Virus record (IMG/VR): IMGVR_UViG_3300031566_000026
Location: 1 to 63,365 of that record
DNA from: a virus
Lineage: Duplodnaviria > Caudoviricetes
DNA: 63,365 bases
Reading direction: 5' to 3' (one strand)
In this document: one piece after another, positions 1 through 63,365 of the stretch
How the letters are laid out: each line of letters starts with the position of its first letter
Numbering within the stretch: the stretch's first letter is position 1
Notes under the pieces: generated by a model
The model's database searches: none
What the model saw: the letters and a program-made list of their open reading frames with translations, nothing else
Told to the model about the DNA's origin: nothing
Made by a program: the position numbers and the translations under genes

Positions 1-132
1 GCCGCTCGGCCGTCGCCGGTGAGCGACGTTACGCCGAGGGCAGGGGGGCGGGGCAGGGCGGCCTCAGCCTTTTCCGCCATTGAGGCCGGTCAGGGCGGGA
101 CACCACCCCCACCTTCACCCGGCAGTGCTAAG

Positions 133-206
133 CAGGATCGACGGGACTTGAACCCGCGACCTCCGGAGTGACAGTCCGGCGCTCTAGCCATCTGAGCTAC
201 GACCCT
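133..206 (-). tRNA. tRNA-Asp(GTC)
   Basis: Hand-folded cloverleaf: acceptor AGGGTCG/CGATCCT, anticodon arm CCGGA-CTGTCAC-TCCGG, T-loop TTCAAGT; no encoded CCA. Confidence 0.95.
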
Positions 207-214
207 ATGGGAGC

Positions 215-305
215 TGGCCCCCCGCCCGAGGTGTTGAACCCTGGCGCCCCGGAGTGTCAACCCGGGATACTGGCGAGGCTGTGGTCTTCCAATGCCACGC
301 GGGGG
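215..305 (-). tRNA. atypical tRNA-like element, Val(GAC) anticodon arm, encoded CCA
   Basis: CCGGG-TTGACAC-TCCGG arm, T-arm CAGGG-TTCAACA-CCTCG, 3' GGCGGGGGG-CCA; D region irregular with two possible 5' acceptor strands. Confidence 0.55.
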
Positions 306-310
306 ATTGA

Positions 311-383
311 AGTGCGAGACGGGCATCGAACCCGCGACCTTCAGCTTGGAAGGCTGACGCTCTGCCGATTGAGCTACTCGCAC
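311..383 (-). tRNA. tRNA-Gly(TCC)
   Basis: Acceptor GTGCGAG/CTCGCAC, loop CTTCCAA, U discriminator. Confidence 0.95.
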
Positions 384-389
384 ACGGTA

Positions 390-461
390 CGGATCGGGTG
401 GGACTCGAACCCACGCATGCTTGATTAACAGTCAAGAGTTCTGCCGCTGAACTACCGATCC
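390..461 (-). tRNA. tRNA-Asn(GTT)
   Basis: Acceptor GGATCGG/CCGATCC, loop CTGTTAA. Confidence 0.95.
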
Positions 462-464
462 AAA

Positions 465-545
465 TGCACCGGGAAGGAGTCGAACCTCCACAGCCGAAGC
501 GGCGCGTTTACAGCGCGTTGTTCTCGCCACATGATCAGCCGGTGC
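465..545 (-). tRNA. tRNA-Tyr(GTA)
   Basis: Acceptor GCACCGG/CCGGTGC, loop CTGTAAA, long variable arm with TTCG loop. Confidence 0.9.
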
Positions 546-550
546 ATGTA

Positions 551-623
551 AGCTACGGGCGGGAATCGAACCCGCGACCTTCGCCTTACCATGGCGACGC
601 TCTGCCTGCTGAGCTACCGCAGC
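551..623 (-). tRNA. tRNA-Thr(GGT)
   Basis: Acceptor GCTGCGG/CCGTAGC, loop ATGGTAA. Confidence 0.95.
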
Positions 624-626
624 AAG

Positions 627-700
627 TCTGGACGGCGGGATTCGGACCCGCGACCCCCGCCACCCCAAGGCGGTGCGCTACCGGGCTGCGCCACGTCCAG
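627..700 (-). tRNA. tRNA-Pro(GGG)
   Basis: Acceptor CTGGACG/CGTCCAG, loop TTGGGGT, T-loop TCCGAAT. Confidence 0.92.
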
Positions 701-707
701 TCAAGAG

Positions 708-780
708 TGCCCCGAGCGCGACTCGAACGCGCGGCTTCTGGCTTCGGGGGCCAGCACTCTGTCCGCTGAGCTATCGGGGC
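708..780 (-). tRNA. tRNA-Arg(CCG)
   Basis: Acceptor GCCCCGA/TCGGGGC, loop CCCCGAA (C33). Confidence 0.9.
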
Positions 781-783
781 AAA

Positions 784-857
784 CGGGACCGGAAGGAATC
801 GAACCCTCGACATCTCGCTCTGGAGGCGAGCGCTCTACCTAACTGAGCTACGGGCCC
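784..857 (-). tRNA. tRNA-Trp(CCA)
   Basis: Acceptor GGGCCCG/CGGTCCC, loop CTCCAGA. Confidence 0.93.
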
Positions 858-863
858 ATGAAG

Positions 864-937
864 TGGTCGGGGACGGAATCGGACCGCCGACGCGCGGCTC
901 TTCGGGCCGCCGCTCTACCGGGCTGAGCTACCCGACC
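864..937 (-). tRNA. tRNA-Phe(GAA)
   Basis: Acceptor GGTCGGG/CCCGACC, loop CCGAAGA (C33), T-loop TCCGATT. Confidence 0.9.
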
Positions 938-942
938 TTGTA

Positions 943-1014
943 CGCCCCCACGGGGAGTTGAACCCTCGTCCCGCAGCTTGAAAGACTGCTGTCCTGCCGT
1001 TAGACGATGGGGGC
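943..1014 (-). tRNA. tRNA-Glu(TTC)
   Basis: Acceptor GCCCCCA/TGGGGGC, Glu-type D arm TCGTCTAACGGCAGGAC, loop CTTTCAA. Confidence 0.92.
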
Positions 1015-1021
1015 CGTGCGA

Positions 1022-1095
1022 TACCTCCAAGCGGATTCGAACCGCTGTCCTCACCTTGAGAGGGTGAAATCCTGTTCCGATTAGACGATGGAGGC
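1022..1095 (-). tRNA. tRNA-Glu(CTC)
   Basis: Acceptor GCCTCCA/TGGAGGT, loop CTCTCAA. Confidence 0.93.
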
Positions 1096-1193
1096 GTTGC
1101 GGGGTCGGGCCGCCGCGGTCTCACCCCTGGCCGGCGGCCCGTCCCCTTCTTCCCTCAAGACCTGAGCTGTCAATCAACGGCCCCTCAAACGTC

Positions 1194-1233
1194 AAGCGCC
1201 CCGCCTCCTGCTGCTTCCGGGGGCGGGGCGCTT
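1194..1233. terminator. strong GC hairpin, terminator-like or processing signal
   Basis: AAGCGCCCCGCCTCC ... GGGGGCGGGGCGCTT 15-bp stem; no clean U-tract. Confidence 0.45.
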
Positions 1234-1246
1234 CGTTCGCGCTTCC

Positions 1247-2025
1247 TGGTGCGGGTCCTCTCAGATCCCGCCCCCTCGGTCGCCCCGCTTACCCGTCAGT
1301 CGCTCGGCTCGCGCTTCATGCCGCCCGGCGTTCGGGTTGCGGGGCCACCGCATCGGTGTGATGACGCACGATGCGTCGGTCGTCGGCTGCCGATAATCGG
1401 CGCCCGCTGGCCTGGCGAATCGGGTTGAACTTCTCGCGTTCATCGTTGCCCCTTGGTGCGGCGTTTCCTGCATGAGCCTTCATGATACGTTGCGCCTGCT
1501 CGAATGTAAAGGATCATCGCGAAAGTCGTTCGCGCGCCACGTTTTTCTTTTCCTTCTTCTGGGCATGCGGATACCGTTTAACCGTCGTGATGGACCAACA
1601 ACGCCGCTGACTGTAGATTGCCGAGAAGGAGGCGTCGTCCCGGCCGCCACTGGTCGCTGCCAGCTCCCGGGCATGGACAAGCCCGCCTAAGCATGACCTC
1701 CCGGTCGGCTGGGAGGCTCTACGGCGGCCCCCTGTAAAGGAAAAACCGGCGTCAACGACGGACCACGTCGCTCGGCAGCGTTGCGTGGATTTGGTGAGGC
1801 GCCGTTCCTTACGTCATCCCGTTGGATGCGGTCCCCTGGGCGGGGTTCCCCCGATAACGGTGTCAGAACTCGGGTCATGGGCAAAGCGAAGGCCCCCGAA
1901 CCATGCGCTCCAGGCTCCGTCAGGGGCCTCCCCGGCAGGGCCGGGACATGATACAGGGGCCTACACCAAAGTCTTCTAAATCTGACGGATTAAGAAGCAC
2001 TCTGAGCCGTGGCCCAGGGTTGGCA
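1247..2025 (-). ncRNA. candidate large structured ncRNA (about 780 nt)
   Basis: No convincing ORF; upstream promoter; more than ten hairpins, a possible pseudoknot and a 3' stem ending in ACCA. Confidence 0.45.
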
Positions 2026-2030
2026 CCTAT

Positions 2031-2059
2031 ACGTTAAGGGTTTCTCCCCGGCGCGTAAA
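2031..2059 (-). promoter_or_regulatory. sigma70-like promoter
   Basis: TTTACG-N17-TAACGT; same CTTTACGC -35 as the promoter at 33167-33195. Confidence 0.55.
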
Positions 2060-2068
2060 GTCCCCTGC

Positions 2069-2734
2069 CTACGGCCTGGGACAGAACGCGTAGCACAGCA
2101 CGCCGCCGATCGCCGCCGGCGGCAGGGCCCGCAGCACCTTCATCCCCAGTGTGGGCTTCGCCGCCCTTCGCCATGCGTCCGTCGCCCGGACCTGGGCGGC
2201 CAGGGCCTCGTTCAGCCTGGCCACCTGCGCCGTGCTCGCCGTCCATCCGCTGTCGGCCTGGGCCCACAACCCCCGCCACGAGTCACGCTCGGCCTTCAGG
2301 GGCGCGAGGAGGGCCGTGGCCGCCCCTACCTCCCGGATCGCCGCTGCCAGGGCTCCACGGGCCGCCTCGTAGGTCTGGCGCGGCACCACCGTGGCGGTGT
2401 CGGCGAGCAGCCGTTCCAGGGAATCGGACCGAGCCGTCAGCACCACCCGCTCCGCGCGTCGGGCTTGGGCCTCGGCTGCCAACCGGCCCTCAGTGGCAGT
2501 CAGCGCCGCAGTCTGCGCCATGCTGGCCACCCGCTCGGCCAGGTAGGTCATCCGCATCTCGGCTATCACCGCCGAGTCCAATCGTACCGCTATGCGGAGA
2601 TCGTTCGCCACACGCTCGGCCTCCTCGGCCCGCCCGCGCTGCTTGGCGTTGCGCGAGTCTGCCACGAAGGCGCCGGCCAGGAACCCGCCCACCGCGCACG
2701 CCACCAGCACCCACCAGGGGACCGTGATCTTCAT
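2069..2734 (-). CDS. spanin-like membrane/coiled-coil protein
   Basis: N-terminal TM (WWVLVACAVGGFLAGAFV), Ala/Arg-rich helical body, hydrophobic C-terminus; downstream of the lysis genes. Confidence 0.55.
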   Translation of the reverse strand: MKITVPWWVLVACAVGGFLAGAFVADSRNAKQRGRAEEAERVANDLRIAVRLDSAVIAEMRMTYLAERVASMAQTAALTATEGRLAAEAQARRAERVVLTARSDSLERLLADTATVVPRQTYEAARGALAAAIREVGAATALLAPLKAERDSWRGLWAQADSGWTASTAQVARLNEALAAQVRATDAWRRAAKPTLGMKVLRALPPAAIGGVLCYAFCPRP

Positions 2735-2738
2735 GCGG

Positions 2739-3818
2739 TTACCAACCCTCCGCCTTCCGGTCGAGCAAGAACACCGGGGCATACGTACTGATACCGTGCT
2801 CGGGACTGTTGAGCCACAACGATGCCACCGGCTCTTCGAAGGGCAGGTTGCAGGCGTAGGCGAACTCGTTGTACCCGATTGTGCTACCGCCCACGATCAG
2901 CCCGTGCAGGAAGTAGCTTTGGTGGAAGTGTCCCATGACCAGCACGTCCCACGGCTGCGCGGTCGCGGTGTCCCTACCACGCTTCCTGTGCGAGCCCAGC
3001 ATGAGCGGGGTGAGGAAGCCTGAGATACCAGAGCCCCCGTGGAACTGGTCCCCGTGCGTCAGGCAGTACCGCGTCCCGTAGACCGGGAAATGCAGGTCCG
3101 CCCCCGTGGCAACCTGCATCGTCACGCGCGCATCGTCCCGTAGTTCTCGGGCGACCAGCTGGTAGACCAGGCCATCGAAGCTGTCCCGCGCCTTGCCCTT
3201 GGCCCTCGGCTTCTTCGTCGTGCGCCCGTGGTTGCCCACCACCGCACCGACATGGATCTTCCCGAAGTAGTCGGCGAGCAGGCGGATCAGTGCGATGACC
3301 GGATCGAGCACGCCTATCACGCTCTCCGTCACATACTCCGTGTTCGTCTCCCGGAGTTCGTCGTGGATTTCGCCGCCGAGCAAGTCGCCGCCGAGCATGA
3401 GGTTGAAGCCATCGTACTCCACGCCGGTCAGGTAGTCGCGCGCCAGCTTGATCGCGCCATCGCCCGCCCGGTGGATGCGCTGCTCCGCGATCTTCGTATC
3501 GTAGCAGTTGACCCCGCCGATCTCCTCGGGCCGCACGCGCTCGCCCCAATGCACGTCGGTCAAGATCATGCTCGGGATGACCTTGTGGGCCCCACGCTTG
3601 CGCTTGGGCGGAACCAGCCACTTCGGGGGAGACAGGGCTGCGGCATCCAGCGCCTCGAATACCCCCAGGCGCCGACGTACCTCCGTCAACTCCTCCTCGC
3701 GGGCATGGAGCGTGACGCGCAGCGTGCGGTTGTCTCTTGCGATCTCCTGGTTCTCCGAAAATCTGGCTTCACCCTGCTCCGCCACGAAGGCGTCCAGTGA
3801 CTTCGCGTCTCCGTTCAT
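2739..3818 (-). CDS. calcineurin-like metallophosphoesterase
   Basis: Motifs TDVHWG, GGDLLGG, GNHGR, THGD, GHFH. Confidence 0.85.
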   Translation of the reverse strand: MNGDAKSLDAFVAEQGEARFSENQEIARDNRTLRVTLHAREEELTEVRRRLGVFEALDAAALSPPKWLVPPKRKRGAHKVIPSMILTDVHWGERVRPEEIGGVNCYDTKIAEQRIHRAGDGAIKLARDYLTGVEYDGFNLMLGGDLLGGEIHDELRETNTEYVTESVIGVLDPVIALIRLLADYFGKIHVGAVVGNHGRTTKKPRAKGKARDSFDGLVYQLVARELRDDARVTMQVATGADLHFPVYGTRYCLTHGDQFHGGSGISGFLTPLMLGSHRKRGRDTATAQPWDVLVMGHFHQSYFLHGLIVGGSTIGYNEFAYACNLPFEEPVASLWLNSPEHGISTYAPVFLLDRKAEGW

Positions 3819-3820
3819 GG

Positions 3821-4066
3821 CTAGTGCCTCCCCGAGTAATGCGCGTCCAGGTCCGCATTGGTGACGGTCGCGCCCACCACCGTGATCAACCACTCAAGTT
3901 GATCAGCGCGCTTGACCTTCCGATCCGTGGCCCGCCGCAACTGGTCCCTGATGTCTTCCGCCAGATGGCACACAGGGCACTCCGCCCTCCGCCTGTCTTG
4001 CATGAAATCTACCAGAGACTTCACCGGCTGCGGTTCCGCCGTGTTTCCTGCTCCAGGCTTCGACAT
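3821..4066 (-). CDS. hypothetical protein (CxxC)
   Basis: CPVCH motif; directly upstream of the phosphoesterase. Confidence 0.65.
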   Translation of the reverse strand: MSKPGAGNTAEPQPVKSLVDFMQDRRRAECPVCHLAEDIRDQLRRATDRKVKRADQLEWLITVVGATVTNADLDAHYSGRH

Positions 4067-4083
4067 AGTCGCGTTCCCCCTTG

Positions 4084-4356
4084 TTAGGTGGTACCGTCCT
4101 TACACAGGACCCGCACCTTGCGTAGCATGGCAGCCATGATCGTGGTGCCATCCCGCGCGTCACCCTCGACGTGTCCGCTAAGAAATATCTCGGAGTGGAT
4201 CGTGAGCGCCCGGGCCGTCCTCTCCCAGACCCAGCCGACCGTACGCACCCGTACAGGTGGGAGGTGCGCGCCCTTCTCGATGCTGTCCCCGGCCGCGTCC
4301 ATCCACTCAACGATGACCAGTTGACCGGGCCGCAAACGTACCGGGACGCGTTTCAT
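4084..4356 (-). CDS. conserved phage hypothetical protein
   Basis: VEWMDA and TVGW motifs seen in small phage proteins. Confidence 0.65.
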   Translation of the reverse strand: MKRVPVRLRPGQLVIVEWMDAAGDSIEKGAHLPPVRVRTVGWVWERTARALTIHSEIFLSGHVEGDARDGTTIMAAMLRKVRVLCKDGTT

Positions 4357-4366
4357 CTCGTTGCCT

Positions 4367-4828
4367 TCACCATGTCTTCTCGCTCCAGCCGAAGTGCGGC
4401 ACCAGCCACGCGGCCACCGTCGCCCCAGCGATCACACCGAGGGCCAGGGCTGGGGAGGGGCCGAAAACGTCCGCGAAGTTGTGGCGCAGGATCAGCCCTA
4501 CCACCACGCCATCGAAGATGCCCGACCCACCGGCCAGGCCCTTCCACGATAGCACGCCCTTCGTGCCGGGCCTCGCCTGCTCGGCCACGTACCGCCGCCA
4601 TTGCGACAGTGTCTTCGCCCGGCGTGGGTCCTTGTCGTCGCGCAGGTCGATCACCCCGGCGATCTCCAGCGGCAGGAAAGCGGCGTACAGCCATGTGTAC
4701 CACGTGAGCGTGAAGGCCCCGCCCATGACGGGTGGCACCACGAACATCCCGGCCAGCCACGCCAGGTGCCACAGCGCCCACGGCCAGAGCCAGAACCCGG
4801 CCAGACTGATCCTCGCCTCGGTTGTCAT
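4367..4828 (-). CDS. multi-pass membrane protein
   Basis: Several hydrophobic segments; ATGA-coupled to the endolysin candidate. Confidence 0.7.
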   Translation of the reverse strand: MTTEARISLAGFWLWPWALWHLAWLAGMFVVPPVMGGAFTLTWYTWLYAAFLPLEIAGVIDLRDDKDPRRAKTLSQWRRYVAEQARPGTKGVLSWKGLAGGSGIFDGVVVGLILRHNFADVFGPSPALALGVIAGATVAAWLVPHFGWSEKTW

Positions 4829-5280
4829 GCGGGCTCCCGGTCAGAAAGGGTGATGCTCAGTTCCTTGCGCTCCGCCGCGTACACGACCAGCGGATACAGC
4901 CGCTCGTAGGCGGGCACCGAGCGCTGGACGGTGAACTCCTCCCCGCCGCTCATCTGCGGAGTCTCGCCCACCAGCACGCAGCCCTCCGTGTCCATGCGCG
5001 TGTTTCCGCAGTGGATCAGGATGTACTCGAAGCCCGGCACGTCGCGGATCCAGAGCATGCCGCGATGCCACTCGCCGAACCGCTTGGAGTAGCGCTGGTG
5101 GAACCCGCCCTCGGTGCGCAGCGTCACCATGTACGTGCCCGCCGGGATGCACGTCTCCCCGGGCACCTTCATGTGGCGCCGGGCGTCCTCCAGCGTCCAG
5201 CACACCGGCTCGCCGTTGAGGTACACCCGGCCCAGCGTGCTCTTCCGCCCGAGCCCCATCCGTTCTACGAATAGCTTCAT
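4825..5280 (-). CDS. putative endolysin, DUF5675-like
   Basis: TLED, CIPAGTY, ILIHCGN, DTEGCVLVG motifs; follows holin-like genes. Confidence 0.8.
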   Translation of the reverse strand: MKLFVERMGLGRKSTLGRVYLNGEPVCWTLEDARRHMKVPGETCIPAGTYMVTLRTEGGFHQRYSKRFGEWHRGMLWIRDVPGFEYILIHCGNTRMDTEGCVLVGETPQMSGGEEFTVQRSVPAYERLYPLVVYAAERKELSITLSDREPA

Positions 5281-5486
5281 GGGTTGTCCTCCAGCCCAGG
5301 GTTGCGGGCTTCACCCCGATTGTCGCGTAGTGCGTTGGTCAGGTGCCCGCCTCCCAACGCGACCATGCAGATTTCGCCGAACACCTTGATCGCCTCGACG
5401 GAGTCCTTCGTCACGGCCAAGTAGAAGCCTGCCCCCATCGCCAAGATGGACAGCACCAACCACCGGGAGGCGAGCCATCTGTTCAC
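5277..5486 (-). CDS. holin-like 2-TM protein
   Basis: 69 aa, two hydrophobic helices, coupled to the endolysin. Confidence 0.65.
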   Translation of the reverse strand: MNRWLASRWLVLSILAMGAGFYLAVTKDSVEAIKVFGEICMVALGGGHLTNALRDNRGEARNPGLEDNP

Positions 5487-5641
5487 AGGAGAGTCGCCAA
5501 AAGAAGGATCACGAACACGCCGATTGCTACGACGCGGAGAAGCCTCTGGTCCCGCTTGTCCTCAAGGACGTGCGCGTTCACCAGCTCCACCAGCACGCCC
5601 ACAATGACAGCAGCGCCAGCGATGACGGTGATCTGGATCAT
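5483..5641 (-). CDS. holin/antiholin-like 2-TM protein, 52 aa (not in ORF track)
   Basis: SD AAGGAG; MIQITVIAGAAVIVGVLVELVNAHVLEDKRDQRLLRVVAIGVFVILLLATLL; stop overlaps the next GTG. Confidence 0.7.
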   Translation of the reverse strand: MIQITVIAGAAVIVGVLVELVNAHVLEDKRDQRLLRVVAIGVFVILLLATLL

Positions 5642-5696
5642 GGTGCAACTCCTTATCTGAGGAACCTCGACAGCACTACGGAGGCGAGCCAGCGGT

Positions 5697-6086
5697 TCAT
5701 GGTAGACGACTCTCCACAGTGTAGCGCCACCTCTCCAGCTCCTGGAGGCGTTGCAAGATCACGAGCTGATTGCCGATGATCGTGTTCACGGTTGTGGTCG
5801 ATGGCATGATCTGTTCCAGCCTCGATGTCCTGTCATCAATCCTGCGCGTCCAGACGAAGCCGCCGATGATCGCGGCAGCTACCAGCGTGCACAGCACCTT
5901 CATCGCGCCGCCCCACAGGCGCTTGCCGTTACCGTTACCGCTGCCGCCCTTCTTGGTGGCCTCCAGAAGTTCCCGAGTCGTCTTCGCCTCTGCCCTTACC
6001 TCTCGCAGCAGTTCCGCGATGGGATCCAGGTCTCCGGCGTGCAGGCGGGTGATCCGTTCACGCTCTGACTCGCCCATTGGAAGCAT
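5697..6086 (-). CDS. single-TM coiled-coil membrane protein
   Basis: VLCTLVAAAIIGGFVW flanked by helical segments. Confidence 0.65.
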   Translation of the reverse strand: MLPMGESERERITRLHAGDLDPIAELLREVRAEAKTTRELLEATKKGGSGNGNGKRLWGGAMKVLCTLVAAAIIGGFVWTRRIDDRTSRLEQIMPSTTTVNTIIGNQLVILQRLQELERWRYTVESRLP

Positions 6087-6277
6087 CCTTCCCTCGACGG
6101 TCGAGGCAGTAGTATGTGCGGATCTCCTGCAAGAGCGCACGCCATTCCACCACCACCTGGACCACGGCGGGCGGAACCTCCCTATCTGGCGGTGTCATTG
6201 GCTTTCTCCGTTCGGGCACCATGGCTCAGACTCCGAAGATCGGGATGGGCAGGTTGAAGACGCGCAGCATGGTCGGG

Positions 6278-6706
6278 TCACTCGGTAGGAGGCTTCAGGT
6301 GGGGCCGCCGCGTCGTGCGACCACCCGTATGCCCGCTCGATCCCTCACCTGCCTTGGGTCCCGAAGGACCCTTCTCGCCCAACTGACTGAACGAGCCCGC
6401 AGGGCCGCTTGCCCCTGGATCACAGGGTCCGGGTCCCATCACACCCGTGGTCCCGGGGGTGCCCACCTCGCCAACCTCTCCCAACTGCCCCACAGGGCAG
6501 CCAGGGCCCGTCTGCTCCACGTAGATCGAGGCCACCGCCGGCTCGACGGGCAGTCTGATCCCCCGAGCAGCCTCGTACGCTGCCGGGTCGCCCTCCACCC
6601 CGTAGAGGGTGCCGTTGTTGAGCAGCTCCGTCAGCTTCTGGGCCGTGGTCAGGTCGGTGACCATCAAGAGCACCCGGCCCTTCAGCTTCACATGGTATAG
6701 GATCAT
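6278..6706 (-). CDS. hypothetical protein with short G-X-Y tract
   Basis: SD GAGGAGG; GQLGEVGEVGTPGTTGVMG tract. Confidence 0.65.
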   Translation of the reverse strand: MILYHVKLKGRVLLMVTDLTTAQKLTELLNNGTLYGVEGDPAAYEAARGIRLPVEPAVASIYVEQTGPGCPVGQLGEVGEVGTPGTTGVMGPGPCDPGASGPAGSFSQLGEKGPSGPKAGEGSSGHTGGRTTRRPHLKPPTE

Positions 6707-6716
6707 GATGCCCTCC

Positions 6717-6965
6717 TCAGATGAGCTTCGCGTACCGCCAGTCCTGCGGGATGCGCTCCTCGAACGTTACGAGCCCAATGTGGCCCGCAGCCGTCAGCAA
6801 GGCCACCGTCTCGGCCCTGCCTTCCTCCGTGAACTCGTGGCCGAGCAGTCCGCGCCGGTCCTTCACGCCCTCGGCCTCGTACAGCACCTCCACCCGCACG
6901 CCCACGAGCGTCTGCCCCTGGTAGGCTGCCGCTACCGCCGCCGGTCCCACGATGTAGAGTCTCAC
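6717..6965 (-). CDS. hypothetical protein downstream of the fibre
   Basis: SD AAGGAGG before GTG. Confidence 0.65.
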   Translation of the reverse strand: MRLYIVGPAAVAAAYQGQTLVGVRVEVLYEAEGVKDRRGLLGHEFTEEGRAETVALLTAAGHIGLVTFEERIPQDWRYAKLI

Positions 6966-6974
6966 GTTTCCTCC

Positions 6975-9900
6975 TTAGACCAGCAGCGGATACAGCCGCT
7001 TCAGTTGCGCGTGGGCCAGTACCACGTCAGCCGGGTCGAGCGCCCTAGCCCACTCGATCACGTCGCCGATGTCGTCATCGTGGCCGTGGCCCGTGATCGC
7101 CAGCCGGATCGCGCCCAGCGTCTGCTCCGTCAGCGTCGTCGTGCCTGCGGGGGCGCCAGTTGTGCCCTCCGCCGCACCGTCCACGTAGACCGTGAGCGTG
7201 GTCATGTCCCACGTGATCGCCACCGAGCGGTAGCCGATGCCTGGGGCGGTATTGTTGCCGCTTGAGTAGACCGTCCCGGCGTCGTTCCGCACTCCCGCCT
7301 TGAACTTCTCGTCCGTGGTCAGCGCCAGGTAGATGTAGGGCTCGATCGCACCCGGCACCGAGGCGCTCCAGATCACCCGCGTCGGCACGCCCCGGTTCGC
7401 TACGCTCGGCGCGGCCAGCGGAATCTGATACCACGTCAGGTCGTCCCAATAGCCGAAGCCGGGGTTCACGCACCACGGACGCATCGTGCGGTTCGAGCTG
7501 CTCGTCTCCCGCACCCCATAAGCGTTCATGGAGAGCGCAACCCCAGGCAGGGGGCTCTGCATATAGTTCCCGCCAGCAGTCGTGTAGACGGCCGCCGCCG
7601 CATACAACTCGCGCAGCCGGGTGCGGAACATCTGCCACAGCCCCTCGGTCGTGCCCACAGCCGCCGGGCTGGCGTATGCGCTGCTCTCGGTGAGGCTCTG
7701 CATCCACATGGAGTACGTGCCCCGGTCGGTGTACTGCCCCGGGACGTACATGTAGAGGCAGCTCGCGTCGGTCTCCAAGAGCGCCTGCATCGTGGCGAGC
7801 GACTTCTCGGCACCGGAAGAGGAGACGCACTTGGTATGGGCGGAGTTGGCCGTTGCGTTGGTGCCCGCGTAGGCGACCTGCGCCGAGGCCCATGCCACCG
7901 GCAGGGCGAGCGTTCCGCCGAATGCACCGTCAAGGGTTGTGTCCTCGGCGGTCCCGTTGACGCTCAGGCCCACCGCGTCGATGGCGCCACTGGCGGCTTG
8001 GTGGAACCGCACCGAGTACCGATCCGACAGTGCCAGCGCGACCGTCCAATAGCCCGTGACCTCACTCACGCCGTTGTGGTAAGCGATCACCAGCCGAGCG
8101 GCGGCGGCCTCATAGTAGAGGCGAATGGCCGCCGTTGCTCCCGCGCCGTTTCCAAGGTTCCAGAACGTCCGGGCAGTGCCCTGGTTCGGCAGATCGCCGA
8201 CGATCCCCTCCACGAGGTACGTCGCCGCCTGCGGGAGCGCGGAGTAAGCGTCCACGAACGAGTCGGCTGCCCTCACCTCGCTGGCGTCGAGGATGTCCTG
8301 CGGAGGGATGGCGTCGTTGAAGGCGTTGGCCCGGTAGAGGTACATCGTCCCGACGCCCGGACAGACGAAAACAAAGTTCGCGTTGGCTCCCAGAACGCCC
8401 GCGGCGTTGAACGCGACCTGGTAGTAGCCACGCCCGGCGGGCTGCACAGAAAACAGTACGCCTGCACCGACGGCTGTGGACAGCACCGGCACCCCGGCGG
8501 TCCACGTCACGGTAACGTCGTGCCGCCACGCGGGTGTGTTGGCGTCATAGAGCCTGAGTGCACTCACCGGAGCGGTTCCTGCCCGGATGTAGAAACTCAG
8601 CGCCTTAGTCGCGTCACCCGTGAAGCCGATAATTCGAGATCTCGCATCCGCGCCCAGCACCGAACCCGTCAGCAGGTAGGCCCCCGTACCACCGAGAGGG
8701 TCGCCCTGCCCGGCGGTGACGCCGCAGGTCCCCTCCTCGGTCCACGCCGCCAGATCGTCACTCGTGACGAGGTTGATGTACGCCCTTCCGAGCAGCGTCG
8801 TCCGGTACGTCACCCCGTCGTTCGCCGTCCACGAGTGGTTGTCCCGCAGGTGCCCCGCCGGGGCCGTGCGCGTCAGGTAGTCCACCCCGTCGTAGTACCT
8901 CGCCACGCCCGCCCGCGAGAACGTCTTGCGCGCCAGGTAGCGCCCGCGCCCGATCCGCTCCACGTCGCTCAGCGTCAGGTCTGCGGGGATGCGCCCGTCG
9001 TACCATTGCAGCGCGCCCGTCACCGTACCGTCCACGTCCGCGAGCTGCATGCCGGGGTGGTAGTGCGCGATGTCGGGCTGGGCCATGGCCCGCATCGTGG
9101 CGAGGGACTTCTCTGCGCCGCTCGCCGACTTCCACGAGCTGCACCCAGAGTTGGCCGTGGCGTTGGCGCCCGCGAAGGCGACCACGTTTGCGTTCCAAGC
9201 CACCGGGAGTGCGAGCGTAGCCGCGAACGCACCGTCAAGCGTCGTGTCCTCGGCGGCCCCGTTGACACTCAAGCCCACAGAGTCTATCGCGCCGCTCGCC
9301 GCCTGATGGAAGCGCACCGCGATCTGGTCAACCAGCGCCAAGGTGACGGTCCAGTATCCCGTTACCTCAGAGACGCCGTTGTGATAGGCGATCACCAGAC
9401 GGGCCGCAGCGGCCTCGTGGTAGAGCCGGATGCCTGCCGTCGCGCCGTCCCCGTTCCCGAGGTTGGCGAACGTCCTGGCCGTGCCCTGATTCGCCAGGTC
9501 ACATACCACGCCCTCATAGAGGTGCGTCGCTTCCTGTGGCGTCGTCAGGCTGAGCGGCGTCGTCAGGCTGTCCGCCGTCGTGGCCTCGCTCGCGGCTAGC
9601 ACGGACTCCGGTGGGACCAGCTCCTCGTACAGCGTGGGCCGCCACACGTAGATCGTCTCCGTGCCTGCGGCATCCCAGGAGGCCGTGCCCGTGGCGTCGC
9701 ACAGGTTCACGTAGACCAGCGAGTCCACCGTCACCTGCGAGGAGCCGAACAGCCGGAGCCTGATCCAATCGTCGGCCCGCACCACGCCGATCTTGCGCGT
9801 GTACCCGGCCAACCCCTCAGACGCCAGCAGCGCTCCGGTCGTCAGGTTGATCGCCGCTCGGTTGACCACTCCGTCTGTCGCGTTGTAGTAGGAGAGCGCC

Positions 9901-12671
9901 GCGTAGTCGTGCGTCCCGGGCTTCAGCCACACCTCGCCCGACAGCGGACCAATGGCCGTGTCCGAGGCGAAGCTGATCTCGTGTACGGCGTTCCCGATGT
10001 CAGCCGTGAGTAGGGCCGCCGTCGTGCCGCCGCCCGGATCAGCCTCAGCCACGCTCGTAATGACGATATTGGTCGGCGTCCAATCCGCCAGCGCTGCCGT
10101 CATCTTGTTCGTGTAGGCCCGCTCCAACAGCGTCACGAGGTAGTCCGCGCTGTCGTTGGCCCGCATGAAGTGCTTGTTCCGCAGCTCACCGCTCGCCGCC
10201 GCGCGCACTACCTGGTCCGCGTAGATCTGCGTGCCCGTGTCCGCCCTCGCGAACGTCGGCCTGATGATCTTCGTCGTCGGGCAGTCGGTGTCGTTGTACT
10301 GGCGGTCGTAGGTCGTCGCCCCGCCAGCCGACTCCGACAGCGTCCACCAGTGGTCGGGGTAGGGTGCTCCGCTCTGCGTGCCCCAATCGCGTTCATCGGT
10401 GGGCAAGCAGGCGTTGAGCTGCGCGATGGTGGGGACGTTGGACACCCACAGGCGCGTGTCGTCGATCAGGCCCTTGAAGTAGCCTGCCGCGTCGTTGTTC
10501 GAGCCCGCCGTCATGTTCGTCGCGCCCACGGGCGTCCACACGTAGGCAGGGATGGCAGAACCCGAGAACGCCAGCGTCACCTCTGCGGGCGTAATCAGCC
10601 GTCCACTTTCCTCTTCGAGTGATGCCAGCCCGACCTTCAGCCGATCCGCATCAGCCGCGCCCGCTCCGTCGAACAGGACCCACGCCATGTACCACGTATC
10701 GCTCGCCAGCGCCGTTGCGTATTCTGCTATGGCGGCAGCGGCCCCGTCCCACAGCGTGACCGTCAGCTTTGCGGTGGCTCCGATGCTGATCTGGTACTGC
10801 TTCTTCGAGTCGTCGGCCACGTCCCAACGCGCCTCAATGACCTGAGCCGCCGCTGGGGCCATCGTGCTCGTCTTGAAATACACCACCTTGGCGAAGGCCA
10901 CGGCACCATTGAGCGCCTTGACCTCGCCGAACGAAACGGTGTCGTTCACGCCGTCGAAGTACCGCGCACCGTTCCGCGTCCACCGCTCGAAGGCACCTTT
11001 GCCGTGGCGCCCGTCGTCCACGTAGGCAGGGGTCCCGGTCCAGGTCGCCGTGAGGCCCGCGATCATCTCCGTTCCGTTCCCGTCGAAGGGCCACCAGTAG
11101 GTGAGGCCCGCGGGGTTGGGCTCGTTGATGAGGTCGGCTGCGGCCTCGGCGGCGGTCAGAGCCTTGCCGTTCCAGATGCGGATGTCGTCGAGCTTGCCGT
11201 CGAAGGTGACAGAACCAATTGCTGCCCCCACCGTATATCCAAGGGCCGACCCTCGAAGTGCCACGGGAATGACCCCCGTGACGGTGGGTGCGGCCGTGGC
11301 CACGGCACCGTACCGCCCCGTGACGGAATCGTAGGTGGCGTAGTAAAGTGCGAGCGTGCCGGCGTTGTAGGTAACGATGCCCTTGTACCGCGCTCCGGCG
11401 GACTGCGGCACCGCAAATATGACGTAGTTCGCCGCGTCGTTCCCGGCGTCGGACACATAGACGCGGATTCCGGTCGCGGTGACCCGTGCTACCAAGAACT
11501 GATTGTCGGCAGTATCCCATCTTCCGACGATGACTGGACTCACGGCCACCTCGTCCGACTCCCACGCGATGCCCCAGGAGGCTGCCGTGAGTCCATCGGC
11601 CCCTGCCCCTGGGTCCGCCGTCGTCAGGTAGTTGCCCGACGAGATGTCCACGCGCCCCGTGGCCGTGCCCGCCAGCATGTCGGTTGCCGCGCTGTACGTC
11701 TCCGCCTGGATCGCCGTGCCCGCCGCGTTGCCCCCGACGTGCAGCACGAGGTTCTTGCCGTGCCGCGCCATCCAGCCGTCGTCACCGGCCAGTGCCATTC
11801 CGGCCCCGGCGTTGAAGCGGTCGGTGATTGGGTTCGCGGAGCCGCCGTTGTCGGTGATGAGGAGATTGACCGCGCCCTCAACATGGACCGAGGACCCGTA
11901 CTGCGCCCCGACCTGAGCCGAGTAGCTGCCGGCGGTCAGCGGGTCCGGGATCATCTCCACGTCCGTCTCCAGCACCGTATCGCCGTTCGTGTCGGCGTAG
12001 GCCGTCAGCACTCCACCGCAGAAACGCACGCCCCAGAAGGTCGGAGTACCAGCCACGAACGGCACGACCAGCGCCACCGCGTAGGTGTCCACCCCGTTCA
12101 CGAGGTAGCAGGTCAGTTGCGTACCTGCGTTCTTGGTGAACATGACGCGGGAGCCCACCCCAAGGTACAGGTCGAGCAGGCAATGCTGGTGCCCGTCGTC
12201 GTAGTCCCAATCGGGGATGAACCACGCCGACATAGTCCAGTTGTTCGGTGGGAACGTGGCCGGCACTGCCCACCGAAGGTTGCAGCCCACGTCCACCTGC
12301 ACGCCATATTCGGCTGCAAGATTCGTTACCCCAGCCAGCGAGCGCGCATCGAACACGTCCGAGCCGTCGTGGATCTTCACCGCGGCCATCACGGTGAACG
12401 GCGCCGCCAGGCTGACGGGCGCGTCGGCGATCTCCACCCGGTCGTCCCCGCCGAACGTCAGCGCCCGGGGCCACGCGGTCCACGTCGGGTCGGCCGCGTC
12501 CGCGCCGACGCCGGAACCCAGGATGCCGTCCACGCCGAGCGCACGGCTCTCGGCCAGGTCACCGTCAGCCGTCTCTACGGGGATGTAGTGGCGGATGATG
12601 TCGGCGTCGTAGGGTAGCGTCATCCGCGTCTTGCGGTGCGGGTGCCAGGGGCTGCGGAGTGAGGTCAGCAT
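6975..12671 (-). CDS. large tail fibre / receptor-binding protein with LamG (ConA-like) domains and an internal duplication
   Basis: LamG-type motifs FDGKLDDIRIWN, FKGLIDDTRLW, IGDVIEWARAL; two TFxRA-type modules. Confidence 0.8.
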   Translation of the reverse strand: MLTSLRSPWHPHRKTRMTLPYDADIIRHYIPVETADGDLAESRALGVDGILGSGVGADAADPTWTAWPRALTFGGDDRVEIADAPVSLAAPFTVMAAVKIHDGSDVFDARSLAGVTNLAAEYGVQVDVGCNLRWAVPATFPPNNWTMSAWFIPDWDYDDGHQHCLLDLYLGVGSRVMFTKNAGTQLTCYLVNGVDTYAVALVVPFVAGTPTFWGVRFCGGVLTAYADTNGDTVLETDVEMIPDPLTAGSYSAQVGAQYGSSVHVEGAVNLLITDNGGSANPITDRFNAGAGMALAGDDGWMARHGKNLVLHVGGNAAGTAIQAETYSAATDMLAGTATGRVDISSGNYLTTADPGAGADGLTAASWGIAWESDEVAVSPVIVGRWDTADNQFLVARVTATGIRVYVSDAGNDAANYVIFAVPQSAGARYKGIVTYNAGTLALYYATYDSVTGRYGAVATAAPTVTGVIPVALRGSALGYTVGAAIGSVTFDGKLDDIRIWNGKALTAAEAAADLINEPNPAGLTYWWPFDGNGTEMIAGLTATWTGTPAYVDDGRHGKGAFERWTRNGARYFDGVNDTVSFGEVKALNGAVAFAKVVYFKTSTMAPAAAQVIEARWDVADDSKKQYQISIGATAKLTVTLWDGAAAAIAEYATALASDTWYMAWVLFDGAGAADADRLKVGLASLEEESGRLITPAEVTLAFSGSAIPAYVWTPVGATNMTAGSNNDAAGYFKGLIDDTRLWVSNVPTIAQLNACLPTDERDWGTQSGAPYPDHWWTLSESAGGATTYDRQYNDTDCPTTKIIRPTFARADTGTQIYADQVVRAAASGELRNKHFMRANDSADYLVTLLERAYTNKMTAALADWTPTNIVITSVAEADPGGGTTAALLTADIGNAVHEISFASDTAIGPLSGEVWLKPGTHDYAALSYYNATDGVVNRAAINLTTGALLASEGLAGYTRKIGVVRADDWIRLRLFGSSQVTVDSLVYVNLCDATGTASWDAAGTETIYVWRPTLYEELVPPESVLAASEATTADSLTTPLSLTTPQEATHLYEGVVCDLANQGTARTFANLGNGDGATAGIRLYHEAAAARLVIAYHNGVSEVTGYWTVTLALVDQIAVRFHQAASGAIDSVGLSVNGAAEDTTLDGAFAATLALPVAWNANVVAFAGANATANSGCSSWKSASGAEKSLATMRAMAQPDIAHYHPGMQLADVDGTVTGALQWYDGRIPADLTLSDVERIGRGRYLARKTFSRAGVARYYDGVDYLTRTAPAGHLRDNHSWTANDGVTYRTTLLGRAYINLVTSDDLAAWTEEGTCGVTAGQGDPLGGTGAYLLTGSVLGADARSRIIGFTGDATKALSFYIRAGTAPVSALRLYDANTPAWRHDVTVTWTAGVPVLSTAVGAGVLFSVQPAGRGYYQVAFNAAGVLGANANFVFVCPGVGTMYLYRANAFNDAIPPQDILDASEVRAADSFVDAYSALPQAATYLVEGIVGDLPNQGTARTFWNLGNGAGATAAIRLYYEAAAARLVIAYHNGVSEVTGYWTVALALSDRYSVRFHQAASGAIDAVGLSVNGTAEDTTLDGAFGGTLALPVAWASAQVAYAGTNATANSAHTKCVSSSGAEKSLATMQALLETDASCLYMYVPGQYTDRGTYSMWMQSLTESSAYASPAAVGTTEGLWQMFRTRLRELYAAAAVYTTAGGNYMQSPLPGVALSMNAYGVRETSSSNRTMRPWCVNPGFGYWDDLTWYQIPLAAPSVANRGVPTRVIWSASVPGAIEPYIYLALTTDEKFKAGVRNDAGTVYSSGNNTAPGIGYRSVAITWDMTTLTVYVDGAAEGTTGAPAGTTTLTEQTLGAIRLAITGHGHDDDIGDVIEWARALDPADVVLAHAQLKRLYPLLV
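7788..9500 (-). repeat. intragenic duplication, 7788-8195 and 9093-9500 (408 bp each)
   Basis: NQGTARTF...RLVIAYHNGVSEVTGYWTV...EKSLATM occurs twice. Confidence 0.9.
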
Positions 12672-12675
12672 GGGT

Positions 12676-13155
12676 CTATGCCTTGAACGTGATTGCGATG
12701 TCGTCCAGCGTGGCGTCCGTCACCGCCGGGGCCACCACCGTCAGCCAGTCGCCGGCCACCAGCGCTACCGCCGCGCCTGTTGTCACGAACGTGGCCGTAG
12801 TGGCACCCAGCGCGAACGTGATCGTGCCCACCGGGGCGCCGTTGAGGTTGACCGTGAACACGGCCGCCCCCGTGGCAGCCGTCAGCGCCTTGGCCTCCGA
12901 GCCCGCGAAGTCGTCGGCCAACGTGAGCGCCCGCACCGCCACGAACTTCAGCACCACCTCAGAGCCCATCGGTCGGCCCGGGAAGAAGCCCGTGATGTCG
13001 TAGGCTACCAGCGTCGCGGCGATCTCCGCCAGCAGGTCCGTGAAGATCGAGTCGGGGAAATTGCGCAGCCCCGTGTCCGCGTTGATGTCGTTGTACCCAC
13101 GCCCGTCCGTGCCGATGAACATGGCGGCGGTGTAGGTGTGCCCGTTGAGCACCAT
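12676..13155 (-). CDS. tail structural protein
   Basis: Likely start MVLNGHTY just after the upstream stop; Ala/Thr-rich beta domain ending DATLDDIAITFKA. Confidence 0.7.
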   Translation of the reverse strand: MVLNGHTYTAAMFIGTDGRGYNDINADTGLRNFPDSIFTDLLAEIAATLVAYDITGFFPGRPMGSEVVLKFVAVRALTLADDFAGSEAKALTAATGAAVFTVNLNGAPVGTITFALGATTATFVTTGAAVALVAGDWLTVVAPAVTDATLDDIAITFKA

Positions 13156-13157
13156 GG

Positions 13158-14018
13158 TCAGAAGTCCTCGGTCAAAGAGTATGCCTGCCCCATCCACGCC
13201 CAATACGGCTCCTCGAGCGCCGACAACTCGCGCAACGTGGCCGGGAACGAGCGCCGGTGCAGGTGGTAGGTGTCCGCCGGGTTGTAGAGGAAGAAGAACT
13301 GCTCGTCGAGCCCGTGGCGGCGCGTGATCTCGAACAGGTACACGAGCGCCTCGTCCGCCGGCACCACCTCCAGCCGGAAGTTGAGCGCGCGCCGCTCGGG
13401 CCGCGTCAGGAAGAACCGTCGCCCTCCTGGCATCTCGCTCACCACCGTGCCGGTCATCCAGCCCAGCGTCAGGCCGGTGCTGAAGTTGACGGTAGGCGGA
13501 TACCCTGAACCGACCCACGCGCGCCCCATGTCCACGTACCCTGCCGCGTTGGTCGTGTCGTCGATCTCCACACGCACGTACCGCCCCAGCGTATCCGCGG
13601 GCACCACAAGGATGTAGTCCTGCCGATAACCGGCCAGCCGATCCGTCTCCGCCAACTTGCCGTCCCAGAACCCGGGCGCACCAAAGAGCAGTACGCCGTC
13701 GGGATAGATCAGCGGGTATGCCGTCAGCCACCCGGAATCGTAGGTGGTGGTGGCGAAGTTGCTCACCGTCGAGACGCGCACCCGGATCAGCGCAGCCAGC
13801 GTCATGGAGTGCTTCAGCACGGCCACCACCCGGATGGGATAGCCGGTCAGCAGGTCGGCGTCGAACTTCGTGGACCCCACCGTCGCGTCCGTCGAGCGCG
13901 CCACCTGGTCGAGGTACCGCGTCTTCAGGTTGTTGAGCGGCAACGTGGCAACGTAGGACCCGTTCGACAGCGTCGCACCGTCGAGGAAGTTCGGGTAGCT
14001 GAACATGCAGTTGCTCAT
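13158..14018 (-). CDS. minor tail / distal tail-type protein
   Basis: Position in tail module; LPLNNLK...VARST, YVRVEIDD and GRAWVG motifs. Confidence 0.7.
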   Translation of the reverse strand: MSNCMFSYPNFLDGATLSNGSYVATLPLNNLKTRYLDQVARSTDATVGSTKFDADLLTGYPIRVVAVLKHSMTLAALIRVRVSTVSNFATTTYDSGWLTAYPLIYPDGVLLFGAPGFWDGKLAETDRLAGYRQDYILVVPADTLGRYVRVEIDDTTNAAGYVDMGRAWVGSGYPPTVNFSTGLTLGWMTGTVVSEMPGGRRFFLTRPERRALNFRLEVVPADEALVYLFEITRRHGLDEQFFFLYNPADTYHLHRRSFPATLRELSALEEPYWAWMGQAYSLTEDF

Positions 14019-14025
14019 CGCGCTC

Positions 14026-14382
14026 TCACCCCCAACACGTCAGCGTAACTGACTCGTTCGCCGCGTCCGTCATGATCCCAAGCACCAGGAAGTTCTTGCC
14101 CGCCGTCAGCCCGTACCGCGAGTGCTCCAGCTTGATCGTGTCCCCCAGGTCGATGGCCGCCGTCGTGGCCGTCAACGCAATGACCAACTCCAACCTGTCG
14201 CGCTTCACCCCACGCACCGTCTGCCGCCGCGTAGCCTCAGTCAGCCCATCAGCCGCCGTGGTCAGGCACGACTCCTCCACGGTCTGCGGGGCCAGTCGGT
14301 GCGTCACAAGCACGGCCAGGTCCTCCGCGATGGCCTCACGCCATTCAGCCGAAAGGAACGCCACACGGGCCGGGGTCGGCAT
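14026..14382 (-). CDS. C-terminal half of a split tail-tip/hub protein
   Basis: Own SD AAGGAGG; ends DLGDTIKLEHSRYGL...VTLTCWG, typical of hub-protein C-termini. Confidence 0.7.
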   Translation of the reverse strand: MPTPARVAFLSAEWREAIAEDLAVLVTHRLAPQTVEESCLTTAADGLTEATRRQTVRGVKRDRLELVIALTATTAAIDLGDTIKLEHSRYGLTAGKNFLVLGIMTDAANESVTLTCWG

Positions 14383-14388
14383 ACTACG

Positions 14389-16116
14389 CTACGCCTCCTT
14401 CCTGTTCCATACGCCCATGATGTACTGGTCCCGCGCGTAGGGACCCTGCTTCCACGTGCCTGACATCTCGTGCTCCAGCGTCCAGTCCGCAAATGCGTCG
14501 CGGAAATCTTCCGCCTGGAAGCGGTGCAGGTGAAGCTCGTCCGTCTTCACCTCCAGCCACTCGAAGAGCCGTACCTTCAGGCCCCACCGCTTTGCGTTCT
14601 CCATGATGAGCCGCGGGTCCTGCGTGTGCTGGAGGCAGTTGTAGATCCATACCTCGTCGAAGGGCTCGCCGTCGTACTCCCAGGTCTCCGCTGGCGTGAT
14701 GGCTCGCGTGATGCCGCGAGCCGCGTACAACTCTTCGTCCTCAAGCCGGAACGTCAGCGGATCAAGCGCCACGGACCCCTCTGCCACATCGTACAGCAGC
14801 ATGAGCGACTCCGGCCCGCACCCGATGTCGAGGATGCGCCGTCCTTCCGCCGCCTCCCAGGTGATGCCCATGATGGCCGCGTACTGCTGCCGCTTCTGGC
14901 GCTCATAGGGTCGGCAACCCATGGCCAAGTGGAAATCTCGCTCCTTGCGCTGGGCCGCCATCCATGCGCCCTCTGCGGCGGCCTCCTTCTTTGCCGTCAC
15001 CACGGCGGGCCCGAACACGCTGCGTGCCGTGTAGAACCCGCGCCCCTTCAGGTCCGCGATCATGTCGAATGCCCGCTGGTAGCGCTCCGCGATGGGCTGG
15101 AATCCGTAGAGCCCTTGGGCCCGCCGCTGGATGTAGGTGCGGTCCAACGTAGGGGCCAACTCCAGCGCCGCGAGCCAATCGCCGAGCGTGTGGCAGCGGA
15201 ACCCCGTCACCCGGTCCTCGATCGTCTCGGTGAACGCCCCATATGACACGCTAAGAACCGGCGTGCCACCGCTCAGCATCGCCTCCACCGCCACGCCACC
15301 GAACGGCTCCGTGAACACCGTGGGCATTACGCATGCCCGCGCGTTCGCCAGGTATTCGCTGCGATCACGACCGGTGAGCGGGGGCTGGTACGTGAGGTTT
15401 GGCGTCTTAGGCGAGAGGTACGGGGCTGGGTCACCCTGGCCGCACAGCACGAACTCCAGGTCAGGCCGCTGCCGTGCCAGCTCCACTATCGTGGGCACGC
15501 CCTTCACATCGCCGATGCGCCCCAGGAACACGACGCGCCCCATATCGGGCTTCGGCACTGCTTGCCAATCGTCTATGTCGAAGTAGTTGGGGATCACCCA
15601 CTCGTAATTACAGCCCGAGCGGTTGGCGCGCCCCTGGTGCCAGTGCATCCATGCGTAGCTTTCGAAGATCTTGTACGGAGCGGGATACAGCGTCGGGTAG
15701 CCAATGCCACTCTCCACCAACGTGAACCCCTGCCCGTTGACCGCTTCGCCGTGCCCCCAGCCGAACGGCAGCAGCACCAGATCCATCGGCCCCACCCGAG
15801 CGGCCAGCTCCTTGCGCAGGCGCGCATTGAACTCCTTGTAGAGCGGGTTGCCCGCGTCGGCATCATCACCGACGAACTTCGCCGCGTCCGTCCCATCGTG
15901 CCCGCGCAGCGCGTTCTGCTCCTCGCGCGTCATGATGTCCACATGCAGCGAGGCAGCCGTGTCGGCCCCCTCAACTCCGTAGTGGATGACCTCGAACGGA
16001 GCGCCGGGTAGCGTCGCCATCATGGCAGGGAACTTGATGATTTTGCCTGTAAATGCGCAGTGGGAGAAACTGTTATTAGAAATGGTGTGCGCGAGCGCTA
16101 AAAGGTGCAATATCAT
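14389..16116 (-). CDS. GT-B (GT4-like) glycosyltransferase fused to a class I SAM methyltransferase
   Basis: FLGRIGDVKG, EPFGGVAVEAM, then ILDIGCGP and NCLQH; ATGA-coupled to the GIY-YIG gene. Confidence 0.88.
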   Translation of the reverse strand: MILHLLALAHTISNNSFSHCAFTGKIIKFPAMMATLPGAPFEVIHYGVEGADTAASLHVDIMTREEQNALRGHDGTDAAKFVGDDADAGNPLYKEFNARLRKELAARVGPMDLVLLPFGWGHGEAVNGQGFTLVESGIGYPTLYPAPYKIFESYAWMHWHQGRANRSGCNYEWVIPNYFDIDDWQAVPKPDMGRVVFLGRIGDVKGVPTIVELARQRPDLEFVLCGQGDPAPYLSPKTPNLTYQPPLTGRDRSEYLANARACVMPTVFTEPFGGVAVEAMLSGGTPVLSVSYGAFTETIEDRVTGFRCHTLGDWLAALELAPTLDRTYIQRRAQGLYGFQPIAERYQRAFDMIADLKGRGFYTARSVFGPAVVTAKKEAAAEGAWMAAQRKERDFHLAMGCRPYERQKRQQYAAIMGITWEAAEGRRILDIGCGPESLMLLYDVAEGSVALDPLTFRLEDEELYAARGITRAITPAETWEYDGEPFDEVWIYNCLQHTQDPRLIMENAKRWGLKVRLFEWLEVKTDELHLHRFQAEDFRDAFADWTLEHEMSGTWKQGPYARDQYIMGVWNRKEA

Positions 16117-16862
16117 ACGACCCTCCATCCTTTGTGGTGTGGACGTTTTCCATTCACCACGAGATTCATCGCCGATGGAATGAGGTCATGTTTACCGCAG
16201 AACGATGAGAGCGAAATATCCACACTGTGTCTGATACCATTCGGATCTATGAGCATCGGAAATGGTTTCCCTTTCCGCAATTTTGCCGAATGCGAAGTGC
16301 GATACCGCTCCGTTTGGTGCCCAAGTCTATTATTTAACAATGTGCATTTCCTATGTTCGCCCTCCCATGCCCGATGGCCCCATTCGATCGTCCGCTCCCG
16401 TTCTACCGGATTCATAAAGCGCGCTATCGCCTTCTCGCTGAGCAATCTTTTTGTCTCAGGAGTATGGGTGTTGCCTTTAAAGTTCACTATCCCCCCCGCT
16501 GCGAGGAATGCCTTCCTATACCGCGAGAGTTTTGCTTTTGCTTCTTCGCTCATCGGAGAATATGTACCACCAGCCCGATGATTATAGCCATTCGGCGCTA
16601 TCGTATTCTCAGTCATGATCCGGCGTTCTTCGGCGGCATTGACTTCTGCGGTAGACCCAAACGGTCCTTCAATAACAACAAAGTCAAATGCTTCCTCACC
16701 GTATTTGTTGAATGATCTTTGCAGAGATAAAGAATGATGCCTTCCCCTGCGCAAACTAGAAAGATGCGTGTACCAACGTTGGCGGACATCAGCAGCCTGC
16801 CCGATATACTGCTTGCCATTGATCATGTTGCGAATGCTGTACAGATGCAGCGTGGTCACCAT
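16113..16862 (-). CDS. GIY-YIG homing endonuclease with NUMOD3-like repeats
   Basis: LYSIRNMINGKQYIG, GYN, SEEAKAKLS, HTPETKRLLS; AT-rich relative to its flanks. Confidence 0.88.
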   Translation of the reverse strand: MVTTLHLYSIRNMINGKQYIGQAADVRQRWYTHLSSLRRGRHHSLSLQRSFNKYGEEAFDFVVIEGPFGSTAEVNAAEERRIMTENTIAPNGYNHRAGGTYSPMSEEAKAKLSRYRKAFLAAGGIVNFKGNTHTPETKRLLSEKAIARFMNPVERERTIEWGHRAWEGEHRKCTLLNNRLGHQTERYRTSHSAKLRKGKPFPMLIDPNGIRHSVDISLSSFCGKHDLIPSAMNLVVNGKRPHHKGWRVV

Positions 16863-16957
16863 GGCCTCCACGGGCAGGATTCCCCATCGATCCCGGAGAC
16901 GCAGGTCGGCGGGTTGTAGAAGAACTCGCAGAGCCACATCAACAGTACGGCAAACAT
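16856..16957 (-). CDS. 33-aa Cys-containing peptide (not in ORF track)
   Basis: MFAVLLMWLCEFFYNPPTCVSGIDGESCPWRPW; GGAG SD; stop overlaps the GIY-YIG start. Confidence 0.45.
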   Translation of the reverse strand: MFAVLLMWLCEFFYNPPTCVSGIDGESCPWRPW

Positions 16958-16969
16958 CCGCTTCTCCGC

Positions 16970-17119
16970 CTAGTTGTTCTGGGGGGGCTGTTCGTCACCG
17001 CCGCCGCCACCACCGCCTCGGATGGAGGTGAACGGCTTCCGCCGCAGCGACTTGACGAGGACCCACCCGCAGGAGATCAACACGACCACGGCGACCAGAA
17101 TGCCAATCCACTTGCTCAT
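16970..17119 (-). CDS. 49-aa single-TM protein with poly-Gly
   Basis: SD GAGGAGG; MSKWIGILVAVVVLISCGWVLV...GGGGGGG. Confidence 0.65.
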   Translation of the reverse strand: MSKWIGILVAVVVLISCGWVLVKSLRRKPFTSIRGGGGGGGDEQPPQNN

Positions 17120-17130
17120 AACGCCTCCTC

Positions 17131-19797
17131 TTACCAGGAACCTGGATACCACACGATTGCACCACTCATGAACGCCAGCACGTCTCCATCATTGGGGCTG
17201 TTCTCGGGAGTGATGGAACCCGCCGGACCCGTCGCCCCCGTCGCCCCCTGATCTCCGCCGTCACCTGTACTTCCTGTTACGCCGGTGATTCCTGTTACGC
17301 CAGTGACCCCGAGACCTCCAGTCTCGCCAATCGGTCCCGAGATCCCCGTCGCTCCGGTCACACCTGCGCCCCCCTGCGATCCCTCGACACCGGTAGCACC
17401 TGTTGGCCCTGTTACACCTGTCACTCCAGTAACGCCGACAGGACCCGCCTCGCCAGTTTCTCCAATCGCACCTGAGATGCCCGTTGCCCCAGTCACTCCC
17501 TGGCCACCGGCTGCACCTGCCTCACCTGTGGCACCAGTCACTCCAGTCACCCCTGTAACACCCGTGACGCCCGGTGTGCCCGTCTCTCCGATCGGCCCTG
17601 AAATGCCGGTAGCGCCAGTAACCCCTGCATTTCCTTGAGAACCTTCAACCCCTGTCGCGCCAGTAGGGCCAGTGACGCCCGCAGAACCCGTCACGCCTGT
17701 GGGACCGGTCACCCCGGTCGCACCCGGGTTCCCGGTCTCTCCAATCGGCCCGGAGATGCCCGTCGCTCCGGTTACGCCTGCACCACCCTGAGAGCCCTCT
17801 ACCCCCGTGGCTCCCGTGGGGCCCGTAACGCCCACCCCCGTTACACCCGTTACACCCGTGGGACCAGGGACGGTACTAGTCTCCCCAATGGGACCTGAAA
17901 TGCCCGTGGCTCCTGTTACGCCCGCATTCCCTTGCGAGCCTTCTACCCCCGTCGCCCCTGTAGGCCCTGTGATACCAGTTGGACCCGTCACTCCTGTTGG
18001 GCCCGTCACACCCGTCACACCCGGGTTCCCCGTCTCCCCGATGGGGCCCGAAATACCGGTAGCTCCGGTTGCGCCTGCATTCCCCTGTGACCCTTCAACA
18101 CCAGTGGCACCCGTGGGACCCGTCGCGCCCACCCCTCCATCCGCGATCAGGTCCCACTCAGCAGGATAATCCGGGGGAAAGTGGTTTGTATTCTCCGCGG
18201 TGCAGTAGAAGCTGGCGAAGCTCAGGTCAATCCGCTGTACGGCCACCCCGTCATTCGGGACGTACGTCACAATAGCCGACCAGTCCCCCTTCCAACTCAC
18301 CCCCACCGCGCCGGTTGGTCCCACCGCGCCGGTTGGTCCCACCGCGCCGGTTGGTCCGGTTATGCCTGTAATGCCCGTGATACCCGTGACGCCGGTCACC
18401 CCCGTCACACCGCTAACTCCCGTGATCCCGGTGATCCCCGTCGGTCCAGTTATGCCCGTCGGCCCCGTAGCGCCCGTAGGCCCAACAACACCCGTGGGAC
18501 CCGTCACCCCCGTGATCCCTGTCGGCCCGGTAATGCCTGTGATTCCCGTGATCCCCGTGATTCCGGTAATGCCAGTGATTCCAGTGACGCCCGTCACGCC
18601 GTCCAGCACGTAGGTGCTCTGGATCGTGTAGTTCCGCGCGTACTGCACGATGGTCCGGTAGCTGGGCAGTCCGTACCCGTCGTCGCGCGTCAGCGGGATG
18701 CGCTTCAAGGGCTGGCGCAGATCGTACTCCGTGATCGTGGCCACCGACGCCACCGCCGGAGCCCCGAGCTGCTTCAGCCGGAACACGCCCAGCCGGTCAG
18801 CGCCCCACCAGCACCACCCGCTGTTCACGATCGCATCGAGCACCTCCATGTACGAGACCTCTTCGTCAAGCCAGATCCCGCATTCGTACGGAGCCGCGAT
18901 GTCCAGCGCCGTCACGTCCGCCGCCGACCACGCGCCTGCGCCGAATCCTGCCCGCGTGAACAGCACGACGGAGAGCTGGGCGATGGTGCGGTTCGCCACC
19001 GCAGCACCCTGCGCCGCGTCGCACGTGATGATGCCCACGGGCGAGGAGCCGATGCGGAAGTACCCGCCCGCCAGATAGACCTTATAGCAGCCCGCAGAGG
19101 GGGCCTGAAGGTCGTCGAGCAGGTCGGCCTCCGTAGCGTACGCCGCCTCGGGCGTCAGCGCCTCGGCGCGGTCGTAGACCCCGGAGATGGCTGCCAGCGC
19201 CTCGGCCGACACCTGATAGATCAGTTTCGCCGTGTTCACGATGGGCGGCGCGATGTTCGTCACTAGCCCGAACAGCAGCGGCTTCGGCTTGCCCTTCAGG
19301 TCGCCTTCGACGCCCTCCAGCCCATCAGGCAGTACGTTGTCGCCCGCGTACTTCGTGCCCTGGACCGGCTTATCCAGCTTGAACTGTTCATCCCTCAGCC
19401 GGATCACCACCCTGTCCAAGTCCACGTCGGGCTGCTCCATCGACCCGATGAACACGACGGTGAAGTCCGTCGGGTAGACGGTCGCCGCCGTGATCGCAGC
19501 GATCTGCCGCACGATGATGCTGCGCCCCGAGAACCCGTAGGCTAGCATGTAGTCGAGCGCCCCATCTTCGTTCTTCAGCACGAGATCGCCAACCCCGGCG
19601 ACGCTGTGCCCACCGAATGTCACCCCAGCCTTCAGCACATTGCGCTGCACGTCGAGCGCCTGCGACAGCCGGTCGTCAATGAACGTGCTGATCGGCGTGT
19701 CCGTGGGCCGCGTCTTGAACGGGTGCGTGCTGAAGTACAGCGCCACCTCCGCTGCCGTGCCAGGGTTGTACGGGGTCATCTCAGCGACGTAGATCAT
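17131..19797 (-). CDS. N-terminal half of tail-tip/hub protein fused to collagen-like G-X-T repeats and a small CBM-like domain
   Basis: [12 protein letters not shown] and YARNYTIQ motifs, then about 430 aa of [12 protein letters not shown] repeats interrupted by [11 protein letters not shown]...WDLIA. Confidence 0.85.
18302..18355. repeat. perfect 18-bp tandem repeat, 3 copies
   Basis: CCCACCGCGCCGGTTGGT x3, encoding GPTGAV units. Confidence 0.9.
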
Positions 19798-22700
19798 TCT
19801 GCGAGCCCCCGCTTCACGGTCGTGCCCACACCAGATACCGCGGTCTCCACTGCCCCCAGACGCTCAATAACCGAGTTGAACCCGGCCTGGAGTACGCGCA
19901 CGCTGGTCCGTACCTCACTAGCCACCGTATCCACGCCAAAGTTGATGTTCCCCAGCCACGTGTTTGTCGTTTGCTGCGCCGTATATTGCGCCGTAAGTAT
20001 GGGAAGTGTCGCATTGAACTCATCGGCCCAGGCAGCCAACTGGTCATCGCGGAACTTGTTGATGGCATCGATCTGCAACTGCGCAAGTTCAAGAGCCAGT
20101 TCCCGATCCTTGGTCAGTTGGTCAATCTGCTCCTGCTTGAACGTCTCCAGCCGCTCGACTTCCTCCTTGGCGATCTCCCACGCGGCATCGTAGACGGCCT
20201 GTGCATCCTTCGTGGCCTGGGCCGCAGCGGCGTTCAATGCCTCGATCTGCGCTGCGGCGCTGATGGCTACCTGCTCGCGGGCGGAAACCAACTCGTCGAT
20301 CTGGGTGCGCAGCGATGCGGTATGTGTCTGAAGTTCGACAAGTACGCTTTCCTCCGCGCCCAACTTACCGGCGAACTGTTCACGTACCGCCGCTACGATC
20401 TGCTGCACCCGGGCGAAGTCCGTTGCATAGCCCAGGTTTGAGGCATTCACGGCGCGCGATGCAGTCAGCAGATTGCGCGCCGCCTCAGGCAGTCCTGCCC
20501 CCGCCTCCACGTTACCACCCATCGCCGCTGCCGCCATGTCCTCGAACTGGCGGCGCGCCTCGGCAAGTTGCTGGATAGGGGACAGCGGGCTGTATTCGCT
20601 CAGCACTATCGCGTTGGCGAACTCATCCAGTGCCTCCACGACGCGACGCGTCTCTTCGACCAACTGCTGCTGTGCATGAAGTTGGTCCTCGGCCACGCGC
20701 AACTGATCCTGTGCCACCCGGATCTGCGTATCGTAGGCGGCCTGCTGGGCTGCCGCGCCCGCCTGGATCGCGGATGTCTGAGCCGCCAGAGCCTGCCCAC
20801 GCACCAGTGCGTCGCGCTCCAGTCCCTGCACCACGTCGAGGAACCCGAGCATGATGGGGTTGTCCCGGAACTGCGCGCGTTCGGCCTGATGCTGCCAACC
20901 CATCTCTAGGATGTCGGCCTCACCGCCGCGCCCCGTAACCCTCAACCCCCGGGCCATCACGCTCCGGGCGAAGTCGCGCGCGGCGATCTCACGCTCGATG
21001 GCCGCGATCTGCTCGTCGATGGCCTTCACCTGAGCTGCGGTCGCTTCCTCAATCGCCTTGATCTGATTGTTCGTCGCTACGTCAAGCTCGAACACCCGCC
21101 GCTCGAAGTCCTGTACGGCCAGCATGAGGTCCTGGGTAGCCTGCGGTAGATCCTCCATGCCGATGCGCTCACGCCGTTGCGTGAACGCCAGCGAAGCACG
21201 TGCAGCTGCATCGCTCTGACCCGTGGCCGCGAACCCGCGTACTATCAGGTCCTCCACAATCACGCGCCGAGACTCGGCCAACGCATCGTCAAATGCCTTC
21301 AGCGCGGCGATCGTCTCATCGTTGATGACGCCCGTGAACTCAGTAAGTTGTGCGGTCGTGATAAATCCGGCCTCTGCCAACTTCGTAAGTTCCGCGATCT
21401 CCTTCGCCGCCGCCGCCTCCCGGCGAATACGCATGGCCTCCCTATCGTCACCTCGCAGCGTAGCAGCGCGGGCGGCGAAGTCGGGCACGACCTGTTCCTG
21501 AATATACTTCCGCGCTTCCTCTATCACGTCCCCGAGAACTTTGTACAGCTTTTCCCACTCCTCCGCCGACAGTTTCCAGATGTTCTCGATCTCCATCCCA
21601 TACCGCTTCGCGACTTCTATGATCGTCGCGACACTCGGCCCGCCCGTCAGGTCCGCAGGCTGCTGACCGGTCATGAATCCGGCCATCTGCCACACGGCAC
21701 GAGCGTCCTGCACCTGGGCTACCGACATCCCAGCCAGTTGTCGGCCGTAGTCGTCAAGTGACTTCGCGACGCGGTCGAGGGCCTGCGTATTCGCCTCCTG
21801 GGCACGGCGCAGCTCTTCGGCCTGTCTTCCTGCGTCGTCGTCCCCACCGAATAGCTCCCCCAAAAGGGCGTTGACGCTCATCCCTATAATCCCGGGTAGT
21901 GCACCTCCCGTTCCTGCGCCGACGAAGTCCATCGCGTCAAACGCCTCGCCCGCTTTGTCGGCTGCGAGCTTCGCGGCCCGCCCCATCACGAAGAACTGCG
22001 CCACTACCTGGCCGATATCGCCGGCCAGGCCACCCAACTGCTGGCCCATTGCCTCAAGGGCCATGCCGACGACGTCAAACTGTCCCGTCGCCTTGTCACT
22101 GAAGTCCTCTATTTCGAAGTTGATCCGCGCGATCACCTCAGCCACCTGCCTTGCCCGTTCCGCAGCCTCGGGCATGCCGGCGGCCATAGCCTGGGCGGCG
22201 GCGGCAACGCCCGCCTCCGTAATGGCCAGCTCACGTACTGCCTTCGCCCCTTCTTGCGTGGCGACTAGCAGCGCCTTACGCGCCTCCAGCTCCTTGTCGA
22301 GCGAGATCAGCGTGCCGGCCGCTCCGCTTATCCCCTCCATGGTGGTCTCGAGCGGCTTGATCAGCTCGCCCATCTTGCGCTTCTGCTCTTCCAGGTCCAC
22401 GAGCGCGCGCTTCTGGGCGTAGATCGCCGCCGTCATGCCCTGCAGCGCCTTCGCCTGCGCTGCCGACACCCCCTCGGCTGCCTTGGCCAGCGCCTCCTTC
22501 TCCTCGTACCGAAGGTTCAGCAGCGCCATCTCGTGCTCTGTCGAGCCGAACGCCTTGACCAGCGCCGTCTGCTTCTCAAGCTCTAGGCCAAGCTCCTTCT
22601 GTGCCTCCTTGGCTGCCTCCGCCTGGGCGGCAGCCGCCGCAGCGGCCTTCTCCTGGGCGTCGATCCGCTCCCAATACGCCTTGTTCGCCGCATCGAAGGC

Positions 22701-23798
22701 AGCGGTCTCCGCCTCTGTCATGCCGGCGGTCTTGAGCACCTTCGCCAGATACTTGTCCAGCGCCGCGTTGGCCGCCACGGCAGCCAGCACCAAGATCGTG
22801 ATCCAGCCGCCCAGCGCAGCCCACGCCCCCTTGGCCGCTACCGTGAGCGCCTCCAGGGAGAACGTGGTAGTCCCCGCCGCTGCCGCCGTCGCCTTGAGCG
22901 CCAGGTTATACCGCACCAGTGCTGCCGTGCCCATGGACACGCCCTTGCCCACCATGACGGCCATCAGGGCTGCAATGGCAAAGCTGATTTCCTTGGCCCA
23001 GAACCCCACGAGCTTCAGTACCTCGGCGTACGCGAACACCGCCTTGGTGTACGCCGGCTGGAACGCCTCTGAGACCTTGACCTTCGCGTCCTCCAAATAC
23101 CGCTTCGTGCTCTGGATCTGCTTGCCGGCCGTCTCCATCGCGGCCTCGTACGATCCGGCGATGCGCCCGCCAGCCTCCATCACCGCGTTCACCCGCGCCT
23201 GCGTCTTCTCCTGCTCCGTCAGTGCGTCGGCGTTCTTGTTCAGCGTCTTGGCTGCCTTGGCGTAGGCGCTCTCGAAGTTCACCATGATGCCGATGGTGCG
23301 CAGGATCCGTGTGTTCGCCGTCTGTACGCCGTACACCAGGTTGGCGAACGCCTCCGAGCTGTTCATGTTGCCGATCACGGCGGCGTCCTGCGCCACGCGC
23401 GCCAACTTAGTGGCGTTGCTCAGTTCCATCTCGGCCTGCACCATGCGGGCGATGTTGCTCCGGGCCTCGATCATGCTGATGCCGGTCTTGCGCAGGTCGC
23501 TCTCCAGGGCGCGCATCTCCGTGGCGCTCTTGTTCACGTTCCGCCCCAGCCGGTCCACTACCACGCCGAGCGTCTCGTACCGGGCGCCGAGCGTCAGCAC
23601 TTCCTTCGCCATCTGCACCGCCTTGTACGCCCCAAATGCCAACCCCAGCGTGGCGGCCGTCTTCGTCAGCGTGGCCATCGCACTATCGGTACGCTTGGAG
23701 GCCCCCTCGACACCCGTGAGAGCTTGCTCCGCTGCACGCCCCTGCGTCACCACCTTCGTGGCGTCGAGGTCCATCCCGATGGTGACGATGTCGGCCAT
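19794..23798 (-). CDS. tape measure protein
   Basis: 1334 aa, Ala-rich helical with a hydrophobic segment; follows the chaperone genes. Confidence 0.9.
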
Positions 23799-23801
23799 GG
23801 C

Positions 23802-24646
23802 TCAGTTCTCGTCCTTGACGAAGACGGGCACCACCCCAGGCTTCCGCTTCGGCCACTCGCGCTGTGGCGGGGGCTCCGCATCCGCCGCCGTCGCCTCTGT
23901 CTTCTTCTTCTCCACGCTGCTCGCTGACAGTGCCGTGTCGATGGCCAGCAAGGCCGCTACCTCACTCGGCGTGAGCCGCACGTTTCGCAGTACGGCCCAC
24001 GCCGCGATGGCCTCGTACGTCAGCGGCGCCAGCCCGCTCATGCCGATCCCGCTGCGCCCGTGAAGCTCCAGCGCCCACCGCCACAGGTACTCCACGCAGT
24101 CGGGATACTCCGGAGGGGTCAAGCGGGCGATGGCTGCCTCGTTCCCGCCGCGGGCCGACGCCTCCCAGTGGTCGCGCTGGGGCGTACCGTCAGGCGCCGC
24201 CCGGTTCAGCTCGGCCACGTGGGAGGCGAGCATGATCAGGTCTCCGACCGCGGCTTGGAAAAATCCGCGTGCCCCGAGACGGCCGCCTCCACCTGGCTCA
24301 GGATGTGCGGCGCGCGCAGCAGCTTGCGCACATTCTCCGGCGTGCACTCAGCCAGCGTCTCGCCGATCGTCCAGCCGGACCACCGCGTCACCGCGGCGGA
24401 TGCCCGGAAGATCCGGTTGTAGAGGATGTCGGCCGGCTGCAACCGCTGCGAGCGCTGGTGCAGCATGCGCCGCTGCGTGGCCGTGTCCGCGTCCATCACC
24501 CGCTTCGACTCCTCGCCCACGACCGTGATGGTGCAGGGCGTCTTGCCGTCCGGCGCCAGGTACGGCTCGCCGTTCTTCTGGTAGATCGGGACGTCGACCT
24601 CCTGCTCGTCGAGCGCGATCACCGCTTCCATCTTCCCGATGTCCAT
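23802..24646 (-). CDS. tail assembly chaperone G (24236-24646) and G-T product via -1 frameshift
   Basis: Slippery GGATTTTT at 24259-24266 joins ...GHADF to FQAAVGDL...PLTYEAIAAW; canonical position between tube and tape measure. Confidence 0.8.
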
Positions 24647-24795
24647 GTGCGTGCTCCTCATGGTTCGGCTCAGCCCCCCGACCCTGGCACGCTCCTGGAC
24701 CGTCCTACTGTCCAGGCAGGGCCGGAGGGACAAAGCCTGTGTTCCGCTACCTCTCACTCAGCGCCCGGAGGGCGTGCGCCCCAGGGGTCCTTCGC

Positions 24796-26277
24796 CTACG
24801 CGCCGCTCGAAACGATCTTGACCGGCGTGGCTTCCAGCGTCGAAGTGGCCACCGAGCTGCCGATCAGCAGCGACCGGGTCTCGATCTGCGCTCCGTCGCC
24901 GCCCAGCGGTGCGTCCACCCCACCGATCTTCACGCGCGGCAGGTACAGGCTCACGCACGGCTTCGGCGCCGTCACAGGCTCTTCGAGCTTGATAGCGATG
25001 GAGAACTCCTCCTCCGCGTCGTAGTCGATCAGGTTCTGGAAGTCGCTGCGCAGGCCAGTGATGCTGCCCGACATGCTCAGGTCGTTATCGAAGATGTCCG
25101 GGCTCGTCAGGTTGCCGATCGTCGGCTCGCCCTTCGCCGCGATCGTGAAGTCCAGGTCCATGCCAGTGAACGTGGTCACCGCCACGCCATCCTTCAGGAT
25201 CACCGAGTCGTCCGCCACCACCGAGATGCCCGTGGTGACACCCGGCAGCGTGAACCACGGCGAGGTGCCGACGAGCAGCAGCGTGCGGTCCATGCCCAGG
25301 AACGTCCACGTGATGGTCGCGTGCGCGCCGGGCTTGAACGAGAACTTCACACCGACCAGTCGGCAGCCGAGGAACAGCTCCGTCAGGTCCATGTCCTCGT
25401 TGTACTGCTCGATCGTGTGAGACACGCGCACGGGCGTGGTGGGCAGGACGAGCTTCTTCAGCCGGCTCAGCGTGCAGGCCACGTCCGCGACCTGGATGGT
25501 CAGCGGGGTACCCACGACGGTCAGCGTGTTCGCCGCCACCGTGGCCACGCGCAGGTTGATGTCGTTGTTCAGCACGTTGCTCATCCCCGCCAGCCGGATG
25601 ATGTCGCCAACGTAGATCACGCCGACGAACGAAGTCGTCCCAACCGAGACGATCGTGTTGGTGGCCGTGATCTCCAGCGACTCGTGGGTCGGCGTGCCCG
25701 CTCCTGCATACGTCAGCACCTTGTTCAGCCGGGTGATCGTGCAGGCGATGTCCGCGCCTTCAACGGTCAGCGGCGTGCCGGCAATCGTGAGCACGTTGGC
25801 CGCCACAGCCGTGATGAGCAACTGAATGCCGTTGTTCGCCTCACTGGTCATGTTCGACAGCACGATCACGTCACCCACGTAGAACACGTCGACGAAGCTG
25901 TCCGTGCCGACCTGCGTCAGCGTGCTTGCGTCGGTCACCTCCAACGACAGGTGCGCAGCGGTGTTGTCGTAGGTCTTCGTGATGTCCGTGGACCAGACCG
26001 TGCGCAGCAGCGCAGCGAGCAGCATGTCGATGGCGCCGCCCACGCTCCACTCCGAGTTGAGCGAGCCGTCCACGGTCTTGAACCCAAGCCGCGGCATGGG
26101 CCGGATCATCGCGTCGTTGCGCTCAGCGCTCTGGATGTTGGCGCGGTTCAGCTTCAGTCCGGGGCTGTCTACCGTCCGCAGCACGCAAGCGCCGAATTCG
26201 GTCGCGGCCACGCCCGGGGTTGCGGCGACCTCGCGCTTGATCGCCACCAGGTAATTAGAACCTGTCTGGAAAGCCAT
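24796..26277 (-). CDS. major tail tube protein with a duplicated inserted beta domain
   Basis: Position; SHTIEQY, FLGCRL, TWTFLG motifs; two approximately 80-aa repeats. Confidence 0.85.
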   Translation of the reverse strand: MAFQTGSNYLVAIKREVAATPGVAATEFGACVLRTVDSPGLKLNRANIQSAERNDAMIRPMPRLGFKTVDGSLNSEWSVGGAIDMLLAALLRTVWSTDITKTYDNTAAHLSLEVTDASTLTQVGTDSFVDVFYVGDVIVLSNMTSEANNGIQLLITAVAANVLTIAGTPLTVEGADIACTITRLNKVLTYAGAGTPTHESLEITATNTIVSVGTTSFVGVIYVGDIIRLAGMSNVLNNDINLRVATVAANTLTVVGTPLTIQVADVACTLSRLKKLVLPTTPVRVSHTIEQYNEDMDLTELFLGCRLVGVKFSFKPGAHATITWTFLGMDRTLLLVGTSPWFTLPGVTTGISVVADDSVILKDGVAVTTFTGMDLDFTIAAKGEPTIGNLTSPDIFDNDLSMSGSITGLRSDFQNLIDYDAEEEFSIAIKLEEPVTAPKPCVSLYLPRVKIGGVDAPLGGDGAQIETRSLLIGSSVATSTLEATPVKIVSSGA

Positions 26278-26296
26278 GTGAGTCTCCCTCCTGCGT

Positions 26297-26965
26297 TCAG
26301 GAGTTGATGGTGGTCATGCGCAGGGGGATGGTCACAGGTACCGTGGCCCACCCCGACTTGCGTTGGATCGACTGGCCCCGGTATGGGGCCGGATCACCCC
26401 TGACCCGCAGCACGTCGCCGTTGGCTAGGGTCATCGTTGAATGCGGCTTGAACAACTTCAGCAGCGCGTCCGTGTATGCGTTCACCGCGTCCGTCCCCAC
26501 GCCCTCGGGCACGTTCACGCGCACGATGTAGAGCGGCGTCAGCTCCAGCCAGCCCAGCGCCTTGCCGAGCGTGATCTGCACCGCAGGGCCGGGCACCAGC
26601 TCCTCCTCTACGTAGGGACTGCCTGTGGTGGGCGCGAACGCCTCGTTCTCCCACTCGCGCCCAGCCGGCAGTCCGACCGTCAGCGTCTTGCCGGCGGCTG
26701 CCACCTCTACGCCAAGCGTGCGCGTCACGGTCAGCGTGAGCGCCGAGACGGCCTTCACCACGGCCACGCCGTTGTTGCCGGCCACGGTCATCCCAGCGGC
26801 CACGATCTCCATGCCCGCGTAGAACCCATCGGTCAGGAAGGAGCCCGCTGCGCGCACGTATGCCGTTGTGGTCGCGCTCATGTTGATGGCACCAGTCGTC
26901 GCGACCGAGAGCGTGATGAGCTGCGCCCGAAGCGCCCGCTGCACCTGGAGGTAGCTGACGCTCAT
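26297..26965 (-). CDS. tail terminator-like protein
   Basis: WENEAFAP, VNVPEGVG, WATVPVTIP motifs; position before the tube gene. Confidence 0.7.
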   Translation of the reverse strand: MSVSYLQVQRALRAQLITLSVATTGAINMSATTTAYVRAAGSFLTDGFYAGMEIVAAGMTVAGNNGVAVVKAVSALTLTVTRTLGVEVAAAGKTLTVGLPAGREWENEAFAPTTGSPYVEEELVPGPAVQITLGKALGWLELTPLYIVRVNVPEGVGTDAVNAYTDALLKLFKPHSTMTLANGDVLRVRGDPAPYRGQSIQRKSGWATVPVTIPLRMTTINS

Positions 26966-27336
26966 GGTCCACCGCCCTTCAGTACCTCGGCCACGCTTGC
27001 ATCCACCAGTCGTTGGAACCCCGTGCGCGTCAGCGCCCGAGAGTGGAACCCGCCCACCACAGAGCGTAGCGTCAGCTTGCCGTACGGCCCGATGCCCTCC
27101 TCGATGGCCGGCGCGTATTCCAGCCCGGAGGCCGAACGCGCATGCCACTCCTCGGGGAACGTCAGTTGCCAGGACCGGCGCAAGTCGCCCGTCTGCTGCG
27201 GCTGCCCAGGCGAGGCCGTTACGTCAGACCCAAACACCAACGACTCCTGCATCTTTTCGGCTACACGCACGAATAGGCGCCGCTGCCGCTGGTGGATCAT
27301 CGCCACCACATCCGCGATCGGAGGATTGATGCTCAT
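26962..27336 (-). CDS. HK97 gp10-like neck protein
   Basis: PQQTGDLRRSW and LEYAPAIEEG motifs. Confidence 0.75.
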   Translation of the reverse strand: MSINPPIADVVAMIHQRQRRLFVRVAEKMQESLVFGSDVTASPGQPQQTGDLRRSWQLTFPEEWHARSASGLEYAPAIEEGIGPYGKLTLRSVVGGFHSRALTRTGFQRLVDASVAEVLKGGGP

Positions 27337-27689
27337 GCCGCTACCACCACCCTACCGAGCAGCAGGGTGCCTCCAGGTGCGATGCCCTTCGTGTGCTTGA
27401 CCGTGTACGTGGTCCCGTCCCACGCTACCGTCATCCCAAGCGTAGGCAGCGAGTACCCGGCGTCGGGCGCGAGCAGCAACGTTACCGCAGCCGCACCGAT
27501 CAGCTTCAGCGCCTCGTACAGCTTCTCGCTGCCTGGCGTGGCGATCGCGTAACCCGGAACCGTCGTTACCGACACCGTGCTGCCTCCCGTCGCGTGGTCA
27601 ACCGTGGTCGTCAGCCCGGTGAACGTCACCCGGGCCCCAGCCCTCTGTACCTGCCTGTACGCCCGCGCTCGCGTGGCAGCGTAGCCCAT
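27333..27689 (-). CDS. head closure protein
   Basis: Position, size, WDGTTYTV motif. Confidence 0.6.
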   Translation of the reverse strand: MGYAATRARAYRQVQRAGARVTFTGLTTTVDHATGGSTVSVTTVPGYAIATPGSEKLYEALKLIGAAAVTLLLAPDAGYSLPTLGMTVAWDGTTYTVKHTKGIAPGGTLLLGRVVVAA

Positions 27690-27693
27690 CGCC

Positions 27694-28278
27694 CTAGCAC
27701 CGCATCAGCGTCAAGCCCGTCTTGCTGGGCTCCAGAAGCGCAGCGATCCGAGCCATCACTCGCGGGTACCGCACCAGGCCAGTGGCCCGCTGCGACTGCC
27801 CCACAAATACCGTCTCCAGCACGTCCGTCACGCTGGACTTGATGTTCGTGTCCGGGTCCAGCCCCGCTACGTCCTCAGTCCCGGCGCGCAGGAACTCCAG
27901 CGCCAACTCGATCTGCGCTTCCTTCACCCGCCCGGGTACGATGGTCGTCAGGTAGTAGACGATTGTGCTGAATGGCTCCTCCAGGTCCCGGTACCCGCTC
28001 ACGAGCAGCCCCTCGTTGTCCGGGTCGTCCGGGTCCGGCACGTAGTCGCGCGGCCAGCTGAGCGCCTGCGTTGTGTTCACGCGACGCCCCTTCCAGACGC
28101 CCAGGTTGCTCAGCTCGCGGCATGCTTCCAGCAATGCCGTGTTCTGGTCATCAGCCGACGCCCCGGTGAAGGCCGTGGCGTTCAGCCTCGCCGATAGGTA
28201 CAGCGTGGCCTCTGCAAGCGTGGCGAACGTGTTCGCGTCCGCCGCCCCAACCGTCGGGACCAATGCCGGAGGTGCCAT
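27694..28278 (-). CDS. head-tail adaptor (DnaT-like family)
   Basis: DANTFATLAEA, WKGRR, QALSWPR, VKEAQIELAL motifs. Confidence 0.75.
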   Translation of the reverse strand: MAPPALVPTVGAADANTFATLAEATLYLSARLNATAFTGASADDQNTALLEACRELSNLGVWKGRRVNTTQALSWPRDYVPDPDDPDNEGLLVSGYRDLEEPFSTIVYYLTTIVPGRVKEAQIELALEFLRAGTEDVAGLDPDTNIKSSVTDVLETVFVGQSQRATGLVRYPRVMARIAALLEPSKTGLTLMRC

Positions 28279-28290
28279 CCATCAGCCTCC

Positions 28291-28656
28291 CTATTCCTTG
28301 GGGAACTTCCGCGGCCGACCTGGCCCGCGCTTCACTCCTGGTGCCGGGATCTCGATGGGGTGGGCCTCTGTGGCCGCCCCCAACACCAGCGGAACCGCTA
28401 CCTCCCCGGTGCTCAGGGGATGGACCTTCGCACTGCCCACAGGCGTGCCCTGGGGCTCTGGTACGCTTTCGGCGACCACCACTGGCGCCCCCTCCTCGCT
28501 GGCAGGGGGCGTCAGGGTGTACTCGCCGTGCGCGACCATCCCTCGGGCGTCTACGGGCCACCGTTCGATCGCTTCACCTGTAACGACATGGTACAACGTC
28601 ACCTTGCCGGTCGGGTTCGCGCCGAATATCAGCGTCTTGCCGAAGACGTCCGCCAT
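28291..28656 (-). CDS. hypothetical protein with C-terminal AT-hook
   Basis: KRGPGRPRK. Confidence 0.65.
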   Translation of the reverse strand: MADVFGKTLIFGANPTGKVTLYHVVTGEAIERWPVDARGMVAHGEYTLTPPASEEGAPVVVAESVPEPQGTPVGSAKVHPLSTGEVAVPLVLGAATEAHPIEIPAPGVKRGPGRPRKFPKE

Positions 28657-28660
28657 GGTA

Positions 28661-29110
28661 CTACGCCTTCAGCGCGCAGTGCGCCGTGTACGTGATGCCC
28701 GTGTTCGTGCCGGTGATGATGTTGTAGAGCCGCAGGTACTGATACGCGGTACCGTTCTGCTCGTTGGTGAACGCGATCTCGTAGTGGCCGACCACGTCCA
28801 GGGCCGCCCCGTCCCCGCGGGTCGTGTGCCCACCGGCAGAGCCGACGGACAACTGGCCGAGGTTCTGGATCGCCGCGCCGAACGTGGAGCTGCTCGAGCC
28901 CTGGACTACGATGTCGTCCAGCTCGTCGTTGTCGCCAACGTCCATCACGGTGATGTCCACCATCACCCGCCCGTCGATGCGGACTGCCGCGCCGAGGTTG
29001 ATGATCTTGGCGGCTGCCCCGACTTCTGCGGGCGCGGACGCGGCGCACAGCACCCCGTCGCTCATCAGCATCGCATAGTCGAAGGTTGCGTCCTTCATGT
29101 TCCTGGTCAT
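28661..29110 (-). CDS. capsid cement/decoration-like protein
   Basis: Position after the capsid genes; beta-rich; YQYLRLY motif. Confidence 0.6.
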   Translation of the reverse strand: MTRNMKDATFDYAMLMSDGVLCAASAPAEVGAAAKIINLGAAVRIDGRVMVDITVMDVGDNDELDDIVVQGSSSSTFGAAIQNLGQLSVGSAGGHTTRGDGAALDVVGHYEIAFTNEQNGTAYQYLRLYNIITGTNTGITYTAHCALKA

Positions 29111-29189
29111 GGCCTGCGTCCTCCGTCAGAAGTAAGTGCGAGGACCCACCCCGCGTCTGGCACGTCTCCGTGTCACCGTGCTTGTCCTG

Positions 29190-29219
29190 CCCGGGGGCGA
29201 GCGCAATGCCCGCCCCCGG
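29190..29219. terminator. GC hairpin after the decoration gene
   Basis: CCGGGGGCGAGC...GCCCGCCCCCGG. Confidence 0.45.
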
Positions 29220-29229
29220 TTTCCTAGCC

Positions 29230-30669
29230 TTACGTCAGTACTGCCGGAGGTGCAGCCGTGACCGGCAGGTCGTAGAAGTTGAACGCCGCCGCATTCGCGG
29301 CACCTGCGCCAACAGCGATGTTCGAGGTGTTCGCTGTCCAAGCGACACCAGCGTTGCACTGGACGGTGAGGTACCCGAGCTGCGTGTTGAGGGCGGTCAC
29401 GGCAGGAAGCGCCGCGATGGCCGCAGCCTCGTCCGCGTAGTTCTGATCCGCAGCCGGGCTCACGGTCGAAACCACACCGGGGTCCGTCGTCTGGATCAGC
29501 CAGATGCCCCACCACGATCCGCCGTTCGGGGTGACGTTGATCGTGTCAGCCGCCGAGAAGGCGATGGGGTCTTCCGCCACCTTGGAATAGTGCAGGCCCG
29601 CGCGCCGGAAGATCGTGGTGGTTGTGGTCTGGAACGATGTGGTCGGCGCACCCGATACCAAGAGGGTTGCGATGGTCGCCATCCCATCCGCGATGTAGCT
29701 GCGGATGCCGTTGAGCCACGTCAGCAGCGCAGCGGCGAAGTTTGTGCTCTGGATCACCGGCGTGAGCACCTGCACGTACACGTCCAGCGCTCCAGCCGTA
29801 CCGGCTGCCGTGATGGTCGCCCGCACGTTTTCAGCCGCAGGGATGCGGATGAGCCGCGACGCGCGATCACCGATGATCCACGCACCGGCCATGAAGTCGT
29901 CCACCACGCTGTTGATGACGTTCGTGGTGCCGATGTCGATGTCCGGCCCGCCCGCAGCGGCCTCCGTGGCCACCACGGTCACCAGCGCCAGCCGCTCGTG
30001 CGTGGCGTCGGCTGCCAGGATCTCCAGCGGCGACCCGGCGGCATGGTCCACCGCCACCGCTGCCACCGTGTTGTAGCCCAGCGCAACGGCGGGTATCGTT
30101 CTGCCGATGACCGCATTGTCCGCGATAATCGGGGCCGTCACGCACTTGGCCTGCAGCTCGTTCGTGCCGATGTCGTACCCGCCCTGGCGCACGGTCCACA
30201 TGATCTGCCCGAGGGTCGCCGACTTCACCGCGATGCGCCCAACGATCTGGATAATCGAGTCCGCCGCAGTCGGAGCCGTCAGCGTCCAGCCGCCTGCCGT
30301 CTCGGACAGGTAGACGGGATCGTCTACCGTGCCCGCGTTGGTGTTCAGCGTCGCCACGCTCAGCCCGCTTGTGTAGGCGAGCCCCGTTGCCCCGGCCAGC
30401 AGGGCATTCGGCAGGTAGAACAACGCGGCAGCACTGTCCACGTTGGCGTCGGCCAGGGCGACTTCACTTACCCCGCCCGTTACCCCGGTCACGTAGACCA
30501 GCGCGTCGCGCGCCATGTCCACGCCCGTGTTGTTCACTACTACAGTGGCCTCGCCAGCGCCGCCGGGGCCAACAAGGACCCCCTGCTGCACCTCCACGTC
30601 CACGTCCTGGCGAGCCCGTCGTCCGGTCCCGGTATCCACCCACCCGGGGAACGTCACAGTCTGCGTCAT
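29230..30669 (-). CDS. head decoration / head fibre protein
   Basis: Ala/Thr/Val-rich; DPVYLSETAGGWTLTAPT...QIVGR motif. Confidence 0.65.
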   Translation of the reverse strand: MTQTVTFPGWVDTGTGRRARQDVDVEVQQGVLVGPGGAGEATVVVNNTGVDMARDALVYVTGVTGGVSEVALADANVDSAAALFYLPNALLAGATGLAYTSGLSVATLNTNAGTVDDPVYLSETAGGWTLTAPTAADSIIQIVGRIAVKSATLGQIMWTVRQGGYDIGTNELQAKCVTAPIIADNAVIGRTIPAVALGYNTVAAVAVDHAAGSPLEILAADATHERLALVTVVATEAAAGGPDIDIGTTNVINSVVDDFMAGAWIIGDRASRLIRIPAAENVRATITAAGTAGALDVYVQVLTPVIQSTNFAAALLTWLNGIRSYIADGMATIATLLVSGAPTTSFQTTTTTIFRRAGLHYSKVAEDPIAFSAADTINVTPNGGSWWGIWLIQTTDPGVVSTVSPAADQNYADEAAAIAALPAVTALNTQLGYLTVQCNAGVAWTANTSNIAVGAGAANAAAFNFYDLPVTAAPPAVLT

Positions 30670-30681
30670 GGGAATCTCCTT

Positions 30682-31185
30682 TCAGCCAGTGTTTGAAATG
30701 GGTCCGCGCCGGTTCAGAACACTCAACCGACGCTTGATGTCTTCGCGTTCGATGACCACGTCAGGATCAAGTGCTGGCGCTCCGCCCCGGATGTGCAGAT
30801 AGGGCTTCTGCGTGCGCCCGATCCCCCGGAACTCAAGCGCCAGCCGTGCCTGATCCCGCTTGATGACCAGATACGGAAGCACGGCCCGCAGTACTACCTC
30901 TGCCTGATGGCCATAGACCACCCAATCGTACCGGGTCGCCCACTTCCCCGGGTTCGTGTTCCGGCTCATCTGTCGCCCACTGCCGAACGTGTCGATCAGC
31001 CAAACCATGAGCGCTTCGCTCGTGTTGGTGACCGACATGCGCAGCGCGTGCGACACGTTCCGGGAGTTCGGGGCCTTGGTGGAGGTGATGTTGATAGAAC
31101 CTTCACCATCAATAATCCCCGCCAGATACGCCAAGAGCGCGGGATCATCCGGTAAGACCGTGCGAGGCAACCGCGGGCCGCCCAT
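30682..31185 (-). CDS. free-standing LAGLIDADG homing endonuclease
   Basis: LAYLAGIIDGEGSI, VTNTS, LPYLVIKRDQA motifs. Confidence 0.88.
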   Translation of the reverse strand: MGGPRLPRTVLPDDPALLAYLAGIIDGEGSINITSTKAPNSRNVSHALRMSVTNTSEALMVWLIDTFGSGRQMSRNTNPGKWATRYDWVVYGHQAEVVLRAVLPYLVIKRDQARLALEFRGIGRTQKPYLHIRGGAPALDPDVVIEREDIKRRLSVLNRRGPISNTG

Positions 31186-31187
31186 GT

Positions 31188-32132
31188 TCAAACCACCACT
31201 GCGGCATTGCTGATTCCGCCGAGGCGCGCAGCGGCGCGGCCGTGCTCGATGCACAGCCCGGCGAACCACTCGACCCGCGTGCGGAACAGCGGGCTGTCGT
31301 CCAGCTCCCCGAGGTCACGCACGTCCATGATGCCGTTCTGGATGCCGGTCACCAGGCCATCGCCGAACCCGACGCAGTAGATCGACGTCGAGGTGGCACC
31401 GCCCGGCGTCCCGAGGATGTCGCCTTCCTCGTCGAACAGCAGCGGCTCGGTGCCGCCGTTGTCGCTGTACGCCACGAGGATCGGGATGTCGTTGTACCGG
31501 GTCACCCGACGGCCGAACGCGTCCAGGTCGTAGGTGATGTATCCGCCCACCGTCGCCAGGCGTGCGGCGGCGCTCAGGCGCCGGCGGATCGTCCGGTTCA
31601 TGATGAGGGCGGAAGGCTGCGTCACCGCGTCGACCAGCTCGTCCAGCTTGGCGAGTGAGAGCGCATCGCCAGCGTCCGTGGTGCCAGCAGCGATGAGCTG
31701 CGTGCCGGTCAGCCGCGCCTGCAGCCCGTCGAACTCGCGCGGCTGCGTGGCGCTGTCGCCCTTGATGATGACGCGCGTCAGCTCAGCAGCCAGCGCCTTC
31801 ACCTTCATCTCCTCATGTGCGGCCCGCACCGCGGAGCCGCCCGTGCGCATGATGAAGGTGTCCACATCCAGGTCGCCGCCGCAGATCCTCAGCGACTCGA
31901 CCAGCGGGTTGATCGTACCGGTGCTCGCCGTGTAGCTCTCGTTCACGCCCCGGAACGCGACGGCGGGCAGCGAGCCCTCTCGGTTGTAGGCGTAGGCGTT
32001 GCCCGCGATGTCCTTCATGGGCAGCGCCATCAGAATATCGGAAGCCCGTGCGAACATGCTGATGACGGAGGCGCGAATAGTCTCGCCCCCATTGGCCATG
32101 AGCTTCGCGGCCTCTACCAAGGTGAGTGACAT
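31188..32132 (-). CDS. major capsid protein (HK97 fold)
   Basis: MSLTLVEAAK, AFRGVNE, EFDGLQARL, RTRVEWFAG motifs. Confidence 0.9.
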   Translation of the reverse strand: MSLTLVEAAKLMANGGETIRASVISMFARASDILMALPMKDIAGNAYAYNREGSLPAVAFRGVNESYTASTGTINPLVESLRICGGDLDVDTFIMRTGGSAVRAAHEEMKVKALAAELTRVIIKGDSATQPREFDGLQARLTGTQLIAAGTTDAGDALSLAKLDELVDAVTQPSALIMNRTIRRRLSAAARLATVGGYITYDLDAFGRRVTRYNDIPILVAYSDNGGTEPLLFDEEGDILGTPGGATSTSIYCVGFGDGLVTGIQNGIMDVRDLGELDDSPLFRTRVEWFAGLCIEHGRAAARLGGISNAAVVV

Positions 32133-32139
32133 TGTCGTG

Positions 32140-32400
32140 CCCTCGTGGTCAGATGGTTAGCCTTGATGGCCTCCACCCTCTCGGGCCCGACAACGTGCGG
32201 TGAAACCGAGGGGATTCGGCCCTTCCTGTTCACCAACCCCGCGCGCTCGGAGGATCCCCCTCTGGCACTCAGGTTGGGCCGAATCCCTCGGTCCACTACC
32301 GTCACTCGCCCTGTCACCGCGGTATCCCACCGCGGGAGCGATTCTATCGGCGATCGCTCGACTGCTGCCGTTACCCGGCCAGGATCCCCCCGGCCGCCCT
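32140..32400 (-). promoter_or_regulatory. structured capsid leader with three GGGAU-loop hairpins
   Basis: CGGCCGGG-GGGAT-CCTGGCCG, CCGCGGT-GGGAT-ACCGCGG, GAGG-GGGAT-CCTC plus a long flanking stem. Confidence 0.55.
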
Positions 32401-32404
32401 GTCC

Positions 32405-33115
32405 CTACTGGTGTGCCGCTGCCCGCGCAGCCGTCGCGGCTGCCGCAGGGTTCCTCAGCACGTCATCCACCGTGGTGCCGCCCACCGGCTTGCCGTCAGC
32501 CGTGTACGCCCCACCCGTCCCGCCGCCCGCTGCCATCGAGCCCCGGAAGAACTCCGGGAACCGCTTCTTCAGCTCCGTCCTGGCGAACTGGTCGATCGTC
32601 ATGCCCGGGTGGTTCACCAGCTTCGGCTTCCCGTCCTCGGTCAGATCGTACTCGTGCGACGTCAGGATGAACAGCGCATCCACCCGCTCATGCCGAACCT
32701 CGGCATCGAGCAACTGCTTCTTGACCTTGGTGTCCAGCTTCAGCACCCGGTTCTCTTGATGGACTCCCTTCAGCGCGTCGATCTCCGCCTGCTTGCGCTC
32801 CAGCTCTTCGGCGCTCTCGGCCTGGAGGTCCTTGCGCACCTGGGAGCGCAACTCCTTCAGCGCCGCCTCCGTGATGCCTGCCGTCTTGGCCGTGAGCTGG
32901 TCAGCCAACTCCTTCGCCAACTTCTCCGCGGCCTTGCGCTTGTCCTCTTCCGTCTTGGTGGCCGCGCGTTCCTTCTCGATGGCAGCGCGCAGTTCCTTGT
33001 GATCGTCTGCTGCTACCGCCGCCGCCTTCGTCACTACCTTGCCTTCCTTCTCCTCATACAACTCCCGGAACGGCTCCGGTACGTCCTCGAGCTTCGCGAA
33101 TTCTGGCAGTGCCAT
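32405..33115 (-). CDS. capsid scaffolding protein
   Basis: LEDVPEPFRELYEEK start, coiled coil, FF...GGG tail. Confidence 0.85.
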   Translation of the reverse strand: MALPEFAKLEDVPEPFRELYEEKEGKVVTKAAAVAADDHKELRAAIEKERAATKTEEDKRKAAEKLAKELADQLTAKTAGITEAALKELRSQVRKDLQAESAEELERKQAEIDALKGVHQENRVLKLDTKVKKQLLDAEVRHERVDALFILTSHEYDLTEDGKPKLVNHPGMTIDQFARTELKKRFPEFFRGSMAAGGGTGGAYTADGKPVGGTTVDDVLRNPAAAATAARAAAHQ

Positions 33116-33166
33116 CGGTCTCTCCTCAAATGCGGCTCGCGCGTGCGACGCGCCTCAACTGAGCCT

Positions 33167-33195
33167 AGTTTAACCCTATACCCTTCAAGCGTAAA
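33167..33195 (-). promoter_or_regulatory. sigma70-like promoter for scaffold/capsid
   Basis: TTTACG-N17-TAAACT in an AT-rich gap. Confidence 0.6.
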
Positions 33196-33207
33196 GACTT
33201 TGATGCT

Positions 33208-33405
33208 TCAACTACTTGCTCCCGTGGTGGGAGCCCCAGGTTCGGCTTCACTTACCGGCTCGAATCTGATGCCACTATCTCCCGGGTACGGTTCCGTGTG
33301 GTCGTGCTCACCCGTAATGATCTGTTCGGGGATTCCGTCCGGAAACGCTTCGCACTCCGACAGGCCCAGGTAGTGCTTGCATGAAGGGCACTGATAACTG
33401 GTCAT
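33208..33405 (-). CDS. small Cys/His-rich protein coupled to MuF
   Basis: CPSCKH...CEAFPDGIP...HDHTEPYPGD; ATGA overlap. Confidence 0.75.
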   Translation of the reverse strand: MTSYQCPSCKHYLGLSECEAFPDGIPEQIITGEHDHTEPYPGDSGIRFEPVSEAEPGAPTTGASS

Positions 33406-35216
33406 TTTCCGAGCCCCCTCGTTACCTCCATGAACGCCTCCAGGATCTTCGCCGGTATCTCCGACTGCCTACCTTCGGCCACGAGCGCGCCCACCTCAGC
33501 AAACAACTCGGTTGCGCTACTCGCACCGTACTCCGACACAGCGTATGCCTCCAGTGACCCGGCACCCGTCCCACGCTTCGCCAGCGCCGTCCTCCATTCG
33601 TTTTCAAGCCGGTACCGGAAATAGACGGTGTGGCTTACTTCATGGGCTACGGTCGAACGGAACGGAACGCTCGACCCTTCGCCAACTGTCCACCGGGTAG
33701 CGACCCGCAACGAAGCTAGTTTCTTCTCGTTAAAGGGGCGAATGGCGAACCTCTTGGGATCTGCCAGGTTCGCTTCGGCTTTCTTGAGCGCAGCCGCGTG
33801 ACTGAGGCCGTAAGTCACCTTCGCCTGCGCGTGCTCCTTCGCGAGGTTCCGCACGTAGGTCTTCTGCAATGCAACGGCGGTATCTCCGTTTCTCCTATCT
33901 ATCGCAATAGCCCAAGCCCGCCGCTGTCTTTTTGTGGTCTTGAACCCGATCTCATTCACTACATGGCCATACGGCACCGCCGCATTGTGGGCGCCTTCCA
34001 TGAGGGCCTGTAGGTCTTCCAACTTCACCGCCGCCACTAGGTCCGGGTCAAGGTCTCGGATGAATGTCCGGGAGAACGCCACGGCTTCTTCCTTTGTGGC
34101 GAACTTCGGCACTCTGCCGCTCACCGGACGCGACTCCTCAACGACTGCCTCTTCCACGGGCGGTATATGTGGCTGTACAGGAACGGCGGGCGGAGCGACC
34201 GGGGGCACCGGGGCCTGTCCCTGGACGGAACGCGGGCCCTGGCCAGCGCCGAACCGCTCGCCCGTCGCGTCCTCGAATAGGATTTCAAAACAGCGGCACC
34301 CAAATTCGCTTTCACCTACCACCATTTCACCGGAACTATAGAGTTCGTCGAAACGCCGCACCTCGCCGTCCCATTCCACATGCTCGTCCCGCACCTTGCC
34401 GTCCCTCATGCTCACGCGCTGCTTCCACAGGTTCGCCCGGTCCACTACGCCCTTGCCTATCGCGTCCTCCCAGGCCAGCCGCTGCCCTGCCCTCTGTGCG
34501 TCGTTCGCCAGCGTGCGTGCCTGTGTGTTGGCGTTGAACGCGACCATCTTACGGCGGTACGCGTCCCCCATCGTCTTGATCTGTGCCTCGCTCAGCCCCT
34601 TGCCACCTGGACCTAGTAGGCGGTTCAGCGTCGCGTCGTAGCGCTTGTCCCTCAGTGCGCGGGAGAGCGCCGTTCGGTCTCCGGCCCGAAGCATCTCCTC
34701 GAAGTGCCTGACCGCCTGCTCCTGGTTCGGGGCCAGCCCGATGCTGTCGCGTAGGGTCTTGGCGATCGCCTTCGAGCCCTTGCCTGCCTCCATCCCGGCC
34801 TTCACCACCTGGCGCATGGTGGCCGCGGCGTCCTTCGTGAGTTGGTCCGTCGCCCGGGACTTCATCGTCACCATCGCAGCGGCGATGCGCGGGTTCGACA
34901 GGTCGATGCCCAGCTTCACCGCCGCTCGTGCGTCGCGGGGCAGCTCCACTGCATACTGCCGTGCGCTCCGTAGCGTGATGTCCTGCGCTCCGGTGCCTAC
35001 GCCCGTCAGTGCCTGCTTGAACCATGGCTCATGTGTCAGGGCCGACGCCACTCGCTCAGCCGATGCCCCGCTCTTCAGTAGCGCCCCGATCTCCGCGTCC
35101 GTCATGCTGGTGCGCATGATCTCGTACGCACGCAGGATACGCCCAGCCATCGCGGGCTTGAACGTGGCCGCGTAGCGCTCCAGGCGTGCGAGCAGGAGGT
35201 CGGTGGCGGTACTCAT
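33402..35216 (-). CDS. MuF/gp7-like head morphogenesis protein with C-terminal HExxH metallopeptidase domain
   Basis: DGKVRDEH...GCRC MuF-type core; C-terminal AHEVSH...SEYG...ELFAE. Confidence 0.8.
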   Translation of the reverse strand: MSTATDLLLARLERYAATFKPAMAGRILRAYEIMRTSMTDAEIGALLKSGASAERVASALTHEPWFKQALTGVGTGAQDITLRSARQYAVELPRDARAAVKLGIDLSNPRIAAAMVTMKSRATDQLTKDAAATMRQVVKAGMEAGKGSKAIAKTLRDSIGLAPNQEQAVRHFEEMLRAGDRTALSRALRDKRYDATLNRLLGPGGKGLSEAQIKTMGDAYRRKMVAFNANTQARTLANDAQRAGQRLAWEDAIGKGVVDRANLWKQRVSMRDGKVRDEHVEWDGEVRRFDELYSSGEMVVGESEFGCRCFEILFEDATGERFGAGQGPRSVQGQAPVPPVAPPAVPVQPHIPPVEEAVVEESRPVSGRVPKFATKEEAVAFSRTFIRDLDPDLVAAVKLEDLQALMEGAHNAAVPYGHVVNEIGFKTTKRQRRAWAIAIDRRNGDTAVALQKTYVRNLAKEHAQAKVTYGLSHAAALKKAEANLADPKRFAIRPFNEKKLASLRVATRWTVGEGSSVPFRSTVAHEVSHTVYFRYRLENEWRTALAKRGTGAGSLEAYAVSEYGASSATELFAEVGALVAEGRQSEIPAKILEAFMEVTRGLGK

Positions 35217-35217
35217 G

Positions 35218-36735
35218 CTACAGGGTCCTCGCCCCCCAGATGATCACGCTGTCTCCGGCCTGTAGGATTGGGGCACCCGGTGCCATTTCTGATCGCGGCG
35301 ATCGCGCCATGAACCGCATACCACACTTGGGGCATGGGGTGCTGTACCATCTGTGATATACCCTGACCCGCACTTCGGCCGGGACCTCATGGCCACATCT
35401 CATGCACTTGAAGGCAAGGGCGTTCCCTTTAGGATACAGGACACCCCTCGACCGGGTGCGTCGCCAACCTAGCGATCTGAGAATGCGTCTGAAAATGTTC
35501 ATGATTCCTCCCGTGCAAGAGGTGGCACTGCTCATTCAGGACACGGAGGCAGCGAAGGCGATGGCCATACGTTTGGCGTCGTTCAGAGTGAGCGCCTTGA
35601 ATCCCACCGGCAACACGTTGTCGTCAGGGTGATCCTTCAGGTACTCGTCCGTCCACCCAGACGTGGCGCACAGATCGCCCTCTTCCACCACGTCACCGAT
35701 CCCAAACCCGAAGATCGCCCGGTGCGACCATCCGTACCACTTCTGCTCCCGTTCGCTGAAGCCGACCGAACAGGTGTTACTCGTGCCCGTGCGTAGTTCG
35801 GGTCGGATGCCCCGCAAGACACAGAGTCGGTGGGCGTCCCTCAGCGTTCCGATGTACGCCCCATCCGGCGTTGTCGCCCACCGCATCGGCGTCCAATGGT
35901 CACCCTCACCACGCCGCCACTTCCCAGTATGGGCGTCGTAGCCAGCCTTGTAATGCGTGGTGCGTTCGATTTCCTGTTCCATGATGCTTTCCTCCCGTGC
36001 AAGAGAAGATCCTACACTCATCCTAGATGCTTCAATTCGACTTCGTTCCCCTCGAAGAGCGGGGCCCAGCCCCTACCGTCGGAGGACCAGCGGAACCCGC
36101 GCAGCGCCCAATTCAGGACCGGCACACAGGCGCGGGCAGGGAGCCCCAACCAGACTAGTGGAGGCAGACACTTCGTCGCCAGCCGCCAGCGCCAGCCGAT
36201 CTTGAGCCGGATGGTGATCGTGAGATTGTCGATGTTCGCCATCGTCATTCCTCCTTGCACCTATTGGCTGCGCTCCACGCCTCAGTTTCTGCGGCAGCAT
36301 CCCGATAGTCCTGTTCCCGCTCCATCAGTTCCGCATACTCGCCCACGTCATGCCCGGCCTCGTGGTAGTACTTCATGGCGATGGCGTAGTGTTGGCCGTC
36401 GTCCAGGTATACGTCGCCTTCCTTCGGCGTAGTGAGGGCGGCGCAGACAGCAATGAGCACGTACTTCCCGTCAGCACCTCGAACCCTACGCAGGCGCATC
36501 GCCATCGCTATCCCTCCTCAGGTGCCCAGCAGAACGTCGCCGGTGGCTCGCCCTGCGCTACGTACGCCCCCACCCGCTCGTATCCGTCTGAGGGCTCGCC
36601 AGGGCCCGGTACGGGGCCCAACGGCTGAAGGAATGCCGCCGGCGTCATGCGCGTCAGTATGATGGTCCGCACCGTGTCGTCCAGGTTCGCGCGGTCACCG
36701 TCGAATGGGCCGCCGCCCGTCAGTTCTACGATCAT
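35218..36735 (-). other. five small accessory ORFs between portal and MuF (35218-35502, 35536-35982, 36018-36260, 36245-36505, 36508-36735)
   Basis: Tightly packed ORFs with SD sites; one Zn-ribbon; one with the KWYGWSHRAIFGF phage motif. Confidence 0.65.
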
Positions 36736-36739
36736 CGTC

Positions 36740-38431
36740 CTAGTTCCCCCCGGTCAGATCGATGCCTTCCTCCTCATCGGCCACTGCTTGCTTCTGTCCG
36801 GGTGGCAGGGTGGGCGGGCGTGCTGCCTGTGCAGATGCCAGCTTGGCAGCGATCTCCGCCTTCGCGGCCATGGCACCCAGGATCTCCATCTCCAGCGCGT
36901 CGATGTCCGTGTCAGGCGGCAACCGGCCGCCTGCCTTCCATGCCTCCAGCAGCACCCGGGGCGGCACGTCCGCGTTCTTCACGGCCTGTACCCACACGCT
37001 CATGACGCCCGCTTCCATGGCGATGGCATCGTAGTCGCGGTTGATCCTCAGCTCAGGTACCCCGTCCTTCGGGATGTCCATGTACCAGCCGTGGATCTCG
37101 AAGGCGTAGTTCGCGCAGTCCTCGATGCCCTGCGAGGCAGTCGCCAGCGTTGAGTTTTCTGCCGTGGCGTCCAGTCGCTTCGCCTCTGCCGTCTCTGCTG
37201 TGCGTTTGTCCCGTGCCAGGAAGCTCATGCCCAGCGCGGCCATCGCCTCCATCTTCTCCTCGCAGCCGGCGATCAGTGGCTCGAATGCCTCGACCGGCGG
37301 GGCCACGTACTTGAACTCGGCCGGCGCCTCCCCGTCCGCGCTCAGGTGGACGACGACCAGAGGCCCGAAGCGCATCCTGCCGGGCACCATCCCCGGGTTG
37401 CCCGCCGCGTCCACGCCCTTCTCCTCATCCAAATTCCCGAGTAGTGAGGGCTGAGGGAAGGCGGCCAGCTCACGGTAGAACCGTAGATTCGACGCCTGCT
37501 GCCAGTGGCCCAGGTTCGCCCATGCCACGCCTAGCAGCGGGATGCTGGCTACCAGTGGGTCGCCCTCGGGCTTGCCCACCGTGGCCACTGCTACAGGCAG
37601 GAACGGCATCGCCAGCCCCTTCACGCTCCGGTACGCCCCCCGGTCTGTCACGCGGAATTGTTCCGGGGTCGCTGGGTTCGGCACCGTCGCCTCCCAGACC
37701 TCCCACAGTGCCTGTGGCTCGGCGGGTGTGCCGTCCATGTTTGGCTGTGCGCCCTCGGGTACCGCCAGGAAGATCCGGCGCCAACGTGTCTTCTTCTCGA
37801 TGCCGAAGGTGCCGGCCGCCGTTACGCTCGGCTCTGCCAATACGATCTGCGTCAACGTCTGCCGGTTGTTTACCGTATCGTAGCGCCACGACAGTATGTT
37901 CTCTCTGGGATAGCTGGCCCACCGCGGCCTCAGTCCCAGCCGCTCGTCCATGTCAGCTGTGACCTGGACAGGCTTGCCCTTCTCGTTCACCGGCGGCTTC
38001 GGATGGTCAACTACGATCACCCCGGTGCCGTCCCGGATCGTCGCCTCGGCGAATCGCTTCAGGAATACGTCGCCCTTGGTGCCCGCTCCGTCGATGTTGT
38101 CCCAGTGCTCTTCGATGCGCGCGGCTCCCTGGTTCCAAGTGATCTCGGGTGGCCGACTGAATAGCATCCCCACTGCGGCGCTCAATGTTCGGCCCAGCCC
38201 CTCGAAGACCTGCTCACAGCGCGACCGGATCTTGTAGACGTCCTCGTCCTCGTCCGCCCATATCCGGATATACAGTCGCGCCTTTCGCCACATGCGGCGG
38301 GTGCCGGCCAGCAGGTCCTCCATCAACGTCAGGTCCAGTAGCCGGTCCGTCAACTCGGGTCGGACGTACGTGGGTAGGTTGGTCGAGACTTTGGTGTCTG
38401 CCGATGCGGCTGTTGTCGGGATGGTGGCCAT
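36740..38431 (-). CDS. portal protein (DUF4055-like)
   Basis: DLLAGTRRM, NIDGAG, ENILSWR, ETAEAKRLD motifs; position after the terminase. Confidence 0.85.
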   Translation of the reverse strand: MATIPTTAASADTKVSTNLPTYVRPELTDRLLDLTLMEDLLAGTRRMWRKARLYIRIWADEDEDVYKIRSRCEQVFEGLGRTLSAAVGMLFSRPPEITWNQGAARIEEHWDNIDGAGTKGDVFLKRFAEATIRDGTGVIVVDHPKPPVNEKGKPVQVTADMDERLGLRPRWASYPRENILSWRYDTVNNRQTLTQIVLAEPSVTAAGTFGIEKKTRWRRIFLAVPEGAQPNMDGTPAEPQALWEVWEATVPNPATPEQFRVTDRGAYRSVKGLAMPFLPVAVATVGKPEGDPLVASIPLLGVAWANLGHWQQASNLRFYRELAAFPQPSLLGNLDEEKGVDAAGNPGMVPGRMRFGPLVVVHLSADGEAPAEFKYVAPPVEAFEPLIAGCEEKMEAMAALGMSFLARDKRTAETAEAKRLDATAENSTLATASQGIEDCANYAFEIHGWYMDIPKDGVPELRINRDYDAIAMEAGVMSVWVQAVKNADVPPRVLLEAWKAGGRLPPDTDIDALEMEILGAMAAKAEIAAKLASAQAARPPTLPPGQKQAVADEEEGIDLTGGN

Positions 38432-38498
38432 GCGGTTCCCCTCTATACGTAGATGCTTGCTTGCTCTGCCCTGACCATATGGATGCGGGAGGCGTAGC

Positions 38499-40120
38499 TC
38501 ATGTAGCCACCGTTGGCCGGTCGACGGGCACCGGCTCACCATTCCGCGTCACCCCGATGAATGCCACGCCAGGCGCGCCAGTGAACAGCGCCAGGAGCGC
38601 GTCGCCTGCCACGACGTCCACGGCCGAGCCGTTCCAAAGGAGGATCCGGCCGTCGTCGGCCGTCCACTCGACGGGACGAAGCACGCCACCGTAGATCCAG
38701 CGGTTCGGGTGGGAGATTCTCATTACGTCACGCGCTCCTTGCCCCTACAGCGCCCTCGGTGGAACGCCGGCTTGCCACACCGGCACGTCAACGTCTTGCC
38801 TTCAGCCTCCAGCGCACGACGCACCACGTATACGCTCTGACGTGATACCCCAACCTCTCTCATGATGGCTGAGGCAGGCGTACCCCGCAGGATGGCTGCC
38901 CGCACCTCGGCCCGGCACGCGCGCGGCGCGGGCTTGGATGCTGGCGCGATCTTCGGTTGCGCAGTGGAGCGAACGAACGGCAGGCCGAATGCAGTATGGA
39001 CCCCGCGCCCGCATGCCCGGCATGGGCCCGGCGTCTCGACCAGGTGCCCGTTGCCGTCCGTCTCAATGCGTAGCCTGATCTTCGAGCCGCACCGCACGCA
39101 GTAGCCGCCCGTCTCATCGTAGGCCGCTCCGGAGCCACCACCGAAGTCGAGCCCGGCCAGGATGGCGGGGTCAGTAGTCCGGCTCTTCATTGACGTCCAG
39201 GACGTGCTTCACCGCGAGACCGTCAGCTACCGCCCGCGCCAGGGCCGCGCCGGCTGCGTCCTTGCATTCCAGGATGTAGCGGCTGGCGTTCGTGGGCTGC
39301 GGAACCTCCATCACCACGATGTTGACGTCTGCCACCTGCTCGGGCTCCCTGCCCGGGGCGGGCGCCATCGTCACCTTCAGGTTGAGGATCATGGCCTGGC
39401 CCTCCTCTTACTTCGTGTACCGCTCCTACAGCGCCCACCCGCAGTTGGGGCAGACGCGACAGGACGGCTCCGGCTTCGGGGCGCCGGTTACCTCCTGTAC
39501 CGCTTCCTGCACGATCTCGTTCGTGACCTTGCCGCCGGCCGCTTTCTTTACGGCCATCTTCCATGCCTTGCGCTGCTGCTTCGGCTCAAGCGGCGTCAGC
39601 GGCCGGATGACTTTCTCCTGCGTGGGCAAAGCGGAACCCCGGGTTCCACTTCCTAGGTTTCCTACTACTGCCGCAGCGATTATCTGCCGGTTTGCATGCT
39701 GCTTTGTCATGCCAAACTCATCGTTCACGAATGCGTCCCACGACCGGTGCGTCTGTCGGTACAGTCGTCTATCCCGTATCTCCGTCAGTGCGGCGGCAAC
39801 GTCGAAGAACGTGCGGAGCCCAGACCGCACGCGATCCTTCAGGACCTCCAACTCGGCCATCTCTGGGGGCGTGAGTGGCGCAAGTTCGGCCACCTGGTCA
39901 GCGACCGCGGCAGCCTTCCCGCCTACCTTCGCCGCCTTCTGTGCCCGTGCCCACTGCGCCTCGCGCGCCGCCCTCATCGCCGCTACCTTACCGCCTCCGT
40001 CTTGGTGACTCATCCGAAGATCCACCTGAGTACGAGGAAAACTACGCCCAGGTCAAGGGTGATACGTACCCAGCGCGGAAGGCGTCCCCATAGGTCCCAC
40101 GGATCCTTGTCTTGGCTCAT
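38499..40120 (-). other. small ORFs between TerL and portal (38499-38723, 38723-39190 HTH/Zn, 39171-39392, 39426-40013, 40010-40120)
   Basis: Coupled ORFs; 39426-40013 has the LTEIRDRRLYR...FGM motif; 40010-40120 is a 36-aa TM peptide absent from the ORF track. Confidence 0.6.
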
Positions 40121-40123
40121 CCC

Positions 40124-42613
40124 TCAGATCCTCACGTGCGAGAACCGGATCGTTGGCGCTGCGGGGCGGAGTACTCGGAACTCCTCCCAACAAAGATAAT
40201 CGTTTGCATCCAGAATATGATCTAGTCCGCTCGCCTTGTCACGGATGCTCGTGCCCTCCTTATACGTCAGCCCACCAAGCGCTCGGATCAGCGCCTTGGC
40301 CCGGGGATGGATGCGGATGCGCCGGCGTGTGCCCTGGCAGAGCATCGCCTGCGTGTTGTTCACTCGGTCCACGACCAGTGGCGCCGCTTTAGGCGCTCGT
40401 ACGTCAAAGCCCGCGCGCTGTAGGATGGTGAAGTCCGTCATCCCTACCGGGGAGCTACTGTGCCGGGCCCGCCCGCTCGGGTCAGGGCAGATCACGATCT
40501 TCCGGCCCGGGTAGCGCCGCCTCAGCTCGCCGGCTACCTCCTCCGTGTTCGATGTCTGGATCTCCAGCGCATCCAGGATGTGCAGCTCGTCGGCCACCTT
40601 CACCCCGATCACGCTGGCCATCGGGTTCACGTTGAAATCCTGCCCGACGAAGATCTCGGCGCCCGTGTCCACCACGCTCGCATCCACGTTACCGGCGGGG
40701 AACGGTGCCTTGCTGAAGCTGCTGTAGACCAGCCCCTCCACATCGTCCAGTAGCTCACCGTGGATCTCCTGCCGGCCCAGGCGCGTCCCCTCGTAGGCCG
40801 CCAGCGTCTGCGTGAACCACTCCGGCGCCAGGTTGGCCCGGTTCTCGTAGCTGCTGCCCGTCACCACTACGGTGGTCGGCTGCTCCTCGATCTCCGAAAG
40901 GATCGGCACGGGCCGGGGCGTCGTGCTGATGAATATACGCGGGCGATCAGCCGAGACCTCGCGCATCCCGAACTGGAGATTTTCCCAGACCTCCCGACAA
41001 TTTTTGTACTTGGCATACTCATCCAGCCATGCCGTATCGCCTGAGAACCCACGCAGTCCGTCCGGCTCTTCCGAGCTGAAGACCGTCGCCCACGAGCCGT
41101 TCGGCCAGGTGATGCGCCGCTTCGAGGGCTCATACTTCGGCCAGGGACCGTTCGGGGCGTCCAGGCACCAGAGCGGCGGGTTGCGTAGCACGCCCGCAGG
41201 CCCCTCGATCATGTAGTCTCGGGCGTCGGCCGGGGTCTTCGCCACAAAGGCCATCCACCGCCCTGGCTCCTGCTCTGCCCGCTCGTGTACCCAACCGGCC
41301 CCGGTCGCCGTATTGTGCGTCGGGACCATACCCAGACCAGCCAGATAGAGGTGCGAGCGCGAATCCACGGCAAGGCACCGCACTGGCTCGCTAGGGACTG
41401 GATCCACCGCCACGATGTACCGATGCGTCGTCCTGTTCCGCTGCGCCGTCTCACACCGCACGCGCTCGGCCTTCCGCCGGAGTCGAAACACCTGAGTCCT
41501 TGGCGTCCATTTCACGCGCCACTTCGGCCCCACTATTCTACCATAGATTGTGGCCACACCTTCCGCCTTCACCGGCTTGTGCCCGAGCGATACAGCCAAC
41601 TCCACTACTGCATCCGCGAGCACTTCCTTCGTGGATGTAAACTCGACATTTCCCCCAGGGGCGATGAACCCGTCCGTATCCAGGAGGCCCGCCAACAGAG
41701 CCGCGCGCTGTTCGATCGAACCCCTGAGGTAGGCAGCAGGTACATGCTTATTCTTGAGGACGCCAAGGGTACGTAGAGCGCTGTGAAGGGACCCATTCGC
41801 CATCATCGCCCCTGTCACCGCATCCCGCTTGGCTGGCTTTCCACCCAACGGATAGGTCGCGCAGAACGCACCCGGTTTACGGCACGGCTTCCCACTTAAA
41901 GCCACTCCGGAGGCAGCCAACATGCCAAGAAGTTCATTGGCGTCCGTATCACCTACCGTGACCGCCCCTTTTGCGCTAGACCCGTCCCCGAGCCAGACGC
42001 CCAATACGTAGGGGTCCACTGGCAGCGGCGCGACGGGAAGATCGAGTGGCGCCGCTAGAGGGATACTGTGATTCCGCTCCCGGGCATTCGCCATCAGGGT
42101 GGAGCGGATCTCCTCCGTCGTACGAGTGCCCGGAGCAGAACGCGGGTGTACGGCGCGGCCCATGGCCTTCCTATACCGCTTGTCCCATGTCAGCCAACGG
42201 TGGTCGGCGTCTGCCACGACCTCCGAGCCGTCGTCAAACCGCACCACATAGCAGGGGCGCCCGACCTGGACCTCCGTGGCGAACGTCACCCGGCATGGAC
42301 GCCCGCCCTCGTCGAATAGTCGGTCGCCTACCCGAACCTCGCCCATCGTGGTCCAGCCATCAGGGGTAGGCAGCGGGGTGTCAAGCGCTAGGGCTTTCCC
42401 GAATCCGCGACCCGTCCTCAAAACCCAAGTCAGCCAGTCGCCCGGAGGCGGTAGCTGCTTGGGCCGGGCCCAGAAGTGCCAGTCGTGCTCAACGACCCGA
42501 AGCTCTGTCCCCGTTAGTGTGCCCAGGAACGCTCGCCATTCCGACTCCGGTAGGCTGGCCAGCAATTCGGCTTGCGATCCCGGAAATACGGTTGGTGATG
42601 CGGTTGCGGACAA
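40124..42613 (-). CDS. terL: terminase large subunit, intein-containing
   Basis: Walker A GRGFGK^T, Walker B AWLDE, STTP, nuclease GQDFN and DHILDA; SD GAGGAGG before TTG. Confidence 0.93.
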   Translation of the reverse strand: MSATASPTVFPGSQAELLASLPESEWRAFLGTLTGTELRVVEHDWHFWARPKQLPPPGDWLTWVLRTGRGFGKALALDTPLPTPDGWTTMGEVRVGDRLFDEGGRPCRVTFATEVQVGRPCYVVRFDDGSEVVADADHRWLTWDKRYRKAMGRAVHPRSAPGTRTTEEIRSTLMANARERNHSIPLAAPLDLPVAPLPVDPYVLGVWLGDGSSAKGAVTVGDTDANELLGMLAASGVALSGKPCRKPGAFCATYPLGGKPAKRDAVTGAMMANGSLHSALRTLGVLKNKHVPAAYLRGSIEQRAALLAGLLDTDGFIAPGGNVEFTSTKEVLADAVVELAVSLGHKPVKAEGVATIYGRIVGPKWRVKWTPRTQVFRLRRKAERVRCETAQRNRTTHRYIVAVDPVPSEPVRCLAVDSRSHLYLAGLGMVPTHNTATGAGWVHERAEQEPGRWMAFVAKTPADARDYMIEGPAGVLRNPPLWCLDAPNGPWPKYEPSKRRITWPNGSWATVFSSEEPDGLRGFSGDTAWLDEYAKYKNCREVWENLQFGMREVSADRPRIFISTTPRPVPILSEIEEQPTTVVVTGSSYENRANLAPEWFTQTLAAYEGTRLGRQEIHGELLDDVEGLVYSSFSKAPFPAGNVDASVVDTGAEIFVGQDFNVNPMASVIGVKVADELHILDALEIQTSNTEEVAGELRRRYPGRKIVICPDPSGRARHSSSPVGMTDFTILQRAGFDVRAPKAAPLVVDRVNNTQAMLCQGTRRRIRIHPRAKALIRALGGLTYKEGTSIRDKASGLDHILDANDYLCWEEFRVLRPAAPTIRFSHVRI
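41312..42394 (-). mobile_element. class-3-type intein with LAGLIDADG domain (361 aa)
   Basis: Starts ALALDTP, ends MVPTHN before Thr; DHRW, VRC and THN give the W-C-T triplet; LGVWLGDG and LLAGLLDTDG. Confidence 0.9.
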
Positions 42614-42992
42614 CGACAACCTCCTCTACCTGGATGGGGCCACCGTCTGCACCTGTGATCTCATGTACGCTCGTCTCGCGCCAGCCGGCCTGCGTCTTCA
42701 GATAGAAGCACATCGCCCCAAGGTTGCCACTGCGCGCCGCCTGGAGTAGCGAGCCGGCTATGGTAGTGATCGCCTTTGCGCGTCCCTCTTTATACGCTAA
42801 GGAGATTCGTGGGTCCCTTCCCATAGCTGCGTGAAATGTCGGCACGGTGATGCCGAAGTAATCCGCCACCTGGGTCTGGTTCAGTACAGCCGCCAACGTG
42901 GCGATCTCCTGGATCTGCTTATCCGTGGGCGCCCAGGGCTTCGGACCCCGCTTTGCCCCGTTCCCCTTCTTGCCGTTTGACCCGTTAGCCAT
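42489..42992 (-). CDS. terS: terminase small subunit
   Basis: HTH-like N-terminus, AMCFYLKTQAGW and EITGADGGPI motifs. Confidence 0.85.
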   Translation of the reverse strand: MANGSNGKKGNGAKRGPKPWAPTDKQIQEIATLAAVLNQTQVADYFGITVPTFHAAMGRDPRISLAYKEGRAKAITTIAGSLLQAARSGNLGAMCFYLKTQAGWRETSVHEITGADGGPIQVEEVVVVRNRITNRISGIASRIAGQPTGVGMASVPGHTNGDRASGR

Positions 42993-44220
42993 GCTTCACC
43001 TTCCTCGGCTCCAGCCCCATTGCCGCCATCCGCTCAAGAATAACGGCGCAATAGCCCTCGCTTATCTCAATGCCGTAGCAGACGCGGCGCTCGTTCTCGG
43101 TTGCGACCATCGTGGTGCCCGAGCCGAGGAATGGATCAAACACGACTGCGCCGACCGAGGCGATTCGGCGGGTAATATCGGCCACTACAGAGAGCGGCTT
43201 GACGGAACCGTGCCACCCTGCATCTGCCCCCAGCTCACCAGATACTTCCGGGAGGTAGTAGCAGTCATGAACGTAGGGGTGCGCGTCCTGCCACGCGCCG
43301 TTGCCAACCTCAGATACCAGGATGGATTCTGAAGTCAGAATCCATCCTCGCCACGGGAACGTGCATTGCGCTGCCTTGTAGAGCCACAACATCCGGTGGA
43401 ACTGATGCCCCGCCGCCCTTATCGCATCTAGCCAGACGGGGAACGTCCGCGTGCCCTGAAAGGCCACGACAATGGCGTTTTCCACTGGCAGGTTTGCAAC
43501 GGCACCGCGCACTGTCCCATCCAGCAACTCAGGGGCGTCGTTTATGACTCCGGGCTGGCTGATTCCGTAGGGCGGATCGGTAAGCACGGCTTCCGCACTC
43601 TCGCCCCCCATCAGCCGCCCCACGTCCCCCGCGCTCGTCGAGTCCCCGCACATGACCCGATGTGACTTGCCCGGCACCGCCTTGCTCGGGATCTCCCACA
43701 CCTGGCCGCGCTCGGTGCCCCACTTCTTCTGAAGCTCGGCGGCACGATCTACCTGTGCGCCGGGGTCCTCGGGCTTGTCCATCTCGCGGCCGAGGTCGGC
43801 AAGCAGCTCATCCAGCGCGTCCGCGTCATAGCCCGTGCCTTCAAGCGAGCCCGCATCGGCCAGGATCTCTTGCAGCAACGCCACCAGTTGCTCGGGATCG
43901 TCTATGCCGAGCCGGGTGGTGCGGTTGTCAGCCAGGAGGATGCGGAGCGCCGTCGCGTCGTCCACGTCCACCCAAGCCACCGGCACGTCCTTGGCGCCCA
44001 TCTGCTGCGCTACCATGAGGCGATGATTTCCCACCAGCACGCGTCCGGTAGACCGCTGTGCCACGATGGTCCCGTAGAAGCCGTTGACCGCTACGCTCTC
44101 ATGGATCGCCCCGAGGTCGCCCTGGTTCACGTTGCGCGGGTGGAGCGTCAGGTCCGCGACCGGCACAAGTTCCACGGCCTCATTGAGTACCCGCATTCCG
44201 TTCGCCTTGGGCTTCGCCAT
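42985..44220 (-). CDS. ParB-like domain fused to an N6/N4 DNA methyltransferase
   Basis: HPRN, VGNHR, LADNR; then CGDS, TDPPY, DPFLGSGTT. Confidence 0.88.
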   Translation of the reverse strand: MAKPKANGMRVLNEAVELVPVADLTLHPRNVNQGDLGAIHESVAVNGFYGTIVAQRSTGRVLVGNHRLMVAQQMGAKDVPVAWVDVDDATALRILLADNRTTRLGIDDPEQLVALLQEILADAGSLEGTGYDADALDELLADLGREMDKPEDPGAQVDRAAELQKKWGTERGQVWEIPSKAVPGKSHRVMCGDSTSAGDVGRLMGGESAEAVLTDPPYGISQPGVINDAPELLDGTVRGAVANLPVENAIVVAFQGTRTFPVWLDAIRAAGHQFHRMLWLYKAAQCTFPWRGWILTSESILVSEVGNGAWQDAHPYVHDCYYLPEVSGELGADAGWHGSVKPLSVVADITRRIASVGAVVFDPFLGSGTTMVATENERRVCYGIEISEGYCAVILERMAAMGLEPRKVKHG

Positions 44221-44232
44221 GATGAAGTCAAG

Positions 44233-45957
44233 CTAACCCGTTTGGGCTGCTGGCGTTAGGGTCATGTCGGATAGTTCAGCTTCAGCGACCATGATTCTGT
44301 AGGCGATCCAGTTCACGACCGATACCGTAACTGCATTCCCACAGAACCTGTACCTCGGCCCGTCAGCCATGTCGCAGCGGGTGCCGTCCTCGCGGGTGCC
44401 GTAGGCGGTCCAGCCTGGCGGAAAACTTTGGAGTGCCTCGCACTCGCCGGGGGTCAATCGGCGAGGGATGGCCCCCTCCATGACCTTCGGCTGGTGGTGT
44501 CCTCCGTGGGTGTTGCTCGAATGCGCCAGCGTCGGCACGGCTGCACCAGGGGGCACGATTTGATCCTGTTGGGCGCCCCCCTGAAACGCCACCACACACG
44601 GCGGTTGTCCCATCTCGAAGCCCGTGCCCAACTTGAGGGTGGGCGATAGATCATCCATAACCAGCGGGGAGGAGTCCTGTGTCACCACAATCGGCGTCCC
44701 CCGTCCCGTCCCGTCCTCGCTGGCGTCGAAGCCTTCGGCACGGAGGGTGTGGGCGAGGACCGCACCGCAGCCCATACCGGCCCGCCCCCCGCTCGGCGTA
44801 AGGATGGCGTTGGCTAGACCGTCGGTGCCTAGTTCCGCCTGCGGTGTCCCGTCGCGCCCACGGATCGCTAGGCTCTGGGCGACTAGCTGGTTCGTGCCGT
44901 TGTCGTCGCTCACGGCAAGGGGGCCTAGTCCCTCTCGGTAGAAGCCGTCGCCCGTTGCTTGAGCGCCGACGCCAGCGCCTCCGGCAGTTCCTTCCTCCGC
45001 TTCTCGGCTCGGCGCAGGATGCCCATACAAGCCTTCGGAGAGAGCAAGTATTTCGGCGGCACGTTCGCCTCTATAATCTGCGACAATGAACACGCGGCGC
45101 CGTCTCTGGGCCACGCCGAAGAATTGGCTGTCCAGGACTCGCCACGCGATGTCCAACGCCCCGACGTTTGCCAGTTCAGCGAGAACGACAGCAAAATCGT
45201 TTCCGCCGTTTGACGAGAGCAGTCCCGGGACGTTCTCGAAAAGAGCGAAGGTTGGACCGACTCCGGCATCTTGAAGCTCCTTGATGATCCGCATGGCCTC
45301 AAAGAACAGCGACGACCGCTTGCCCTCAATCAGTCCAGCCCGACGACCGGCCACCGACAGGTCTTGGCAGGGCCAGCCGCCGCAGATCACATCGACCGGC
45401 TCGACAAGTAGCGTTGCGCCGCATCCACAAAGGCGGCGTCCTCGATGATCGGAAGGTGGATGTTGCACCCGTGGCAGAGCAGCCCCCTCACCTCCCCCGT
45501 CACGTGGCAGTGATCCACCACCCACCGCCTCGGCACCTTCCCGCAGATCGCACAGACCCCGCTTTGCCGTTCCTTCATCTCGGCAACCTGCTGCGGAGTC
45601 AGCCCGTACCTCCCGGCCAACTGCCACTTGTGGCGCTGTTCCGGCGTCCCGGCCTTCCTCGTCCCCGCAACCCGGTTCGCGTGGTCGTATGCCAACTGGC
45701 ACTTCTTGCACCACGCTTGGAGCCCGTCCCCCATGTCCGACTTCCGGTAGAACTCGCTTCGCGGTTTTGTCTCCGCACACCTCGCACACCGCTTTGACAT
45801 CATGCACGTCCTCCCAGTGGGGAACATCCGGCCAATGCCTCCTCAGCACCGCCCGGCATTGCGGGTCCAACTCCACGCTCCACGCTGGCGTTAGCCCGGC
45901 ACGTTCTAGGGCTAGGTCGAAGCCACCAACGCCGGCGAACAGGGAGCCGAACCGCAT
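44233..45957 (-). CDS. C5 cytosine DNA methyltransferase (alpha chain) with a 125-codon insertion
   Basis: SLFAGVGG, GGWPCQD, ENVPG, QRRRRVF, RRLTPGECEALQ, GNAV motifs. Confidence 0.9.
   Translation of the reverse strand: MRFGSLFAGVGGFDLALERAGLTPAWSVELDPQCRAVLRRHWPDVPHWEDVHDVKAVCEVCGDKTAKRVLPEVGHGGRAPSVVQEVPVGIRPREPGCGDEEGRDAGTAPQVAVGREVRADSAAGCRDEGTAKRGLCDLREGAEAVGGGSLPRDGGGEGAALPRVQHPPSDHRGRRLCGCGATLLVEPVDVICGGWPCQDLSVAGRRAGLIEGKRSSLFFEAMRIIKELQDAGVGPTFALFENVPGLLSSNGGNDFAVVLAELANVGALDIAWRVLDSQFFGVAQRRRRVFIVADYRGERAAEILALSEGLYGHPAPSREAEEGTAGGAGVGAQATGDGFYREGLGPLAVSDDNGTNQLVAQSLAIRGRDGTPQAELGTDGLANAILTPSGGRAGMGCGAVLAHTLRAEGFDASEDGTGRGTPIVVTQDSSPLVMDDLSPTLKLGTGFEMGQPPCVVAFQGGAQQDQIVPPGAAVPTLAHSSNTHGGHHQPKVMEGAIPRRLTPGECEALQSFPPGWTAYGTREDGTRCDMADGPRYRFCGNAVTVSVVNWIAYRIMVAEAELSDMTLTPAAQTG
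44925..45269 (-). CDS. nested alternative-frame methyltransferase beta subunit (M.EcoHK31I-beta type)
   Basis: SD AAGGAG 7 nt before ATG; SLSQIIEANVPPKYLLSPKACMGILRRAEKRRKELP. Confidence 0.75.
   Translation of the reverse strand: MPESVQPSLFSRTSRDCSRQTAETILLSFSLNWQTSGRWTSRGESWTANSSAWPRDGAACSLSQIIEANVPPKYLLSPKACMGILRRAEKRRKELPEALASALKQRATASTERD
45387..45803 (-). CDS. nested endonuclease VII-family (His-Me finger) nuclease
   Basis: SD GGAGG 6 nt before ATG; CxxC...CxxC, YGLT, Q..VCAICG, VDHCH..G.VRGLLC..CN. Confidence 0.88.
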   Translation of the reverse strand: MMSKRCARCAETKPRSEFYRKSDMGDGLQAWCKKCQLAYDHANRVAGTRKAGTPEQRHKWQLAGRYGLTPQQVAEMKERQSGVCAICGKVPRRWVVDHCHVTGEVRGLLCHGCNIHLPIIEDAAFVDAAQRYLSSRSM

Positions 45958-45958
45958 C

Positions 45959-48900
45959 TCAGTCCTTGATCTCGCCCGTGCTCTTGTCCAGCCCGGTGAA
46001 CATGTCTTCCGGCTCGTCACCGATCGCCACCTTGCAGCGATCCAGCGTCTCGATCGCTGTGTCGGCCGTGAAGGTCGAGAGACCAAGGTTCTCCATCTTG
46101 CTGCGCACCTTCTCCAGGTCCTCGCGGCGGCCGGCGATGGCGCGGCGCACCTCCTGCAATTCCTCCAGGTCGAAGCGAACGTTCACGCCAGTGCTTTCCG
46201 TCATGGGAGGCGAACTCCTCGTGGGTAATGGGGTTGTTCAGTCATAGAGGCCCGCCGCTATCGCCCGGACCATGAACTGCCGACACAACTCGCTGTGGGC
46301 GTAGGCGAAGCGTTCCTCGTCTTGGTTCACTGAGTCGTCGTCTTCCAGCCTCTGCCAATTGAAATGCGTCCGTCGTCCCCAAGCTACAGCAGCATGCAGC
46401 ATCTCGTGCGTCACGATGCCCATGACCAGGGCCGCCCGATACATGTTCACCTCAGCGATGCAAGGGTCACGGCGCATCCTTCGATCACAGTTCACCTTCC
46501 AACTACTGCGCTCCTGGCAGTAGCCTTGCCGCTTGTCCCACGTCCCGCCGCCGAAGCGCGCGTCGGTGGTGCGCCAGTATTCCCGCATCGCCTTCTTCGT
46601 GCGGTGGACGTTCACCCTCACGTAGAGCGTGCGGCCCGGTTCCGGGTAGAGACGAAACGTCACCACGTTGCGGGCTCGTGCTCCACGACCGCCGTAAACG
46701 AGCGCAGCGGCCCCTTGCCTTTGGAGCGTTTGCACTTCTCACAGCGGAGCAGCCAGTAGCGGAGCGGCTTCTCTGTGGGCGGGTGGCGGTGCGTGTAGGT
46801 GTGACCGCAGGAGCCGACGTAGCGGGTGGCGATGAGGGTCATGGAGCCGGCACTCCTCGTTGGTCACTCCCACACGTCGGGCAGGGATACGACTTCCCAC
46901 CCTCAACCGCCCGGTGCGCGGACATGGGCACCCCAGCCGCACCGGGGCGCAGGACACCGAACCCGAAGCAGTCCGGACAGTTGTCGTAGTGCCGGACGTC
47001 GCAGGTTGTGCAGACGCGCAGGGGTTGGCCGTCATGGCCCATGCCCGGGGCATTGGCGCGTGCGGTCTCGATGTTCATCGGATCCTCCTGGGCATGAGCA
47101 TACGGCGTGTCGACCCCCTCTCAGTCATATCGACTCACCCGCGCGGCCAGTTTATGTGCCTCTCGGATGCGGTCAGCGGTGGGCCACCGCCACCGCCACA
47201 CATTTAGGAGAAAACGGCGGTCGGGGTGTCGCTCCAGGGCCCCCAACCGGAATGCTAGGCGATGGAATGCCCGGCGTATGCCCATCACGTTGTGCGCAAT
47301 CCAACCACCGGGCTCCCATGGGGCGACGGAGAGAAAGAAGTACTCGACAAAGAACGGACCAGGGATTGAGGGCGGGCGCCGGATATAGGAACGTAACTCC
47401 GCGCACTTACGATTCTCGATCATCGGATCCTCCGGCATCGCTCGTGGAACACCAGGGGCGGCTCCCGTATCATCGAGGCTGAATCGTACCAGAACTCCTC
47501 GCCCACGAGGATCGGCTTGCCGCAGACCTTGCAACTGTTGTCATCGCCGTGGTACTTGTCGAGTGCCTTCGTCCAGACGGGGATGCTCATCGAATCCTCC
47601 GAGGAGTTACCTCTCCAGCCATTTCCTGTACTCATCGTTGGCCTTGGCCTTTTCGTATACTAAAACCCCCATGCACACGAGGGCGACGACAAACAGCGCC
47701 AGCGCTACCCAATCACCGAGCGTCATCTGATCCTCCGGGGCCACCAATCGGGGTGGGGCGTGAGGTCCTCACCGTCCAGCATGTCCGCAGAGAACGTGAC
47801 GCCCATGGGCTCGGGGTTCCGCTTCACCCCAGCCACATACGTCTTGCCCTCCCGGGTCACCCACAGCCGCTTCCAGCCGCTGTCTAGGTCGTTCACGCCC
47901 ATGCGGCACTCGAAGGGGGCCGTGGCGCTGTAGGTGGGGCGGTACACGTTCTTGCTGTTCCCCACGGAGAGCATTGAAGGCGAGTCGAGGTAGAACGTCG
48001 CCCCGGCGAACTCCACCACCCAGGACTCGTCCGTTGGCCCGGTCGGGCCGGTTCGCGAGGCGGGGTCCTCACCCGGCATGAAGTCGTGTGCAAACCCGAG
48101 CGGCACTCCTGGCTTCAGTCGCTCCAGTAGCGCAGGAGTGAACGACAAGACCGCCAGTGCCTTCAGAAAGTCGGTGCGTCTCATCAAAACTCCTTTGGCG
48201 GCCTTATCCACCCCAACTTGCTGTGCCACACGTCACCTTCTTCACCACAGATACGCAGATCCTGCTTGCCCTTCAACTTGGGTAGCACATCGGCTGCGTA
48301 GCCTGGACGCTCCTCCAGCACCGCCGGGGCAAATGGCACGAGCGCCAGTGCTTTGACGAAGTCCGCGCGCCTCATATCGTTCTCCTCCCATCCCGAGCCG
48401 CGAAGCGCAGCGCGAATGCGTCCAGCGTGTAGTCCCCGTCCGCCCGGGGCCGGAGCATGATGAGCCCGCGCTCGTTGCCCTCGTAGGGACCCCATCTGAG
48501 CGCAAATCTCGCTTCGGGCACCGTCTTGAACACGACGCACTCCTCCATCCGCACACGGTAGAGCCGCGCCAACTCGGGGGCGGAGACGTAGTTCATCCCG
48601 CCCCAATCGCTGAAGATGTCCGGCGTGGTTCGCGATCCAATCACTCGCACCGGCACCCACCCGGGGCATAGCCCGTAGCGGATCGTTTGCCGGAGGATGG
48701 TGGATTCCCCGGCGGTGGGAACCGTCGCGAAGTCTGTCTCCTGCCTGAAGGCTACCAATACGTTCTGAGGGGCAGGCTTCAACTTCGCCAGCACGCCCGG
48801 CACGAAGGGCAGCGCCAGTAACGCCTTGAAGAACGTGGACCGCTTCATGGCGTCTCCTCGTCATCCGGGGGCCAGCCGAAGGCCGCCTCGTTCTCATCCC

Positions 48901-50926
48901 AGTCTGGCTCCCGGGGCGGTAGCAGAGCCTCGATGCGATTGGCTCGGTCGAAGTGACGCGCGGCCCTGGCGATGCAGGCAAGGCACAGGCCTTCATTGCC
49001 ACCCTCCCGCGCCAGCACCACAGCGTCGTGGTAGGCTTGCCGCTCGTCCCGCACATCCTCCTCCGTGAACCCGAACTCCTGGCCGAAGAGGCAAAGCGCG
49101 GCGACCCCATGCGGGTCCAGCGTCACGCCAACAGGTTCATCACCGTCAAGGACGGGGAATCCGCCCAACGCTACCCGCGCGTCCGCCCATTCCTGGTCCG
49201 TCAACGCGGGCTTCATGCGTCACCCGACCTAGGCCCGAACCCCGGGAGCCCGGCCGGTGGAGTAGTCGCGTCGGGGCTCACCGCCATGAAGCCAAGCACT
49301 CGCGCCTCGTTCTGCGCCAGCTCCGGCGAAAGGCCCGCCTCGGTCAGGGCCAGGTACGCCTTCGCGTAGGCGGTGGCGTAGGCCTTCACGTTCTCCAGGA
49401 TTGCTCGAGTCACGTCGTTCATGACGAACCGACCTTGGCACGGTACATCGCCATCTCGTACCCGGCCGGCGGTGCCACCTTGCCGGAACCGATGGAGCCC
49501 AGCGCCCGACGGCCGAGCATGAACTGCCGCTTCACCGCTCGCTTCTGCTTCGAGCGCGCCCGCTTCGGGACGGCCGAGCGCCGCTTCTCAACCTTCACGG
49601 GCTTCAGCGGCCACACGTCCCGCCACCGCGATGGCTTGCCTCGATGTTCGGCTGCTCGCTCTTCCTTCGTGCCCCTGCACCGTGCCTCACCCATGATCTC
49701 GCCTCCTGTGCCTACGAGGATGTTGCAGCATCGGAGCCTAACTGTCCAGCCTCGAGGCGGTAGTGGTGCTGTCCCGAGTCGTCGGTCATGAAACGGTAGT
49801 ACCACTCGCCGTTGAGCAACACGCGGTGGCTGTAGCCATCGGGTGCCGGGAACCCCTCCTGCGTCTCCTGACTCGTGCCGTCCAACGGGCCGCCGTGGAA
49901 GACCATCGTGCTCACGACTTCTTCCTCCAGTCCTGCGCTTGTGGGCACGTCGCGAAGTGCGACAGCCAGGTGTCGACGATCACCATCTTGCCCTCGTCGT
50001 TCCGCACGTACCGCTTCTCAGGTGGATGGTCCAGCGGCACTCGGGCACCCTTGAACGTCACCTCCCACACGATGGCCCGCCCGCAACTGTGGCAGGCCTG
50101 AATGTCCAGTGGCCGGTTCGTGTATTGCGTTCTGAACGCACCTCCACCCGGCATGTCCTTGGTCATGGCACCACCTCCCATATGGTTGCGTTGCTGCCGC
50201 TCCGGGTCGGCTTCTGGTGGCCGCTGTCCCGGACCAGCCCCCGGAGCACCAGCTCCCGCCGGCGGGCACTCGCTGTCTGGTGACGCAGCGTGAACATCTC
50301 CTCGATCTCGTCGTCCGTCGCACCACCGACGCGGGTCAGGAACTCGTAGATCATGCGCCGGATCGACTTCGCACCGCCGGCCGCATCCTCGGCTGCAGCC
50401 TCCGACGTCTCGGAACCTTTGACGGCTGGCAGCTTGCCAGCATACGGGTTCTGGACGAACAGGTCGGGTAGGTAGGTTCTCACGGCTTCTCCTCCCTGGG
50501 GGCCACACCAAGAACACGAACCTGCTCCATGATTTCGACCGCTTGCTCATCGTACCACTTCTTCCACCTCTCCCAATGAGCCGCTTCTTCGCTGGGGGCC
50601 ACACCGATACTGCGCTTCACGTCGAGCATCGTGCAGAGAAACGCTACGCCGTACTCTCCGTCGTCTCCCGGGGCCGTCGCCATGTTCGACATCCGCTGGT
50701 AGAGGTCGTTCCAGCGTTCGCGCCACACGTCTCGCGGCTCCTGCGTGCGGGAGCGGAGAGCGCGGCGGACCTTGTAGATGATGCCAGCAGCTTGGTTGTA
50801 ATCATCCGACGAGAGATTGCAGATGGCGTCCTCTAAGTCGTTCACCAGCGCCTCCACGTCCTCCCGTGGTGCGGCGGGCGGCTCGCCCGGGATCAGACTG
50901 CGGCACGTTGGACACACGTAACTCAT
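45959..50926 (-). other. cluster of small early ORFs, including an HExxH protein (46238-46735), three Tat-like-signal ORFs (47723-48848) and a winged-HTH protein (50163-50483)
   Basis: Translationally coupled short ORFs; THEMLH; TDDEIE...SARRRELV motifs. Confidence 0.6.
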
Positions 50927-51318
50927 GGTTTCTCCTTGGGCACCCCGCCCTGGCTCTCGGGGGTGGGCGCGGCACGAACGACTCGCAAGAACAGGCCACG
51001 CTCTTTCGCCTTCGCGATCATGTCACGGGTGCCCGCGCTCTTGCCGTCCCAAATCGCTATCAGGGCGTCGGCCTTGTCGGCCATCGCTGTGTTGCGGATC
51101 GGGCCGGCGGCGCGACCGTGGCGGTTCCAGTCGGCGGGGTATCGTTCTACCGGCAACCCCCTGTCTTGTGCGGCCCTCTCGCCTGCGCGGTCTATCCCGG
51201 CGGCCCCGCCAGACAGCACGACGGTCACGGGCCACGGGGTGTCAGCAAGCGTTTCCACGACAAGCCGCAGCGCTCGGAATTCCTTAATGCTCCGCGAGCC
51301 CGCGATGATCGTTCTCAC
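50923..51318 (-). CDS. DUF2493 / YspA-SLOG family protein
   Basis: IIAGSR, SGGAAGID, YPADW..HGRAAGPIRN, WDGKSAGT motifs. Confidence 0.85.
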   Translation of the reverse strand: MRTIIAGSRSIKEFRALRLVVETLADTPWPVTVVLSGGAAGIDRAGERAAQDRGLPVERYPADWNRHGRAAGPIRNTAMADKADALIAIWDGKSAGTRDMIAKAKERGLFLRVVRAAPTPESQGGVPKEKP

Positions 51319-51704
51319 TTCTTCGTCTCCTCTGTGGGCGCGGCATCGTAGATCCACTGGCGAGCGATCTCGCAGAGGGCCACGAATACCGCGTCCTTGT
51401 CGCGCTCTAGCTGCCCGAGGGCCGCATAGGGAACGAGGTCGGGGTGGATGCGCTTTTCCCGATCGTATGTCTCTCCGTGAGTCCAGCCCATCGCCAGGTA
51501 GGCTTGCATCCACGAACCGTGCAATTCCTCTGGCGAAGCGGATCGCTGCGGCCCGCATTGGCGCTCGATGACGGCTACGAATTGCGCCCTGAAGTCATCC
51601 TCGCGCTCAACCCACAGCACAGGTACTATGGGTGCGCCTGCGGCTTCGGCGGCCAACCTGGCGGCATCGTACACGAATCTCGCCCTGCGTTCGCTGATGC
51701 TCAT
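51315..51704 (-). CDS. RyR-domain protein
   Basis: HGSWM...GWTHGE..D...HPDLVPY..L...KD motif. Confidence 0.8.
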   Translation of the reverse strand: MSISERRARFVYDAARLAAEAAGAPIVPVLWVEREDDFRAQFVAVIERQCGPQRSASPEELHGSWMQAYLAMGWTHGETYDREKRIHPDLVPYAALGQLERDKDAVFVALCEIARQWIYDAAPTEETKK

Positions 51705-52573
51705 TCCGGCTCCTCCTCCCTGGGGGCCACGGGTGCAGAGGACTTGGCTTCGCACTGGTCTGGTCCGCGCTCGGCGTTTCGGATGTACCTGAGAGCGGTT
51801 TCGTGGCGCGACTCGTCGGGGAACTTGGACGCCACCGCGTACAGCAACTCGTGGTACTTTGCCGCCACCGGCTCGGGCTCCACGGGACGGGAGCGGAGCG
51901 CGGCGACAATTGCACTTTCAAGCCACCCAACCCGCTCGGGGCCTTCAATGCCAACGTTTTCGGATTCACACATTGGACAGCGGTACGTTTCCTCTGTGCT
52001 GTCAACAACGTGGAACCGCTCGCATTCGCGGCAAAAGAAGGCCCCGATGTTCCCGTAGAGGGTGTGGAGGTCTACTCCGTCGGCGTGATGTCCACGTAGT
52101 ACGCCTTCCCCGCCTCGAAGAAGCCCGCCAGGGCCTTGTTGGCCACGTTGAACTTCATCTCGCCCCACGGCGTGTAAATCGAGAACGCCCGATCCTCCTT
52201 CGTCAGCGCCTCGTCGTACTGCGTGATCATCTCGATCACCGCTCCGTTCCCGCTGGCCGGATCGCCCTCCACCTTCTGCACCGTGAACTTGCACCGTGCC
52301 GTCTTGATCATTCCCCACCTCGCTCTCTGTTGCCACCAGTTCAGGGTCGGTGGCTTCACCGTTTCTCAGCGCCTCCACGTCCTGCCCGTGGGGCGAGGGG
52401 GCACGACGCTCGCGAACACGGCGCTCACCGGGGCAGTCCTCGACCAGTTCGTCGCAGCGCGAGCAGACCGTCACGGCCTGCTTGGCGCGCCCGATAGCCC
52501 ACACTTCGAGCGTCGTCGGCCCTCCACATTTCGGGCAGTTACCCATCATCTCGCTCCTCCTCGCTGGATGCGC

Positions 52574-53143
52574 TCACGGATGGCACGCGGGGCACTTGGG
52601 GTACGGCTCGCACTTGCCGGAGTGTCCGGCGGCGAGGCGGCAGGGCTGGCGCGCGTCACCGTTCACGGTCAGGCGATTGGGGCACCGCTCCGGCTCCTGG
52701 GCCTCGGGGGGCACGGCGAGCGCACCACACACGTCAGCCACCATCATGGCGAAGTTGGCCACGTCGGCGGCCTCATGGGCGATGTCGTCAGGCCCCAGCT
52801 TGTGAACGGCGACCCCTAACTCCGCGACCTCGCGGAACAGGCAAGCCATGAGCCTGTCCGCAGGGGCCGCTTTCCATCCCGCCATGCCCTTCTCGGCGTC
52901 GTTGGCTCGCAGCCGTTCCTCCATGAGCGTGGCGAATGCCCGCACCTCGGGTCGCCACGCCACCGGCTCCCCCACGGGCTCGGCACGACGGAGCATCTTG
53001 TATCCCTCGCTCTCCTTCACGATCAGGTCGGTGATCCGCTTCCCGCGCGTCGCGACCGTCAGGGGCGCCTCGCCGTTAAAGGTCAGCACGTCGGCGACGA
53101 TCACGGCAACAGCCTCCTTGATCCTCTCGCGCTCACTCGTCAT
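52574..53143 (-). CDS. MazG-like nucleotide pyrophosphohydrolase domain protein
   Basis: EVAEL...EAADVANFAMM motif. Confidence 0.65.
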   Translation of the reverse strand: MTSERERIKEAVAVIVADVLTFNGEAPLTVATRGKRITDLIVKESEGYKMLRRAEPVGEPVAWRPEVRAFATLMEERLRANDAEKGMAGWKAAPADRLMACLFREVAELGVAVHKLGPDDIAHEAADVANFAMMVADVCGALAVPPEAQEPERCPNRLTVNGDARQPCRLAAGHSGKCEPYPKCPACHP

Positions 53144-53172
53144 GGTCCCCTCCGTTGCATTGCTAAGGCTTT

Positions 53173-54396
53173 TCATGCGGCCCCCAGGTCTAGGACTTCC
53201 TGGGAACAACGACGCGCCGCGATCTCACAGTACCGTTCTTCGATCTCAATCCCGATGGCCTTCCGGCCGAGGTTCTTCGCGGCTACCAGCGTGGTGCCGC
53301 TGCCCATGAAGGGGTCGAGCACCGTTCCACCCGTGGGGGTGGCGGTGAGCCGACAGAGCCACGCCATGAGGTCGGACGGCTTCACGGTCGGGTGGCTGTT
53401 GCCCTCGCCCCGGTCGGAGCGTGAGGCTTTCGCGGTGTAGAAGAAGCGGGAGGCGCCGCCGGAGTCTGCGGGGCCGTGCCAGGCCGTCCGCACCATCTGC
53501 GTAGTGTACGAATCTTGGGCGTATGCGTTCGTGGACCCGCGCGCGGATCCTGGGTCGCGCGTGCCCCGGTTTTCCCCACAGGGGCTCTGCTCATCCAGCA
53601 GCCGCGCCGCGTCCTCGTCTAGCACGAGGTTCGCGGGCCAGCGACCAGTGGGGGTCCGTCCATCATGCCACGAGGTCGGCTTGTGCCCGCCGGCATAACC
53701 CGGCGTCCCGGTGCTCATTCCTGACCTGCTCACCTCCGCGTCGGTCATCATCCCAATCCTGCACCCGTCCACGTTGAGCCCCGCCACGCCATGCGCCAGC
53801 GCGTTCTCAGCGAACGTCCCGGCCAGCGGCTTCATGGCGAGGACGATGATTTCCCATGAGGGCTTCAGCGCCGTGCCCCAGCCATGCCAGAGGCGAGCGG
53901 CGTCGGTGGCGGGGGCGGTAATCGGAATGTCGCCGGGACGAAAACCCATTCCCTCGCCGTCAGTGCGATCATTCGCGCCAAACGTCTCGCGATCAGGAGT
54001 GCAACCGGTTATCCGCTTAACGCCAACCTGTTCCCGAACCGCCCCCGCCGCCTTGTCCAGCGACTTCGAGATGTCGAGCGACTTCGGGAACCCCGACCCG
54101 TAGAGCCACATGAGGCAGTCGCGGATCTCAAGCCCCGCGTCCTCCATCGCCACCATGAGCCGGTGATGCGTGCGCGTCCCACCGAACGCCAGGCACATAG
54201 CGCCGGGCAGGAGCGCGTCCGCGATCAGCCGCCAGAAGTGTTCACCCGGTACGCCGTGGTCCCAATCCTTGCCCATGAAGCCCAGGCCGTAGGGCGGATC
54301 GGTGATGCACGTCTCCACGGGGGCGAGCGTCGGGAGAACCTCCCGGCAGTCCCCGTGGAAAATCGTCACCGAGCCGTCCGAGTAGTAGGGCGTCAT
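53173..54396 (-). CDS. N6/N4 DNA methyltransferase
   Basis: [32 protein letters not shown] motifs. Confidence 0.9.
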
Positions 54397-54905
54397 GGCT
54401 TGGCACGTATCAACAATCGTGCGGGCCTCCACGAGGATACCGCTCCCTTTGTGATGTCCGTTCGGAATCGGTAGTTTCTTCCGTGCGTCGTGTCCGACCC
54501 TACGTACCGGGCGAATCCATCCACGACTTCCTCATGGCGGCGGGCCTCGCGTGATTCACAGGCAGGAGAGTCGCTGCCGATCTCCAGAGCCTTGGGGCTC
54601 GAACCACCCAAGGTTGACATCTCTCCGGTGCCTTTCGGCTGTCCGGTACCAGGGTGCGCGCTCGTACCCGCCGCCAGTTCTTCGCCATCGCCGTAGAAGT
54701 GCCCCCACCACGAATCGAAATACTCACGGTTAGGCTCGCCGCTGCCCTGAAAGATGAGCGCCGCCTGCCACGTCTCCCATGCGAGTCCCTCGATTCTCTC
54801 GGTGGGCCATTCCTCTCGGGGTGAACCATGAAGTGGGCAAACAGGGGAGACGCGAATGCACACGGCCTCATCCCACTGACACAGACAGCCATCGTCTTCG
54901 GGCAT
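54393..54905 (-). CDS. hypothetical protein carrying in-frame element copy 1
   Basis: Coupled at both ends; contains [15 protein letters not shown]...REARRH. Confidence 0.6.
54535..54676. repeat. 142-bp structured element, copy 1
   Basis: 10-bp terminal inverted repeat TGGCGGCGGG/CCCGCCGCCA; 13 mismatches to copy 2. Confidence 0.92.
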
Positions 54906-56054
54906 CACAGCTTTCTCTCCTTGAGTGCAGCGGCGAGGAAAGGCTTGGCCCTCTGCGACCAATCTGCCCAGTCGTCAATCATCGCATTCAGCCTGGCGTT
55001 CTCTTGCGTCAGGCGTCTGATCTCCTTCATGGCCGCACCGTTCGCCTCGAAAACTTCCCCTTCCTGTTCTCCCACAACACCTCCTTGGCTCTCAAGGGGG
55101 AGCCAAGTACGACCAGTTAATGCGTCGTCATGCAACCCTTCGTGTCCCCTCGGCAGACAGCAACGGGTCGCACCGTCAGGACCTACCGCGCCACACTGGA
55201 CGTATGCAGGTGCTTCCTTGCTCTTGGTCCTAGCACGTTTGCCCTCGAACGGGCGGTAGATCGTGTTGTTGTCGGGCTCGCGGAGAAGTTCACGGACGGC
55301 ATCAATCCTATCCGCGAACTGGCGGCACCCGACTGCGGTAAGGCCGTCGGCGTTCTCTGCTCCGTAGTATATCTCGTGGGCGATGTCCCTGAGTGCTAAC
55401 CGAGCATCATCATTTGCGCTCATTAGGTACCTCCCCTTGACCGGCGGGCATGGTCTGTTCCATTGACGTATCCCCAAAAGCAGCCGAGTGCGAAAACCAC
55501 AACGCACACAAGAAAGAACCGCTGTTCAATGCTCATCTTCCCTCGTCGGCGTAAGGTTGGCGGCGCGGATCGCATGGCGACGCCGAGCGGCGAACTCCTC
55601 CTCCTCTGTGACACGCGCCACGAAAAACAACTGCGTCTCCCCGTCCGGGTACTCGCCGTGCTTGGACCTGTACCACCTTGCCCACTCCTTTCGGCGTTGA
55701 GACACTGCCTCGTGAACCCCAGGCGACTCGTATTCGACTTGGCAGCCGCCCGTGCCGCATAAGAAGTGGGGCACCGACCCCGGGGGTGGCTCGTTCATGG
55801 ATTCTCTTCCTCGCTAGAGGTTGCACACAGATCAGCGATACCTTTCTGCATACAGCGCAAGGCTACGGATTCCGCCTTTGCGACTGCCACCTCAAACGTG
55901 TTGAATCGCTGCTTGAGCCGTTTGTCGCCAACACAGGCGACATAGGGGGGATCGTCCGATCCCTTCGGGCGGGTATTGTCCCAACTCACAGATAGGCGGG
56001 TTCCACCGTCCAGGGTGCGCCTCCACGTCGCGTACCTGCCCTCGATCCATTCGC

Positions 56055-56417
56055 TCATGGCTTTTTTTCCAGGAGGGAAGCCAAAACCGGCCTGGCTCGT
56101 GCCGCCCACTCGTTCCAGTCGTCTACCAATTCCCTGAGTTCTGCGGCCTTGTGTAGCATGGCAACCACCTTGTCCGTGGCAAAGACGCGGCAACCGTTAG
56201 CTGTTTCTTCTAGCCGCACGCAAGACACCTTGTCGGCCATCTCCCGGTACTCCGCTGCGGAATGGCGGCGGGCCTCCCGTGATCCACAGGTAGGAGACTT
56301 GCTGCCGATCTCCAGAGCTTCGGGGCTCGGACCACCCAAAGTTGACATCTCTCCGGTGCCTTTCGGCTGTCCGGTGCCAGGGTGCGCGGTTGCACCCGCC
56401 GCCATCTTCTCGCTCAT
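56055..56417 (-). CDS. hypothetical protein carrying in-frame element copy 2
   Basis: SD AAGGAGG; [20 protein letters not shown]...REARRHSAAEYREMAD. Confidence 0.6.
   Translation of the reverse strand: MSEKMAAGATAHPGTGQPKGTGEMSTLGGPSPEALEIGSKSPTCGSREARRHSAAEYREMADKVSCVRLEETANGCRVFATDKVVAMLHKAAELRELVDDWNEWAARARPVLASLLEKKP
56263..56404. repeat. 142-bp structured element, copy 2
   Basis: Same length and inverted repeat as copy 1; ungapped alignment. Confidence 0.92.
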
Positions 56418-56497
56418 CTCTTCCCTCCTTCGGGCTTCAAAGACGGCCGTGATCGGCCCCATGCCGCAGTAAGGACAAGCCCCATCCTCCGGTGCCG

Positions 56498-59400
56498 CTA
56501 TGCGCTCGAACTCGCACTTACATTGCTCGCAGGTGAAGTGCTTCCTTCGGGCTCCACGGGAGGCACGGGCTGATAGCCACAAGTGCAGTCACCGTGATTG
56601 CCCATGTCCGGGTGGTCGGCGAAGCACGGACAGTCCTCGGCGTGCCATTCGGGCTCACCCGTGAGCGGCCACGTCTTGCGCGGCTCCCGGCTGGCTTCCG
56701 GGGGTGAGGCGGCGAGCGCAGCACGATGCAGTGAGCCCCACGCCATGTACAGTGCGGCTGCGCGGCATTCGTCGCCCTCGTCTCGCAGTTCCGTCGCCAC
56801 GTCGTAGAGCGAGGTCAGTGCCATGCTCACTTCCGGCTCCCGCTCCACGCTCCCGGCGAGGGCGGCACGAACCTCATCCAGCAGGTTCGCCATCGCCATG
56901 ATCCCGGCGCACGCCACCACTTCGCCCGTGATTGGCCTGTCGGGCAATAGCTTGGCCGCCTTGCGGGTGGCGTCGGCAAGCTCACCCATCTTGCGGGCGA
57001 GGTATTCGGTTCGCGTCTCCCGCTCTCTCTCGCTCCCCGTGGGGAGCCCGTCAGTCGTCACCTTGTCCACGTGTATGGCTCCGGTTCGTGGTCGTGATAG
57101 ATAACCCCGTAACTCGTGCCGATCATCCCGGCTTCGTCCTTCGCCCACCGTAGGAGGTCCATACCATTCCGCTCGGCCTCCTCTCGCGTGTCTCCACAGA
57201 ACACAGCCAACCGCCACGGGCCATTGTCATCGCGGAACTCGCCGCAATAGCCGTCCGCGTCGTTGCCCCACACGTAGCGGTGGAGCTGTTCGGGGATGCG
57301 AAGCGGGACCCAGAACTCGTAGCACTCCTTGGCGTAGCGGCGCGGAACCAGATGCGGACGCAACCCGCGCTCCCACGCGGTCGAAAAGACCCATTGCCAG
57401 AAGTAGTACCACACCCTCCCGTACCACCGGGTATCCGCCCATCCCTCGCCCCAGAAGGCGTACTCGATGGCGAACCGCCACGGATGCACAGGACCGGGGA
57501 GCCCGCTGGGGGTGGTCATGTGGCCGCATCCTTGTCCTTGGCGATGAACTCAACGCCGGACACAAGGCCCGTCTGCGGCGTGAACACGAACGAAGGCGCC
57601 CACCCCGAGCGGCAGAACGCATCGGCCTGTTCGCGGGTGAGCGGCCCCTTGCCCCAGAAGTCCTGGTGCGCGCTCAGCCACTCGGCCAACGCTTCAAGGC
57701 TGGGCATCGGCGGGGACAGCGGCGTGCCCTCGCTCACCGTCTCGTAGTACTGGTAGTGGGTCGCCTCGCCGTCCTTCCACTCGGGGCGGTGATACTCCGG
57801 GCGCGGCGGCCCACCTTCGTCCTCCAGAAACTCGGCCCGCTTCTCCGGCGTGTCGCACGCCTGCCAGCGTGTCTGCCAGTCGGCCATCTCTGAAGCAAAG
57901 TCGCTGTCATGCAGTGGGCGGTACTCACCTTCGCTGGTGCCATACCCATTACTGAGACTCCAGCGCGGAACCGCGTCGTACTTCGTGTAGCGTGGGTGCT
58001 CCCACCCTTCCGGTACTCTTCGGATCTCTCGTCCCATCGTCGTTCTCCTCCCCCTACCGGGGGCGCGTGGGGTCAGAATAGCCTGTCCACTTCCCCTGCT
58101 TTTCGCGCGCCTTCTGCTGGCATTGGGGGCACGCTGACTGATCTCCTGCGTAGTGGCCGTAAACCTTGTACGGCTCGCCACAAATCGGGCACTTCACCGT
58201 TCGCTCGCGTCCATCCTCACTCCTCCCTCGCGGCACGCAGCCGCCGTGCGATCTCACGCAGTAGGTAGCCGGGGGTGCAGAGTTGCAGGGGACCGAGGTA
58301 GCGTTGAAGGTCTGGCTGCCCGTCGAACCATTCGGCCCACGCCTCCAGGGCTTCCGGGGTGGGCTCGCCCCCACCACCCGGGGCACGCTCAGGCGTACCC
58401 GACTCACGGCACACAGTAGGCGTACCGCTAGGTGATGCCCCCTGCTCCACGGGAGGGGGTAGGGGCTGAATGTTGTCCCAGGTCGGAATGAGATGACCGA
58501 CTGGCTCCTGGGCCTCGGGGGCAGAGTAGTCGGCGCAAAAGCAGAACCGATCATCCACACCATGCCCGAGCCTGCCGGGCCTCCCGCTCACGGAGCAGAG
58601 CGTTCCGTCCTCGTCCAGCATCATCGGCGTGTCACCACGAGCGCATCCGGGGCACGGCCTCTTGCTGCGCGGGTCCACGGAGTCGGCTTTCGCATCCTGC
58701 CAGCCGCGCACGTAGTCCTCGTTGTCCCAATCGTCCTCGGGCGGCTCCTGGGCCTCAGGGGCAGCGGGAGGGGCGGGAACGAGTGCCTGCTTTTCCCAGG
58801 TGCGCCCAGCACTGTGCCCCGTAGTCGAGAACCAGGGCTCACAATCAGTAGTCTCCCACTTCCCAAGCCGTCCTCCAGTCGTTTCCCTCCAACGCCACAG
58901 CACCGGCTCCTCCACGGGCTCGGAGCGGAGCAGGGCGGCAACATCCTCTAGCCAGTTCGCCATGCCCATGATCCCGGCGCACGCCACCACCTCGGCAGAC
59001 ACGGGGGCGTCAGGCAGTCGCTTTGCAGCCTCGCGCACGGCTTCCGCCAGGGACAGCAAGCGCTTGATGTGACGCTCGTGCTCAGTCTTCATGGCACCTC
59101 CGCCGTGAACTTGGTCCTGACGCAGTGGACTTCACCAGCGCGATGTCGCTTATTCCACTCGCTGGGGTCGCCCATGTGGTCCTTCCACGCCCCGATACTA
59201 CCCGCTAGGGAGGGGCGAGCCGTGAACGGCAGCGAGCACCATTCACCGCCGTTACGGAACCACACGCACCAGTTCCACTCAGTCCCTTTCATGGTCCCCT
59301 CCCTCGCCGCTCCCCCGTCAGGCTTTGTCATCGATAATACTCCTCCCTGATCTCCTCGAACTCAGCATCCAGGATGGCACGTTCGATTGCGCCCCACCGG

Positions 59401-60965
59401 ATATAGAATTGGCCACCCTGAGCAAGTACGTAGCGCGGATCATCATTGGCGGTGGCGAGCAGGACCGTGTTGACACGCTTCTTTAGCTCCTCCACCGGGA
59501 CGACCACCATGCTCCCGTCGCCGGGGACCAGGAGGACATCGGCACCGAGCATCAGCTTACAGAAGTCATCCTGTGCGCGAACCGTAACTACGTGGCCAAG
59601 GGGTCCACTTTCTTCGCAGACGACCCAGCCCTTCACGATGCTGCTCATTTGCCCTCCAGTATCAGAAGCACGGGATATCTAGCGCGCCCGGCCCAATCAT
59701 GGGGGCCGATTGTGCCCGTCTCTACCACGTACTGCGGGTGGACGTGCTCGCTTCCGCTTGGCAACCCGATGCCCTCCACGCACTCCGCCTTCTCCATGTC
59801 GGCCAAGACGGCGGCGAGATCGTCACGCACCCACTTTTCTAGGCACGGGCCATCGGGATAGGACGTGGCATTTACGCTATTCGCTAGCGCATCCTGCATC
59901 GCTTCCTTGACTCTCTCCCACAGGTTCATGGTCATTTACCCTCCCCAGCCTGCTCACCACGTCCATCCGTCATCACGCCGATCAGCTTCGCGCACTTCCC
60001 GCATAGGTGGGCCCGCGCGTCGGACGGCAGCGCCACCAGGCCGATCTTGCTGTAGTGGAACCCCGTGATCTCGTCCTTCGACCGGCAGGCGGGCGTCCAG
60101 CCACTCCGCGCCAGGTGGTACTTGCCGCGCCGGCCGTGCAGCACCACCAAATCTTCCGTCTCTATGTTCCCGCGCCACGTGAACGTCACCCGCCCGCGAA
60201 GCATCTCCTCCAGTTCCACCCTCTCGGACGTGTAGCCCAGGAAGCAGCGCGCCCAGCCCTCCTCTGTGTCGAACTCCATCACGCCTTTCAGCGGATGCCC
60301 GTCCAGGAATACGTCCTTCACGTGGTTGCCCGGGAACTCATCGGGCCGCAGGCGGGGCATCTAGTCGCCTTCCTTCGGCCGATAGAGTGCCGCCATGTGG
60401 ACGCGTTGTTCCCACTCGGAGATACGTTTCTGCGGCGGCCCACAACCGGGCTGTTGTTCGGGTCCGGCCTTCTGCCCCCGTTCCCGCCAGCGATCCGCTA
60501 CGTCCCACCAGCCCAACACGATGAACGGCAGCAGCGCCAGGATCGCCACCACGATCAGCGCGTAGATCAGCCAAGTCAGCATCATCCGCCCTCCTTCTGG
60601 TGCGCAGGGTCACCGTACTTTGCCTTCAGGCGCGCGTATTCCTCACGGTCGGATTTCTCTGTCCGAGCTGCGTGTTCGGCCGCCTCCGATGCTTCTGCCC
60701 TCAAGGCGTCCCCCTCAGTGCAAATACCAAACGGGATCAGGCGCCGAATAGCCCAGGAAGAGTGGACATCCGGCGGGATAAAGACACCCGGGTTCCTCGG
60801 GTCAGCCCCTACCTCTCCCCACATAAAGGTGAACGTACCGTCAGTGAAGGTGATGGCGGCGACTTGTCGCGCGCCCTGATAGTCTGACAGTGGAGCGAAG
60901 GGTAGCGGACCGATCACGGCTTCTACGGTCTTCCCAACAAAGTCTGCTCCCACGTATGTCCTCAT
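56498..60965 (-). other. cluster of modular early hypothetical ORFs
   Basis: Coupled ORFs, e.g. 57516-58037 (MGREIRRVP..WEHP family) and 58217-59092; shared linker motifs. Confidence 0.6.
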
Positions 60966-60974
60966 TCCCCCTCC

Positions 60975-61598
60975 TCAGTCGTTGACCCGCGCGAGTACCC
61001 GCTGCGCGTATAGCTCGCAGCCTGGCTTGCTCACACACCCGCTGTATCCGTCCAGTGCCTGCTCCAGCGCACGCCGCAGAGCACGCCCGAAGTACAGCCG
61101 GTAGATATCGGCTCCATAACACACGCTGACGGGGCCAGCGGTCAGATCGTCCGATCCGCACGCCACGCGGTGCCGACCGCCAGCTACGGCGTGGAAAGGC
61201 ATGACCTGCATCCAGCCGACAGCGCCGGCATAGCTCGTGGTGTCGGGGACCAGCCACGGGTTCTCCTCCTGCATGATGCTGGCGAACAGGCGCGGCCTCA
61301 TATCCCGCTTCTCACCTTCCAGCACCAAGGCCCACGCAGCTACCCGTGCCATCCAGGGGTCCCGCACCCGGCCAGTCTTCAGCAGCGCGTACTCGAGCGG
61401 GAAGACGTCACGCACGTACTTGCGGATCACCTCGTCGCCTGTGTCCTGGAGCACCTGCGCCCTCCGCTTCATCGCCGCAACCTGCACCATCGGGTCAGGC
61501 TCCACGCGCTCCCGTCCCCACAGTTGAGGCGTAGGCGGAGCCAGGTAAACCGCTCCGGCCACTAGCGCCGCAGCCAGGATCGTTCGGATGATCGTCAT
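60975..61598 (-). CDS. SLT-like lytic transglycosylase with N-terminal signal/TM
   Basis: IMQEEN...SYAGAVGWMQVMP...GADIY...ALDGYSG motifs. Confidence 0.75.
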   Translation of the reverse strand: MTIIRTILAAALVAGAVYLAPPTPQLWGRERVEPDPMVQVAAMKRRAQVLQDTGDEVIRKYVRDVFPLEYALLKTGRVRDPWMARVAAWALVLEGEKRDMRPRLFASIMQEENPWLVPDTTSYAGAVGWMQVMPFHAVAGGRHRVACGSDDLTAGPVSVCYGADIYRLYFGRALRRALEQALDGYSGCVSKPGCELYAQRVLARVND

Positions 61599-61909
61599 GG
61601 AACCTCCAGGAATGCGTCCACGCCATCGAATACCGGAATGCCCAGATTCCGGGCCTGCTCCACCTCCAGGTCCGCGCCCGCCGATTCCCCCGGCATGCGC
61701 ACGAGGGCGTCACAGGCTCGGATCCATTCCATGTCCAGGCGCATCCAGTCCTCCCAAGGGTGGGGCGATACCGTGTGCCACAGGTGCGAAAGATGGGGCA
61801 GGTACGGTAGGTGCCCGGCGTCGAAGATCCGGTCGGCCGCGTGGATGGCGTTGCGGACGTTCACCACCACGTCGCCCTTCGTGTAGGGCCCGGCGATGTA
61901 GACTCTCAT
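61595..61909 (-). CDS. nucleoside 2-deoxyribosyltransferase-like (DUF4406-type) protein
   Basis: VYIAGPYT, CDAL, GESAGADLE, GIPVF motifs. Confidence 0.8.
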   Translation of the reverse strand: MRVYIAGPYTKGDVVVNVRNAIHAADRIFDAGHLPYLPHLSHLWHTVSPHPWEDWMRLDMEWIRACDALVRMPGESAGADLEVEQARNLGIPVFDGVDAFLEVP

Positions 61910-62226
61910 ATCTTCGTCTCTTTCGGTTTCTTCACCAGTTCTGCCCTTAGGATTTGGGCGCTCATCGCCGCGCTGTTCACGCAGGCGGCCTTCCGGCAGC
62001 ACAGTACCGTCTTCGTGCGCTCCATCTCGCGCTCCAGGTCGTAGGCGTCCAGTGGCCCGCCGCACTCGCACGTCAGCGCCACCCCGGCTGCGTTCTTCGC
62101 GTCACGCGCCACCAGCCGCATCCGGGCCCGTGCCTTCATCGTGCTCGGCTTCCAGGCCACCGGGCCAGGGTAGAAGGCGTCCCCTCCGGCGCCTGCCAGC
62201 TTGCCCAAGTTACCTCCGCGCTTCAT
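61906..62226 (-). CDS. hypothetical Cys-containing protein
   Basis: Coupled at both ends; CECGG and CCRKAAC. Confidence 0.55.
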   Translation of the reverse strand: MKRGGNLGKLAGAGGDAFYPGPVAWKPSTMKARARMRLVARDAKNAAGVALTCECGGPLDAYDLEREMERTKTVLCCRKAACVNSAAMSAQILRAELVKKPKETKI

Positions 62227-63281
62227 ATATCGTCCTCCTTGCTTTTTACCGGCCGCAGGGCGTTTCGCTTGAAGGGAGAATAATCGACGAGGTGCTGGTC
62301 CCGGCCCCACCGCTCCGTCACCGTCGTCACGTCCGGATGCTGCGTAACGAGGGACTCCGCCATCTGCCGCCGTCCATCCTCACGGTACAGCTCCTCCGTG
62401 TTTCCTCCTCCCATCGTCATTGTCGGCATCTTCTTACAGCTCCACGCATTGAAGAGCGCCGTACACCACCCAGCCTTGAGGGCGCGTAGGCTAAGGTCCG
62501 TATCCTCGTTATACCGCCCGCGCCAGCGGAACGGTAGCGCGTTAAGGATCAGAATGCAGGAGTAGATCCGCGTGTTCAGCCGGAAAGGCGGCTGCTTCTC
62601 TCGGCGAAGGACGAAGAACTCATAATTGGGACCCGCCATTGCCACGTTCTCGTAGCGGTCCGCGAAGTCCTCTATCGGGGTAAGCGGATTCTCATCAATA
62701 ACCTTCACCTTCAGGTTCCGGTTCAGGCGATAGAACCCGTCGATGTTGTCATCGAGGATCCAGTGCCGCTTCGCCCCCGTCCCGAGCGCGTGCTCCCAGA
62801 CCCAGTTACGAGCCGGAATGGAGCCCTGCCCCAGGTTTGAGAACGGGAGAGTCAGGACCTGCTCCGACGCGATGACCGCGGCATACTGCTCCCGCTCTTG
62901 CGGCTCGATGACGACATGGTAGGGGATCCCGAGACGTTCCAACGCCTTCACGGTTAGGCGCGATTCCCAGCGCCCCTTCGAGATCACGTAGACTGGGTAT
63001 CGGTTCGGGGGCACGACGCACGGCGGCGCGTTCCTCACGCTCTGCTGCAGGTACTCCATCGTCGGGTACCAGATGGATTTCCTCCGCGCCGGATCCTCAC
63101 CGACGAGGAGGAGAAATGCCCGCCGGTCCTCCTCATTCCGGAACTGCACGGTGATCGAGTCTGCCGGAGTCTTATCCTCTGAGATGAACTCCGGCATCCC
63201 GATCCAATGGGGCTTCCACCAGTCCAGGGCTTCGAGATCGAAGAGCGTGCTTTGTCCGTCTTCGTTCCGTTCATCGTCCAC
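62223..63281 (-). CDS. GREB1-like / TET-JBP-associated glycosyltransferase
   Basis: YVISKGR, ARNW, WILDDN, NTRIYSC, YNEDTDLSL, GGNT motifs; SD GGAGGAG before GTG. Confidence 0.8.
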   Translation of the reverse strand: MDDERNEDGQSTLFDLEALDWWKPHWIGMPEFISEDKTPADSITVQFRNEEDRRAFLLLVGEDPARRKSIWYPTMEYLQQSVRNAPPCVVPPNRYPVYVISKGRWESRLTVKALERLGIPYHVVIEPQEREQYAAVIASEQVLTLPFSNLGQGSIPARNWVWEHALGTGAKRHWILDDNIDGFYRLNRNLKVKVIDENPLTPIEDFADRYENVAMAGPNYEFFVLRREKQPPFRLNTRIYSCILILNALPFRWRGRYNEDTDLSLRALKAGWCTALFNAWSCKKMPTMTMGGGNTEELYREDGRRQMAESLVTQHPDVTTVTERWGRDQHLVDYSPFKRNALRPVKSKEDDI

Positions 63282-63365
63282 CGGGCGTCTCCTCCACCAG
63301 ACCGCGCAGGAAGTTGGCCGCATCGCGTCTGTGCTCCGGATCGTTCCACCACAGGTTGACGCCGG

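What the first reader, a model, noticed from the sequence alone, without database searches (positions are those of the whole stretch)
45387..45803. Endonuclease VII gene nested out-of-frame inside an uninterrupted DNA methyltransferase ORF
Seen: about 375 nt (45421-45795) separate MTase ...WEDVHDV from GATLLVEPVDVICGGWPC, motifs normally only a few residues apart. In the +1 frame this DNA is a complete 138-aa EndoVII-type nuclease. Its SD and ATG come from host codons (TGG GAG GAC GTG CAT GAT) and its stop from GAT GTG ATC. The host frame has no stop across the insert, there is no intein signature, and there is no room for an intron core. The host-frame insert begins CEVC and ends CGC, which might pin the loop closed. 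Inference: a homing endonuclease that avoids disrupting its host by overprinting rather than splicing, or an ultra-compact nuclease-methylase pair, or a ribosomal bypass.
Basis: partly seen in the sequence, partly recalled or inferred. Interest (0 to 1): 0.87.

Follow-up and report, generated by a model that had tools for sequence, protein, structure and literature searches.

The report
Hidden homing nuclease inside phage methylase

Summary
On the minus strand a 574-codon C5-cytosine methyltransferase ORF (44233-45957) carries a 375-nt insert (45421-45795) between motifs III and IV. The +1 frame of that insert holds a complete 138-aa Endonuclease VII-type gene (45387-45803). Its Shine-Dalgarno, ATG and stop are made from methylase codons.

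The open host frame in this one sequence is only weakly unusual (P about 0.03-0.15). However, 10 further divergent database alleles carry an insert at the same site, read through without a stop. Only 5 of 140 non-nested relatives of the nuclease are open in the equivalent frame.

The flanks are mosaic, as expected after homing. No intron or intein signature was found, and AlphaFold models the insert as a disordered loop between well-folded methylase parts.

The best reading is a homing endonuclease tolerated as a translated loop. This kind was published in 2025 (ShiLan "hidden HNH" elements), so this is a new member: another nuclease family, another site, an uncultured soil phage.

In passing I found a second +1-frame ORF over motif VIII. 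It is conserved across this methylase family, including phage P1 dmt, shows strong synonymous-site constraint, and was not found in the literature I searched.

The parts
44233..45957 (-). C5-cytosine DNA methyltransferase ORF, 574 codons plus stop, uninterrupted (P0001)
   Evidence: Searches give the ORF and its translation. Pfam PF00145 matches at E 1.1e-48 in 3 stretches. TIGR00675 dcm scores 157.9 bits against a cut-off of 100.65.
45796..45957 (-). Methylase N-terminal part (residues 1-54, motifs I-III)
   Evidence: 50 of 54 residues are identical to the insert-less allele P0003. AlphaFold pLDDT is 96-98. Contigs in runs X1, X4 and X5 match only from 45796/45799 to 45953/45958 (X5: 45796-45888) and then diverge.
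45421..45795 (-). 375-nt insert, read in the host frame as a 125-residue stretch with no stop
   Evidence: The host-frame peptide has no Pfam family. pLDDT is below 50 with no secondary structure over residues 63-179.
45387..45803 (-). Endonuclease VII-type (DHHRN-like) homing endonuclease gene, 138 aa, +1 frame; an upstream in-frame ATG at 45827 would give 146 aa
   Evidence: PF02945 E 4e-16 and phrog_2633 8e-36. C84/C87, D97, H98, H100, R106, C110/C113 and N114 are invariant in 8 relatives. This matches the pattern described for the family in PMC6083498.
45809..45814 (-). GGAGGA Shine-Dalgarno-like sequence, 5 nt upstream of the nuclease ATG, made of host codons for E49-D50
   Evidence: Read directly. 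E-D at this position is common in insert-less alleles too, so the signal pre-exists in the host gene.
45387..45390 (-). GTGA: the nuclease stop TGA overlaps host codon GTG (V190). This GTG is the start chosen by a public gene caller for a 385-aa C-terminal methylase call (P0002)
44236..45420 (-). Methylase C-terminal part (motifs IV-X)
   Evidence: The motif IV-VIII segment is 70-73% identical to other insert-bearing alleles but 59% to the insert-less P0003. pLDDT is mostly 85-97 for residues about 181-300 (two 10-residue blocks dip to 74 and 52) and 92-96 for 500-570.
44925..45329 (-). Second overlapping ORF in the same +1 frame (134 codons from TTG). It is conserved across the methylase family and is not part of the original finding
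   Evidence: see Noticed in passing.

Best explanation
An Endonuclease VII-type homing endonuclease gene has invaded a phage C5-cytosine methyltransferase gene, in the loop between motifs III and IV.

The insert is an exact multiple of three (375 nt). It carries the nuclease in the +1 frame and has no stop in the methylase frame. The methylase is therefore made as one 574-residue chain in which the insert is an unstructured surface loop. Neither RNA nor protein splicing is needed.

The nuclease is translated separately from an internal start. Its Shine-Dalgarno and ATG are supplied by the host codons for E-D-V-H-D, and it ends on a TGA overlapping host codons. It presumably cuts insert-less alleles in co-infecting phages. 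Repair then copies the nuclease gene, together with the adjoining motif IV-VIII segment, into them.

Shown here: the anatomy; the nuclease family and its intact catalytic residues; presence/absence among homologues; persistence of the open host frame; mosaic flanks; no intron or intein signal.

Inferred: translation through the insert; an active methylase; nuclease activity and homing.
For: 1. Anatomy.

2. Same-site inserts of 112-126 residues are read through in the host frame in 10 further database alleles: P0004, P0005, P0009, P0012, P0120 (= P0213), P0160, P0162, P0165, P0170 and P0243.
- The four checked (P0004, P0005, P0009, P0012) are only 25-41% identical to the window in the host-frame insert, so many substitutions occurred without creating a stop.
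- The null is 5 of 140 overall, or 3 of 37 at the window's GC. None of those 5 is nested.
- Even if the 4 alleles known only from nuclease calls (P0123-P0126) were all closed, P(at least 11 of 15) is 1e-9 at p = 0.081 and 7e-7 at p = 0.15.
- Among the 150 best of 9350 matches to the N-terminus plus insert, no fragment ends inside a long nuclease-type insert.

3. All 10 full-length alleles in the alignment keep motif I and motif IV (alignment A3).

4. Mosaic flanks. Against the insert-less P0003: N-terminus 93%, motif IV-VIII 59%. Against insert-bearing alleles: N-terminus 54-61%, motif IV-VIII 70-73%.

5. A 2634-nt soil contig (run X6) is a nested relative with an insert of the same length.
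- In the host frame the listed flank changes are 13 synonymous to 4 non-synonymous on the C side. On the N side they are 5 synonymous plus one codon changed at two bases (W48, read jointly as W>Y).
- Inside the insert they are 7:8 in the nuclease frame against 5:11 in the host frame.
- None of the listed changes creates a host-frame stop.

6. Relatives of the nuclease (40-49% identical) sit directly upstream of complete methylases of this family. Several have a remnant methylase N-terminus in front. So the nuclease family is tied to this target gene.

7. No Rfam family matches at E up to 1. No Hint or intein family is found.

8. AlphaFold gives pLDDT 96-98 for residues 1-55, below 50 for 63-179, and mostly 85-97 for about 181-300.

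9. The same kind of element is documented in mycobacteriophages (PMC11855218). I confirmed one case: phage Yeet.
Against: - No expression or activity data. No RNA run holds the stretch, so nothing could be tested.
- The single-sequence statistics are weak (P 0.03-0.15).
- The comparative count rests on protein calls. Alleles with host-frame stops would be split by gene callers and could escape my searches. I could obtain DNA for none of the 10 alleles.
- The alleles are related, so they are not fully independent trials.
- The window's methylase departs from two nearly invariant motif IX positions (A508, P514). The phage also has at least two other methylase genes. This one could therefore be dispensable or impaired.
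- A low-confidence loop in a model does not show that activity is kept.
Confidence: 0.65

Rival explanations
1. The methylase was simply inactivated by the insertion and is dispensable. On this view the open host frame is a by-product of GC-rich DNA, in which off-frames often stay open.
For: The open frame in this sequence alone has P 0.15 to 0.034. 3 of 37 GC-rich non-nested relatives are open by chance. There are two departures at nearly invariant motif IX positions. The phage has other methylase genes.
Against: Eleven divergent alleles are all open. Motifs I, IV, VI and VIII are intact. A close natural variant shows 13 synonymous to 4 non-synonymous listed changes in the C-side flank. N-terminal remnants in other loci do decay, for example L007, whereas this one is 93% identical to an intact allele.
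Confidence: 0.12
2. The methylase works as two pieces. The C-terminal 385 residues would restart at the GTG that overlaps the nuclease stop (GTGA, translational coupling). They would then assemble with a separately made N-terminal piece.
For: The GTGA overlap is present. A public gene caller chose exactly this GTG (P0002). Split C5-methyltransferases exist; M.AquI is recalled from memory and was not checked here.
Against: No host-frame stop exists to release an N-terminal piece, so any ribosome starting at 45957 makes the full chain. A two-piece model also gives no reason for the frame to stay open in 11 alleles.
Confidence: 0.1
3. The nuclease is not a selfish homing enzyme. Instead it is a domesticated partner of the methylase, for example a restriction-like or repair nuclease kept for the phage's benefit.
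For: The nuclease family is found next to methylases of this family in 24 of 160 loci. The catalytic residues are intact.
Against: Presence is patchy: 96 of 121 homologues lack any insert. Its position relative to the methylase varies and is accompanied by decayed target remnants. The flanks are mosaic. All of these are typical of mobile endonucleases. Relatives also occur in unrelated contexts, since 136 of the 160 loci have no methylase beside them.
Confidence: 0.08
4. The insert is removed, either as an unrecognised intron or intein or by ribosomal bypass, so the mature methylase lacks it.
For: The insert lies between conserved motifs, as introns and inteins often do.
Against: The nuclease ORF fills the whole insert and overlaps both junctions, leaving no room for a ribozyme core. 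No Rfam match appears at E up to 1. No intein family is found and the junction residues differ among alleles. If the insert were removed, nothing would select for an open host frame.
Confidence: 0.04

Closest known systems
ShiLan domain / 'hidden HNH' insertion in mycobacteriophage DNA methylases (Arsenault, Gosselin & Gogarten 2025, PMC11855218; earlier Gosselin et al. 2023, PMC9957025)
   Same: A complete nuclease ORF lies out of frame inside a phage DNA-methylase ORF whose own frame has no stop across the insert. There is no intron or intein signature. The in-frame product is modelled as a loop. The nuclease stop lies in the last bases of the insert. Distribution is disjunct. [quoted passage not shown] I verified one case in phage Yeet.
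   Different: The nuclease there is HNH_3 (PF13392), is unrelated in sequence to this one (BLASTP E 76), and lies in the +2 frame. In Yeet the site is after motif VIII, not between motifs III and IV. The hosts are Mycobacterium phages, whereas this is an uncultured soil phage. Here the Shine-Dalgarno and ATG also come from host codons, whereas the paper reports no recognisable ribosome-binding site. The paper does not mention Endonuclease VII (0 occurrences).
F-CphI / DHHRN family of Endo VII-motif homing endonucleases (Fang et al. 2018, PMC6083498)
   Same: The same catalytic pattern is present and invariant here: CX2-4C, D-H-x-H, R, CX2C, N. Pfam family PF02945 matches.
   Different: By its name prefix (F- = free-standing, a nomenclature convention recalled by me, not stated in the parts read) F-CphI is a free-standing gene of cyanophage S-PM2 (abstract and one section read). 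It is not nested in a host ORF. Its target is not a methylase. Activity was not tested for the present protein.
Free-standing homing endonuclease genes beside their target gene (T4 seg/mob genes are recalled; Tiff81 and Sashimi are described in PMC11855218)
   Same: Most relatives found here sit immediately upstream of a complete methylase.
   Different: The window's copy lies inside the target ORF. Several relatives carry a remnant of the target's N-terminus upstream. I have not seen that described in the papers I read.
Inteins and group I introns carrying homing endonucleases
   Same: They insert at a conserved site of a conserved gene and spread by homing.
   Different: Nothing is spliced here. 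There is no Hint domain and no ribozyme, and the nuclease is in another frame. A 2026 bioRxiv preprint describes an out-of-frame homing endonuclease inside a cyanobacterial dnaX intein. I saw only its search listing, and the paper could not be opened.

Membership tests
Out-of-frame ('hidden') homing endonuclease insertion in a phage DNA methylase (ShiLan-type element) | Insertion within a methylase ORF that close homologues lack | tested here: met
   Motif I-IV spacing is 59-62 in 96 of 121 homologues and 187 here. The insert-less allele P0003 is 93% identical in the N-terminal 54 residues.
Out-of-frame ('hidden') homing endonuclease insertion in a phage DNA methylase (ShiLan-type element) | No stop codon in the host frame across the insertion, and a length that is a multiple of three | tested here: met
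   375 nt with 0 stops. The same holds in 10 further alleles. The null is 5 of 140.
Out-of-frame ('hidden') homing endonuclease insertion in a phage DNA methylase (ShiLan-type element) | A complete nuclease ORF in another frame fills the insertion | tested here: met
   A 138-aa ORF in the +1 frame matching PF02945.
Out-of-frame ('hidden') homing endonuclease insertion in a phage DNA methylase (ShiLan-type element) | No self-splicing intron or intein features | tested here: met
   Rfam gave 0 matches at E up to 1. Pfam found only PF00145 on the full chain and nothing on the in-frame insert.
Out-of-frame ('hidden') homing endonuclease insertion in a phage DNA methylase (ShiLan-type element) | Sequence homology to the ShiLan HNH element itself | tested here: not met
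   BLASTP E 76 against the Yeet nested nuclease. The Pfam family also differs, HNH_3 there. The window's element is the same kind of element but not the same element family.
Out-of-frame ('hidden') homing endonuclease insertion in a phage DNA methylase (ShiLan-type element) | Active homing (cleavage of the empty allele, gene conversion) | not testable with these tools
   Only indirect signs: mosaic flanks and patchy presence.
Endonuclease VII / DHHRN nucleases (PF02945) | Profile match above the curated threshold | tested here: met
   59.1 bits against 23.6.
Endonuclease VII / DHHRN nucleases (PF02945) | CX2-4C, D-H-x-H, R, CX2C, N residues (as listed in PMC6083498) | tested here: met
   C84, C87, D97, H98, H100, R106, C110, C113 and N114 are invariant in 8 sequences.
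Endonuclease VII / DHHRN nucleases (PF02945) | Metal-dependent DNA cleavage | not testable with these tools
   No assay was possible. A sequence search of the PDB gave only spurious repeat matches.
C5-cytosine DNA methyltransferase (PF00145 / TIGR00675) | Profile match above threshold, and conserved motifs I, IV (P-C-Q), VI (E-N-V), VIII (Q-R-R-x-R) and X | tested here: met
   The invariant columns F7 G9 G11 G12, P196 C197 Q198, E241 N242 V243 and Q284 R285 R286 R288 are all present in the window protein.
C5-cytosine DNA methyltransferase (PF00145 / TIGR00675) | Methyl transfer activity with the insert in place | not testable with these tools
   The model shows folded catalytic parts and a disordered insert. 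Two nearly invariant motif IX positions differ.
Intein | Hint splicing domain and conserved junction residues | tested here: not met
   No Hint or intein family was found. The first and last insert residues vary among alleles.
Group I / II intron | Ribozyme core recognisable by covariance models, and non-coding sequence to hold it | tested here: not met
   0 Rfam matches. The nuclease ORF spans the entire insert.

The most novel reading that the evidence does not exclude
This stretch of the methylase gene may encode three proteins from two frames.

Besides the methylase (frame 0) and the nested nuclease (+1), the same +1 frame further downstream holds a second ORF (44925-45329). It is conserved across this whole family of phage C5-methyltransferases, from this soil phage to coliphage P1 dmt and to Streptococcus, Vibrio and Ruminococcus phages.

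There the +1 peptide is more conserved than the methylase frame (54% against 38% mean identity). Methylase wobble bases are almost frozen (third-base agreement 0.85-0.95 against about 0.5 elsewhere).

The boldest reading is an undescribed overlapping gene, perhaps a small trans-acting module of the methylase or the relic of a two-ORF enzyme. Because the +1 frame is natively translated, this gene family would then be a favourable home for out-of-frame homing endonucleases. I found no description of this ORF in three full-text searches or in the two ShiLan papers.
Probability: 0.5. Interest if true: 0.8.

Novelty: new member of a known kind. Interest (0 to 1): 0.5.

Why it matters
It extends the recently recognised class of "hidden" out-of-frame homing endonucleases in three directions. 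They were known from mycobacteriophage HNH elements; this one has an unrelated Endo VII-type nuclease, a different site in the methylase, and an environmental phage host.

It also gives the first rough statistical argument that selection, not GC content, keeps the host frame open: 11 open alleles against 5 of 140 controls. A selfish gene can therefore persist inside an enzyme with no splicing machinery at all, simply by being a tolerable loop. Gene callers handle such loci inconsistently. Here they produced either one long methylase, or a nuclease plus a truncated methylase.

The side observation may be the more valuable lead. A conserved overlapping ORF in a methylase family that includes phage P1 dmt can be tested directly in a standard laboratory system.

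Tried and rejected
- Cysteine 'pin'. The insert begins CEVC and ends CGC only in this allele. The other alleles lack these cysteines.
- Intron. The Rfam E-value scan of 44000-46300 gave 0 matches.
- Intein. No such family was found.
- Short inserts as decayed nuclease remnants. The short inserts (26-47 residues) are at the same site in 11 of the 121 homologues; one search tested these 11 plus 3 short-insert proteins (14 in all). A profile of 11 long inserts scored these 14 short ones no better than their shuffles. This gives no support. It shows only that the loop tolerates extra residues.
- DNA of close nested relatives.
  - Single-protein scan of viral contigs: none.
  - Five-sequence alignment on viral contigs: 3 distant loci.
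  - The same alignment on genome contigs: none.
  - The wider alignment gave 80 + 80 + 39 loci with at most 49% full-length identity (up to 57% over partial matches), none nested.
  - tblastn of the methylase against 50,697 phage records: 0 records cover 80% of it.
- The 5 control loci with an open equivalent frame were checked for nesting in another gene. None is nested.
- PDB sequence search with the nuclease returned only spurious TAL-effector repeat matches.
- Foldseek of the +1-ORF model against the PDB found nothing at E up to 0.001.
- The ESM Atlas hit for the +1 ORF (0.94, a 'DNA cytosine methyltransferase family' cluster) may be a frame artefact, as the tool itself warns.
- No RNA holder was listed for the stretch, so expression and splicing could not be examined.
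- Complex prediction (methylase with the +1-ORF product) gave no verdict.
- The look-up of encoding contigs was announced as closed and was never called.
- Supplements of the papers were not opened. The alignments and survey tables of PMC11855218, held in its repository and supplements, could list further elements that I did not see.
- A Yersinia phage hit annotated 'internal virion protein B' is an ordinary free-standing Endo VII gene, not a nested one.
Full report
**What is there**

The window is an IMG/VR virus record of 63,365 bases, estimated 65% complete. It is a tailed phage. Large terminase, portal, head-morphogenesis and minor tail genes lie on the same strand. A ParB-plus-N6/N4 methylase gene sits directly downstream of the gene in question, and a further methylase gene lies at 53173-54432.

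On the minus strand an ORF runs from 45957 (ATG) to 44233, 574 codons with no stop. It is a C5-cytosine methyltransferase. PF00145 matches at E 1.1e-48 in three stretches, and TIGR00675 scores 157.9 bits against a cut-off of 100.65.

Residues 55-179 (45421-45795, 375 nt) are extra. In 96 of 121 homologues the distance from motif I to motif IV is 59-62 residues; here it is 187. In 7 of the 121 my motif I pattern failed, so no distance was measured.

The +1 frame of this DNA holds a 138-aa ORF (45803 to 45387). It matches Endonuclease_7 (PF02945) at 59.1 bits against 23.6 and phrog_2633 at 8e-36. The zinc and catalytic residues are invariant among eight relatives: C84, C87, D97, H98, H100, R106, C110, C113 and N114. 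This is the pattern that defines the Endo VII-motif 'DHHRN' homing endonucleases (PMC6083498, abstract and one section read).

GGAGGA lies 5 nt before the ATG and is made of the host codons for E49-D50. The TGA overlaps the host codon for V190.

**Is the open host frame more than chance?**

On this sequence alone, barely:
- Permuting its own synonymous codons keeps the host frame open in 15% of trials.
- Drawing codons from the phage's usage keeps it open in 3.4% of trials, with a mean of 3.15 stops expected.
- No T-ending codon stands at any of the 32 positions where it would create a host-frame stop, against 10 of 106 elsewhere (Fisher 0.064).
- As an empirical null I collected 140 non-redundant, non-nested relatives of the nuclease from metagenome, viral and genome contigs. 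The equivalent frame is stop-free in 5 of 140. By GC class this is 0 of 46, 2 of 38, 0 of 19 and 3 of 37. None of the five is nested in another gene.

The comparative evidence is much stronger.
- Protein searches found ten further alleles with an insert of 112-126 residues at the same site, read through in the host frame. They are P0004, P0005, P0009, P0012, P0120 (= P0213), P0160, P0162, P0165, P0170 and P0243.
- Their host-frame inserts are recognisably the same DNA. In the four compared (P0004, P0005, P0009, P0012) they are only 25-41% identical to the window's.
- All 10 full-length alleles placed in the alignment keep the catalytic motifs.
- Suppose the four alleles known only through separate nuclease calls (P0123-P0126) were all closed. 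Eleven or more open of fifteen would still have P about 1e-9 at p = 0.081, or 7e-7 at p = 0.15.

Caveats remain. The count comes from gene calls, I had DNA for none of the ten, alleles with stops might be called in pieces that I missed, and the alleles share ancestry. Among the 150 best of 9350 matches to the N-terminus plus insert, none ends inside a long nuclease-type insert.

**Signs of mobility**

- The window's N-terminal 54 residues are 93% identical to an insert-less allele (P0003). The segment just downstream of the insert (motifs IV-VIII) is only 59% identical to P0003, yet 70-73% identical to other insert-bearing alleles whose N-termini are 54-61% identical. This is what co-conversion of a flank during homing would leave.
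- In soil-metagenome contigs, several records match the window only from 45796/45799 to 45953/45958 (45888 in one record) and then diverge. The break is at the insert boundary.
- A 2634-nt contig of run X6 is a nested relative with an insert of the same length. Its nuclease ends two residues early, as in P0123. In the host frame its listed flank changes are 13 synonymous to 4 non-synonymous on the C side. On the N side they are 5 synonymous plus one codon changed at two bases (W48, read jointly as W>Y). Inside the insert the counts are 7:8 in the nuclease frame against 5:11 in the host frame, and none makes a host-frame stop. A 159-nt diverged stretch and 32 unlisted differences were not seen.
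- Relatives of the nuclease at 40-49% identity lie next to a methylase of this family in 24 of 160 loci, mostly directly upstream of a complete gene.
- Several of these loci have a remnant methylase N-terminus in front. L007 has about 54 residues, decayed and fused to the nuclease. L088 has about 45 residues followed by a stop. L039 has 26, L001 has 22, and L004 and L089 have about 10 fused in frame.
- The nuclease family is thus tied to the 5' part of this target gene, in several layouts.

**What it is not**

- No Rfam family matches at E up to 1, and the nuclease ORF fills the whole insert.
- No intein family is present, and the junction residues vary.
- The shorter inserts of 26-47 residues, found at the same site in 11 of the 121 homologues (3 more came), show no similarity to the long ones beyond shuffled controls.

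**How it most likely works**

With an alignment of 71 sequences, AlphaFold models residues 1-55 at pLDDT 96-98. It models 63-179 below 50 with no secondary structure, about 181-300 mostly at 85-97, and 500-570 at 92-96. The insert therefore emerges as an unstructured loop between two strands of the folded catalytic domain.

I conclude, at about 0.65, that the methylase is translated straight through the insert. The nuclease would be made from the internal start that the host codons happen to provide.

The rivals are:
- a dispensable, inactivated methylase whose frame is open by chance (0.12);
- a two-piece enzyme restarting at the GTG that overlaps the nuclease stop (0.10);
- a domesticated rather than selfish nuclease (0.08);
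- removal of the insert by splicing or bypass (0.04).

**Comparison with what is known**

The kind is already in print. [quoted passage not shown] They report:
- a host frame that has no stops;
- no intron or intein features;
- a predicted loop;
- relatives of the nuclease encoded directly upstream of the methylase.

I verified one such case. In phage Yeet, a 205-aa HNH_3 ORF lies in the +2 frame after motif VIII.

From search listings only, a genome announcement notes another methylase with an out-of-frame HNH, and a 2026 preprint reports an out-of-frame homing endonuclease in a dnaX intein.

The present element differs in four ways. Its nuclease family is unrelated in sequence (BLASTP E 76). 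Its insertion site and its frame are different. Both its start signals and its stop are borrowed from host codons. It comes from an uncultured soil phage. The 2025 paper does not mention Endonuclease VII. I therefore class it as a new member of a known kind.

**A second overlapping ORF, noticed in passing**

Downstream of the nuclease, in the same +1 frame but separated from it by two stops, the window has a 134-codon ORF (44925-45329). Its peptide recurs in the +1 frame of other methylase genes of this family.

Distribution:
- tblastn finds it in 154 phage records at E up to 1e-3; all but two of the 40 listed hits with annotation lie under annotated genes, most of them named as methylases.
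- In 5 of 5 records checked it is in frame +1 of the annotated gene, and open for 133-172 codons while the +2 frame has 6-11 stops. This holds even at GC 0.40-0.49. The records are P1 dmt, Streptococcus phage Javan261, Vibrio phage 382E49-1, Ruminococcus phage NatCom_3870 and Pectobacterium phage MA11.
- Among 28 distinct methylase loci in hand, 24 have it, all in frame +1. Of the four misses, L004 ends at its contig end. Yeet does carry the motif in an 81-codon +1 ORF after its HNH insert.

Evidence of selection on the +1 frame, across 21 loci:
- Mean pairwise identity is 51% for frame 0 against 21% for +1 over motifs IV-VI. After motif VIII it is 38% for frame 0 against 54% for +1.
- Methylase wobble bases at and after motif VIII are almost fixed.
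- Third-base agreement rises from about 0.5 to 0.85-0.95 exactly there, then falls back.
- The same 80 nt attract a pile-up of foreign contigs in soil metagenomes.

What the product looks like:
- AlphaFold gives the conserved C-terminal 45 residues pLDDT 91-96 as two helices. Foldseek finds no PDB match.
- Pfam and NCBIfam have no family for it. PHROGs has a 139-residue family labelled 'DNA methyltransferase' that it matches at 5e-8.
- Some database proteins join the methylase N-part to this tail (P0278, P0330, P0337). One (P0366, 9 members) carries the peptide and then runs on for about 100 further residues that, by eye, may be a downstream methylase segment (not tested). The family may therefore include two-ORF forms.

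I found no description of this ORF in three full-text searches or in the two ShiLan papers. Whether it is made by independent initiation or by frameshifting, and what it does, is open. A complex prediction could not be run.

**Verdict**

The novelty is a new member of a kind published in 2025, with interest of about 0.5. The overlapping +1 ORF is the lead most worth following.

Noticed in passing
window 44925-45329 (-); also L206 1231-1719 (phage P1 dmt), L207 1384-1782, L208 1468-1908, L209 1498-1917, L210 1276-1791: A +1-frame ORF overlaps methylase motif VIII and about 50 codons after it, and is conserved across this C5-methyltransferase family. 24 of 28 loci have it, all in frame +1. After motif VIII the +1 peptide is more conserved than frame 0 (54% against 38%), and third-base agreement in frame 0 reaches 0.85-0.95 there. 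No Pfam or NCBIfam family matches, and I found nothing on it in the papers searched.
   Followed up: partly
L007 107-739, L088 2753-2998, L039 2667-2894, L001 377-442, L004 1878-2342, L089 2959-3390: Relatives of the nuclease sit directly upstream of a complete methylase gene but are preceded by a remnant of a methylase N-terminus of 10 to about 54 residues. The remnant is sometimes fused in frame to the nuclease. It looks like a scar of invasion in which a new complete methylase came in with the nuclease.
   Followed up: partly
L165 (Mycobacterium phage Yeet) 780-2664: A ShiLan-type nested HNH_3 ORF (1280-1897, +2 frame) lies right after motif VIII. The conserved +1 ORF motif reappears as an 81-codon ORF (1867-2112) starting inside the end of the HNH gene. 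The methylase is annotated in two overlapping pieces (780-2303 and 2215-2664).
   Followed up: partly
protein P0162 (741 aa), residues about 414-463: One insert-bearing allele also carries an in-frame HNH_3 domain (E 1.9e-14) in the variable region of the methylase. One gene therefore holds an out-of-frame and an in-frame nuclease.
   Followed up: no
protein P0040 (598 aa), between motifs III and IV: A different insert of 152 residues, unlike the Endo VII-type insert in the host frame, occupies the same site and is also read through. What its other frames encode could not be checked without DNA.
   Followed up: no
window 44982-45063: In four soil-metagenome runs many short contigs from other organisms lie on this 80-nt stretch at 85% identity or more. 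Summed depth reaches 646 against about 16 for the phage itself. This is the dual-coded segment after motif VIII.
   Followed up: partly
P0001 residues 308-480 (window about 44518-45035) and residues 508, 514: The methylase variable region is modelled at pLDDT below 50 over about 170 residues, although it contains conserved motifs. The window protein has A508 and P514 where 90% or more of 71 homologues have R and D.
   Followed up: no
proteins P0278, P0330, P0337, P0366: Database proteins join frame-0 methylase N-terminal parts to the +1-frame tail at different points (motif IV, after motif VI, at motif VIII). One (P0366) carries the +1 peptide and then runs on for about 100 further residues that, by eye, may be a downstream methylase segment. 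These could be frameshift variants, errors, or natural two-ORF forms.
   Followed up: no
L211 (Yersinia phage vB_YenP_WX2) 1192-1578: A free-standing Endo VII-type gene is annotated as 'internal virion protein B', which is likely a mis-annotation.
   Followed up: yes
P0122 residues 54-85: The stretch around 'GLTPQQV' of the nuclease gives weak repeated matches to TAL-effector repeats in the PDB search. Whole-sequence E is 7e-5, but each stretch is non-significant. I take it as coincidence.
   Followed up: no
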